DNA of 39,291 nt from positions 1 through 39,291 of IMG/VR virus record IMGVR_UViG_3300025018_000280. The stretch is one strand, 5' to 3'. The translations under genes were made by a program, and so were the position numbers. The number at the start of each line of letters is the position of its first letter. The stretch's first letter is position 1. Shown in pieces: positions 1 to 39,291 of the stretch. Under the pieces are notes generated by a model. It saw only the letters and a program-made list of their open reading frames with translations, was not told the origin of the DNA and ran no database searches. Origin of the DNA: a virus (Duplodnaviria; Caudoviricetes).

Positions 1-32
1 AAGGGTATTATTAGTCCTATTGTCATTGCCAT
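1..32 (-). CDS. Small hydrophobic peptide, 5' part only (copy A; MAMTIGLIIP...), runs off the window
   Basis: ATG at 32; same peptide start as 37632..37718 with synonymous differences (ATA/ATC, CCC/CCA). Confidence 0.6.
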   Translation of the reverse strand, partial: MAMTIGLIIP

Positions 33-42
33 ATAATTTAAT

Positions 43-79
43 CTCATTCCTGCCCACAAATTATTATGGGCAGAGTGAG
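43..79 (-). promoter_or_regulatory. Intergenic RNA hairpin after fibre gene A
   Basis: Minus strand CTGCCCATAA-TAAT-TTGTGGGCAG extended by CTCAC/ATGAG; no U-tract. Confidence 0.6.
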
Positions 80-80
80 G

Positions 81-1871
81 TTATTTATTTATCATAATAC
101 TTGTGCTTGATACTGCTCTTCCAACAGAATAGCTGTTTGTTCCAGCAGAAGTAGAAATACCACCAATTGTATTAGATAAGAAATATTCATAAGCTGGAGT
201 TAGGCTTAAATTAGAATTTGTAAATACTCCATCTATAGCAACATATCCACTTTCATCAGCTGAATAATCTTCTTTGGCAAAACCCATAAACATATTAGTA
301 GTAGTAGCATAACTAGCATCGGTTCTGTAAAGTTTATCGTCTATATCTATCCACTTGTGATATGTTAGTTTTGGTGCTCTTCCACTGGCGTTTTCCGATG
401 TTTCTATTGTTGCTGTTTGGGTGTTAGAACCATTACTTTGTATTGAAAAAACCAAACTATTGGTTGAAGAAGCGATACAACCATTTAAAGTATCTGAGGG
501 AAAATCAAACTCTAACCAACCAACCGCTGGTTCTATACCTCCAATTGCCCCTCTTCCGTTGTTTGGTCTATTATTCCAAGTTAAAGTATCTTCATCAAAA
601 GTATTTGGATTATAACAAGTTGCAGATAAATCTTGAATAGTTCCGCTACTAGCTGATATATAAACACTAACAATTACATCTTGCAAAAACACAGCATCAG
701 ACATAATAGGTGTATCTATCTGAAAGTAAAACTTATTATTTGCGTCATCACCGACATATCCAATAACAGCTGTTGTTTCACTACCATAGTTAGTATCTGG
801 ATTATCATCATCAACTTTTGCATCATTAGTAGAACTAATCTCGGTTGTGCTTTCAGTTGATGTAGCAAATCCTACCGCATCACCACTTGAAACAGCTTCA
901 CCAAAAGTAAAGTATTTATAATCAACCCCATCGTCTATATTTAATGCAGATAAACTACCAGTTATTGTTGTATCGCCACTTACAGTCAAATTATCACTAA
1001 AAGTAAAATCTCCACCCTTAGTTGTCGTCGCATTATATCTATCACTCCAGAAAGTATCTATTCCTTTATTAGTTGTGGTAGATAGGGCAAAGTAGCCATC
1101 AGAGTTTATGTTAAACCACCAGTTATCAGTTGAAGTAGCAATATCCAAAGTTTCTGGTGAAGTGCCATTGGCTCTTAGAGTATTGCCATCACCGATGTTT
1201 AGAGAGGTAAAGCCTCCTGCTCCGACATTATCTACATAGTATTTAGTAGTCACTGTATTTAAGCCCATATTACTGATAGAAGTAGAAGAAGCATATTGTA
1301 AGCTATTTGGCAAAGTATATTCACCAGTTAGTATTTTTCTCATAACACCGAGTATTGGGAAGTCAGTTATCTTAACACTTGCCCCTCGTCTGTGGCTGTC
1401 TTTTAGCGAGGCGACTTCGGTTTGTCCGTCAACAGGATCAATACCCCTTAAACAAGAAGTTAGAGCTGTGCCTGAAGCCGAACAGATAACAAACTCCTCG
1501 TTAGCCGAACCCTCGTCAATAATAAAGCCATAAGTGCCTGATAGACTATCACCGTTGGCTAGGGTTGCCGATACCAAAGTCATAGATGTTGCATCAGAGG
1601 CAATACTGTTTTGAAGTGAAGTTTCAAACAGAGCCGAGATGTCTGGGATAACCACGCCCAAAAGTGAGCCACTACGAAGACAATCTTCTAGGGCTATGTT
1701 CTGCTCGTATGTGCCTGTATAATCGCTTATACCGCAGTTTTCAGCCACTAGAACCCTATCTGACACGCTAGGTAGTTCTTGTCCTTGCTCTTGATAGTAG
1801 TCCCATAGACTTGCTTGTGCTATTCCCACTGTTAGGAGTAAAGCACCAAGTGAAATTAAGATTTTTCTCAT
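81..1871 (-). CDS. Tail fibre / receptor-binding protein, variant A (signal peptide, DUF3597-like motif, fibre anchor, DNRLRE/CBM96-like domain)
   Basis: Directly after nozzle gene; MRKILISLGALLLTVGIAQA leader; GISDYTGTYEQNIAL motif; FETSLQNSIASDATSMTL anchor-like segment; DAKVDDDNPDTNYG...FDEDTLTWNNRP...PKL. Confidence 0.7.
   Translation of the reverse strand: MRKILISLGALLLTVGIAQASLWDYYQEQGQELPSVSDRVLVAENCGISDYTGTYEQNIALEDCLRSGSLLGVVIPDISALFETSLQNSIASDATSMTLVSATLANGDSLSGTYGFIIDEGSANEEFVICSASGTALTSCLRGIDPVDGQTEVASLKDSHRRGASVKITDFPILGVMRKILTGEYTLPNSLQYASSTSISNMGLNTVTTKYYVDNVGAGGFTSLNIGDGNTLRANGTSPETLDIATSTDNWWFNINSDGYFALSTTTNKGIDTFWSDRYNATTTKGGDFTFSDNLTVSGDTTITGSLSALNIDDGVDYKYFTFGEAVSSGDAVGFATSTESTTEISSTNDAKVDDDNPDTNYGSETTAVIGYVGDDANNKFYFQIDTPIMSDAVFLQDVIVSVYISASSGTIQDLSATCYNPNTFDEDTLTWNNRPNNGRGAIGGIEPAVGWLEFDFPSDTLNGCIASSTNSLVFSIQSNGSNTQTATIETSENASGRAPKLTYHKWIDIDDKLYRTDASYATTTNMFMGFAKEDYSADESGYVAIDGVFTNSNLSLTPAYEYFLSNTIGGISTSAGTNSYSVGRAVSSTSIMINK
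1046..1126. repeat. Internal conserved block shared with 38417..38497
   Basis: Encodes NWWFNIxxDGYFALSTTTNKGIDTFW in both copies; 25 nt identical run tccagaaagtatctattcctttatt. Confidence 0.9.
1321..1845. repeat. Imperfect direct repeat of 38767..39291
   Basis: Colinear at offset 37446 with many mostly synonymous substitutions. Confidence 0.95.
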
Positions 1872-1885
1872 ATTGTTATTATTAT

Positions 1886-3733
1886 TTATGTATATTTTTT
1901 TGGGAGCTTCTGTTGTTTTTTCCTGATGTCGTGAAAAGTTATTTCACTAACATCAAACCACCCCAAACCTTGGGGTATTATTTTAATTTTAATAGTCTTA
2001 AACTTATCGCTGTTTAATTTAATTAGTTTCCAATAGTTATAAGCCGAAATAGTAGAACCTCCACCGATTTCTTTCTTGCCCAATACTGTTGCTCCAATAG
2101 CGATTGATTGTCCGCCATCAACATAAGAACCAGCCCCGTCTATTGTGTCTATTTCAACAAAAGCACCCTTATCGTATGAAGCATAAACCTTAGCCGATTG
2201 CTCTTTTTGTATTCTTCCGTTTATCCATATCTGTTTTACTTTCTTTAAGTTTTCAATTTCTAGGTTAAGTTCAGCAGTGGTCATTTCAGCATCAATTTCG
2301 TTTTCTAAGTCATCATATCCGCTAAACAATTCATATACATTATTAGAGATAGAGTCCCCTGCCATTAAAGCCCCGTTATAAATAGCAAAGCAAGATACAA
2401 AGTAATCTAAAACAGTCCAAGAGTCCCATTTAGTATCATAAACTAAAACTCTGTTATTATAAGTGCTATCAGATGTCCGACAAGCACACAAGACATAGTC
2501 CTGCCATTTAATCATAGAGGCATCGTCAAATTCATATCCCGATAAGTCTAACTGCGGTGATTTTTCTATTGGCACAACAAGGGTTGAGTTTGTTTGAAAA
2601 GTTAGTATTCTTATTTTTGGCTCACTAGCATCGCTATCGTCTATAAAGAAAATACCGTCGCCTGTATCAACACAAGCCCGCCAATTAGGAATACCCATCA
2701 ATTCTCTGTAAATCTTATTACTAGCCCCAGTATCATCATCAGTTAAGTCTAAAACCCATATTTTATTTTCGTGTAAACAGTATTGTCTATCGGCATAACT
2801 CATTACTGATAAAGCCCGACCAGAGCCATCACCTTGCTTGAAGAAATCACCCTCACCTGCCAATCGTGTAGCCGAGAAAGTAAAGTCGCCTAGTCCATTA
2901 TTAGTCGGGTCAAACCACGAGTAGTCAGCAGTTACGGTAGTAGCAGAAGCATTAAATGTTATTGAATAAGCCCCAGTAGAATAATTGATAGTGCCAGTGC
3001 CTCCTGCCGAACCTGTTAAAGTTCCGTCATTGTTATCAGTAAAGGTTTCTACCCCGTCAGTAAATGAAACAGAAAAACAACTTCTTTTACCACCTCCAGC
3101 TTTGAAAGCCAGAGTGCCAGACCTAGTCGCACCACTACCAGATATTGCTTCATCATCAACATCAGTCTTATTGTCAAACATTGTGTCAATATAGGATAGA
3201 TAAATAACCGAGTTGGCTTCATTTCTATTCCACAAGAACATTCTATTTTCTTTGATAGTGATATACCCTTTATAGTTTTTAGTAGCATCATAGATGTCTA
3301 TAATACTGCCCGGATTAGCGGTAATAATTTGCCATAGTCCGCTATTAGGCGAAGAAATAAATAACTGATTACCATTTAAGAAAGAATAAGAAGCCATAGA
3401 AATATCCTCACCGTCTGCCCCTACTGGGAGTGTATCAGTTCCTATCTCTATCCAATCTTCGGTTACAGTGTCATAATATTTAATTTTACGAGCATAGGTT
3501 GAAAATAAAATATCAGTATCATCAGCTTTTTTAGCCGAGTGTAGTCCTGTAATTCTGCCATTACCTGCGTTTTCTGTGCCTATAACTTTCATACCCCTGC
3601 GTAATTCCATTCTGTCGCCACCAACTATAAAGTTCTTAACAGAGGACAGAGCTTGTGGGGAAATAGAAAAAGCCTCTAATCTTGTAATTAGTCCTTTATC
3701 CCAGTTTTTAATTAAGTATTTTAATTTAGGCAT
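1886..3733 (-). CDS. Podovirus tail nozzle / packaged-DNA stabilisation protein (P22 gp10 / T7 gp12-like)
   Basis: 615 aa beta-rich; N-terminal NWDKGL...VKNF...ELRRG pattern; NNRVLVYDTKWDSW; follows adaptor. Confidence 0.75.
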   Translation of the reverse strand: MPKLKYLIKNWDKGLITRLEAFSISPQALSSVKNFIVGGDRMELRRGMKVIGTENAGNGRITGLHSAKKADDTDILFSTYARKIKYYDTVTEDWIEIGTDTLPVGADGEDISMASYSFLNGNQLFISSPNSGLWQIITANPGSIIDIYDATKNYKGYITIKENRMFLWNRNEANSVIYLSYIDTMFDNKTDVDDEAISGSGATRSGTLAFKAGGGKRSCFSVSFTDGVETFTDNNDGTLTGSAGGTGTINYSTGAYSITFNASATTVTADYSWFDPTNNGLGDFTFSATRLAGEGDFFKQGDGSGRALSVMSYADRQYCLHENKIWVLDLTDDDTGASNKIYRELMGIPNWRACVDTGDGIFFIDDSDASEPKIRILTFQTNSTLVVPIEKSPQLDLSGYEFDDASMIKWQDYVLCACRTSDSTYNNRVLVYDTKWDSWTVLDYFVSCFAIYNGALMAGDSISNNVYELFSGYDDLENEIDAEMTTAELNLEIENLKKVKQIWINGRIQKEQSAKVYASYDKGAFVEIDTIDGAGSYVDGGQSIAIGATVLGKKEIGGGSTISAYNYWKLIKLNSDKFKTIKIKIIPQGLGWFDVSEITFHDIRKKQQKLPKKYT

Positions 3734-4352
3734 TGTCGTTTACATTTAAGGTATCAGATATGTTTGGCATATAACGATAATCATAATCGGTTATACCATT
3801 CATATTTTTAGCTTTAATTTCGGCATCCCAGCCAAGCATTAACTTTTTCAATTCTTCTCTTTGTTGTAAGTGAATACCCGACATTCGGAAGTTTAGATCG
3901 TCACCATCAACTCCTGCTTGATAGATATAAGCCATTTCATAAGCCAGTAAAGAGTGAAAACGAATTGGAAATACTGGGCTAGTAATAGAAGTTATATCAT
4001 CAGTTTGGTATTTATAAGTCATTATAGGAGTTACTGAATAACTGCCGATAGCATTGATCGTTGAGTTAGCATAGTCAATATAATAGCCGTCATCATACAC
4101 CTCATAGTCTTCAAAAGGTCTAAGTGGAACAGGACTTTGGTTTGATATTATTTTAATTACTTCTCTAAAATCATCTGGTAAAGCAGAAGTAGCTAAACTG
4201 ATTTTCTTTTTTAAATATTCCCAGTCGGTTAATTCTTCTAACTTATCTTTGGCAATATTCATAAGTTGATAAGCAAAAGTATCATCAAGAGGACTATCGC
4301 CATCTTCACCGATAATTTGAGCAAATAAAGTTGTTATTTCTTCTCCTGTCAT
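3726..4352 (-). CDS. Head-tail adaptor (gatekeeper) protein
   Basis: LMNIA...WEYLKK, ALPDDFREV, PVFPIRFHSLLAY motifs; immediately upstream of nozzle. Confidence 0.7.
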   Translation of the reverse strand: MTGEEITTLFAQIIGEDGDSPLDDTFAYQLMNIAKDKLEELTDWEYLKKKISLATSALPDDFREVIKIISNQSPVPLRPFEDYEVYDDGYYIDYANSTINAIGSYSVTPIMTYKYQTDDITSITSPVFPIRFHSLLAYEMAYIYQAGVDGDDLNFRMSGIHLQQREELKKLMLGWDAEIKAKNMNGITDYDYRYMPNISDTLNVNDNA

Positions 4353-4372
4353 AATTTTTTATTTTAATTATC

Positions 4373-4455
4373 TAACCGCAGTGCCTAAGCCGTATAAATA
4401 CCTGCTTAGCTAGGATTAGCCAGTATATCTCTCACGAGATATAACACTGCCGTTA
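4373..4455 (-). ncRNA. Candidate four-way-junction structured RNA
   Basis: Closing stem TAACGGCAGTG/CACTGCGGTTA enclosing TATATCTC-GTGA-GAGATATA, GCTA-ATCC-TAGC and TAAGC...GCTTA. Confidence 0.55.
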
Positions 4456-4482
4456 ATTAACTACTATTGTCCCAGCTCCAAT

Positions 4483-4686
4483 TTATTTAAAAATAGAACC
4501 TACTTTTTCCTCAATTAAATACTTCTTGTTTATAATCTTAGTGATTTCACCTGAAACCAAACCGATTATAACAACCAAAGGTTCACTAACTCCAAGACCT
4601 GTTAGGTTTTCTACTGTGTAATTTATAGCGGTAACGACAACCATTGCCCCCAATCGCCATAAAAAGCTTTTTACTTGTTTGTTCAT
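4483..4686 (-). CDS. Putative holin (two hydrophobic segments)
   Basis: 67 aa, KSFLWRLGAMVVV...LVVIIGLVSGEITK, basic C-terminus; next to peptidase. Confidence 0.6.
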   Translation of the reverse strand: MNKQVKSFLWRLGAMVVVTAINYTVENLTGLGVSEPLVVIIGLVSGEITKIINKKYLIEEKVGSIFK

Positions 4687-4690
4687 ATAT

Positions 4691-5704
4691 TTATTTAGTT
4701 ATTTCTACTATACCGTCAATGTTTTCATCAACAGCACTCCAATCGGGATTATCTGGATATTCACCAGCTATGCTAAGACCAAAGTTAGCCGCCATAGACA
4801 TAAAGGCATTTGGGCTATTAGCTGGTAAGAAAAATCCATAAGCCTTGGAGTTTTTTTGTTTTACGATTTTTGCATTTGATTTCATAAGTATTATATCTTT
4901 AGGAATTAGAAGTGGTTTATAAACATAAGGAATAATATAGTTAAGTGGTAGCTTTCTATCATAAGGTGGATAGCTATCTTTAACTTTATTGTATGAGTCT
5001 GTTTGACCAGTTATACAAAATGCGTGATTAGCCTCCATTGAACAAACTGGAATAATATCTTGACCAAACCAACCTGGGCAAGTTCCAGCTGCCGCATAAA
5101 GTGGTGCTTGTTTTAAATGCTCTTTAATTACATTATGCCTAACAGTCTGCCCCCAGAACCATTGAACTGGTAATCTTTCGTATTGAAAATCAAAGTAGTT
5201 TAAAAATTCAAGTGCCTTAGATTTTGATTTAGCAGTGGAGTTGCTATGATATTTAGACCAAGATATATTTGATGTTGGTCTTGGGTTATAATTCTCTGGT
5301 GCTACACCATATTTTCTAACAGCCTCTAATACATTTTGCATTGAGTTTCCATTTGGTGTATTGCCAGATACTTCTGCTAGCTCTCTTTCACTTCCATTAA
5401 ACTTGCCATTAGTAAGCCAGTCTGCAATCATATTTTTGTCTATAATACTCTCGCTAATAAAAAAGTTTACTTGCTTTCCGATACATTCCATTAAGCCCTC
5501 TGCTGTGCAATCCATCCAGTCAACTGAAAAAGGTTTTTGTGTTTCATCTTCTTGGGAGTATTTACTCCAATCACCAGACTCGTTTACAACCTTGTAATCT
5601 ATGCCTGATATATTCTTTCCCTTTTTACCAGCTATCCAAATATCATCTCGTTCTGGTATATCCAGACGAAGCCCTGTATTTATAATTGGTATTGCTTTTT
5701 TCAT
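4691..5704 (-). CDS. Papain-like (C1-type) cysteine peptidase, putative endolysin
   Basis: ETQ...MDCT (Gln/Cys), ANHAF (His), KVKDSY; GNSMQNVLEAVRKYGVAPE resembles C1 pattern; flanked by holin-like genes. Confidence 0.7.
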   Translation of the reverse strand: MKKAIPIINTGLRLDIPERDDIWIAGKKGKNISGIDYKVVNESGDWSKYSQEDETQKPFSVDWMDCTAEGLMECIGKQVNFFISESIIDKNMIADWLTNGKFNGSERELAEVSGNTPNGNSMQNVLEAVRKYGVAPENYNPRPTSNISWSKYHSNSTAKSKSKALEFLNYFDFQYERLPVQWFWGQTVRHNVIKEHLKQAPLYAAAGTCPGWFGQDIIPVCSMEANHAFCITGQTDSYNKVKDSYPPYDRKLPLNYIIPYVYKPLLIPKDIILMKSNAKIVKQKNSKAYGFFLPANSPNAFMSMAANFGLSIAGEYPDNPDWSAVDENIDGIVEITK

Positions 5705-5732
5705 ATATAAATTTACTATTTAGTAAAATTGG

Positions 5733-5760
5733 TGGCAGTTCGTTTTGCTGTGAACTGCCA
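5733..5760 (-). promoter_or_regulatory. Intergenic hairpin upstream of peptidase
   Basis: TGGCAGTTC-10 nt-GAACTGCCA perfect 9-bp inverted repeat. Confidence 0.55.
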
Positions 5761-5767
5761 AGCCAGC

Positions 5768-5929
5768 TTATTTACCTCTACGCATTATCCTGCGTCTTTC
5801 AAAATTCTTTACTTGAATTTTGAATTTGAGATATTTGAGCGTTTGCTCATTCAGCGGTGAACATTCTTCGCATAAGAATATCCCATTGCCCACATTCAAC
5901 ATCTTTGCTTTGCATTTCTTGCATCTCAT
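5768..5929 (-). CDS. Small Zn-ribbon protein
   Basis: MRCKKC...CEEC; start moved to ATG 5929. Confidence 0.55.
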   Translation of the reverse strand: MRCKKCKAKMLNVGNGIFLCEECSPLNEQTLKYLKFKIQVKNFERRRIMRRGK

Positions 5930-6050
5930 TTTTATTCTCCCTAAAGTCGAAATACATTTGTTGTGAATAGTTATACCCACAATTTACACAATAGGTTTCA
6001 TCGTATCTGTTCTTCTCAAGGCTTCCAATCATTACACATACATTACACAT
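5847..6050 (-). CDS. Small Zn-ribbon protein
   Basis: MCNVC...YCVNCG; preceded by TAAGGAG Shine-Dalgarno. Confidence 0.55.
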   Translation of the reverse strand: MCNVCVMIGSLEKNRYDETYCVNCGYNYSQQMYFDFRENKNEMQEMQSKDVECGQWDILMRRMFTAE

Positions 6051-6061
6051 TTTGTATCTCC

Positions 6062-6175
6062 TTATACTTGTCTGTCTTTTGGTGTTGCTTTCATTATTCT
6101 TTCTCTATATGTTTTTCTTTTTCTAACCAATTTATGTGTTCCTTTCCCCTTTTTAACTATTTTGTATCTAGCCAT
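6062..6175 (-). CDS. 37-aa highly basic peptide (not in ORF track)
   Basis: MARYKIVKKGKGTHKLVRKRKTYRERIMKATPKDRQV; fills the gap between neighbours. Confidence 0.5.
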   Translation of the reverse strand: MARYKIVKKGKGTHKLVRKRKTYRERIMKATPKDRQV

Positions 6176-6179
6176 ATTT

Positions 6180-6524
6180 TTACTTTATGTTTAATTCTAA
6201 TTCTCCATTATCAATCCTTGTTTGAATATCGTTAGAGGCTTTTTGAATAATAGAGTTTTTTATTTCTTCAATTTGAGTATCTGTTAGTGCTTGAACTTCT
6301 TCACCATAACCTATAAATTGTAAGAATTTTGGTAAACTTGTTACCCCTATAATAAATGAAAGAACCATAATACCACCAGCAATCATCAACTTCCATTGTT
6401 CAACTTTTTTTAATCTGCCGTTATGCTCTATTAAGGTATTAAGCATTGATTTATGACAAGCAGAATTTTCTGTTCTTAATGAGTCAATTTTTAACCCAAG
6501 TTCTCTGTTTGTATATTCCTCCAT
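6180..6524 (-). CDS. XhlA/holin-like membrane protein
   Basis: Coiled region, HNGRLKKVEQWK, then one TM helix. Confidence 0.55.
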   Translation of the reverse strand: MEEYTNRELGLKIDSLRTENSACHKSMLNTLIEHNGRLKKVEQWKLMIAGGIMVLSFIIGVTSLPKFLQFIGYGEEVQALTDTQIEEIKNSIIQKASNDIQTRIDNGELELNIK

Positions 6525-6526
6525 AA

Positions 6527-6790
6527 TTATTTAATTATTAGTATATTACTTTTTATTTGCATCTCTCCGTCTTTTATATGTAAGTCGCCGTTTGGGTCTG
6601 TATCTTCTACAACCTCCTCATAATAAATATAAACAACAGTTGGAAAACCGCCATTCCACCAATAATCAACATAATTGGAATTGTCATCTACAACAACAGG
6701 AGCACCTTTTTTCCAATCAAAAGTTTCGGCATATACACTAACACCAAATAAGGCAGATAATATTATTGCGATGACTATTAGTTTTTTCAT
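6527..6790 (-). CDS. Small secreted protein
   Basis: MKKLIVIAIILSALFGVSVYA signal peptide. Confidence 0.7.
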   Translation of the reverse strand: MKKLIVIAIILSALFGVSVYAETFDWKKGAPVVVDDNSNYVDYWWNGGFPTVVYIYYEEVVEDTDPNGDLHIKDGEMQIKSNILIIK

Positions 6791-6791
6791 A

Positions 6792-8396
6792 TTAAGGTGT
6801 TGAAATTACTGGCTTTATATCCATATAAAATACATTGTCTTTTCCGCTTTCAACTGGCTTAGCGTAATAGCCTCTAAGATACATTACACCTGATTGAGCT
6901 GGCTCACACTGGACCGATAAAGACTGCCAGCCTGCCGTGCCTATAAAGTCTATTACTCCCGTTGATTTTTCAATTCTTCTATCAGCTCCGCTTGAAGCAC
7001 CATAATATTCACACTCAATATAAAGCTCATCCGCTGTTGGGTTAGCAGTAAATACTCCTGTTGAAGTAGCGTAAAAATACATATCATACTGCTTGTTGCT
7101 AGTATCAGCATAAATAGGATATTCAAAGAGCTTGATATAGGAAAAAGGGAAGTATCTAGTTGAAACGCCATTTGCAGTCGTTCCAACAGGCGGTATAACT
7201 TTTTGAGAGCTTGAACCTCCGCCGTCTCTTAAAACAGAATAATCACTAACAGTAGTTGTCGCTTTTGTATCAGACTCTATAATAGACGAGCTACGAGAAT
7301 TAAGACCAACTATTCCGAAGTCATCTTCTAAATAAACACTAGTATAAGCTGATCTATAAAGATTTTGATAGGCATTAACTCTTTTTACATTTTGGAAGTA
7401 ATAGCCTTCGCCTGCGTAGTTAGTGGTAACACCTATATCGTAATTACAATTAATAATTTCTCCATTTTTAGCAGTTATCAAACCAAAAGTATCAATAACA
7501 TTTCTAAAAGCATATCTGGAAACAGATAGATATGTTCCACAATCAAAATAAAAAGTATCTAGGTTTAATGATGTTGACTCATAAAACACAAATGTTGCCC
7601 CAGAAACTCTAAGATTATAAACATAAGTTGAATTATCAGCTTCATTAAAAGAAAGAGAGGGATTAGCAACAACGGAGTGCTCAATTATCATATTTCTTAT
7701 AACTGTTCCCTTACTCCTATTTAATCTAATTGCTCCTAATGGGTCTATACTACCTATTTTAAAACCTTGTAATATCCAATAAGAGTCTTGAATCATAGCC
7801 CACTGATAACTAGCGGTTAAAATATTATAAGTAGGGCTATATGGCATTATTCTTAAATCTTTACCACTACCAGCATTATTGCCTTTGTATGGCATATAAA
7901 GATTAATTTCATTTGTTGTTACTGACTCTACTTCATAATAATATTTACATTCATTTGCTTGGGTGGTATCTGGGTTTTCAAAGCAATCACCATAGACATA
8001 AATCCAATCACCAGCGACAATATCAGTAGTAGAAGCAGAAGAAGCTATTACTTTTGAACCAACAACAGGCGTATAAGTTTGAGTTGATGTAGCAAAATCA
8101 CCCCAAATATTATCAAAATCTGCTGTTATTGTTATTGGGTTATTTAAAATACCATCAGAGGTAAAGTTTAAATCAGCATTTCTCGATTCAATTCCGCCTC
8201 TCCTTACAAATCCAGTATCACCAACACTTCTAGTTTGTTCAGTAAACTTTTCAAAAGTTTTCCAAGCAGTTGATGTAGAAAGTCCGTCATTAGTGTCAAG
8301 ACCATCAGTTAAGTCAATATAAAACACTGTAGCATTAGCACTACTACAGATTGCTAGAGAACAAAATAAAATTAAAGATATTATTAGTTTTTTCAT
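6792..8396 (-). CDS. Secreted beta-helix (tailspike/pectin-lyase-like) protein
   Basis: Signal peptide ending SANA; TVFYIDLTDGLDTNDGLSTSTAWKT N-terminal motif typical of beta-helix proteins. Confidence 0.65.
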   Translation of the reverse strand: MKKLIISLILFCSLAICSSANATVFYIDLTDGLDTNDGLSTSTAWKTFEKFTEQTRSVGDTGFVRRGGIESRNADLNFTSDGILNNPITITADFDNIWGDFATSTQTYTPVVGSKVIASSASTTDIVAGDWIYVYGDCFENPDTTQANECKYYYEVESVTTNEINLYMPYKGNNAGSGKDLRIMPYSPTYNILTASYQWAMIQDSYWILQGFKIGSIDPLGAIRLNRSKGTVIRNMIIEHSVVANPSLSFNEADNSTYVYNLRVSGATFVFYESTSLNLDTFYFDCGTYLSVSRYAFRNVIDTFGLITAKNGEIINCNYDIGVTTNYAGEGYYFQNVKRVNAYQNLYRSAYTSVYLEDDFGIVGLNSRSSSIIESDTKATTTVSDYSVLRDGGGSSSQKVIPPVGTTANGVSTRYFPFSYIKLFEYPIYADTSNKQYDMYFYATSTGVFTANPTADELYIECEYYGASSGADRRIEKSTGVIDFIGTAGWQSLSVQCEPAQSGVMYLRGYYAKPVESGKDNVFYMDIKPVISTP

Positions 8397-8397
8397 A

Positions 8398-8877
8398 TTA
8401 CTTTTCTTTAGTTATTATTTCTGCTACTATTTCACTTTTTCTATTGACTTTGTTATCCTCTCTCAATTCTATTTCTTTATTTATAAGCTCAACAGACTTG
8501 CTAACTCTTTCGTAGTCAACAATAATACTTTGTATTTCATTATTTACCATTTCAGTTAATTCTGGCTCTTCAAAACCTCTTTCAATATACTCCCAACGAA
8601 TAGCGTCAGGGTATTGAGTTGCTTTTAAATATTTAGGATATTCAACCTCAATAAGTTTTTTATCGTGGTTTTTTTTCATTTCTAGAAGTTTCTCATCATT
8701 TCTTATATTCAAACTCTCTTTCTTTGTTTCAGCAATCCACTCTGCATCAGTGGTTGGCACTTCCCAGCCAATCTCTTCATAGGTAGTGGAACCAACTGTC
8801 AATTCTTTATCAGTATTAAAATACATTGCTGTTAAAATCAATATTATTATTATTATTAATGTTTCTTTTATTCTCAT
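8398..8877 (-). CDS. Membrane-anchored coiled-coil protein
   Basis: N-terminal LIIIIILILTAMYF then charged helical region. Confidence 0.7.
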   Translation of the reverse strand: MRIKETLIIIIILILTAMYFNTDKELTVGSTTYEEIGWEVPTTDAEWIAETKKESLNIRNDEKLLEMKKNHDKKLIEVEYPKYLKATQYPDAIRWEYIERGFEEPELTEMVNNEIQSIIVDYERVSKSVELINKEIELREDNKVNRKSEIVAEIITKEK

Positions 8878-8878
8878 A

Positions 8879-11587
8879 TTATTGTCCTATTAATATTGTT
8901 GAAGTAGCATTTGAGCCAGTATCTGAACAATCAGTAGTTCCACAAGTCATCGTTCCATTAATGGTATAGCAATAAGTCCAACCACCCAAGTCTATATCTT
9001 GTATTCCCATACAACCCTTTTTGCCTGTATCATCTGCACCAATAACAAAGTTACCAGTTGTAGTGGCATTTCCTGTTATATTTAAATTATCTGAGAAAGT
9101 GAAGTCCCCGCTTTTAGTTGAGGTAGCTATATATTTATTATCCCATAGAACATCAAAGAAAGGTAAAGTTGTTGATGACATCCAGTTACTAGTGTCCCAT
9201 ACAAGCATTGAACCATAAGATAAGCTAGAAGTAGATATATCTCCGATTGAGCCGAGTGTTTGGTCGTTTAGGTCAGTTAGATATCCTGATAAGCTATGAT
9301 CACCCCAACCATAAGCTGTGTCCCAATTTGTAATATTTAAGTTGGCACCAGTTACATTGCCTGTAACAGTTAAATTACCGACAATATCTGCATTACCTCC
9401 AACATAAAGGCTATCAGTAGTTGTTACATTATTAAATTGCCCATATCCAGTTACTGTTAAATCACCAGAAAAAACTGGACTATCAATAACACTTAAAACA
9501 CCACTACTATTTTCTAGGTTAGTGCCTGTTAAGTCTGAGAAGTATTCACTGTTTAATCCTAGTAGTGAGGTATAGAAAGATGTTGAGGTAGCACTGCCAA
9601 TATTAAGAGTTGAAAAATATGGAGAAGTTGATGCTGTTATTATTCCACTATCAGCTCTAAGCCAACCAGTCAATGTGCTTAGTATTGGTAAAGATGAAAA
9701 AGTCCAAGTTCCTGTAATTGTTTCATCTCTGTTAGATTTGGCATAGGTTGTATCCGATAAAGTAATCGGGGTTTCCATATGTGAGTAGTTGCCAGTATTC
9801 TTGTATGTCCAGTGAATATCTCTAGCGGCGGATGAGTCTGTCCAACCATAAACTTTCATTACTAATCTATCTGTTCCGTCTGAGTTAAATGGAAAATCCT
9901 CGCTTCCTGTAAATGTAGTAACAACTTCTTCAACAGTTAGATTGTTTATTTCTGTTGTTGTGGCTGTTCCAAGTAAGGTTTCAGTTCCCAAAATATCTCG
10001 TTTATAGCCCTTTAAAACAACACGAGAGTCACCTGCTGCCGAGCTAACATAAGAATTAACAAATATCTTAGTATTACCTGCTGGGTAGTTAGTAATTGAA
10101 ATATCAGTTGATGTTGAGATATAAGTATCTATTAAACAATACCCTTCATCTGTGCTTGAAATAGCTGAACAAGACTCGTCAATCGGTGTTGCTCCGTCTG
10201 GATAAGTAAACATATCCTCGTAAGTAGCGACATCAGAATTTGTATTATGAGGATAGAAAGTAACTTGAGCTCCAATAGGTGAAGGCTCTGTCATACATTC
10301 ACCATTAGTAAAACATAGTTTAGTGGTAGTAGCTACGCTAGAAACTTCAATATTAGTGAAGTTACCAGTTGTCGCTGTAATAGCGTTTACAACTATACTG
10401 CTGACGTTTTTCCAAAAGCCCTGAGTATTATCCCAAGCGAATAAATCATTATCGGCATTTGAGCTTGTTTTAACATCTTGATTGTCGTTTAAATCGTGAG
10501 GGAAGCTAGGGTCAACTTCAATTTTTCCTAGCGTAGTATGAGAGTAATCAACTTCACCAATTCTAACACTATAATAAGGGGCTACTGGTTTAGTTATAGT
10601 CATATTCCTATAATCGTTCAAAGATCCGTCTGTTGAGGTAGCAAGATACAGAATATACCCGTCCGTTAATCCAGAAGTATCTATTTCGTTTAATACGCCA
10701 TATTTAGTAATTACGCCATCTGTGTTGTTTTCTATGTCGTGAGTAGTAACACCGACAACAGTAGCTTTTAATTCTGTATCAGCACTTGCTGGCTCAATAC
10801 AAGGTCTTTGATTGACAACTGTTCCAGTTAAATAAACCGCTGTGCCGTCTAAAATCGTATCTCCTGTATTACAGTTTCTGACATCTTTCCAAAGCTCTTT
10901 TCCGATGTTTAAAATAGTATCTGGTTCGCTGTTATAAAAAGACAAACCGCTATTTGAGCCGTATTCTTCATAAAATAAAAGTCCGGGAGCGTAAGTCGGA
11001 GCTGTTGTTGTTGGTAATTTAAGCCAGCCGACATAATGTTGTCCTGTGGTAGTGGCATTTCCATTAAAATAAGAATTGCCTGTTACTTCAAGAATATTGC
11101 CTAGTGTAGTAGTAGCATTGTTACCAACTAACACGGTATAAGAAGTGTCAGAGGGATAAATAGCTAGACTATCTGTTGTTGTAGCCCATACACCAGAACC
11201 ACCTGCTCCTTGTAAATCAGTTCCCCAAGACGGTAATCCAGCGCTTACTTTCAATACTTGTCCTGCTGTGCCAATACCAAGATTGACCCAGTCAGAACCA
11301 TCAAAGTATATTGTATCTCCTGTTGAGGTTGAGGTTAAGTTTACATCTGATAAGCTAGAAAAGTATGATACTCCGCCTGAGCTCCATTCTGTTATACAAC
11401 TTCCACCAAGACAATATTCAGTAGATGATGGGACGGCATAGTCAGAGCCACTTTTAATTGGCTCTATATAATTTCCTGTAATCCATTGCCATTTTGGAGT
11501 TCCACTTATTGTTTGAGCAGAAACAAAAGAGCCAAATCCAATAATAAGTAAAAACAATATAATTATTTTGTAACTTAACTTACTCAT
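8879..11587 (-). CDS. Large secreted Ser/Thr-rich fibre-like protein
   Basis: Signal peptide ending FVSA; fibre-type repeats (LSDVNL, GTAGQVLKV, NWDTAYGWGDH); many ATTT/ATST motifs. Confidence 0.7.
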   Translation of the reverse strand: MSKLSYKIIILFLLIIGFGSFVSAQTISGTPKWQWITGNYIEPIKSGSDYAVPSSTEYCLGGSCITEWSSGGVSYFSSLSDVNLTSTSTGDTIYFDGSDWVNLGIGTAGQVLKVSAGLPSWGTDLQGAGGSGVWATTTDSLAIYPSDTSYTVLVGNNATTTLGNILEVTGNSYFNGNATTTGQHYVGWLKLPTTTAPTYAPGLLFYEEYGSNSGLSFYNSEPDTILNIGKELWKDVRNCNTGDTILDGTAVYLTGTVVNQRPCIEPASADTELKATVVGVTTHDIENNTDGVITKYGVLNEIDTSGLTDGYILYLATSTDGSLNDYRNMTITKPVAPYYSVRIGEVDYSHTTLGKIEVDPSFPHDLNDNQDVKTSSNADNDLFAWDNTQGFWKNVSSIVVNAITATTGNFTNIEVSSVATTTKLCFTNGECMTEPSPIGAQVTFYPHNTNSDVATYEDMFTYPDGATPIDESCSAISSTDEGYCLIDTYISTSTDISITNYPAGNTKIFVNSYVSSAAGDSRVVLKGYKRDILGTETLLGTATTTEINNLTVEEVVTTFTGSEDFPFNSDGTDRLVMKVYGWTDSSAARDIHWTYKNTGNYSHMETPITLSDTTYAKSNRDETITGTWTFSSLPILSTLTGWLRADSGIITASTSPYFSTLNIGSATSTSFYTSLLGLNSEYFSDLTGTNLENSSGVLSVIDSPVFSGDLTVTGYGQFNNVTTTDSLYVGGNADIVGNLTVTGNVTGANLNITNWDTAYGWGDHSLSGYLTDLNDQTLGSIGDISTSSLSYGSMLVWDTSNWMSSTTLPFFDVLWDNKYIATSTKSGDFTFSDNLNITGNATTTGNFVIGADDTGKKGCMGIQDIDLGGWTYCYTINGTMTCGTTDCSDTGSNATSTILIGQ

Positions 11588-12504
11588 AATTTATCCTCTA
11601 TATTATCTAATGTTTCTAAAATATCTAATACAGACTTTTCTAACTTATCTTTTATATCTGTATTTTTTATAGCCTTTATTATTTCGTCTTTGTTTTTTGC
11701 TGTTTTAACATCAGACTTATTTTCTAAATCTGAAATCATATTCTTTAAATCTGATATGTCATTTTTAGAAACAACACCCTCTAATTTTTCAAGGACTAAC
11801 TCTCTCTTTAACATAATCAATGTAGCTAAAACCATTGTTATATCTTTTTGTTTTGGTATTTTTATGTTTCCTATCTTTTCATCTACTATTATATTTGTTT
11901 CATCTATCTGTTCTGATAGTTTACTTATGTTTTCATTAACACCAGATAGGTCTGTTTTTGGTATATTTATATTAGAAATCCTATCATTAACATCACTTAT
12001 CTTTGGAATAATACCCTTTATTTGGTCTAAAATTGACTTTTGAGAGGTTTTTAATTCTTTCTTGATAGGTGATAGGTCTGTTTTCTCACAAGGCTTTATA
12101 TCTGATATTTCCTTTTTAACTATTTCTTTAACTATTTCTTTTATTTTTTTATAGTCAATATCAGAACCTCCGCCACCACCTCCACCTAAAACAAACATAT
12201 CCCTAACCACGATATTAGTTTCTTCAACTTGATAATTCAAATCCCTTTCAGTGTATCCGCTATCGGTATAAACAACTGTAATAATTCTAAGTTGTCTGCC
12301 GTTACCTGTTGGGTCGCCAGGAAGTTTATAGGTATATTTAAACCTGCCTTTATCATCAGTGCTTTCTGTCATTTCCTCACCATCAACTAAAGCCTCGTCT
12401 GTATCGGCGTCTCTAATCCAAACTTTGACATACTTTTGACCGAAATCTCTTTCGTTGTATATCTGTCTAGTGGCAAAATAATTCCTATAAGGTTGAAAAA
12501 ACAT
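11584..12504 (-). CDS. Hypothetical structural protein (beta domain, poly-Gly linker, coiled coil)
   Basis: 306 aa; GGGGGGG linker; KTDLS repeats; ATGA overlap with next gene. Confidence 0.7.
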   Translation of the reverse strand: MFFQPYRNYFATRQIYNERDFGQKYVKVWIRDADTDEALVDGEEMTESTDDKGRFKYTYKLPGDPTGNGRQLRIITVVYTDSGYTERDLNYQVEETNIVVRDMFVLGGGGGGGSDIDYKKIKEIVKEIVKKEISDIKPCEKTDLSPIKKELKTSQKSILDQIKGIIPKISDVNDRISNINIPKTDLSGVNENISKLSEQIDETNIIVDEKIGNIKIPKQKDITMVLATLIMLKRELVLEKLEGVVSKNDISDLKNMISDLENKSDVKTAKNKDEIIKAIKNTDIKDKLEKSVLDILETLDNIEDKL

Positions 12505-12505
12505 T

Positions 12506-12946
12506 TTATCTCTCTATTGTAATTATTTTTACACTTGATGCTGATGATGTAGCCCAAACTTCACCAGTAAACTGATTGTCTGGTGTTATATCATAATAAC
12601 CACCTTCATTTTCTAATCTAATACCTGTTAATTCTGTAATAGTAGAAGTAGCAGAAGCATCACAACCACTTGCTAATTCAGCAAAATTATGACACAAAGC
12701 ATCGTTAGTGATATACAAATATACATCACTTGTATCGTCATCATTGATAATTCTGGCATATCTTCTACCAGTTTTATTGTCCAATACTTTTACTGGAACA
12801 TTTGTCGCAAAAGAACCAGTGCTTGTTGATGTTATAACTGGGTTTTGTAAATCATTAAATTCACTAAAACCTAATTTTTCAACAGCCACTCCACCACTTA
12901 ACAAAACTATAATAGTTGATAGAACGGCAATAATTGATTTTTTCAT
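12506..12946 (-). CDS. Membrane-anchored/secreted jelly-roll-like minor structural protein
   Basis: Hydrophobic N-terminus; RRYARIIND...VYL...GIRL...FTGEVWA pattern seen in phage minor virion proteins. Confidence 0.6.
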   Translation of the reverse strand: MKKSIIAVLSTIIVLLSGGVAVEKLGFSEFNDLQNPVITSTSTGSFATNVPVKVLDNKTGRRYARIINDDDTSDVYLYITNDALCHNFAELASGCDASATSTITELTGIRLENEGGYYDITPDNQFTGEVWATSSASSVKIITIER

Positions 12947-12988
12947 AGATATTTTAAGTTAATTATCTTTTTGTTTAACTGTCTTAAT

Positions 12989-13014
12989 CTTGTCCACCAA
13001 TTATGATGGACAAG
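12989..13014 (-). promoter_or_regulatory. Intergenic hairpin related to 43..79
   Basis: Minus strand CTTGTCCATCA-TAAT-TGGTGGACAAG. Confidence 0.6.
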
Positions 13015-13023
13015 TAAAAACAA

Positions 13024-13671
13024 CTAATCAGCGACTAAATATTCTTCCATCATACAAGCGATGTTCTCATTGTTTGAATAAACGATTTGCATACACTCTA
13101 GACTAGCCCATCCGTCGGCTGCAATAGTATCAACATTGGTATCAATACCCAATAAGTTCATACCTGCTCCTGCGGCGATAGTCATAACTGCTGTTGTAGA
13201 AGCGTTATGAATAATCCACTCTCGCTTACTTCCTATTTCTGGGAGTAAAGTCATCATTGTGCTTGTAGCTGGTAGAGTATGTGTAATAGCACCACCTGCT
13301 GTAAAGTCTAAATTAAGATAACTATAATCCTCAATATCAGCTTGAACTAAGGTATAGGTTGTAGCATCTGTGGTAGTGGAAATATAAGTTCCATTGCCAG
13401 TAGTTAGTATATCAAGGTTGGTATCACCAGTAGTGGTTAATGCTCCAGTAAGGGTTAATGCTCCATCAATCTGAACATCTTGAGTAAATATCTCATCTTC
13501 AAAATTAACACCACCTAAGGTAGCATCACTTGAAGCTTCAATATAATTACCATAGATATTAATTACCTTCTCACCTAGACCACCAGCGAAACTAACTGAA
13601 CCAACCGCTAAAACAGCAACGCCGATAATAGCTAGCCAGAGAGATAAGTTGTTTGTTTTTTGCTTTCTCAT
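13024..13671 (-). CDS. Signal-peptide-bearing capsid-decoration/fibre-like protein
   Basis: Directly after major capsid; LWLAIIGVAVLAVGSVSFA leader; ITHTLPA...WIIHN motif. Confidence 0.6.
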   Translation of the reverse strand: MRKQKTNNLSLWLAIIGVAVLAVGSVSFAGGLGEKVINIYGNYIEASSDATLGGVNFEDEIFTQDVQIDGALTLTGALTTTGDTNLDILTTGNGTYISTTTDATTYTLVQADIEDYSYLNLDFTAGGAITHTLPATSTMMTLLPEIGSKREWIIHNASTTAVMTIAAGAGMNLLGIDTNVDTIAADGWASLECMQIVYSNNENIACMMEEYLVAD

Positions 13672-13690
13672 AGCTTTTTTGGGTTAGTTA

Positions 13691-14905
13691 TTAAGAAACA
13701 TCAATCTGAACATCAACAACTTCTTTCGCTAGTTCGGTGAACAATTTAGTTCCATATAAAGTTTCTACGATAATATCCTTACCAAGATAGATATAACTAT
13801 CACCACTTCGGTCTTTATCATAACCATTTGGAGTCTTTTGAATAGCCAAAGAAATCTTATCTTTAACACCAAATACTAAATGCTGAACCTGTTTTGATAG
13901 AGTGATATTAGCAGAAGCAAAAGTTTCACTGACTGCAATATCAGAACCACCATACATATAAACAGTTACATAAGTAGTGCCATCAACAGCGTCTAGACCT
14001 TCTAAAGCTAAACGAGTAGCTTCGGTATCAGACAAAGTAGTATAAACATCAGCAACTGAAGTAAATGGAGCGTCTAGGGCGGTAACAATGTTATCGCAAG
14101 TCGCCGCCACTGAAGCACCAATTTGAATACCACCAGCGGTAGCAGTAGTAGTTTCTAAGGTAAAGGTAATTCCGTTAATTGTGAAAGTATCACCATCAGA
14201 AGCATTGGTAGTTCCGAAGTTAATACGAGTTTCAAACAAAGAATTGTTGGTCATATACATCTCCATACCATACAAATTCCTCAAGAAACCGTTTTCTGTA
14301 ACCTTATCACCTAGTCCGGACTCTTTACCGCCTCTATATTGGTCTAGGATATTGATAAAGTTTGGAGATAACGCACCAAATCGTCTTGAAGTATCAGCAC
14401 TTTGAGCATTCAACTTCTCACCAACTGCGGTAATAACTTTCCAGACATTACCTGTATCTAAAGAAATTGGAGTTCCAGCTGAACCACCAACTGAACCTGC
14501 GTCCACTACATTAGCAGACGGCACATTGATAACTTCACCCAATACTTTACCATCAATGTAATTAGCCATTTGAGTAGCATCAATTCTTGCTAATTCATTT
14601 TTAACATCAAACGAACCTTGGATAAGTGTTCTGTTGTCAATGAAACGAGTGATAGCTTTCCACTGATCAATATCAATATATTCATCAGTAATGGTAGTAT
14701 CACCACGACCAACCGCACCCGTTGAAGCTACGCTTCTAACTGCAGCCTTTGAGCCATAAGGAAAGTGAACTCGGTAACCTAACTTTAGATGTCCCTCTTC
14801 TTCTTTCCGTCTAGCAATCTTTGGGAAGATAGCCACTTTAAGCAATAAGGCTTGTGCCATTTTTGCCCAAAATTGACCATATCCACCTGAATAACTATTA
14901 GCCAT
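13691..14905 (-). CDS. Major capsid protein (HK97 fold, P22-coat-like) with inserted domain
   Basis: Follows scaffold; EYIDIDQWK, MANYIDGKVL, RFGALSP, LYGMEMYMTNN, LYGTKLF motifs. Confidence 0.85.
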   Translation of the reverse strand: MANSYSGGYGQFWAKMAQALLLKVAIFPKIARRKEEEGHLKLGYRVHFPYGSKAAVRSVASTGAVGRGDTTITDEYIDIDQWKAITRFIDNRTLIQGSFDVKNELARIDATQMANYIDGKVLGEVINVPSANVVDAGSVGGSAGTPISLDTGNVWKVITAVGEKLNAQSADTSRRFGALSPNFINILDQYRGGKESGLGDKVTENGFLRNLYGMEMYMTNNSLFETRINFGTTNASDGDTFTINGITFTLETTTATAGGIQIGASVAATCDNIVTALDAPFTSVADVYTTLSDTEATRLALEGLDAVDGTTYVTVYMYGGSDIAVSETFASANITLSKQVQHLVFGVKDKISLAIQKTPNGYDKDRSGDSYIYLGKDIIVETLYGTKLFTELAKEVVDVQIDVS

Positions 14906-14941
14906 AATATTATTATTTATTTAATATTATGCCTTTACAGT

Positions 14942-15724
14942 CTATTTCTGATAATCAGCCCATTCTAAGAATTTATCAGCTGGAAGTTTTAAGGCTTCCT
15001 CCTCGGTCATAGTTTTATAGTCTATAACCGTGTTGTCTGTTTTCTTATTAGAGGTAGTTTCTGCTGTCTTCTTATTCCCTAAATTTGGTTTAATCTCTTT
15101 CCCAAAAATATAGAAAAGTGATTTGAAGTTATCAGACCCATACTTGCTAAATGCTAGCTTTTTTAAGGCTTCTTTATGGTTTTTAGCTTCTGGTTCTACT
15201 TCTAACAATTCGTCAAACTCATTGTTAAATTCATTGTCTTGAGCTTTCATTTCCCTGTCTTCTCGCCATTCTTTTAATTCTTCCTCGCTTATAGGCGATT
15301 TAGTCTTAGAAGTAATGTTATCTGCGAGCTTCTTGGCAAATGTTGGGTCAACTCCATACTCCTCAGCCAGTTCTTCAAGCTCATCTTTTTTGTCAGAGTT
15401 AGACATAGAGCTTTCTTTAATAGCTTTTATGTCCTCTCTTAATGAGCTGATTTCACTTTCTAAGTTTTGGCGTTTTTCCTTTTCAGCTTTGTATTTCCTG
15501 TAAGGCACTTTTGGAACACGATTTTCTTCGTCTTCCTCATCAGATTTTTCTTCAGGTTTTTGTTCAGGTTCTTCCTCTTTACCTTCATCAGCTTTCGCCT
15601 CGGGTTCTTCTTCGGTATTTTTTACCTCCTCAGGTAGTTCACTTTCACCCTTTAATTCTTTGGATAGCTTTTCGTCTTCTGCTCTTAATTCTGCCTCCAA
15701 GTCTGGGTTTAATTCTGTGTCCAT
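14942..15724 (-). CDS. Capsid scaffolding protein
   Basis: Acidic N-terminus, VPYRKYKAEKEKRQ coiled coil, C-terminal MTEEE helix; between portal and capsid. Confidence 0.8.
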   Translation of the reverse strand: MDTELNPDLEAELRAEDEKLSKELKGESELPEEVKNTEEEPEAKADEGKEEEPEQKPEEKSDEEDEENRVPKVPYRKYKAEKEKRQNLESEISSLREDIKAIKESSMSNSDKKDELEELAEEYGVDPTFAKKLADNITSKTKSPISEEELKEWREDREMKAQDNEFNNEFDELLEVEPEAKNHKEALKKLAFSKYGSDNFKSLFYIFGKEIKPNLGNKKTAETTSNKKTDNTVIDYKTMTEEEALKLPADKFLEWADYQK

Positions 15725-15756
15725 AGTTTTAAGTTGTCTAACTGTGATTTAAATAT

Positions 15757-15876
15757 GCGTGATCAACGCTAACGATTTGTTTTACAAGACTTGACTGTCT
15801 TGGTCTTACGGCGACATTTCTGCCAAATAAGGACAACCTGAAAGCCTTAATTGACAGGATAGTCGCCATAAAACAA
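15757..15876 (-). ncRNA. Structured 5' leader of scaffold gene
   Basis: Stems TTGTTTTA/TAAAACAA, GGCGAC/GTCGCC, CTGTCAA/TTGGCAG, TAAGG/CCTTA, CAAGAC/GTCTTG, GCGT/ACGC. Confidence 0.55.
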
Positions 15877-15879
15877 CGA

Positions 15880-16062
15880 CTATTTAACTTTTAGTTTAAA
15901 CTTTTTAGCAAAACTATCAGCTAAGTCTTTGGCTTCTTTGCCGTGGACTTTATCAGAGAATATTCTTCTTTCATTCCCTAACTCATCTACAACAACATAA
16001 ACGCCTTTTTTGGTTTCTTCAACCCCTTGTGGTTCTTCAACCACTGTTTTTGTTCTTGCCAT
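15880..16062 (-). CDS. Hypothetical protein
   Basis: 60 aa ORF in operon context. Confidence 0.7.
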   Translation of the reverse strand: MARTKTVVEEPQGVEETKKGVYVVVDELGNERRIFSDKVHGKEAKDLADSFAKKFKLKVK

Positions 16063-16079
16063 AATTTTTATATTATTAT

Positions 16080-16379
16080 TTAGTTGGATATTTCTTTATT
16101 TATTTTATTAATTTGGTCATTAACATAATTATTAGCTCCATTATAGTCACCTGATTTTACATATCGTTTAACTTCACCCATAGCTTTATCATAATTAACT
16201 CTACCCATTAATGTTGAATAATGTTTTAATGGCTCACTGTATCTAGTAGTTAGTATTCTTTCATTCTTATTCTGATTTATTTTATTTTTAGCAATTTTTA
16301 TACCAGTTTTTGCTATATCCTGTAATACTCCTCCCTTAATATCTTTTATGTTTTCTTTAAATTGTTTTATGTATCTCAT
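16080..16379 (-). CDS. Hypothetical protein
   Basis: 99 aa ORF tightly packed in operon. Confidence 0.65.
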   Translation of the reverse strand: MRYIKQFKENIKDIKGGVLQDIAKTGIKIAKNKINQNKNERILTTRYSEPLKHYSTLMGRVNYDKAMGEVKRYVKSGDYNGANNYVNDQINKINKEISN

Positions 16380-16380
16380 A

Positions 16381-16710
16381 TTATTTTGCTTCTTCTATAT
16401 TTTTAACTATATATTTGGCATAGTTTTTAGCCGATAAAAAGTAATTAAGTAATTCGTTATAGACTTTAATTTCTGCTAACATCTGTATTCTTTCTCTATC
16501 ATCAATGGTTGTTTCTGTTGTTAGACGCTCTTTATTAGCCCTAATTTTGCCCATATAGCGATTTAATAGGTCAGAGATGGGTTTAACCTTAGCTAACTCT
16601 ATTTGAGGGGCTAATTCCATCAATTCCCTTTGCCAGCCGTCTATCACGGCTATATCTGCTTCACTGCTATACTCCTTTTTTAATTCTTCTATTTTTTGGT
16701 ATATACTCAT
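16381..16710 (-). CDS. Hypothetical portal-adjacent helical protein
   Basis: 109 aa; ATGA overlap with portal stop. Confidence 0.7.
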   Translation of the reverse strand: MSIYQKIEELKKEYSSEADIAVIDGWQRELMELAPQIELAKVKPISDLLNRYMGKIRANKERLTTETTIDDRERIQMLAEIKVYNELLNYFLSAKNYAKYIVKNIEEAK

Positions 16711-18641
16711 ACGCCTTGCATCATTTGACTTATATCAGCACTCCGACTAGCTGTGCCTTGTGGTGTGCCTTGTGGTGCTTCTTGCTGTGGGATATTTACT
16801 TGTTGTCCCATTTCTGCCATTTGTTGGTTTTTCTTTAACATATTCCTCATAGCTATTTGGATATGAGCCGAAGCGTAATCCCTTAGTTTCTGGGCTATTT
16901 TCAAATCTAACTCGTGGTCAGTTTCATAGTCTAGTATCTTTTGAACAAAGCCAGTAGTTGCTCCTCGGTTTATCTTTGGACTCTTACCCTCAATTATATC
17001 TTTAATTGATTGTGCCGCTTCTGATAGTATTTCAACATTGCCGTCAGTCATCTTGTCAGTGGCTACTCTTATTTGTTCGTCAGTAAACTCTCCTTGCTTT
17101 AATAGTTCTCTTACTAGCCAATTTTGGTTAACACTTGCCATTAAGGTAGGGTTTCCAGCAACTAAGGATAATGAGTTGGTTCTTCTTTGGTTTAGTGCTT
17201 CATCAATCTGGGCTTCGGTAGATGAGCTTTCAACTGATACATCAGGCATACGCATAAACTTGAAATCTGTCCTCTTAACCTCTTCCCACTCTGTGCCTCT
17301 AATACCTTGAACCTTAATTGAGATATCCTCGGTTAAGTGTTCGTCTAGTCCCTCTAAATATCTAACGCCTAACTGATTATAAACTTCGGTGTAACTCTTA
17401 TTATAAAGTCCTAGCCTATCAGCTACTTGTTGGAGGTTGCCATAATATATACCGACTTTGCTGTCTTCATCGGCTGCACCTTTAGCCGCAGGAGTAATAC
17501 CTGTTGCTTTACCAATATATCCATCTAAGAAATCAATCATATTGACAGTAATATTGGTATTGTCTGGTGTTTCAAAGGTATAAATACCGTTTTGAATATT
17601 CTTACCAGCAAGGTTATTGGCTTTAATAAGTCCGTCTGGTCTCCACTGCAATTGACTAGGGTCTGGGAATATATCAGCGTCATAAGCTCTCATATTCCAG
17701 TTTCTCTTTTGGATATTGTCTAAACTCTGGTTAAATATAATTTTAATCGCTTCGGCAATAAGTCTAATATCATCAACGGGGGCTTTAGATAGGAATTGGA
17801 AATAGTCCTCGTGGGTCGCCCAAGAAGTATATGGTTGTCTTTTGCTCTTAAATACTTCGCTAATTTCTTTTATTCTAACCCAAATACCAGTCGTATAATC
17901 AAAAACGATTTGATATTTCTTACCTTGATAGTTGGTATACATCTCAGTTAAAGAAAAGACTTCTTCACCGACATAATTGTTTATATCAGGGTCTAGTCCG
18001 TAGATAGAATATCTGCCTTTCTTGTTGCTGTTCTCATCATCGTATTCCTTTTGGTCTTTATTGCTTCTAGCCGATATCATCTTCATTACTTGGGTAGTAT
18101 CGTAATACTTACTCTTTGCTCCCTCAATAAGCTCGTTCTTAGTCTTAAAGATATTCATCTGCCCTGTAAACATATGGTTATCCAAGTCCCCACCACCTTG
18201 TGGCTCAAAGATAAAATCAAATAGGTCTATAACTTCTAAATTAGAATTGTATTTAGGGTCGCTTTCAGCAAAGTATTTATAAACTCCTCGTCCACTAAAT
18301 ATAGCGGATATTTTAGCGGCTCTGTCTTTTAATGCCCATTTACCAACAATATCTGAGCTATCATAAGTCAACATACCGTTAGCTTTGGCTACTCTCTTGT
18401 AGTCTGTTTCATCGTTCTCACTAAATACTATCTTAGGTTTGTCATCTATTTTGCTTTTTAAGGTATCAACAAAACCACCCATAACTGGTATGGGGATGTT
18501 AAAACGACCCGGAAGGGTTTTAGTTACTACATTAGCGTATAAATCCAAAGACTTCTTAATATCATTAAGTCTTGGCTGTTTAAAATTTATACAAATCTCC
18601 GATTGCTTCTTTGCCGTTAAAGCTAATTTATCTTTGTCCAT
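16707..18641 (-). CDS. Portal protein (P22-like)
   Basis: 644 aa after TerL; AIFSGRGVYK, IFNQSLDN, ATGITPAAKG motifs; Q-rich C-tail. Confidence 0.88.
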   Translation of the reverse strand: MDKDKLALTAKKQSEICINFKQPRLNDIKKSLDLYANVVTKTLPGRFNIPIPVMGGFVDTLKSKIDDKPKIVFSENDETDYKRVAKANGMLTYDSSDIVGKWALKDRAAKISAIFSGRGVYKYFAESDPKYNSNLEVIDLFDFIFEPQGGGDLDNHMFTGQMNIFKTKNELIEGAKSKYYDTTQVMKMISARSNKDQKEYDDENSNKKGRYSIYGLDPDINNYVGEEVFSLTEMYTNYQGKKYQIVFDYTTGIWVRIKEISEVFKSKRQPYTSWATHEDYFQFLSKAPVDDIRLIAEAIKIIFNQSLDNIQKRNWNMRAYDADIFPDPSQLQWRPDGLIKANNLAGKNIQNGIYTFETPDNTNITVNMIDFLDGYIGKATGITPAAKGAADEDSKVGIYYGNLQQVADRLGLYNKSYTEVYNQLGVRYLEGLDEHLTEDISIKVQGIRGTEWEEVKRTDFKFMRMPDVSVESSSTEAQIDEALNQRRTNSLSLVAGNPTLMASVNQNWLVRELLKQGEFTDEQIRVATDKMTDGNVEILSEAAQSIKDIIEGKSPKINRGATTGFVQKILDYETDHELDLKIAQKLRDYASAHIQIAMRNMLKKNQQMAEMGQQVNIPQQEAPQGTPQGTASRSADISQMMQGV

Positions 18642-18644
18642 TGG

Positions 18645-18664
18645 TGAGCTTATTTATAAGCTCA
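18645..18664 (-). promoter_or_regulatory. Hairpin 3 nt upstream of portal start codon
   Basis: TGAGCTTA-TAAA-TAAGCTCA. Confidence 0.55.
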
Positions 18665-18669
18665 GGTTG

Positions 18670-19890
18670 TTAAACTATATGTATGCCAGTTTCTCTATTG
18701 TCTATTGGTCTGCCCTCGTATTCTGAAATGGGTTGCCAGTCGGCTAGTATAGGTTCATCTTTACTATTTAAGGGCTTTATAAGCGATTGTAGGGCGTATC
18801 TTATGGCGTCTAAAGTGTGATTGAATATAGAAATGGGTATATTTAGTATTTTACCCTCTTTGTCTGTTTCCCACAGATAGTTCCTATATTCCTTAATTAT
18901 GTTAACGCTTCGCTTAGTTATTGATATTCTTTGGTCTTGAACAAGCTGTATGCCTTGATTAACACTATCCTTGCCTTTATTGGCTGGTAGTATAGTTAGC
19001 CCATAAGCTCTTATCTCATCTATGCTCTTTGGTTCAGCACTATCAGCAATTATAACCTTTTTATCAATGTTGAGCATTATATCAGCTATCTGCTTGTTGC
19101 TTAGCCCTTTCTGATAACATATCTCATCAAGGATATACCCTCCATTGTAATAGTAAATAGCTACTATGGCTGTTGGATCATTGCTATATCCAAAGTCTAA
19201 CCCGTATCTCTCAAGTCTTGCTTCGTGTGGTATTTCATCAATTATCTGCCAATCTCGGTATATTTTACCCTCTACCTCGCCTAATTGTCCTAGCCCGTAT
19301 ACTTTCCACCAGCCCTTATTGTTTCGTCTAGACTCAATAGACTCTATAATTCTTTGGTCTAAAGCCTCGTTATCCAAATAAGTTAAGGTAATAAACTCAA
19401 CATTGTCGCCTTTAATAACATCAGTATAAAACCAAAATTCATTAGTCGGGTTCCAGTCAAGATAAACAAATTCCTTAGTTCTAACCTCTAATTGAGTGAA
19501 AGCGTCAAAGGTAACATTGTTGGCTTCGTTGATAAATAGTCTATCTCTTCTTGCTCCTCTTAGCTTATCGCCATTATCAGCACTAAAAAACTCTATTCTA
19601 CTGCCAGTTTCAAACTTATAAACCATATCAGTTGCGTTCCAGTTGCTGTCTTTCCAGTATTTATGCTCTTGCATTATATTCTTGAAATCGGTAATAGCTC
19701 CCCTTTTAAGGTGAGGAATACTCTCTGACACTATGCTTGTTAATGTTCCTTTCTCATCAGTCTGGGCTAGTTGTATCAACCATAACAATATACTAATAGT
19801 CTTTGAAGCACTAGTTCCACCAGCTACTGCTCTAATCCTCTTCTTGAGTGTCGCTACCCTCTTTGTTGCTGTTGTTATTGAATAAGCCAT
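18670..19890 (-). CDS. terL: Terminase large subunit (PBSX-like)
   Basis: GGTSASKT Walker A, LFINEAN Walker B, DWNPT, GLDFGYSNDPTA, ADSAEPKSI, NHTLDAIRYA. Confidence 0.95.
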   Translation of the reverse strand: MAYSITTATKRVATLKKRIRAVAGGTSASKTISILLWLIQLAQTDEKGTLTSIVSESIPHLKRGAITDFKNIMQEHKYWKDSNWNATDMVYKFETGSRIEFFSADNGDKLRGARRDRLFINEANNVTFDAFTQLEVRTKEFVYLDWNPTNEFWFYTDVIKGDNVEFITLTYLDNEALDQRIIESIESRRNNKGWWKVYGLGQLGEVEGKIYRDWQIIDEIPHEARLERYGLDFGYSNDPTAIVAIYYYNGGYILDEICYQKGLSNKQIADIMLNIDKKVIIADSAEPKSIDEIRAYGLTILPANKGKDSVNQGIQLVQDQRISITKRSVNIIKEYRNYLWETDKEGKILNIPISIFNHTLDAIRYALQSLIKPLNSKDEPILADWQPISEYEGRPIDNRETGIHIV

Positions 19891-20272
19891 TTCCTAATAT
19901 TGGTATTGGTTTTCCACCGCTAGTTATATCTGTTTTGTTTATTATTCTGCCTTTAAGTTGGTTATATTCTTTTATTGCTCCCAGTTTAGACTTTAAATCA
20001 GCAAATTGATTGAGTAAAAAACTGTGTTGCTTATCTACATTCTCATCATTAAATCCTCCAGCTTCTAGTATCTCATTTATCCTCTCACAGATAATTGGTT
20101 TTGTCAGCAACCTGTAAGCGTTTGATTTTGCCGAGTTATATGTTAATTTCTTGCCCTGTTCTTTATATGCTTCTAGATAACTTTCTACTCCATTACCGCA
20201 ATGTTCGCCACTTAAATCAGCATAAAACTGGCAAAACTTTTCTTCTTTGCTACTTATAATTTTTTTTTTAAT
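19832..20272 (-). CDS. terS: Terminase small subunit, probable non-ATG (ATT) start
   Basis: Frame open upstream of 20110: IKKKIISSKEEKFCQFY...GNGVESYLEAY...SAKSNAYRLL is a TerS HTH; C-terminal DITSGGKPI. Confidence 0.8.
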   Translation of the reverse strand: MKKKIISSKEEKFCQFYADLSGEHCGNGVESYLEAYKEQGKKLTYNSAKSNAYRLLTKPIICERINEILEAGGFNDENVDKQHSFLLNQFADLKSKLGAIKEYNQLKGRIINKTDITSGGKPIPILGNGLFNNNSNKEGSDTQEED

Positions 20273-20278
20273 TTACCT

Positions 20279-20491
20279 TTACGCAATTTCATCTCTCTTA
20301 TCTAGTATATTACTTAACCCGTTCTTAATAATTTCCTGTAATTCTTCACGATTATTAGCGAATAGTTCTTTTATTTCGCTTTTACCAGCGTCATCAATTA
20401 CTTCTATGACTTTACAGACAAAGCCGTTTTCTATTTCTCTGATATCAAAAGCAATAGGTCTTTTGTTTTTCTCTTGTGTTTCTTGTTCCAT
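20279..20491 (-). CDS. Hypothetical protein
   Basis: 70 aa; IREIENGF motif. Confidence 0.7.
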   Translation of the reverse strand: MEQETQEKNKRPIAFDIREIENGFVCKVIEVIDDAGKSEIKELFANNREELQEIIKNGLSNILDKRDEIA

Positions 20492-20501
20492 TTTTAGGTT
20501 G

Positions 20502-20750
20502 TTATTTTTTAAGTTCTGTTTTAAGAAGGTCTATTTCTTTATTAATACCCACGATAGTTAAGTCGTATATCCTTTTATTAAAACTATCCTTTAATTCGTT
20601 GGTTATTTTGTTATATTCTGCCCGGAGGTCGTGTATCTTATCTCTTAATTCATCAGAGGGATAGACTTGTTTGCTTATCTTTTCAAATTCTTTCTGAGCT
20701 TTAATAAGTGGGTCGTTCTTTTCTTTGTGCTTTTGTATTTTATTAAACAT
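20502..20750 (-). CDS. Hypothetical coiled-coil protein, first late gene
   Basis: 82 aa ORF downstream of predicted promoter. Confidence 0.65.
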   Translation of the reverse strand: MFNKIQKHKEKNDPLIKAQKEFEKISKQVYPSDELRDKIHDLRAEYNKITNELKDSFNKRIYDLTIVGINKEIDLLKTELKK

Positions 20751-20758
20751 AATTTTTA

Positions 20759-20827
20759 TTTAAGCCTTTAAGATAAAATGTAACCCATTTTTAATTTTGT
20801 CTAGGACTTATATCTTAAAGGCTTAAA
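20759..20827. repeat. Perfect 17-bp inverted repeat with 35-nt spacer
   Basis: TTTAAGCCTTTAAGATA (20759-20775) / TATCTTAAAGGCTTAAA (20811-20827). Confidence 0.85.
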
Positions 20828-20942
20828 GCAAACATTCTAATGCTTACAAAAATAAACCACCAAAAAGATAGCGTATATTAGACGCCTTCAATAGTTATCA
20901 AAATTGAGAGTAAATTTGAGACAAGCATAATTCATATAATTA

Positions 20943-20971
20943 ATTATACACCCATTATAAAAAAAAGTCAA
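20943..20971 (-). promoter_or_regulatory. Sigma70-type promoter for packaging/structural operon
   Basis: TTGACT-17 nt-TATAAT. Confidence 0.75.
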
Positions 20972-20999
20972 GTTTTTTTAGTGCTTTCATCTTTTTTAT

Positions 21000-21635
21000 C
21001 TAATATCTAGCAACCGCCTCACCACTTTCTATAATATCTTTTAGGTATATTTTTTTATCTGTCGGTTGCAATATGTCCACTTCTACATAATCAGCACTAT
21101 CCCAATGACCAATATGTCTTTTGTCTGCCAATTTTCCAATCCAAAATAATCTTTTTCTCTGTTGTGCAGAAAATAAAGAAGCGTCAATCATAATCGGCTC
21201 TATGTTATAAAGTGTTTCCGTAATTATCTGCTTTGCCTCTTTTGACATACTCGCAACATTTTCCAATATAAAGTATTTAGGTTTTAATTCTTTTAAGATA
21301 CGAACATACTCCCAAAATAAACCGCTTCTCTTTCCGTCCAGTCCTTCTCTGTTCTTTTTAGCAATAGATAAATCTTGGCACGGACTTCCGCCTATAAGAA
21401 AATAAATATCAGTTTCAGCTAACTTTCCTTTTCCGTAATGCAATTTTCCGCCAGTGCAATCAATGTTTTTTATATCTCCTAATTGCTCTGTATTGGGATG
21501 ATTTTTTTGCGTAATTTGAATAGCGTTTTTATCAATTTCAGAAGCGTAATACTCCACTTCATACCCCAATTCCTTGAAGGCTTGCTGTGCTATTGAAATT
21601 CCATCGAAGAGACTGAGAATTTTTATCTTTTGCAT
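21000..21635 (-). CDS. C5 cytosine DNA methyltransferase, N-terminal part only (motifs I-VIII)
   Basis: LSLFDGIS, ASEID, GGSPCQ, ENV, AQQRKRLFW; ends before TRD and motifs IX/X. Confidence 0.85.
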   Translation of the reverse strand: MQKIKILSLFDGISIAQQAFKELGYEVEYYASEIDKNAIQITQKNHPNTEQLGDIKNIDCTGGKLHYGKGKLAETDIYFLIGGSPCQDLSIAKKNREGLDGKRSGLFWEYVRILKELKPKYFILENVASMSKEAKQIITETLYNIEPIMIDASLFSAQQRKRLFWIGKLADKRHIGHWDSADYVEVDILQPTDKKIYLKDIIESGEAVARY

Positions 21636-22249
21636 AATCTTCTTTTTATTGAACCATAAGAAGCATTATACTTCTTGGTCAATTTATAAATTGTCCAACC
21701 GTTTTCATACAGTTCATTTATTTCTGATATTGGTAATTCCAACCGCAAAGGTTTTTTATGTTTTTTATATTTCAATCCTCTTTTTCCTGTATGTGCTTTA
21801 ATCATTTTCTCTCTATATTCGGGGTCTTCCCATCTTTTTTTCATTCCTACCCTTGTTTTGTCTTTCCAAGTTATTTTTCTCCCTTTTAATTTATTTGATA
21901 ACTTCTTACGACAAGATTTTGACATTGTAAAATAATCTCCGCCACTTGTTAAATTGTATCCATTTTTTCTATCCTGTGTTTTTAGGGTTTTAATCCAAAA
22001 AAATTCCCTACTATTCGTATCTTTCTTATTTGTTTTTTCCAATAAACTAATCGTAAAATTGTCTTTTCTATATTTTCTAATTGCCCTATATAATAAAACA
22101 CATCCCTTTAATGGAGAATTATATGCACTGTTTATATGTTTAAGCCATCTTTTTCTATAATTGGTTGATGTCTGCCCAACATATAATTTCCCATTTATGT
22201 TATTTGTAATAAGATATATTTCATTCATATTGACAGTATATCATAATCT
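21600..22249 (-). mobile_element. Intron-less homing-endonuclease insertion with a duplicated, recoded start of its target gene (boundaries approximate)
   Basis: KILSLFDGIS encoded on both sides of the GIY-YIG ORF. Confidence 0.7.
21623..22228 (-). CDS. GIY-YIG homing endonuclease with NUMOD3-like repeats and C-terminal HTH
   Basis: EIYLITNNINGKLYVGQT, RWLKH, AIRKY, REFFWI, GYNLTSGG. Confidence 0.92.
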   Translation of the reverse strand: MNEIYLITNNINGKLYVGQTSTNYRKRWLKHINSAYNSPLKGCVLLYRAIRKYRKDNFTISLLEKTNKKDTNSREFFWIKTLKTQDRKNGYNLTSGGDYFTMSKSCRKKLSNKLKGRKITWKDKTRVGMKKRWEDPEYREKMIKAHTGKRGLKYKKHKKPLRLELPISEINELYENGWTIYKLTKKYNASYGSIKRRLCKR

Positions 22250-22282
22250 TGAAATGCCGTCAAACAGTGAAAGTATTTTCAT
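22241..22282 (-). pseudogene. Orphaned 5' stub of the methyltransferase (MKILSLFDGISRL*)
   Basis: ATG AAA ATA CTT TCA CTG TTT GAC GGC ATT TCA AGA TTA TGA. Confidence 0.85.
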
Positions 22283-22323
22283 AGTATGTTATCAATTGTT
22301 TCACAAAGGCGTGAACAGTTTGA

Positions 22324-22527
22324 TCAATCGCCATTTTCACATTCACATCTTTTACCGCAACTATGACATCTATGTCCAGATATAAATTCATCTAATAGTT
22401 TAATCTTCTCTTGTTCTATGGTTTTGGTGATGAAGTCTTTTAATGCTTGTTTAGTTCCAACTAATCCTCTTTTTTCTATCCAATTTTTTAAAGATGAAAA
22501 TTTATCTTCAAATTGTTCTTCCCACAT
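22324..22527 (-). CDS. Hypothetical protein
   Basis: 67 aa; WEEQFEDKF...LKDFI. Confidence 0.65.
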   Translation of the reverse strand: MWEEQFEDKFSSLKNWIEKRGLVGTKQALKDFITKTIEQEKIKLLDEFISGHRCHSCGKRCECENGD

Positions 22528-22532
22528 ATTAT

Positions 22533-22646
22533 TTATTTAAATAAATTATAGATAAAGCCGATAAGTGTTATTAGAATTATAACTAATAGTAGTGTGTAGT
22601 TAGTGTTTCGTTTTGGTATTCTTACATTTACTTTATAAGTTAGCAT
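22533..22646 (-). CDS. 37-aa membrane peptide (not in ORF track)
   Basis: MLTYKVNVRIPKRNTNYTLLLVIILITLIGFIYNLFK. Confidence 0.5.
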   Translation of the reverse strand: MLTYKVNVRIPKRNTNYTLLLVIILITLIGFIYNLFK

Positions 22647-22683
22647 ATTATTTATTATCCAGCTCTTCTGGAGGGTTAATTAT

Positions 22684-22830
22684 TTACTTTATTAAAACAT
22701 TCTCAACATTGTTTAATTGATGAGTAACCTCACAGCCTCTAAACATTTCTATACTATGCCATACATAGACAGCATACCAAGTTATTATTATAGATGTTAT
22801 CCAGCATAATATCCAAATTAGTTTTGTCAT
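22684..22830 (-). CDS. 48-aa membrane peptide (not in ORF track)
   Basis: MTKLIWILCWITSIIITWYAVYVW... Confidence 0.5.
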   Translation of the reverse strand: MTKLIWILCWITSIIITWYAVYVWHSIEMFRGCEVTHQLNNVENVLIK

Positions 22831-22847
22831 AGTTTTATGTTATTTAT

Positions 22848-23099
22848 TTAAAATTCTCTCTCACCTATATCTATAACGCCATATTCTAAAATATATATGT
22901 CTTTTTCCATTCTTTTAACTTCTTGTTCAGCTTCTTCTTTGGTTTTAAATACCTTAGAGTTACCGAAATAATCCCTTAATGTTTCTTTATACTCCTTGCT
23001 CCCTTTGGGGTAGTAATCAATGTTCTCTATTGCCTGAGCCTCTACAACCCTATATCCGTCTGGGAAATGAGCAAGTAAAATAGCGTTATCTGCTGACAT
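22848..23099 (-). CDS. Hypothetical protein
   Basis: 83 aa; MSADN...AQAIEN...LEYG. Confidence 0.75.
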   Translation of the reverse strand: MSADNAILLAHFPDGYRVVEAQAIENIDYYPKGSKEYKETLRDYFGNSKVFKTKEEAEQEVKRMEKDIYILEYGVIDIGEREF

Positions 23100-23108
23100 A
23101 CTTATATA

Positions 23109-23279
23109 TTATTTATAATTATTTCTTAACCACTCACCAATAGCCTCATCTATAAAATAAGCTATTGGTTTGTTTTGCTTATAAGACATTCTCTTTAATA
23201 TCTTGTGATAGGTTGTTCTTATCCAAGCTGGTGTCCTTTCGTTTAAGGGTATCATCAGACTTTTATCTTTGTATTTCAT
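23109..23279 (-). CDS. Ribbon-helix-helix-like DNA-binding protein, 56 aa (not in ORF track)
   Basis: TPAWIRTTYHKILKRMSYKQNKPIAYFIDEAIGEWL strand-helix-helix pattern. Confidence 0.55.
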   Translation of the reverse strand: MKYKDKSLMIPLNERTPAWIRTTYHKILKRMSYKQNKPIAYFIDEAIGEWLRNNYK

Positions 23280-23291
23280 AGTTTAATTTAT

Positions 23292-23840
23292 TTATATTAA
23301 AGACATAAATCCATTTACTCCTTTTATTTTATAACAATGCCAAAATGGATAAAAAGCTGTTGTTTTGTCTTTTTCTATCCTATTTACAATAAAACCCATT
23401 CTATTATTTGGATATAAAAAACCAGTATCTTTATTAAATTCAATTAACCATCTAATATAAGAGTTATTATTAAAAGCTTGTGTGGGTTGGAGCATTATAA
23501 AAGGTTTATTAAAAGAATAAAGTCTCTTGAAAATTGGAGTTCTATTCTGAAACGGTTGGTTGCTAATTATATAATCGCAATCAATTTCTGTTTCAAAAAA
23601 ATCATCTCCACTGTCTATGTGAGTATTTATAATATTTTTATATCCATTATTTTTTAATGCTATAACTATATTGCTTTGATCAGTATCAAAAGGACACCAT
23701 ATTTTGCTTTCTTTTGGTATTATATTACTAATATAATTTACCATTTTTTCTGCTTCATCTAATCTTGTATCACACTTATCTCTATCACCACTTTCATCTT
23801 TTTTACCCCAATTTACATATATTTTATTATTTTTTTTCAT
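23292..23840 (-). CDS. Small phage adenine-methyltransferase-like protein with deviant NQPF motif
   Basis: IWCPFD, GDDFF, DYIISNQPF, KPFIMLQP. Confidence 0.7.
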   Translation of the reverse strand: MKKNNKIYVNWGKKDESGDRDKCDTRLDEAEKMVNYISNIIPKESKIWCPFDTDQSNIVIALKNNGYKNIINTHIDSGDDFFETEIDCDYIISNQPFQNRTPIFKRLYSFNKPFIMLQPTQAFNNNSYIRWLIEFNKDTGFLYPNNRMGFIVNRIEKDKTTAFYPFWHCYKIKGVNGFMSLI

Positions 23841-23857
23841 AATTTTTATTATTTATC

Positions 23858-23947
23858 TTTAAGCGAGGATTAAATTTTTATTTTCAACTATCAATCCAGA
23901 ATAATCCAGATTGAAGTTTACTTATAACTTGTTAATCCCCCTTTAAA
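23858..23947 (-). promoter_or_regulatory. Long imperfect intergenic hairpin
   Basis: Minus strand TTTAAAGGGGGATTAA...TTAATCCTCGCTTAAA with inner TCAATC/GATTGA. Confidence 0.4.
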
Positions 23948-23952
23948 AATAA

Positions 23953-24297
23953 CTAGGGTAATTTGTTTTTAATTTCTTCTACTTTTTTGTTTGTCCATTT
24001 TTCCCAGTAGGAATTAAAATCAATACTCTTATCGGTGCATTTATCCCAATAAACATAAAGTGTATCTCTTAATCTTTTACTAGGGCTTTTATCGTTTTTA
24101 AACTCTGGTGCGTTTTCTTTTGGTATGTCAGATTGTTCTATTGTGTTTTCACTAAATATAAACCAGCCTAGTCTTCCTTTAAGGGTAAATACTTCTGCCA
24201 TTTCAATCGGTGCTATTTCTTGACAATCAACAGTAAGTCTAACGGTGTTATCTTTTAGGGTTCTTATTGACTCTATATTACTTGGAACTTGGAACAT
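23953..24297 (-). CDS. Hypothetical protein of recombination cluster
   Basis: 114 aa; KSPSKRLRDTLYVYW motif. Confidence 0.75.
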   Translation of the reverse strand: MFQVPSNIESIRTLKDNTVRLTVDCQEIAPIEMAEVFTLKGRLGWFIFSENTIEQSDIPKENAPEFKNDKSPSKRLRDTLYVYWDKCTDKSIDFNSYWEKWTNKKVEEIKNKLP

Positions 24298-24362
24298 ATT
24301 ATTTGTTTATATTTATTTCTTTGTATATTTCAAATCTTATAATAATATTAAATATTTTAATT

Positions 24363-24710
24363 TTAATTTTCATATTTATCTATTATTGATTTATAGTATC
24401 CTATACTAGCTTTTTGGATATTGTGGCTATCACCTTTTAGTTTTCTATACCAGTCCAGACCTCTTTTCTCGATAATAGTGGCGTGAATGTTTGGGTCGCT
24501 TGTATTATGATGTCTAAAATGACACCGATTACACAAGGGAATTAGATTTCGCTCATCATACCGAAGAAAAGAAGAACTGGACTTAGTAAAGAAGTGGTGC
24601 ATACAACTTGTATCTTGACCGCATACCTCGCAACGAGGATTTTTTGCGGTTAGAAATTGTTGCATTGCCTTATCCGCTTTATTTCTGTAATAGGATATTT
24701 TTTTAGCCAT
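24363..24710 (-). CDS. NinG-like / HNH endonuclease
   Basis: CEVCG...HHF...LRYDERNLIPLCNRCH. Confidence 0.8.
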   Translation of the reverse strand: MAKKISYYRNKADKAMQQFLTAKNPRCEVCGQDTSCMHHFFTKSSSSFLRYDERNLIPLCNRCHFRHHNTSDPNIHATIIEKRGLDWYRKLKGDSHNIQKASIGYYKSIIDKYEN

Positions 24711-24711
24711 A

Positions 24712-25110
24712 TTAGAATGGTATTGAGTCTAATACTTTCTGTTTATCTTGCTCTGTAAGCTCATTTTTGGCTTCTGACGGGTTTTCTTTGTCTTCTGTGG
24801 CATCTTTACCATTTAACATTTGTTCAAGCCTTAAAACTCGTTTTTCAAGCTCTCCAATTCTATCAACTGGCTCTAATCCTTCTGGTGTTTTAAACTGCAA
24901 CCCCCATTGTTCATCATTGTAAACTTCTAGTTCAACAGTATCTCCTTCTTTCCAATTCACACTTCCTACTGGGACAAAACCATTTATCCAGACATCGTTT
25001 CCGTCTTTGTCGTTTGTTTTAATTCCAACCTTAGCTTTATTATTGGCTATTGGTGAGCCATCTTTTTTTTGTGTTGTTTGTGAGATTTGTAAAATTTTAA
25101 TTTTTGGCAT
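24712..25110 (-). CDS. Putative single-stranded DNA-binding protein
   Basis: OB-like N-terminus, C-terminal DSIPF; next to ERF. Confidence 0.6.
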   Translation of the reverse strand: MPKIKILQISQTTQKKDGSPIANNKAKVGIKTNDKDGNDVWINGFVPVGSVNWKEGDTVELEVYNDEQWGLQFKTPEGLEPVDRIGELEKRVLRLEQMLNGKDATEDKENPSEAKNELTEQDKQKVLDSIPF

Positions 25111-25405
25111 TGGTGTATCTTAATGATTTAGTTATTGTTTCTTCTGCTAGTCCGTCTTGTATGGCTAAATTTTCATTAAGTTTAATCTGATTTTTCATTT
25201 TATTTATTTTTTCTTGCAACTCATCATCAAACTTATATGTTTTTTTTTCTACCACCGAGAAAGTTCCGAAGTCTGACTCTGCTTTTACTATCCCCTCTTT
25301 TTCAAGTTCGTCTAATACTTGTTTGTTTAGCTCGTCTTCTTCTTGTTTGAGTGCTTTCATCTCATTTTTGATTTGAGCATATCTTACAAAAATTTGTTTG
25401 TTCAT
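25097..25405 (-). CDS. Gp157/Gam-like coiled-coil protein
   Basis: Coiled coil then GTFSVVEKKTYKF; recombination cluster. Confidence 0.5.
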   Translation of the reverse strand: MNKQIFVRYAQIKNEMKALKQEEDELNKQVLDELEKEGIVKAESDFGTFSVVEKKTYKFDDELQEKINKMKNQIKLNENLAIQDGLAEETITKSLRYTNAKN

Positions 25406-25406
25406 T

Positions 25407-25937
25407 TTAAAAATTTATAGTTTTATTAGTTACCTTTGTTTGTTCTTCTACTGTTTTACTTCCGTCAAAAGGTTCATCGCCAAAATTTGGTATTGTCTTT
25501 ACTTCTGGCTTTCTACCACCAAATACTTTTTTCTTTTCAATTTTTTTTCCGTCTTGACTATCAAAATCTAGGTTATTGTCTTTAATTTGGAATACTTTCA
25601 TCTTGATATATCTTTCAGAATAGGTATCTGTTCCACCCATTTGTTGGGTTTCGTTAGTGGCTTTGATTGAGCCGTGCTTAGTTCTCATCTCAAAGTAAAT
25701 TTCTTCGCTACTGTCTAAGTCTATGAAAGTAAGTGTTTGAAATAAGCCGTGTTCGTCTGCCTTTAAATTACATAAGACAATAGTGTTAGTTTTTTCACAA
25801 GCATTATCTACTAACTGCTCCACCTGTTCGGGGGTGAAATAGTCAAACTTTGAGTAATTGTTTCTACCAGATTTTTTAATGTTTGAGTTTTTAATTTCTG
25901 CTCTTGCCTTTTTTAGTTTTAATAAAGCATTTTTCAT
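25407..25937 (-). CDS. erf: ERF-family ssDNA annealing protein
   Basis: IKKSGRNNYSKFDY, QQMGGTDTYSERY, F.I...DFD. Confidence 0.85.
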   Translation of the reverse strand: MKNALLKLKKARAEIKNSNIKKSGRNNYSKFDYFTPEQVEQLVDNACEKTNTIVLCNLKADEHGLFQTLTFIDLDSSEEIYFEMRTKHGSIKATNETQQMGGTDTYSERYIKMKVFQIKDNNLDFDSQDGKKIEKKKVFGGRKPEVKTIPNFGDEPFDGSKTVEEQTKVTNKTINF

Positions 25938-25938
25938 T

Positions 25939-26052
25939 TTAGTAGTAGATTATTGTGTTAATTAGTGCCATTATTACTGGGACTACTATTATTGACCAAG
26001 CCCAGTAGTGGTGTAGTGTTGGTTGTTTCCAGCCAGTTTGGTATTTTTTCAT
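25939..26052 (-). CDS. 37-aa membrane peptide (not in ORF track)
   Basis: MKKYQTGWKQPTLHHYWAWSIIVVPVIMALINTIIYY; fills the gap between neighbours. Confidence 0.5.
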   Translation of the reverse strand: MKKYQTGWKQPTLHHYWAWSIIVVPVIMALINTIIYY

Positions 26053-26056
26053 ATAT

Positions 26057-26746
26057 TTAGTTTTTATAACTATTAACTTCGTTTATATACTCATCACTCT
26101 CAATTATTCTATTTTTAATTGATGGCTCAATTTCGTATGCTTTATTAAAGAAATTCCAAGCTATGGTTATATCACCATTAGACAATCTTAAATAATCCTT
26201 AATTCTTATAACATAATCTTCATATAATTCTTTTCTTTCCTTTGCTTCTGCTATTTTAGAATAAATATTATCTACTATCTCTTGTGATTTTTCATTCTGC
26301 TCATCATACTCTTCTTTTAATTTATTATATGCATCTTCAATTTTTTTATTTGAAGATAAAATATTAGTAATAGAGTTATAAACTTCTTCAGAATATACTT
26401 GTTTAACATCTACCTCTGTTAAACTACCCTCAAAGGGTTTAGCATACTTTTTATCACTTCCATAATTGTAATTATAATTTACATTTAATGCCAATGGAGA
26501 TTTACTATTAACAAGTTTTACAATTTCTTCTGCTGTTTCTAGATTATCAAAATAAAATCCGAATGCTCCATAAACAGTCAAATCTGGTTTTGGTATTTCT
26601 CTATATTCTGGAATTTCTGGACATTTAATAATCCTAATTCCAGTTTCTGCTTTTTTGAGTTTAATATAAAACTCAATTTGCTCTTCTGTTAAATCAAGCA
26701 ATTCTTTATCATTTAATTGATCAAATGTTTTTTCGTTTGGGTTCAT
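26057..26746 (-). CDS. Hypothetical protein
   Basis: 229 aa intact ORF. Confidence 0.8.
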   Translation of the reverse strand: MNPNEKTFDQLNDKELLDLTEEQIEFYIKLKKAETGIRIIKCPEIPEYREIPKPDLTVYGAFGFYFDNLETAEEIVKLVNSKSPLALNVNYNYNYGSDKKYAKPFEGSLTEVDVKQVYSEEVYNSITNILSSNKKIEDAYNKLKEEYDEQNEKSQEIVDNIYSKIAEAKERKELYEDYVIRIKDYLRLSNGDITIAWNFFNKAYEIEPSIKNRIIESDEYINEVNSYKN

Positions 26747-26780
26747 AATTTTGTTTTATTTATTATTATTTTTATTTTAT

Positions 26781-26885
26781 TTATCTATCAGGGTAATCAT
26801 CACCCCACTCTTCGTAACAATCAAGACATCTGTTTGGGTTGTCGCTTTCTTCGGTGATTTCTTCACCGCATAGGATACATTTCAT
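26781..26885 (-). CDS. 34-aa Zn-finger peptide (not in ORF track)
   Basis: MKCILCGEE...RCLDCYEE. Confidence 0.5.
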   Translation of the reverse strand: MKCILCGEEITEESDNPNRCLDCYEEWGDDYPDR

Positions 26886-26890
26886 ATATT

Positions 26891-27265
26891 TTATTTTATT
26901 AGTTCTGGGTTTTTAAATTTATTACCATAAACAAAATACCTTTCAAAAATTTTATCTTTTAAATCAAAATATAATTCATTACACGCCATCCAGGTTCCTT
27001 GTTTGTTTTGATAAACTTCATAATAATATTCTTGGTCATCGTCAATACCTTTGACTGCCATAATATCCCCCTCATAAATCTCCTTGCCGTTTTTGTCTTT
27101 AAGTCCTGTGTATTGCATTAAGATTGCCCCACTATGTCCTTCTCTTTCGCATAAATCATCATTATCAGCCATAACTGCACACCTTTCTAAATCTATCCAA
27201 ATATCATTTACCATTTCTCCCCCATCACCATAGGGATACCAAACTCTAAATTTTATTTCTCTCAT
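26891..27265 (-). CDS. yopX: YopX family protein
   Basis: MREIKFRVW...LMQYTGLKDKNGKEIYEGDI...GN..KNPELI. Confidence 0.92.
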   Translation of the reverse strand: MREIKFRVWYPYGDGGEMVNDIWIDLERCAVMADNDDLCEREGHSGAILMQYTGLKDKNGKEIYEGDIMAVKGIDDDQEYYYEVYQNKQGTWMACNELYFDLKDKIFERYFVYGNKFKNPELIK

Positions 27266-27280
27266 ATATTTTTATTTTAT

Positions 27281-27502
27281 TTATACTACCCACTCACCAT
27301 TACTGTCTTGATATGCTCCGTGCTGTTCTGCCCAGCTCATCTCTTCATCGTAGGTTTTAAAACTTTCTATTGATCTTTCTAAATACTCTTTGGAGTAGTC
27401 GCTACCTCTTGGCTCATCTACTACCTCTGATAGCATAATGCTTTCCCTGTATGGCAGTGCCATTGCCCATTTAAGTTTTTCTGCTTGTTTAAAAATATTC
27501 AT
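27281..27502 (-). CDS. Hypothetical protein
   Basis: 73 aa ORF with A/T-rich leader. Confidence 0.65.
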   Translation of the reverse strand: MNIFKQAEKLKWAMALPYRESIMLSEVVDEPRGSDYSKEYLERSIESFKTYDEEMSWAEQHGAYQDSNGEWVV

Positions 27503-27516
27503 ATTATTTTATTTTA

Positions 27517-27615
27517 TTATTCTTCTTCTAAACTCTCTTGCTCTTCTATCCACTCTTCTTTATTGGATTTGTGAGCATGCCATTTAGCTAATTGTTCTGG
27601 TGTTGGGTTTTCCAT
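27517..27615 (-). CDS. 32-aa acidic peptide (not in ORF track)
   Basis: MENPTPEQLAKWHAHKSNKEEWIEEQESLEEE; first ORF after promoter. Confidence 0.45.
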   Translation of the reverse strand: MENPTPEQLAKWHAHKSNKEEWIEEQESLEEE

Positions 27616-27643
27616 ATGGTTTTGTTTTATTTATTATATTATA

Positions 27644-27672
27644 ATTGTATAACATATAAATATATGTGTAAA
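27644..27672 (-). promoter_or_regulatory. Sigma70-type promoter with palindromic spacer
   Basis: TTTACA-17 nt-TACAAT; ACATATA-AA-TATATGT at 27652-27667. Confidence 0.65.
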
Positions 27673-27681
27673 GTGTTAAAT

Positions 27682-27709
27682 GGTGTCTATAATTTGGCTT
27701 ATTTTAGCT
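27682..27709 (+). other. dif-like Xer recombination site
   Basis: GGTGTCTATAA-TTTGGC-TTATTTTAGCT, 11-6-11 layout; 8/11 match to each E. coli dif arm. Confidence 0.45.
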
Positions 27710-27734
27710 AAGTGATTTTGACTTATCCCCAACC

Positions 27735-28004
27735 TTACATAAAAAGTAAATTACTTTTATCTAAATGCTTTTTTATTTCTTCAAACGGCATTTTTGAATA
27801 ATGTATCATATTTAGAAAACCAATAAGCTCAAACATTACTTGCTTTTCAAGTTTAGTCATTGTGCCGTTTTTGAAGTTAAACATCTTATTTGCGATATTA
27901 GTTTCTATTTCGTTTATTATTTCTAACTTCTGCGATTGCTTTAGAGTTAGTTTTCCTTTAGCTACTGATAGACACTCACCGACTTTGTATGGTTTAGTTT
28001 TCAT
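27735..28004 (-). CDS. Hypothetical protein
   Basis: 89 aa; ATGA overlap. Confidence 0.7.
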   Translation of the reverse strand: MKTKPYKVGECLSVAKGKLTLKQSQKLEIINEIETNIANKMFNFKNGTMTKLEKQVMFELIGFLNMIHYSKMPFEEIKKHLDKSNLLFM

Positions 28005-28501
28005 AAAAATTTAATATAGACACTGCCATCAATCCAGTATCCTCGCCGTCTGTATTTAGATTTCATCGTCATCAATTTTTTGTCCGTAGGCGACCATTTT
28101 AATTTTCCGACACTTTTTTGCCACCCGCCAAAAATATCACCGGAAGTGTCTTTTATAAATTCAACCTTTTTGCCGTCATATTTTTTATCGCTTTCAATTC
28201 TTGAAAAACCCATCTCCGCCAGTTTAGCTAATTGTTCTTTTTCCTTTTGTTCTCTAACTCTTTGATTATTCAAATACCACGCTGTTTCTAAAACTCTAAT
28301 TTCCAATTCTGACAATTCATCATCTCCTCTTAAAATCGGCATACACTTAAATTTCATTCCGTCTTGTAATTTATATTCTTCGGATTGAAAAATATAATCC
28401 AATTCTTTAATGTTTTCTCTTATCCAATCCCAACCATTACAACCGACATTATTGTAGCCGTTCTTAATAGCATTATTGATAAATATTTTTTTAGTTTTCA
28501 T
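28001..28501 (-). CDS. Hypothetical protein
   Basis: Likely start MKTKKIF at 28501. Confidence 0.7.
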   Translation of the reverse strand: MKTKKIFINNAIKNGYNNVGCNGWDWIRENIKELDYIFQSEEYKLQDGMKFKCMPILRGDDELSELEIRVLETAWYLNNQRVREQKEKEQLAKLAEMGFSRIESDKKYDGKKVEFIKDTSGDIFGGWQKSVGKLKWSPTDKKLMTMKSKYRRRGYWIDGSVYIKFL

Positions 28502-28739
28502 ATTGTTTATAATAATCAGGCACATCTTCGTTATCAAACCACAAAGATATACACGGGTATTCTTTTCCTAGAAAAGTATATTTAACCAATTCTGGTTTGT
28601 CATATCCTAAACAAACTCCATCATAATTTTCGTCTTCGTATAATTCCACAAATCTTTTAGTATCTTCTTCTGGATTTTCTGTGAAGATATAGACAGTTGT
28701 ATTTTTAATTATTACTTGTTTAATTTTATCGTTTTTCAT
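28491..28739 (-). CDS. Hypothetical protein
   Basis: 82 aa ORF. Confidence 0.65.
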   Translation of the reverse strand: MKNDKIKQVIIKNTTVYIFTENPEEDTKRFVELYEDENYDGVCLGYDKPELVKYTFLGKEYPCISLWFDNEDVPDYYKQYEN

Positions 28740-28834
28740 ATAAGTTTTATGTTAGTTAGTATATTTCATCACCTTTAGCATATAAATCGCTTAGAACGCA
28801 GTTTTTGGGCTGTGGGGTGGTGTTTAGAGGTGGT

Positions 28835-29005
28835 TTATAATAAATTATATTGTATTGGTTTAGAGTTAATATGTTGTTCTTTTAAATAATATTCCGCTTG
28901 GCATTCAGAACATCTAACTTTATTTTGATAATCTACCATAATGATTTTTGCCTCACCACCGCAGAATTTACATTTAATTGATTGTCCTTGTTTGGTTTTT
29001 TCCAT
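28835..29005 (-). CDS. 56-aa Zn-ribbon protein (not in ORF track)
   Basis: KCKFCGGEA...VRCSECQA. Confidence 0.55.
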   Translation of the reverse strand: MEKTKQGQSIKCKFCGGEAKIIMVDYQNKVRCSECQAEYYLKEQHINSKPIQYNLL

Positions 29006-29006
29006 A

Positions 29007-29153
29007 TTATTTCGTGTTTATTTTCTTCTCTGAAGTTGATGTATTCGGTTGTGCTTCTGTAATAGACAAATTTTTTTTCTTTAATCCAGATAGTGAGTTT
29101 GTAATAATCTTGTAATACCATCTTTGTTTAATTATTTCTTTTATGTGTTTCAT
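29007..29153 (-). CDS. 48-aa basic protein (not in ORF track)
   Basis: ATGA overlap with dnaB stop; MKHIKEIIKQRWYY. Confidence 0.45.
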   Translation of the reverse strand: MKHIKEIIKQRWYYKIITNSLSGLKKKNLSITEAQPNTSTSEKKINTK

Positions 29154-30418
29154 TTTATTATTATTCTTTCTATTATTTGCATTTTTAAAGTTTTTCTATC
29201 AAAGTCTATTTCAAACCATTTATCTTTTTCACTATCACGAGACTTTGATATAGTTAACCATAATTTCTTTTCTGGTTCTTCTGTTATTGATTTTTTTTCT
29301 TCTGTTTTTTCAACAAGTGTCAGAGCTATATCTGCTTCGTTTGCTAAATCTTTGCTCCAAGCAACTGATATAACATCAGTTGAATTACTTTTAGCACTTG
29401 CCTTATCCATTTGTGCAGGTGATATTATTGGGACTTGATATGTTAGAGCAAAATTTTTAAGTGTTCTAGCCATATGACCTATTCTCATTGTTTCACTGTC
29501 CCACCCACTATCTGAAAGTCTTTGAATATAATCAATCATTACAATATCTACATCTCCATTTATTTTTCTCTTGTATATTTCTGACATTACATCTTGAGTA
29601 GTAATAGACCCTTTATCAATTATTGTTAATGGTAGCTTTTTATATTTTTCTGTTGTTTCCCATAACATTTCTTTTTCATATTCGCCAGTTCTTATTTTCA
29701 TCGCATCGTGTTTGCCAAGTATTGATATTATTTTATTGTTTAATTGTTTTTCTGACATTTCAAGAGAAAAGAATAAAACCTTTTTTCCTTCAAGTATTAG
29801 ATTAACTGCCATATTAAGCAAAAAAGTTGTTTTACCAATGTTTGTGTTAGCAAGTATAAGCATTAATTCTGTTCCGGATAAACCACCAATTACTTTATCA
29901 AGTTCTGGTAATCCAGTTTTATATTTTATTGTTTCAACAACTCCGTATTCTTCATACCATTTACCAGCCATTAATGGATTAGTATTTATGGTGTATTTTT
30001 CATTAGCAGTAAATAAAAGTTTTTTAAGTGGTTCTATTGATTTTGAATATTCTTTTTCTTCATACATTTTATCCATTACCTCGGAGCATCTTTTTATAGC
30101 TTCTCGTTTTAGATATTTGTCTTTTATTATTTCGGCATACTTTTCTGGATTACCACCTATTCCGTTTGCTAGGGTTACTAAATAACTTCTACCACCAACA
30201 TCTTTTATGTGTTCTCCTAATTGTTCTGATAATGTTATTAAGTCAATATTATTTCCATTTTGTGAAAGTTCTAGCATACAGAAAAATATTTTCTCGTGTG
30301 CTTTAAAATAAAAGTATTCTGGTAATATTTTTATTTTGTTAATATTGTCTTTGTCTAAAAATATTGAAGTTAAAAGACTTTGTTCTACTTCTTTTGATTG
30401 TGGTGGTAATTTTTCCAT
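29150..30418 (-). CDS. dnaB: Replicative DnaB-like helicase
   Basis: LPPQSKEVEQSLL, TGLPELDKVIGG, ANTNIGKT, FSLEM, IDYIQ, KSR. Confidence 0.93.
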   Translation of the reverse strand: MEKLPPQSKEVEQSLLTSIFLDKDNINKIKILPEYFYFKAHEKIFFCMLELSQNGNNIDLITLSEQLGEHIKDVGGRSYLVTLANGIGGNPEKYAEIIKDKYLKREAIKRCSEVMDKMYEEKEYSKSIEPLKKLLFTANEKYTINTNPLMAGKWYEEYGVVETIKYKTGLPELDKVIGGLSGTELMLILANTNIGKTTFLLNMAVNLILEGKKVLFFSLEMSEKQLNNKIISILGKHDAMKIRTGEYEKEMLWETTEKYKKLPLTIIDKGSITTQDVMSEIYKRKINGDVDIVMIDYIQRLSDSGWDSETMRIGHMARTLKNFALTYQVPIISPAQMDKASAKSNSTDVISVAWSKDLANEADIALTLVEKTEEKKSITEEPEKKLWLTISKSRDSEKDKWFEIDFDRKTLKMQIIERIIIK

Positions 30419-30440
30419 ACAAGCATTTATGGTTGATTAA

Positions 30441-31238
30441 TTATATTTTTAAAATTGAGTTCCAGTTTTTAACTACTCCTCCTAGTCCAAAAGATATATT
30501 TTCTTTTTCACAATATTTTTTCCAAACATCAATCCGACCTTTGATCTCTGTTTCTGCTTTTTCTTCTCCAACATCTTCGCAGGCTTTTTCCCAAAGTTCT
30601 TTAATATCTGGAAAATATCTTAGAACATTACCACTTTCACCCTTTAAACCCATAAAATGTATAACTATACGAGAATATTGTTTTCTCTTATTTTTGTGTT
30701 TTTTTGGAGTTTTAACATCTAAGTCCTCATAAGTTAATTCTTCCATATTAATTGGTTTATTATTAAAAAAATATGTGTCTGGCGATTTATCGCCCAATAT
30801 ATAATTAGAATTAGAATTAGAATTAGAATTAGAATTAGAATGCGATATGGTATCTATACCGTATCCAATTTGTCTATATTTATCTAAATTTAGCAAATTA
30901 GTTATATTTTGTGGTATATTCTCTAATTCTGCTTTTATACCAGATTGTATTTTTGGAGAACGATAATTTTGGTGTTTTATAAAGTTTAATATTATTACCC
31001 AACCATCTCTATAATATACTTTTTTAGAATTTTCAAATCTTTTTAATATTTCATTTACCACACTTATTTCAAGACCAGTGGCTCTACCTATTGTTCCTTT
31101 ACTTAATTCATAACAACCAACAATATTTGTCATTGGGTTTGTTAATAAGTAAATAAAAAAAAGCTTTTCTATTGGGTCTAATTGGTTAAACCAAGCGTCT
31201 TCCCATACCTTAGTATTAATCATTCTTTGTTTTGCCAT
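30441..31238 (-). CDS. Phage replication initiator / replisome organiser
   Basis: MAKQRMINTKVWEDAWF...LFFIYLLTN winged-helix N-terminus, NFIKHQ, SN linker; upstream of dnaB; start moved to ATG 31238. Confidence 0.8.
   Translation of the reverse strand: MAKQRMINTKVWEDAWFNQLDPIEKLFFIYLLTNPMTNIVGCYELSKGTIGRATGLEISVVNEILKRFENSKKVYYRDGWVIILNFIKHQNYRSPKIQSGIKAELENIPQNITNLLNLDKYRQIGYGIDTISHSNSNSNSNSNSNYILGDKSPDTYFFNNKPINMEELTYEDLDVKTPKKHKNKRKQYSRIVIHFMGLKGESGNVLRYFPDIKELWEKACEDVGEEKAETEIKGRIDVWKKYCEKENISFGLGGVVKNWNSILKI
30781..30840. repeat. (TTAGAA)x6 tandem repeat plus GGCGATTTATCGCC palindrome, candidate origin region
   Basis: Six copies at 30805-30840 encode SNSN linker; palindrome at 30781-30794. 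Confidence 0.7.
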
Positions 31239-31248
31239 AGTTTTAAAA

Positions 31249-31356
31249 CTAAATACCAAAAAAGGTGTAGCTACTGACACAAGGTTCGCAAAAACCTGTT
31301 GTATAACTACACCTTTTCTGGCAATTAATAAATTGTTTTTTGCGATTTTGTGTCAT
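31249..31356 (-). promoter_or_regulatory. uORF (35 aa) with alternative RNA structures in the initiator leader
   Basis: ATG 31356 to TAG 31249; 18-bp stem 31304-31321/31256-31273; loop complementary to 31337-31355. Confidence 0.65.
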
Positions 31357-31375
31357 ATTTTTATATTACTATTTA

Positions 31376-31404
31376 ATTGTATCACACCTAAATTTATTTG
31401 TCAA
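31376..31404 (-). promoter_or_regulatory. Strong sigma70-type promoter of replication operon
   Basis: TTGACA-17 nt-TACAAT with extended -10 TG. Confidence 0.8.
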
Positions 31405-31407
31405 ATC

Positions 31408-31632
31408 TTAACTGTTAAACTCTATATAGACTTTGTTCATCTTATCCTCTAAAAAAAGTATTTCACCAGCAAGTTTATCGGCTGAGTTAACAATACTCTT
31501 ATAGTGCCAATTTTTTAGCCTTTTCTCGTAGTCCATACCACTATACCACTCTATCTTATCAATTAACTGCTGTAACTTATATTTAGTTAGCTTATAGTCA
31601 TCAGCTATAATTGCGTAATTTTTTGTAAACAT
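31408..31632 (-). CDS. Hypothetical early protein
   Basis: 74 aa with own promoter. Confidence 0.65.
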   Translation of the reverse strand: MFTKNYAIIADDYKLTKYKLQQLIDKIEWYSGMDYEKRLKNWHYKSIVNSADKLAGEILFLEDKMNKVYIEFNS

Positions 31633-31644
31633 AGCTTTTTATTT

Positions 31645-31673
31645 ATTATATTACTTTAAAATAAAATTGGCAA
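31645..31673 (-). promoter_or_regulatory. Sigma70-type promoter
   Basis: TTGCCA-17 nt-TATAAT. Confidence 0.65.
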
Positions 31674-31700
31674 ATAAAAACTTCAGCTCTTTGTTTTACC

Positions 31701-31722
31701 CCGTTCACAAATTTGTGAACGG
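31701..31722. repeat. Perfect 22-bp palindrome
   Basis: CCGTTCACAAATTTGTGAACGG. Confidence 0.9.
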
Positions 31723-31732
31723 CAAAGTGGAT

Positions 31733-31770
31733 AAAAAAAGAACCACCGAGCTTTCGCCAAGTGGTCTTTT
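31733..31770 (-). terminator. Intrinsic terminator of late operon
   Basis: Minus strand ACCACTTGGC-GAAA-GCTCGGTGGT then TCTTTTTTT. Confidence 0.75.
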
Positions 31771-31790
31771 ATATTGTGGTTTTATTACAA

Positions 31791-31934
31791 TTATCCCTCA
31801 CCAAAATCATATTGAGTATTCCAAGAATTGCCGTTTCTATCTACAAAATCAGGAACAACAATATGTAAAAAGAAACTTATACAAAGACAAACCACAAAAA
31901 AATAAAATATTTGTTTTAGTGAATTATCAATCAT
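31791..31934 (-). CDS. 47-aa membrane protein (not in ORF track)
   Basis: MIDNSLKQIFYFFVVCLCISFFLHIVVPDF...; starts 1 nt after ejection gene stop. Confidence 0.55.
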   Translation of the reverse strand: MIDNSLKQIFYFFVVCLCISFFLHIVVPDFVDRNGNSWNTQYDFGEG

Positions 31935-31935
31935 T

Positions 31936-34900
31936 TTATTCTTCTTTATTTTTTTCTGTTAATCCGTAGGTTGATTTAATACCAAGCCCAAGCGAATTTA
32001 ATAAGGCGTCAAAACCATCAAGCTCACCACCTATAAAACTTATAAGGTTTTGAATTTGAACTGGTTGTATTCCTTTTAATTTGTTTATCATAAAAGACGG
32101 AATTTGTGAATAGCCAAGTGTTCCACCACCGCCAAATTTATAAGCAACTGTTTTACCTTTTAATTTTCCATATTTTGGATCACCTTTATAATAAACACCT
32201 TTTTTAGTAGTTTTATATACACCCTTTTCATAATCAATACCGAACAATTCTTTATATGTGGTGTATGGTCTTTGAGCATAATCTGTTCCTTTCATTGCAT
32301 CAAAAAACAAATTAAATACCACACTACCCTTGTGTTGAGCTGATTGTATTGGGTGAACAATAAACTTTATCGGATCAATAAAGTGTCCTAAAATTGAAAA
32401 GTATTTTCTCTCTTGTGTTTTACCGCCAAAAAGTTTATATATCGGAGTAATATCTACGCCAGTCCACATTAGTCTTCCCTGTTCCCAAGCTGTTTGATAA
32501 TTTCTAACAAACCTATCCCAAGTGTTTTTAGTATCTTCATCGTCTTCATCAACACTTGCTATAAGTAGGTTAGTCATTACTGTTAATAAAGCCCCCTTAG
32601 TAAATATACCAGCCCAAAATTTACGATACATTTTTCTTTCTTGTTTGTTCCCAGCACCAACCGCCTTAACCATAGACATAATATTACTTTCTGTCCAGTC
32701 TGGAGCTAAAGCAAATATTCTAAAAATATGCTGAACAGTAGGATTTCTACCAATTCTTTGTAAATGAAGACCACCAAAGTCATCATTAATTAAATTTGCC
32801 GACATTTTAGCCAAATCATTTATATCTTTATTTGGATATTTTTTAGTTAAATTTCTTAATTCAATTTCAAATGCCTTTACTTTTAGTCCAGCTCCAAACT
32901 CACCAAATAGAAAATCAGCTTGCCTCTCTCTAAGTTCTAATATCTTATCCTTAACAATTTTAGTGGCTTTTAAATTATCTAACACGCTACCGATAAATGT
33001 TTTTTCTTTTAATAACTGCTCATTCCAATCCTGTTTAACTCCTAATGTTAAGCCGTTTTTTACTCCCAGTTGGACAACCCCATCCATATTCTCAATCATT
33101 TTTATTCCGTTGCGATAAGCATTTCGTATATTTAATTCATTAAAAGTTTTACCACCAGTTCCTAGATAATATGAACGAGCAAAAGCAAAGTGGTGAAATA
33201 AAGAAGTTTGTAATATCCAAGATTTTAAAATAGCGTTATATTTTGTGATTGTTTTAATTCCGGGTGTATCAATTAAAGCTGATGTCCCTAATATATTATT
33301 CATATTATCAGCAATTTCTTTTGGAGCATATAGTCTTTTTCTTTCTAATACAACATCATCTTTGGTGATTATAAAGTTTCTGCCAATAGCATCACCTTTG
33401 GCTACACCAGAATAACCCCAAACAGTAAAGTTTGGATGTTTAACTTCTTTATAGCCGTCTAATTGTTTTATAGTTAGAAGCGGATCGCCATCAACTGTTT
33501 TTAGTTTTTGTAATTCTTTAATAAATTGTTTATCAGCAATAGTATTATTTATCTCTTTTTTAAGAATATTAAGATTATTTGTTGCCCCCTCAACCTTTAA
33601 TGTCATCCCCTTTGACCAGCCCTCTAAAATTGTTGACAAGGTTCTTTGTTTAGCGTGTTTTGTTTTAATACCAAACTTTCTAAACATTTCTGTTGATTGT
33701 CCTTGTTTAATATCCCAAACACGAGCAACATAATTTTCTAAAACATTTTTAATTACATCAGCCTCTAGTGCTTCACTACCAACAATATCATAAGACTCAG
33801 ATATATAATCGGCTATTTGTTTTATTTCTGGTGGCAGTTTTTGAGATAAATCAACGATTTCTTTTTGATCATCTGTTAATTTATTATAATATTTTTCAAC
33901 ATCAGCGGGATTTCTTTTAGTGTCAATATAAACCTGAATTGCTTTATCATAATTTTTAGCAGTCAAATCATATTTTTTGCGACCAAGTGTATCTTTAATA
34001 AGTTTTTGTAATTTTCTAGTTTCTACATCGGCTTTCAAACTTTTAATATCTTTTTTACCAAACCAAATATCTTTTAATTTTTCATAATTAGTTGGCTCTT
34101 TTGTTGTTTTAAAATACTCACCTATTTTGTTTATCGGCTTAGTTGAAATAAAACCTGACTGGTCTTTGCTCAATTCTTTTAATTCGTCTATTGCTTCTTT
34201 AACCTCTTTGCTTTTAAACTCTTTAACTTCTGATACCTTTTTTATTTCAGGTATTGCTGGTTTTTTAACTTCAATTTTCGGTAAAGATGGTTTTTTATCC
34301 TTAAAAAATATAGCATTCTTTTCATCTATGATCATTGGCATTAACAGCCCAGCCTCCTTATTGCCAGAGTATATTATTATTGGTTTTTTTGGTTCGGTCG
34401 CTTTCAATGAAAAATCAGGAATATTCTTTTTCAAATAATCATAGTAAAACTTATTGACATGTATGTTTTCACCTTTTGCAGTTTTTAAAATATAGCTTTC
34501 TGGTTTTTCAACATAACCAACTATATCAGAAACTGGTTTTGGACTTCCCTCTTTGGCATTATTCCATATTTCTTTAGTTTCGGGTTTTTGACCATCTAAT
34601 AACGGAGTCATTCTTGTCTTCAATTTTTCTGGTATAAATTCTGGTTTTAATAACCAAAAAGCATTAGTGTATTCACCACTTTCAGATATTATATTTCTAT
34701 CGCTCTTTGTTTGAAATTTAGTAAGTATTGCTTTTGGTTTCAAAAACTCTTGGTCTTTATCTGATATTATCTTTTCTGTTGGCTTATCAATAATAAATCC
34801 CTGTTTTATATTTTTAAATTCATTGATAGCATCTTGAAGTGCTGTAGTTTCTGTTTTAACTTGTTCTTCTTGGATAAGAGCTGTTTTAGGGTCTTTTACT

Positions 34901-36324
34901 TCAGTAGTAGCAACTTTACCCACTTGTGGCTCTAAAACCTCTGTAATCGCAGTTTCTGGCTTAATTTTAGGCGTTATGACTGGTGGTATTACTTGTGTGG
35001 TAGTTACTGGGGTTATTGTTTCAGGAATTGCTGGCAATCCAGTTTGTCCAATTTCTACTGGTTTGGCTTTTAAGTTTCTTGGTTTTAATATTTCTATATT
35101 TACATTTTTACCTTTCTGTTCGAGTTTAACTAATCCGACATTGCCATTTTTATCTTTGATATTAAATTCGGCTTTCTTTTGTTTTCCAAGCAGTAATTCC
35201 TCTATCTTTGGTTGTTTTTGAAATAAATATTCAGCTTCTACACTTCCCTTTAAATAAGGTTCATAAGTTTTTATTTTTCCAACGGTTGTTCCAATTTTTG
35301 CGTAAGTTCCACTAGTAGCCACGGCTCTTAAAACATTATCAACTAACAGTGTTTTAAATAATCCGACTACTTGTTGTGTCTTTTCGTTGGAAATACCCAT
35401 TTGTTTTGCCATTTCCTGATTTTCTTTTAATAGCTTTTCAGCTTCCAGCGAATAAGGACTATATTTTCCCAAGACTGGTATATCAATTTCCTCTATTTTA
35501 TTTTTATTTGCTAATTGTAAAGCCCCATTAACAAAATCTAATCCAAACTCTATGGGCAGTCCAGCCATAAATTTTACCACTTGTTGAGCCACTTCTTTTG
35601 TAGCCCCTGGTAATTCCTTGGCTACTGCTAATGCTTGTTGTGGTTTTGATAATTTAGCAAATGGTTCTTCTTTTGGTATTTGACCATACACCTTTAATGC
35701 TGGGAATATAGTTTCAGCTATTGATACTGGTAAATTTTTTATTGTTTCTTTAATTATATTTGGTGGCTGATTATTCCAATTCAAAACTCTAGCCCTTGCT
35801 TGATTAAGGTCTATCTTTCCAGACTTATAATCGTTGATAGCCGACCACTCAACTAACATTTTACCCTCTTGTCTGTTTTTAGCTTGAGCTGGTTTATTTA
35901 GAATTTTATCAAGTAAAGTTTTTTTGCTTTCAAGATATTGAAGGTTCGGATCATAAGAAGTTCCACCCAAAGACACTGGTATTATATGGTCTCGTTCTTG
36001 TCCTGTTTTAGTAGGCAGTGAACCATAAGCCCTTTCGGTTAAAACTGGCTTGTTGTATTGGTCAACTTTATATTGTCCGCCACCAACGCTCTTTGGAATA
36101 TTTCTAATTCTTGATAATTCACCATAACTAACTTTTTGACTTTCTGGGGTTTTGGTTAGTGTTCCATCAAAAGGAGTATAAACAGTAGGCATTTTTACAG
36201 ACGGTAAAGATGGTTTGGTTATTTCAGTTTTTTCTTCAACACCAGAAAACAACGGCTGATATTTAGTAGTCTTTTTTATCGGTGTTTCCTGTTTAGGTTG
36301 TGAGAATAATGGTTTATAACTCAT
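31936..36324 (-). CDS. Giant internal-virion / DNA ejection protein with N-terminal HNH-like motif
   Basis: 1462 aa; last large late gene; ERDHIIPVSLGG...NLQYL; helical C-terminal region (INDDFGGL...ALAPDWTES). Confidence 0.75.
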   Translation of the reverse strand: MSYKPLFSQPKQETPIKKTTKYQPLFSGVEEKTEITKPSLPSVKMPTVYTPFDGTLTKTPESQKVSYGELSRIRNIPKSVGGGQYKVDQYNKPVLTERAYGSLPTKTGQERDHIIPVSLGGTSYDPNLQYLESKKTLLDKILNKPAQAKNRQEGKMLVEWSAINDYKSGKIDLNQARARVLNWNNQPPNIIKETIKNLPVSIAETIFPALKVYGQIPKEEPFAKLSKPQQALAVAKELPGATKEVAQQVVKFMAGLPIEFGLDFVNGALQLANKNKIEEIDIPVLGKYSPYSLEAEKLLKENQEMAKQMGISNEKTQQVVGLFKTLLVDNVLRAVATSGTYAKIGTTVGKIKTYEPYLKGSVEAEYLFQKQPKIEELLLGKQKKAEFNIKDKNGNVGLVKLEQKGKNVNIEILKPRNLKAKPVEIGQTGLPAIPETITPVTTTQVIPPVITPKIKPETAITEVLEPQVGKVATTEVKDPKTALIQEEQVKTETTALQDAINEFKNIKQGFIIDKPTEKIISDKDQEFLKPKAILTKFQTKSDRNIISESGEYTNAFWLLKPEFIPEKLKTRMTPLLDGQKPETKEIWNNAKEGSPKPVSDIVGYVEKPESYILKTAKGENIHVNKFYYDYLKKNIPDFSLKATEPKKPIIIYSGNKEAGLLMPMIIDEKNAIFFKDKKPSLPKIEVKKPAIPEIKKVSEVKEFKSKEVKEAIDELKELSKDQSGFISTKPINKIGEYFKTTKEPTNYEKLKDIWFGKKDIKSLKADVETRKLQKLIKDTLGRKKYDLTAKNYDKAIQVYIDTKRNPADVEKYYNKLTDDQKEIVDLSQKLPPEIKQIADYISESYDIVGSEALEADVIKNVLENYVARVWDIKQGQSTEMFRKFGIKTKHAKQRTLSTILEGWSKGMTLKVEGATNNLNILKKEINNTIADKQFIKELQKLKTVDGDPLLTIKQLDGYKEVKHPNFTVWGYSGVAKGDAIGRNFIITKDDVVLERKRLYAPKEIADNMNNILGTSALIDTPGIKTITKYNAILKSWILQTSLFHHFAFARSYYLGTGGKTFNELNIRNAYRNGIKMIENMDGVVQLGVKNGLTLGVKQDWNEQLLKEKTFIGSVLDNLKATKIVKDKILELRERQADFLFGEFGAGLKVKAFEIELRNLTKKYPNKDINDLAKMSANLINDDFGGLHLQRIGRNPTVQHIFRIFALAPDWTESNIMSMVKAVGAGNKQERKMYRKFWAGIFTKGALLTVMTNLLIASVDEDDEDTKNTWDRFVRNYQTAWEQGRLMWTGVDITPIYKLFGGKTQERKYFSILGHFIDPIKFIVHPIQSAQHKGSVVFNLFFDAMKGTDYAQRPYTTYKELFGIDYEKGVYKTTKKGVYYKGDPKYGKLKGKTVAYKFGGGGTLGYSQIPSFMINKLKGIQPVQIQNLISFIGGELDGFDALLNSLGLGIKSTYGLTEKNKEE

Positions 36325-37621
36325 CTTTTTGTTCTGCTAATTTAGTGCCTGTTAAAAAATATGATTTAGCTGTTGGATCGTTTGGGTTTAACCAGTTTTG
36401 TGGGTTATAGGTTTTATCAAACCACGATAATAAACTAGGTGCATTTATAGCAACATTTTCTCTTATCTCTCTATATTTAGAAGTGTCTAAATATCTATCA
36501 CCGCCCATTATAGCTTTAATATCTGTTTGTATAGCTTGTTTTTCTTCATCAGTATCTTCTACTGGTGCTTTTGGCGTTGCTGGTTTTTGTCCCATAACAC
36601 TACCACCTGTCGGGCTTTTAACTGGTTTCATCACTAGGTTTCCTTGCTCATCTGTCTCTGGGTTATCCTTATCATACCAATACATCATATTAGTTGCTTT
36701 GTCGGTAATAAAGTCAGGATTAACTCCAACGGGCAAGTCAAGGTCTTCGGCACTATAATTTTTAGTTACGACTTCACCAGTGCTTGGGTCTTGCCCGTAA
36801 GCCACCAAACTATTACCTTTCCACGCATACTCATATTCAATTTGTTTTTCTCTTGGTGCGTTTTGGTTATACAAACTATCAGCCATAAACTCATCAATAT
36901 TAGCGTTCTCTAATAATTGTTTGTATCTGTCTGGGTCTCTTTCTTTTAATTCGTCTGGACTAATACCACCAGCAAAAAGAGTAACGAGGTCATCTCGGCT
37001 ACTTGCTTGGTTATCTTTTAGATACTCAAAATAAGCGTCTTGGTCTTGTCTAGCAAGGGTTGCTTCTTTATCAGCTCGGTCAATAGCTCTTTGGTCGGCT
37101 TTGTCATATAGCCCAGCAATTTGAGTATCTATTTTAGCTCTCTCGGCTCTTTGAATACGAGTATTATACTTTTGTGTGCCTTGGGTCATAGCCACCCCCC
37201 TAGGGCTTTGTAGCAGTCCACCAGCACTCTGTAATCCCCTAGACTGTCCTAGTCTGTCGGTGGCTTCCTCTTGTAATTCGGGCATAATAGTTGATGACCA
37301 ATAATTCTCTAAGGCATCTATTTGAGCTTGTATCCTTTGTCTTTCTTCTTCTTGTATTTTAAGAGGGTCAACAGTTTTTTCTGAACGAGTTTTTAAAATA
37401 TCGCCATATTCGTCTGTTTGAGTTGTTGGGTATCTAGTCGGGATTGTTGGTTCGTTGGTTTGTGGTAAATTTTCCTTGTAAGTATCAGGCACAACAATAT
37501 CTTCACCTTGAGATATGCGGTTAAGGTTAGGGTTTAGTTTTCTTAATTCTTCTTTATCAACTCCAACTCGTTGAGCTAAAGTGTTTATGCTTTCATCAGG
37601 TTTGTATTGTGTTACTGCCAT
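36314..37621 (-). CDS. Putative ejection/pilot protein with N-terminal LysM-like domain
   Basis: YKPDESINTLAQRVGVDKEELRKLNPNL.RISQGEDIVVP; GGLLQSPRG plus coiled coil. Confidence 0.7.
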   Translation of the reverse strand: MAVTQYKPDESINTLAQRVGVDKEELRKLNPNLNRISQGEDIVVPDTYKENLPQTNEPTIPTRYPTTQTDEYGDILKTRSEKTVDPLKIQEEERQRIQAQIDALENYWSSTIMPELQEEATDRLGQSRGLQSAGGLLQSPRGVAMTQGTQKYNTRIQRAERAKIDTQIAGLYDKADQRAIDRADKEATLARQDQDAYFEYLKDNQASSRDDLVTLFAGGISPDELKERDPDRYKQLLENANIDEFMADSLYNQNAPREKQIEYEYAWKGNSLVAYGQDPSTGEVVTKNYSAEDLDLPVGVNPDFITDKATNMMYWYDKDNPETDEQGNLVMKPVKSPTGGSVMGQKPATPKAPVEDTDEEKQAIQTDIKAIMGGDRYLDTSKYREIRENVAINAPSLLSWFDKTYNPQNWLNPNDPTAKSYFLTGTKLAEQKDEL

Positions 37622-37631
37622 ATTATTTATT

Positions 37632-37718
37632 TTAATTTTTATACATATTATAGAATATTACAAACATCATTATTGTAATAAGTGTAAATGGTATTATTAG
37701 TCCGATTGTCATTGCCAT
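37632..37718 (-). CDS. 28-aa hydrophobic peptide (copy B; not in ORF track)
   Basis: MAMTIGLIIPFTLITIMMFVIFYNMYKN; synonymous conservation against 1..32. Confidence 0.65.
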   Translation of the reverse strand: MAMTIGLIIPFTLITIMMFVIFYNMYKN

Positions 37719-37728
37719 ATAATTTAAT

Positions 37729-37767
37729 CTCATTCCTGCATTCAAGATTTACTTAAATGCAGAGTGA
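37729..37767 (-). promoter_or_regulatory. Intergenic hairpin after fibre gene B
   Basis: Minus strand CTGCATTTAAG-TAAAT-CTTGAATGCAG; sequence differs from copy A but pairing is kept. Confidence 0.6.
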
Positions 37768-37769
37768 AA

Positions 37770-39291
37770 TTACTCAGTCCATATATATTCAATCCAAGCC
37801 GCACCCTCTGAGCTCTGCGGTGGATTATTACTAGTAGTAATCACTTGATCAACTGCAACTGTTATTGATGAAGATGTATCAATAGATGATGTTCCACTAT
37901 CAATATCAATGAATGTTCCACTAACACCATCATCTTTTCTATTTATTTCAAAAAATGTTTGTTGAGAACTAGCCGTTGTGTTTAAAATTGTCCATTCGCA
38001 CACCATTTTACCCCAGTTATTGTTAGATGTTGCAGTAACAGCACAAAGACCATCGTTTATTTTCGTTCCACCAAAATCTAGTTCGTATTCTACTGTTGAA
38101 TTAGTAGCTTGATTTTCTGTCTGGTGTTCGTGAATAATGTGAACCCTTATTCCATGTATTGTTGATAATTTACCAGCGGGTATAATTTCAGATAATATTT
38201 CAGTGGTTGCAATTGCTGTTTGAATTTCTTCAACCGTTGATGTAGCCATTGAACGAGGACTAATATTAGAAACACTATTTCCACTGCTATCAATTAATTC
38301 ATTCCAAGCAAGTGAACCAGTAGTAGTGGCGTTACCCAATACAGAAAAATTTCCAGTTATTGTTGATGTTGACATTAGTAGCCCAGGATGTGTAGTAGTC
38401 GCATTCCAACTATCTTTCCAGAAAGTATCTATTCCTTTATTGGTTGTAGTAGAAAGGGCAAAGTAGCCATCGTCATCTATATTAAACCACCAGTTATTAA
38501 GGTTAAAATCAACTCCGATTTTAGAGTCGTCAATACTAATACCTTTAGTAGTAGAAGCTGTTAAACCTGAACCACCCGTTACCATATTAACAGTAGATAC
38601 TCCGTCATCAGAGAATTGCCAAACATTAGAAGTTCCGTTGTATCTTAAAAAAGGGTTGCCAGTATTGCCATAAGCGTAGATATATTTAGTAGTTGAAGTC
38701 GTGTTAGCAAACTTAATTGATTGAGTATCATTACCGATAATAAAAGTATCATTACCTGTGGAATAATCACCAGTTAAGACATTTCTTAAAATAGCTAAAA
38801 TCGGAAAGTCAGTTATTTTAACACTCGCCCCTCGTCTATGACTGTCTTTTAGCGAGGCGACTTCGGTTTGTCCGTCTACTGGGTCAATACCACGAAGACA
38901 AGAAGTGAGAGCTGTGCCTGAAGCTGAACAGATAACAAACTCCTCATTAGCTGAACCCTCATCAATAATAAAGCCATAAGTGCCTGATAGACTATTGCCA
39001 TTAGCTAGAGTTGCCGATACTAAAGTCATCGTAGTCGCACTAGAGGAAATACTATTTTGTAAGGAGGTTTCAAATAGAGCCGAGATGTCAGGAATAGTTA
39101 CGCCTAAATTAGCCCCATTACGCAGACATTCTTCTAAAAGGTTGTTTTGTTCGGCTGTGCCAATATAACCCTCTATACCGCAATTTTGAGCCACTAGCAC
39201 CCTATCAGACACACTAGGTAGGTCTTGTCCTTGCTCTTGGTAGTAGTTCCATAAACTAGCTTGAGCTATTCCGACTGTTAGGAGTAAAGCA
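37770..39291 (-). CDS. Tail fibre / receptor-binding protein, variant B (5'-truncated by window end)
   Basis: Frame open to the end (ALLLTVGIAQASLWNYYQEQGQDLPSV); N-terminal ~180 aa near-identical to variant A; different middle and C-terminal modules. Confidence 0.8.
   Translation of the reverse strand, partial: ALLLTVGIAQASLWNYYQEQGQDLPSVSDRVLVAQNCGIEGYIGTAEQNNLLEECLRNGANLGVTIPDISALFETSLQNSISSSATTMTLVSATLANGNSLSGTYGFIIDEGSANEEFVICSASGTALTSCLRGIDPVDGQTEVASLKDSHRRGASVKITDFPILAILRNVLTGDYSTGNDTFIIGNDTQSIKFANTTSTTKYIYAYGNTGNPFLRYNGTSNVWQFSDDGVSTVNMVTGGSGLTASTTKGISIDDSKIGVDFNLNNWWFNIDDDGYFALSTTTNKGIDTFWKDSWNATTTHPGLLMSTSTITGNFSVLGNATTTGSLAWNELIDSSGNSVSNISPRSMATSTVEEIQTAIATTEILSEIIPAGKLSTIHGIRVHIIHEHQTENQATNSTVEYELDFGGTKINDGLCAVTATSNNNWGKMVCEWTILNTTASSQQTFFEINRKDDGVSGTFIDIDSGTSSIDTSSSITVAVDQVITTSNNPPQSSEGAAWIEYIWTE

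What the first reader, a model, noticed from the sequence alone, without database searches (positions are those of the whole stretch)
21594..22282. Homing endonuclease insertion that restores its target with a synonymously recoded gene start
Seen: upstream of the GIY-YIG ORF is a stub ATG AAA ATA CTT TCA CTG TTT GAC GGC ATT TCA, then AGA TTA TGA. Downstream, overlapping the endonuclease stop, the methyltransferase restarts as ATG CAA AAG ATA AAA ATT CTC AGT CTC TTC GAT GGA ATT TCA. The 10 residues KILSLFDGIS are identical, yet 7 consecutive codons all differ (9 of 30 nt, all silent, including TCA/AGT). The copies reconverge at ATTTCAA. A 9-bp direct repeat (cataatctt, 21633-41 and 22242-50) also flanks the ORF. 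There is no room for an intron core and no intein. Inference: a splicing-free selfish element that targets conserved SAM-binding motif I and supplies a replacement N-terminus. Recoding would make it immune to its own nuclease and resistant to deletion by recombination.
Basis: partly seen in the sequence, partly recalled or inferred. Interest (0 to 1): 0.9.

Follow-up and report, generated by a model that had tools for sequence, protein, structure and literature searches.

The report
Homing endonuclease swapping methyltransferase gene start
A selfish DNA-cutting-enzyme gene sits ten codons inside a phage DNA-methylation gene, leaves the old start as a stub and carries a differently spelled new start; related phages have the same layout, which likely lets the element spread without splicing and would keep it from cutting itself, although in this phage the methylation gene has lost its second half.

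Summary
Observation confirmed (minus strand): stub, GIY-YIG nuclease gene, then a C5-methyltransferase restarting with 7 consecutive synonymous codon changes. Element-free alleles (96-97% identical) have one start, which resembles the stub. This is a family: 12 of 12 full-length subfamily loci (6 distinct elements) share the layout, all broken at motif I (FDG|I). Mobility signature: two copies 99.8% identical sit in unrelated flanks and in methyltransferases only 58% identical. The new starts are atypical: 8-10 of 21 nt from the majority motif in 6 of 6 elements, against 1 of 58 empty alleles. That fits selection for immunity, but cleavage is untested. Corrections: this complete phage's methyltransferase is truncated (211 vs 367 aa), so the rescue is moot here; it is full length in 4 other elements. 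TCA/AGT is ordinary allelic variation. The 9-bp repeat is not a family feature. The principle is known: yeast WHO elements and fungal mitochondrial mORFs replace 3' ends. I found no published phage or prokaryote homing example in 7 searches. This scan noted the same strategy before in other genomes, mostly phages, and other genes (8 notes). Verdict: new variant of a known kind.

The parts
22241..22282 (-). Stub: original methyltransferase start (M-K-I-L-S-L-F-D-G-I-S, host-like to 22249), closed by element-derived codons R-L-stop; likely the left homology arm
   Evidence: 3-4 of 33 nt from empty alleles L002/L003; alignment
22235..22263 (-). Sigma70-like hybrid promoter: -35 hexamer from the stub's F-D-G codons, extended -10 from the element, ending 6 nt before the nuclease ATG (predicted leaderless transcript)
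   Evidence: one of 4 sites scoring >=11 on the whole minus strand, 0 on plus; P=0.016 on shuffling the spacer; not family-wide
21603..22248 (-). Element-specific DNA (absent from empty alleles): short spacer, nuclease gene, replacement start up to the Asp codon
   Evidence: a co-occurring empty allele aligns from 21602 onward
21623..22228 (-). GIY-YIG endonuclease, 201 aa: I-TevI-like catalytic domain (Y5, Y16, G18, R27, H31, E75, N92 invariant in 11 relatives), helical linker, C-terminal HTH-like domain
21603..21635 (-). Replacement N-terminus MQKIKILSLFD; its ATG lies inside the nuclease's last codons; synonymous divergence from the stub
21000..21635 (-). C5 cytosine methyltransferase, 211 aa, truncated after residue 208 (covers profile positions 2-163 of 329; the recognition region and the last motifs are missing)
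22242..22250 (+). 9-bp repeat copy 1 (probably chance)
21633..21641 (+). 9-bp repeat copy 2 (probably chance)
20943..20971 (-). Near-consensus sigma70-like promoter right after the truncation point (not part of the element)

Best explanation
This is a member of a family of intron-less GIY-YIG endonuclease cassettes that sit in motif I of phage C5-methyltransferase genes and carry their own replacement start codon and first 9-10 codons; they likely spread by homing, the stub likely serves as the short left homology arm, and the differently spelled start is predicted to protect the donor from its own nuclease. Steps: (1, shown) Every full-length family member lies between a host-like stub ending at FDG|I and a second copy of motif I whose ATG overlaps the nuclease's 3' end by 11-19 nt. 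(2, shown) Near-identical cassettes occur in unrelated flanks and unrelated methyltransferase bodies, and carriers are scattered among empty alleles. (3, inferred) In mixed infection the nuclease cuts an empty allele at or just left of FDG|I. (4, inferred) The left end pairs with the 20-30 nt stub, plausibly through a single-strand annealing protein such as the phage's ERF, and the right end pairs with the methyltransferase body, so the cassette is copied in. (5, inferred) Because the new start rebuilds the whole motif, it must differ at the DNA level. The divergence would give immunity, keep repair from landing on the new start without the nuclease gene, and hinder loop-out. (6, inferred) The methyltransferase is made by translational coupling, with no splicing. 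In this genome the methyltransferase later lost its C-terminal half, so the cassette now rides a probable pseudogene that still offers both homology arms.
For: Layout in 12 of 12 loci scoring >225 bits to the family profile, and in 0 of the other 101 loci. In the earlier set, 6 of 86 GIY-YIG ORFs had a duplicated start, all in this subfamily. L145 vs L146: element 99.8% identical over 833 nt, upstream DNA 64%, methyltransferase body 62% nt and 58% aa; shared DNA reaches only 20 nt left and about 27 nt right of the junctions. L103/L104/L105: element 99.9-100% over 722 nt, bodies 88-93%. Carriers fall at separate places among 79 element-free sequences in a FastTree tree. Catalytic residues align with I-TevI R27 and E75. 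dN/dS is 0.12 for L101 vs L145, and below 0.45 in 14 of 14 computable pairs. Restarts are 8-10 of 21 nt from the majority motif in 6 of 6 elements, against 1 of 58 AT-rich empty alleles at 8 or more; GC at third positions is 20 of 42 against 61 of 406 (P=6e-7; 14 of 28 with four lineages, P=1e-5). The methyltransferase is full length behind the restart in 6 of 6 ORFs tested from 4 other elements. The same mechanism was shown experimentally for yeast WHO elements (PMC7282813).
Against: No cleavage, homing or RNA data. The window's methyltransferase is truncated, so no benefit of the rescue can be shown here. No single base separates all restarts from their stubs (read). The six elements are related, so the codon statistics are not six independent trials. 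The empty set was selected by a pattern that fixes the amino acids, whereas some restarts carry amino-acid changes that add to their distance. The window's own stub is 10 nt from the majority motif because its clade differs. An element-free allele with restart-like codons exists (L381), so a captured foreign start could explain part of the divergence. The context of the three closest nucleases (72%, P0002-P0004) and of P0005-P0006 is unknown.
Confidence: 0.75

Rival explanations
1. Homing cassette as above, but the new start is simply a captured foreign allele whose differences are neutral; immunity comes from something else, such as loss of the native ATG and upstream context, or tight repression of the nuclease.
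For: AGT is the majority Ser codon in empty alleles (66 of 101). L005 is closer to the restart (7 of 33 nt) than to the stub (9). The element-free allele L381 has restart-like codons. mORF termini are interpreted as horizontally acquired (PMC3630166). In all 6 restarts the codon at the position of the native ATG is not ATG.
Against: Restarts are GC-rich at third positions against the genomes' AT bias (20 of 42 vs 15% in empties), while the next host-derived codons are ordinary (12 of 42 vs 26%). The six restarts differ from each other yet all fall in the bottom 0-3% of codon likelihood among AT-rich empties. The L5-C plus F-TTC combination occurs in 0 of 101 empty alleles.
Confidence: 0.15
2. 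No homing: the nuclease gene landed once by illegitimate recombination with a short duplication and now travels as a passenger of the methyltransferase module during ordinary phage mosaic exchange.
For: The methyltransferase gene is itself modular: 96-97% identical copies sit in different neighbourhoods, and C-terminal halves are shared between otherwise distant alleles (L010 vs L002/L003).
Against: The exchange boundaries hug the cassette (20 nt left, about 27 nt right in L145/L146) instead of following gene ends. One insertion site is shared by nucleases only 41-46% identical to the window's. The nuclease is under purifying selection.
Confidence: 0.05
3. A type II restriction-modification pair of the Eco29kI/Hpy188I kind (GIY-YIG nuclease with overlapping C5 methyltransferase; layout recalled, and Hpy188I seen only in a search listing).
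For: Nuclease gene directly upstream of and overlapping a C5 methyltransferase.
Against: Hits are to homing-endonuclease models, none to REase models (TIGR01453 above cut-off; PHROGs; PADLOC HEase; I-TevI only in PDB). One nuclease pairs with methyltransferases 58% identical. Near-identical methyltransferases exist without the nuclease. The window's methyltransferase lacks its recognition half while the nuclease is intact. It does not explain the stub.
Confidence: 0.03
4. A group I intron (or other spliced element) whose splicing joins the stub to the downstream exon.
For: The nuclease belongs to TIGR01453, named for group I intron endonucleases.
Against: 0 Rfam matches at E<=1 in four carrier loci. 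Only 25-70 nt of non-coding DNA lie inside the cassette, and the nuclease overlaps the restart. A spliced element would not keep a second start and a second motif I in six elements.
Confidence: 0.02

Closest known systems
WHO elements of Torulaspora/Lachancea yeasts homing into FBA1 (Coughlan et al. 2020, PMC7282813; passages and Discussion read)
   Same: Homing without RNA or protein splicing; the element carries a replacement gene end; the displaced end stays as a fragment that serves as homology arm; resistance comes from allelic sequence differences (shown experimentally there).
   Different: WHO replaces a ~400-bp 3' end, uses an intein-zinc-finger protein, acts in eukaryotic meiosis and builds clusters. 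Here a GIY-YIG enzyme in phages replaces the 5' end, cargo and arm are only ~30 nt, the new ATG is embedded in the nuclease's last codons, and no clusters were seen in 12 loci.
Mobile endonuclease ORFs (mORFs) making gene hybrids in fungal mitochondria: Allomyces atp6; Glomus atp6, atp9, cox2, nad3 (PMC3630166, PMC7487136, PMC6279837; passages read)
   Same: An intron-less LAGLIDADG or GIY-YIG gene inserts in a conserved gene with a diverged duplicate terminus; the displaced copy is the one closer to empty alleles.
   Different: Mitochondrial and mostly C-terminal (PMC7487136 mentions free GIY genes duplicated along with the atp9 N-terminus); the duplicates are 50-240 nt; no codon-level test of recoding seen in the passages read.
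Free-standing phage homing endonucleases (T4 Seg/Mob; Aeh1 mobE in nrdA, T4 mobA in gene 60; PMC2988022, passages read) and I-TevI
   Same: I-TevI-like catalytic domain with separate DNA-binding modules; mobility by break repair with co-conversion; some insert into critical regions of genes.
   Different: Those are intergenic and cut at a distance, or split the gene into two separately translated pieces. No duplicated start is described in the review (0 occurrences of 'duplicat').
ShiLan element in actinobacteriophage DNA methylases (PMC11855218; abstract and outline only)
   Same: [quoted passage not shown]
   Different: HNH enzyme encoded out of frame within an in-frame insertion; no stub and no replacement start.
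Integrase elements that land in gene ends, e.g. SXT/R391 in the 5' end of prfC (insertion site seen in PMC4344509 passages; that they supply a new start is recalled, not seen)
   Same: Prokaryotic precedent for landing in the first codons of a gene.
   Different: Site-specific recombination by an integrase, excisable; no nuclease and no need for self-immunity.

Membership tests
GIY-YIG homing endonucleases (I-TevI type) | GIY-YIG catalytic domain with intact Tyr, Tyr, Gly, Arg, His, Glu, Asn | tested here: met
   PF01541, TIGR01453 70.3 vs cut-off 56.05; R27 and E75 align with the mutated positions of 1LN0/1MK0; invariant in 11 sequences. The roles of residues other than R27/E75 are recalled.
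GIY-YIG homing endonucleases (I-TevI type) | Modular build: N-terminal nuclease, linker, C-terminal DNA-binding modules | tested here: met
   Model has confident ends (pLDDT about 80-90) with a low-confidence linker, pTM 0.43; fold matches I-TevI catalytic domain, E 4e-6; weak HTH hit at 168-200.
GIY-YIG homing endonucleases (I-TevI type) | Sporadic distribution, with empty cognate alleles and co-conversion tracts | tested here: met
   (1 of 122 motif-I starts carries it)
GIY-YIG homing endonucleases (I-TevI type) | Site-specific cleavage of the empty allele and non-reciprocal transfer | not testable with these tools
   needs biochemistry or crosses
WHO elements (yeast) | Intein-like/zinc-finger protein related to HO, targeting FBA1 | tested here: not met
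   Protein is GIY-YIG; target is a phage methyltransferase. Works like WHO, is not a member.
WHO-like terminus-replacing homing elements (structural class) | Endonuclease gene between an intact host ORF with a foreign end and a displaced native fragment | tested here: met
   12 of 12 loci; stub closer to empty alleles than the restart is; host ORF full length in 4 of 6 elements, truncated in the window, cut by the contig end in L142
WHO-like terminus-replacing homing elements (structural class) | Replacement end is resistant to the element's nuclease | not testable with these tools
   only indirect codon statistics
WHO-like terminus-replacing homing elements (structural class) | No RNA or protein splicing | tested here: inconclusive
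   No Rfam match and no room for a core, but no RNA could be examined
Fungal mitochondrial mORFs | Mitochondrial location, C-terminal gene hybrid | tested here: not met
   phage genome; N-terminal replacement
Group I introns | Catalytic RNA core between the exons | tested here: not met
   0 Rfam matches at E<=1 in L001, L007, L020, L021; 25-70 nt non-coding
Inteins | In-frame insertion with splicing domain | tested here: not met
   Stub ends in a stop; nuclease is a separate ORF; only PF01541 found
Type II R-M with GIY-YIG REase (Eco29kI-like) | Nuclease matches REase models and stays with one cognate, complete methyltransferase | tested here: not met
   truncated partner in the window

The most novel reading that the evidence does not exclude
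A natural minimal 'cut-and-rescue' gene drive in phages: a 650-850-nt cassette that homes into motif I of C5 methyltransferases across unrelated phages using only a 20-30-nt stub as its left arm. Its rescue cargo is about ten codons whose synonymous spelling is actively selected, against AT bias, to escape its own nuclease. In this phage the stub's conserved codons also supply the -35 box of the nuclease promoter.
Probability: 0.45. Interest if true: 0.75.

Novelty: new variant of a known kind. Interest (0 to 1): 0.58.

Why it matters
It extends the third, splicing-free class of homing elements (WHO, mORFs) to phages and to gene starts, with a defined family, a fixed site and natural sensitive/resistant allele pairs that differ only by silent changes. 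That makes it cheap to test directly whether synonymous codons are selected for nuclease immunity, and how short a homology arm phage homing can use. It also matters for annotation: such cassettes look like an intergenic endonuclease beside an intact gene or like an R-M pair, and they can make the two ends of a methyltransferase gene have different histories. The limits are that the principle is known in eukaryotes, the target is probably non-essential, and this genome's copy of the target is truncated.

Tried and rejected
9-bp repeat as target-site duplication: rejected. The longest word shared by the two ends is 7-9 nt and A/T-only in the other five elements, and the 2-kb region holds 21 direct-repeat families of 9 nt or more. 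Split methyltransferase with the C-half elsewhere: no second match in the complete record. G of the native ATG as the cleavage determinant: all restarts lose it, but the L145/L146 stubs never had it there, so it is not general. Hybrid promoter as a family trait: strong only in the window. L106 has an element-encoded 10/12 site (P=0.09), the others score 8-9 (P 0.5-0.8) and L142 has none. A search for other nuclease families using the same stub: of 122 motif-I starts, 8 stop within 60 codons; only L288 (=L007) is followed by this nuclease, and the other 7 look like frameshifts or decay, two of them with only 300 nt of flank (4 of 64 parts of the collection). Close nuclease relatives in cultured phages: none (201 records, all <60%). 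In GTDB genomes: 6 weak matches, none full length. A scan with P0002 gave 40 distant matches and not its own locus. No RNA holder listed, so splicing and expression could not be examined. The cluster look-up for P0002-P0007 could not be made, and the profile search of protein representatives was still queued at the end, so family size beyond searches is unknown. The metagenome scan covered 32 of 64 parts. Literature searches for a phage description and term searches in PMC10448857, PMC12724721 and PMC2988022 found none. The library is open-access only and no supplements were read, so absence from print is not established.

Full report
Setting. The window is a 39,291-nt virus record rated 100% complete, classed linear. 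It has terminase, portal, major head, DnaB, ERF and NinG-like genes, essentially all on the minus strand. The one run holding the whole stretch is an aquifer metagenome that may be the source. Only 2 of 35 genes checked have a Shine-Dalgarno-like motif, so a new start here would not need a ribosome-binding site (inference).

Observation. On the minus strand, a 13-codon stub (22282-22241) precedes a 201-aa GIY-YIG ORF (22228-21623). A C5 methyltransferase ORF starts at 21635, inside the nuclease's last 13 nt. KILSLFDGIS is encoded twice, with 9 of 30 nt different in 7 consecutive codons, all silent, and the 9-bp repeat is where stated. Among element-free phage alleles encoding the same seven residues, all seven codons differ in 5 of 1488 AT-rich pairs and 52 of 4570 pairs overall. 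Element-free relatives at 96-97% identity run 367 aa. The window's ORF covers only positions 2-163 of the 329-position dcm profile, and no second piece exists in the record. A separately assembled contig matches 20300-23200 with 0 differences, and a 155-nt contig from another run spans the break with 0 differences.

Empty alleles. L002 and L003 have one start joined directly to IAQQAF, with no nuclease upstream. They differ from the stub at 4 and 3 of 33 nt and from the restart at 8 and 9. Against L002, the window's gene has 8 mismatches in its first 30 nt and 1 in the next 90. So the stub is the native start and the restart came with the insert. The element-specific DNA runs from about 22248 to 21603. 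Two runs, including the possible source, hold another element-free allele that aligns from 21602 onward.

A family with one site. L007/L008 came from the methyltransferase search, so their adjacency is by selection. L020 and L021 came from a nuclease-only search and showed the same layout. Of 86 GIY-YIG ORFs tested for a duplicated start, 6 had one, all in this subfamily. A profile of the subfamily's C-terminal half then returned 113 loci. All 12 that score above 225 bits have two copies of motif I around the nuclease, and none of the other 101 has any. They collapse to six elements: the window; L101/102/143/144; L103/104/105; L106; L142; and L145/146. The nucleases of the other five are 41-46% identical to the window's. 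In all six the stub breaks off after FDG plus 0-2 codons, 25-70 nt precede the nuclease ATG, and the restart ATG overlaps the nuclease's end by 11-19 nt. Six restarted ORFs from four other elements cover the whole dcm profile (6 of 6); L142 runs off its contig. L380 may be a seventh element, cut by its contig end. The element is rare: 1 of 122 motif-I starts sampled. The context of the five other close proteins P0002-P0006 is unknown.

Mobility. L145 and L146 share a cassette 99.8% identical over 833 nt. Their upstream DNA aligns at 64% and their methyltransferase bodies at 62% nt and 58% aa. Unbroken identity extends 20 nt left of the left junction and about 27 nt right of the rebuilt motif. 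L103, L104 and L105 share 99.9-100% over 722 nt with bodies at 88-93%. In a tree of 87 methyltransferase bodies (8 carriers, 79 empty; FastTree, midpoint root, no clade test), carriers sit at separate places next to empty alleles. This is the pattern expected from homing with short co-conversion. The nuclease keeps the I-TevI catalytic residues, passes TIGR01453, folds like the I-TevI catalytic domain with a flexible linker and a C-terminal helical domain, and shows dN/dS 0.12 in the one unsaturated pair.

Is the new start recoded? Against 58 AT-rich empty alleles, all six restarts lie in the bottom 0-3% of codon likelihood, and the stubs at 3-43%. Restarts are 8-10 of 21 nt from the majority motif, which 1 of 58 empties reaches. 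Their third positions are GC in 20 of 42 codons against 61 of 406 in empties (P=6e-7; 14 of 28 and P=1e-5 after dropping one of each close pair). Stubs (10 of 42, P=0.09) and the next host-derived codons (12 of 42 vs 26%) are ordinary. Change against the AT bias in exactly the duplicated codons suggests selection. Caveats: the elements share ancestry; the empty set is fixed for amino acids while four restarts carry substitutions; the window's stub is itself 10 nt from the majority because its clade differs; AGT is the majority Ser codon (66 of 101); one element-free allele with restart-like codons exists (L381; 1 of 3 matches in a full scan); and no single base separates all restarts from their stubs. 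I put the odds that the silent changes themselves confer immunity at about 0.6-0.65.

Mechanism. Inferred, by analogy with WHO elements (PMC7282813; passages and Discussion read), where allele-specific cleavage was shown and the displaced fragment is proposed as the homology arm. The nuclease cuts an empty allele near FDG|I. The right end pairs with the methyltransferase body and the left end with the stub, which in L145/L146 is the only homology available. An annealing protein such as the window's ERF (25407-25937) could use so short an arm; this is untested. Since the cassette rebuilds the full motif, the rebuilt copy has to differ in DNA to escape cutting. The same divergence would steer repair to the stub and hinder loop-out. 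In the window the stub may have a further role. Its F-D-G codons form the -35 box of a promoter-like site whose extended -10 box comes from the element and ends 6 nt before the nuclease ATG. This is one of four sites scoring 11 or more on the whole minus strand, with none on the plus strand (P=0.016 on shuffling the spacer), but it is not shared across the family.

Rivals. Group I intron: 0 Rfam matches in four carrier loci and no room for a core. R-M pair: no REase model matches, partners are swapped, and the window's partner is truncated. Passive hitchhiking: the boundaries hug the cassette. The 9-bp repeat is not a family feature.

Relation to known systems. It works like WHO elements and fungal mitochondrial mORFs (PMC3630166, PMC7487136, PMC6279837; passages), mirrored to the 5' end and shrunk to about ten codons. 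It is not a member of either family. Phage precedents I saw handle insertion differently: split genes (PMC2988022, passages) or an in-frame insert hiding an HNH in a methylase (PMC11855218, abstract). Seven searches and term searches in three phage papers showed no phage description. That is limited to open-access text, and no supplements were read. This scan has noted the same strategy in other genomes, for purA, thyX and other genes (8 notes; unchecked, not independent support). None matched this nuclease or this target.

Verdict. Real, and a family rather than a one-off. New variant of a known kind. Its added value is a fixed site, a clear mobility signature and a measurable codon shift that make the immunity-by-silent-change idea directly testable. 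Interest 0.58.

Noticed in passing
window 21000-21012 and 20943-20971 (-): The methyltransferase breaks off after residue 208 and is followed by a near-consensus sigma70-like promoter (11 of 12) facing the genes before the terminase; the C-terminal half is lost from the genome.
   Followed up: yes
window 22235-22263 (-): Hybrid promoter-like site: -35 from the stub's conserved codons, extended -10 from the element, 6 nt before the nuclease ATG.
   Followed up: partly
window 20754-20832: Inverted repeat with 25-nt arms, 88% complementary, 29 nt apart, just upstream of the 82-aa ORF at 20750; possible operator or hairpin.
   Followed up: no
window 23292-23840 (-): A second methyltransferase-like ORF (phrog_799; no Pfam hit) 1 kb upstream of the cassette.
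   Followed up: no
window, whole: Only 2 of 35 genes checked have a Shine-Dalgarno-like motif while promoters are sigma70-like; this may hint at a CPR-type host (inference from recall).
   Followed up: no
L380:1-64: Methyltransferase start with an N-terminal extension overlapped by an ORF end resembling the family's nuclease C-terminus; likely a seventh element cut by the contig end.
   Followed up: partly
L101:1707-2444 and L145:217-954: These two nucleases carry a duplicated C-terminal HTH-like unit (245 aa vs about 201-208 aa in the others).
   Followed up: no
L010:3007-4020 vs L002/L003:3001-4104: The C-terminal part (from about residue 190) is nearly the same in alleles whose N-halves are only 50% alike; this module boundary is close to where the window's gene is truncated.
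   Followed up: no
L248/L249: Two full-length C5 methyltransferases of this family in tandem, 857 nt apart.
   Followed up: no
L003:4101-4706 and L006:3978-4592: A closely similar resolvase-like ORF (label recalled from sequence, not scanned) overlaps the stop codon of the methyltransferase in two unrelated phages.
   Followed up: no
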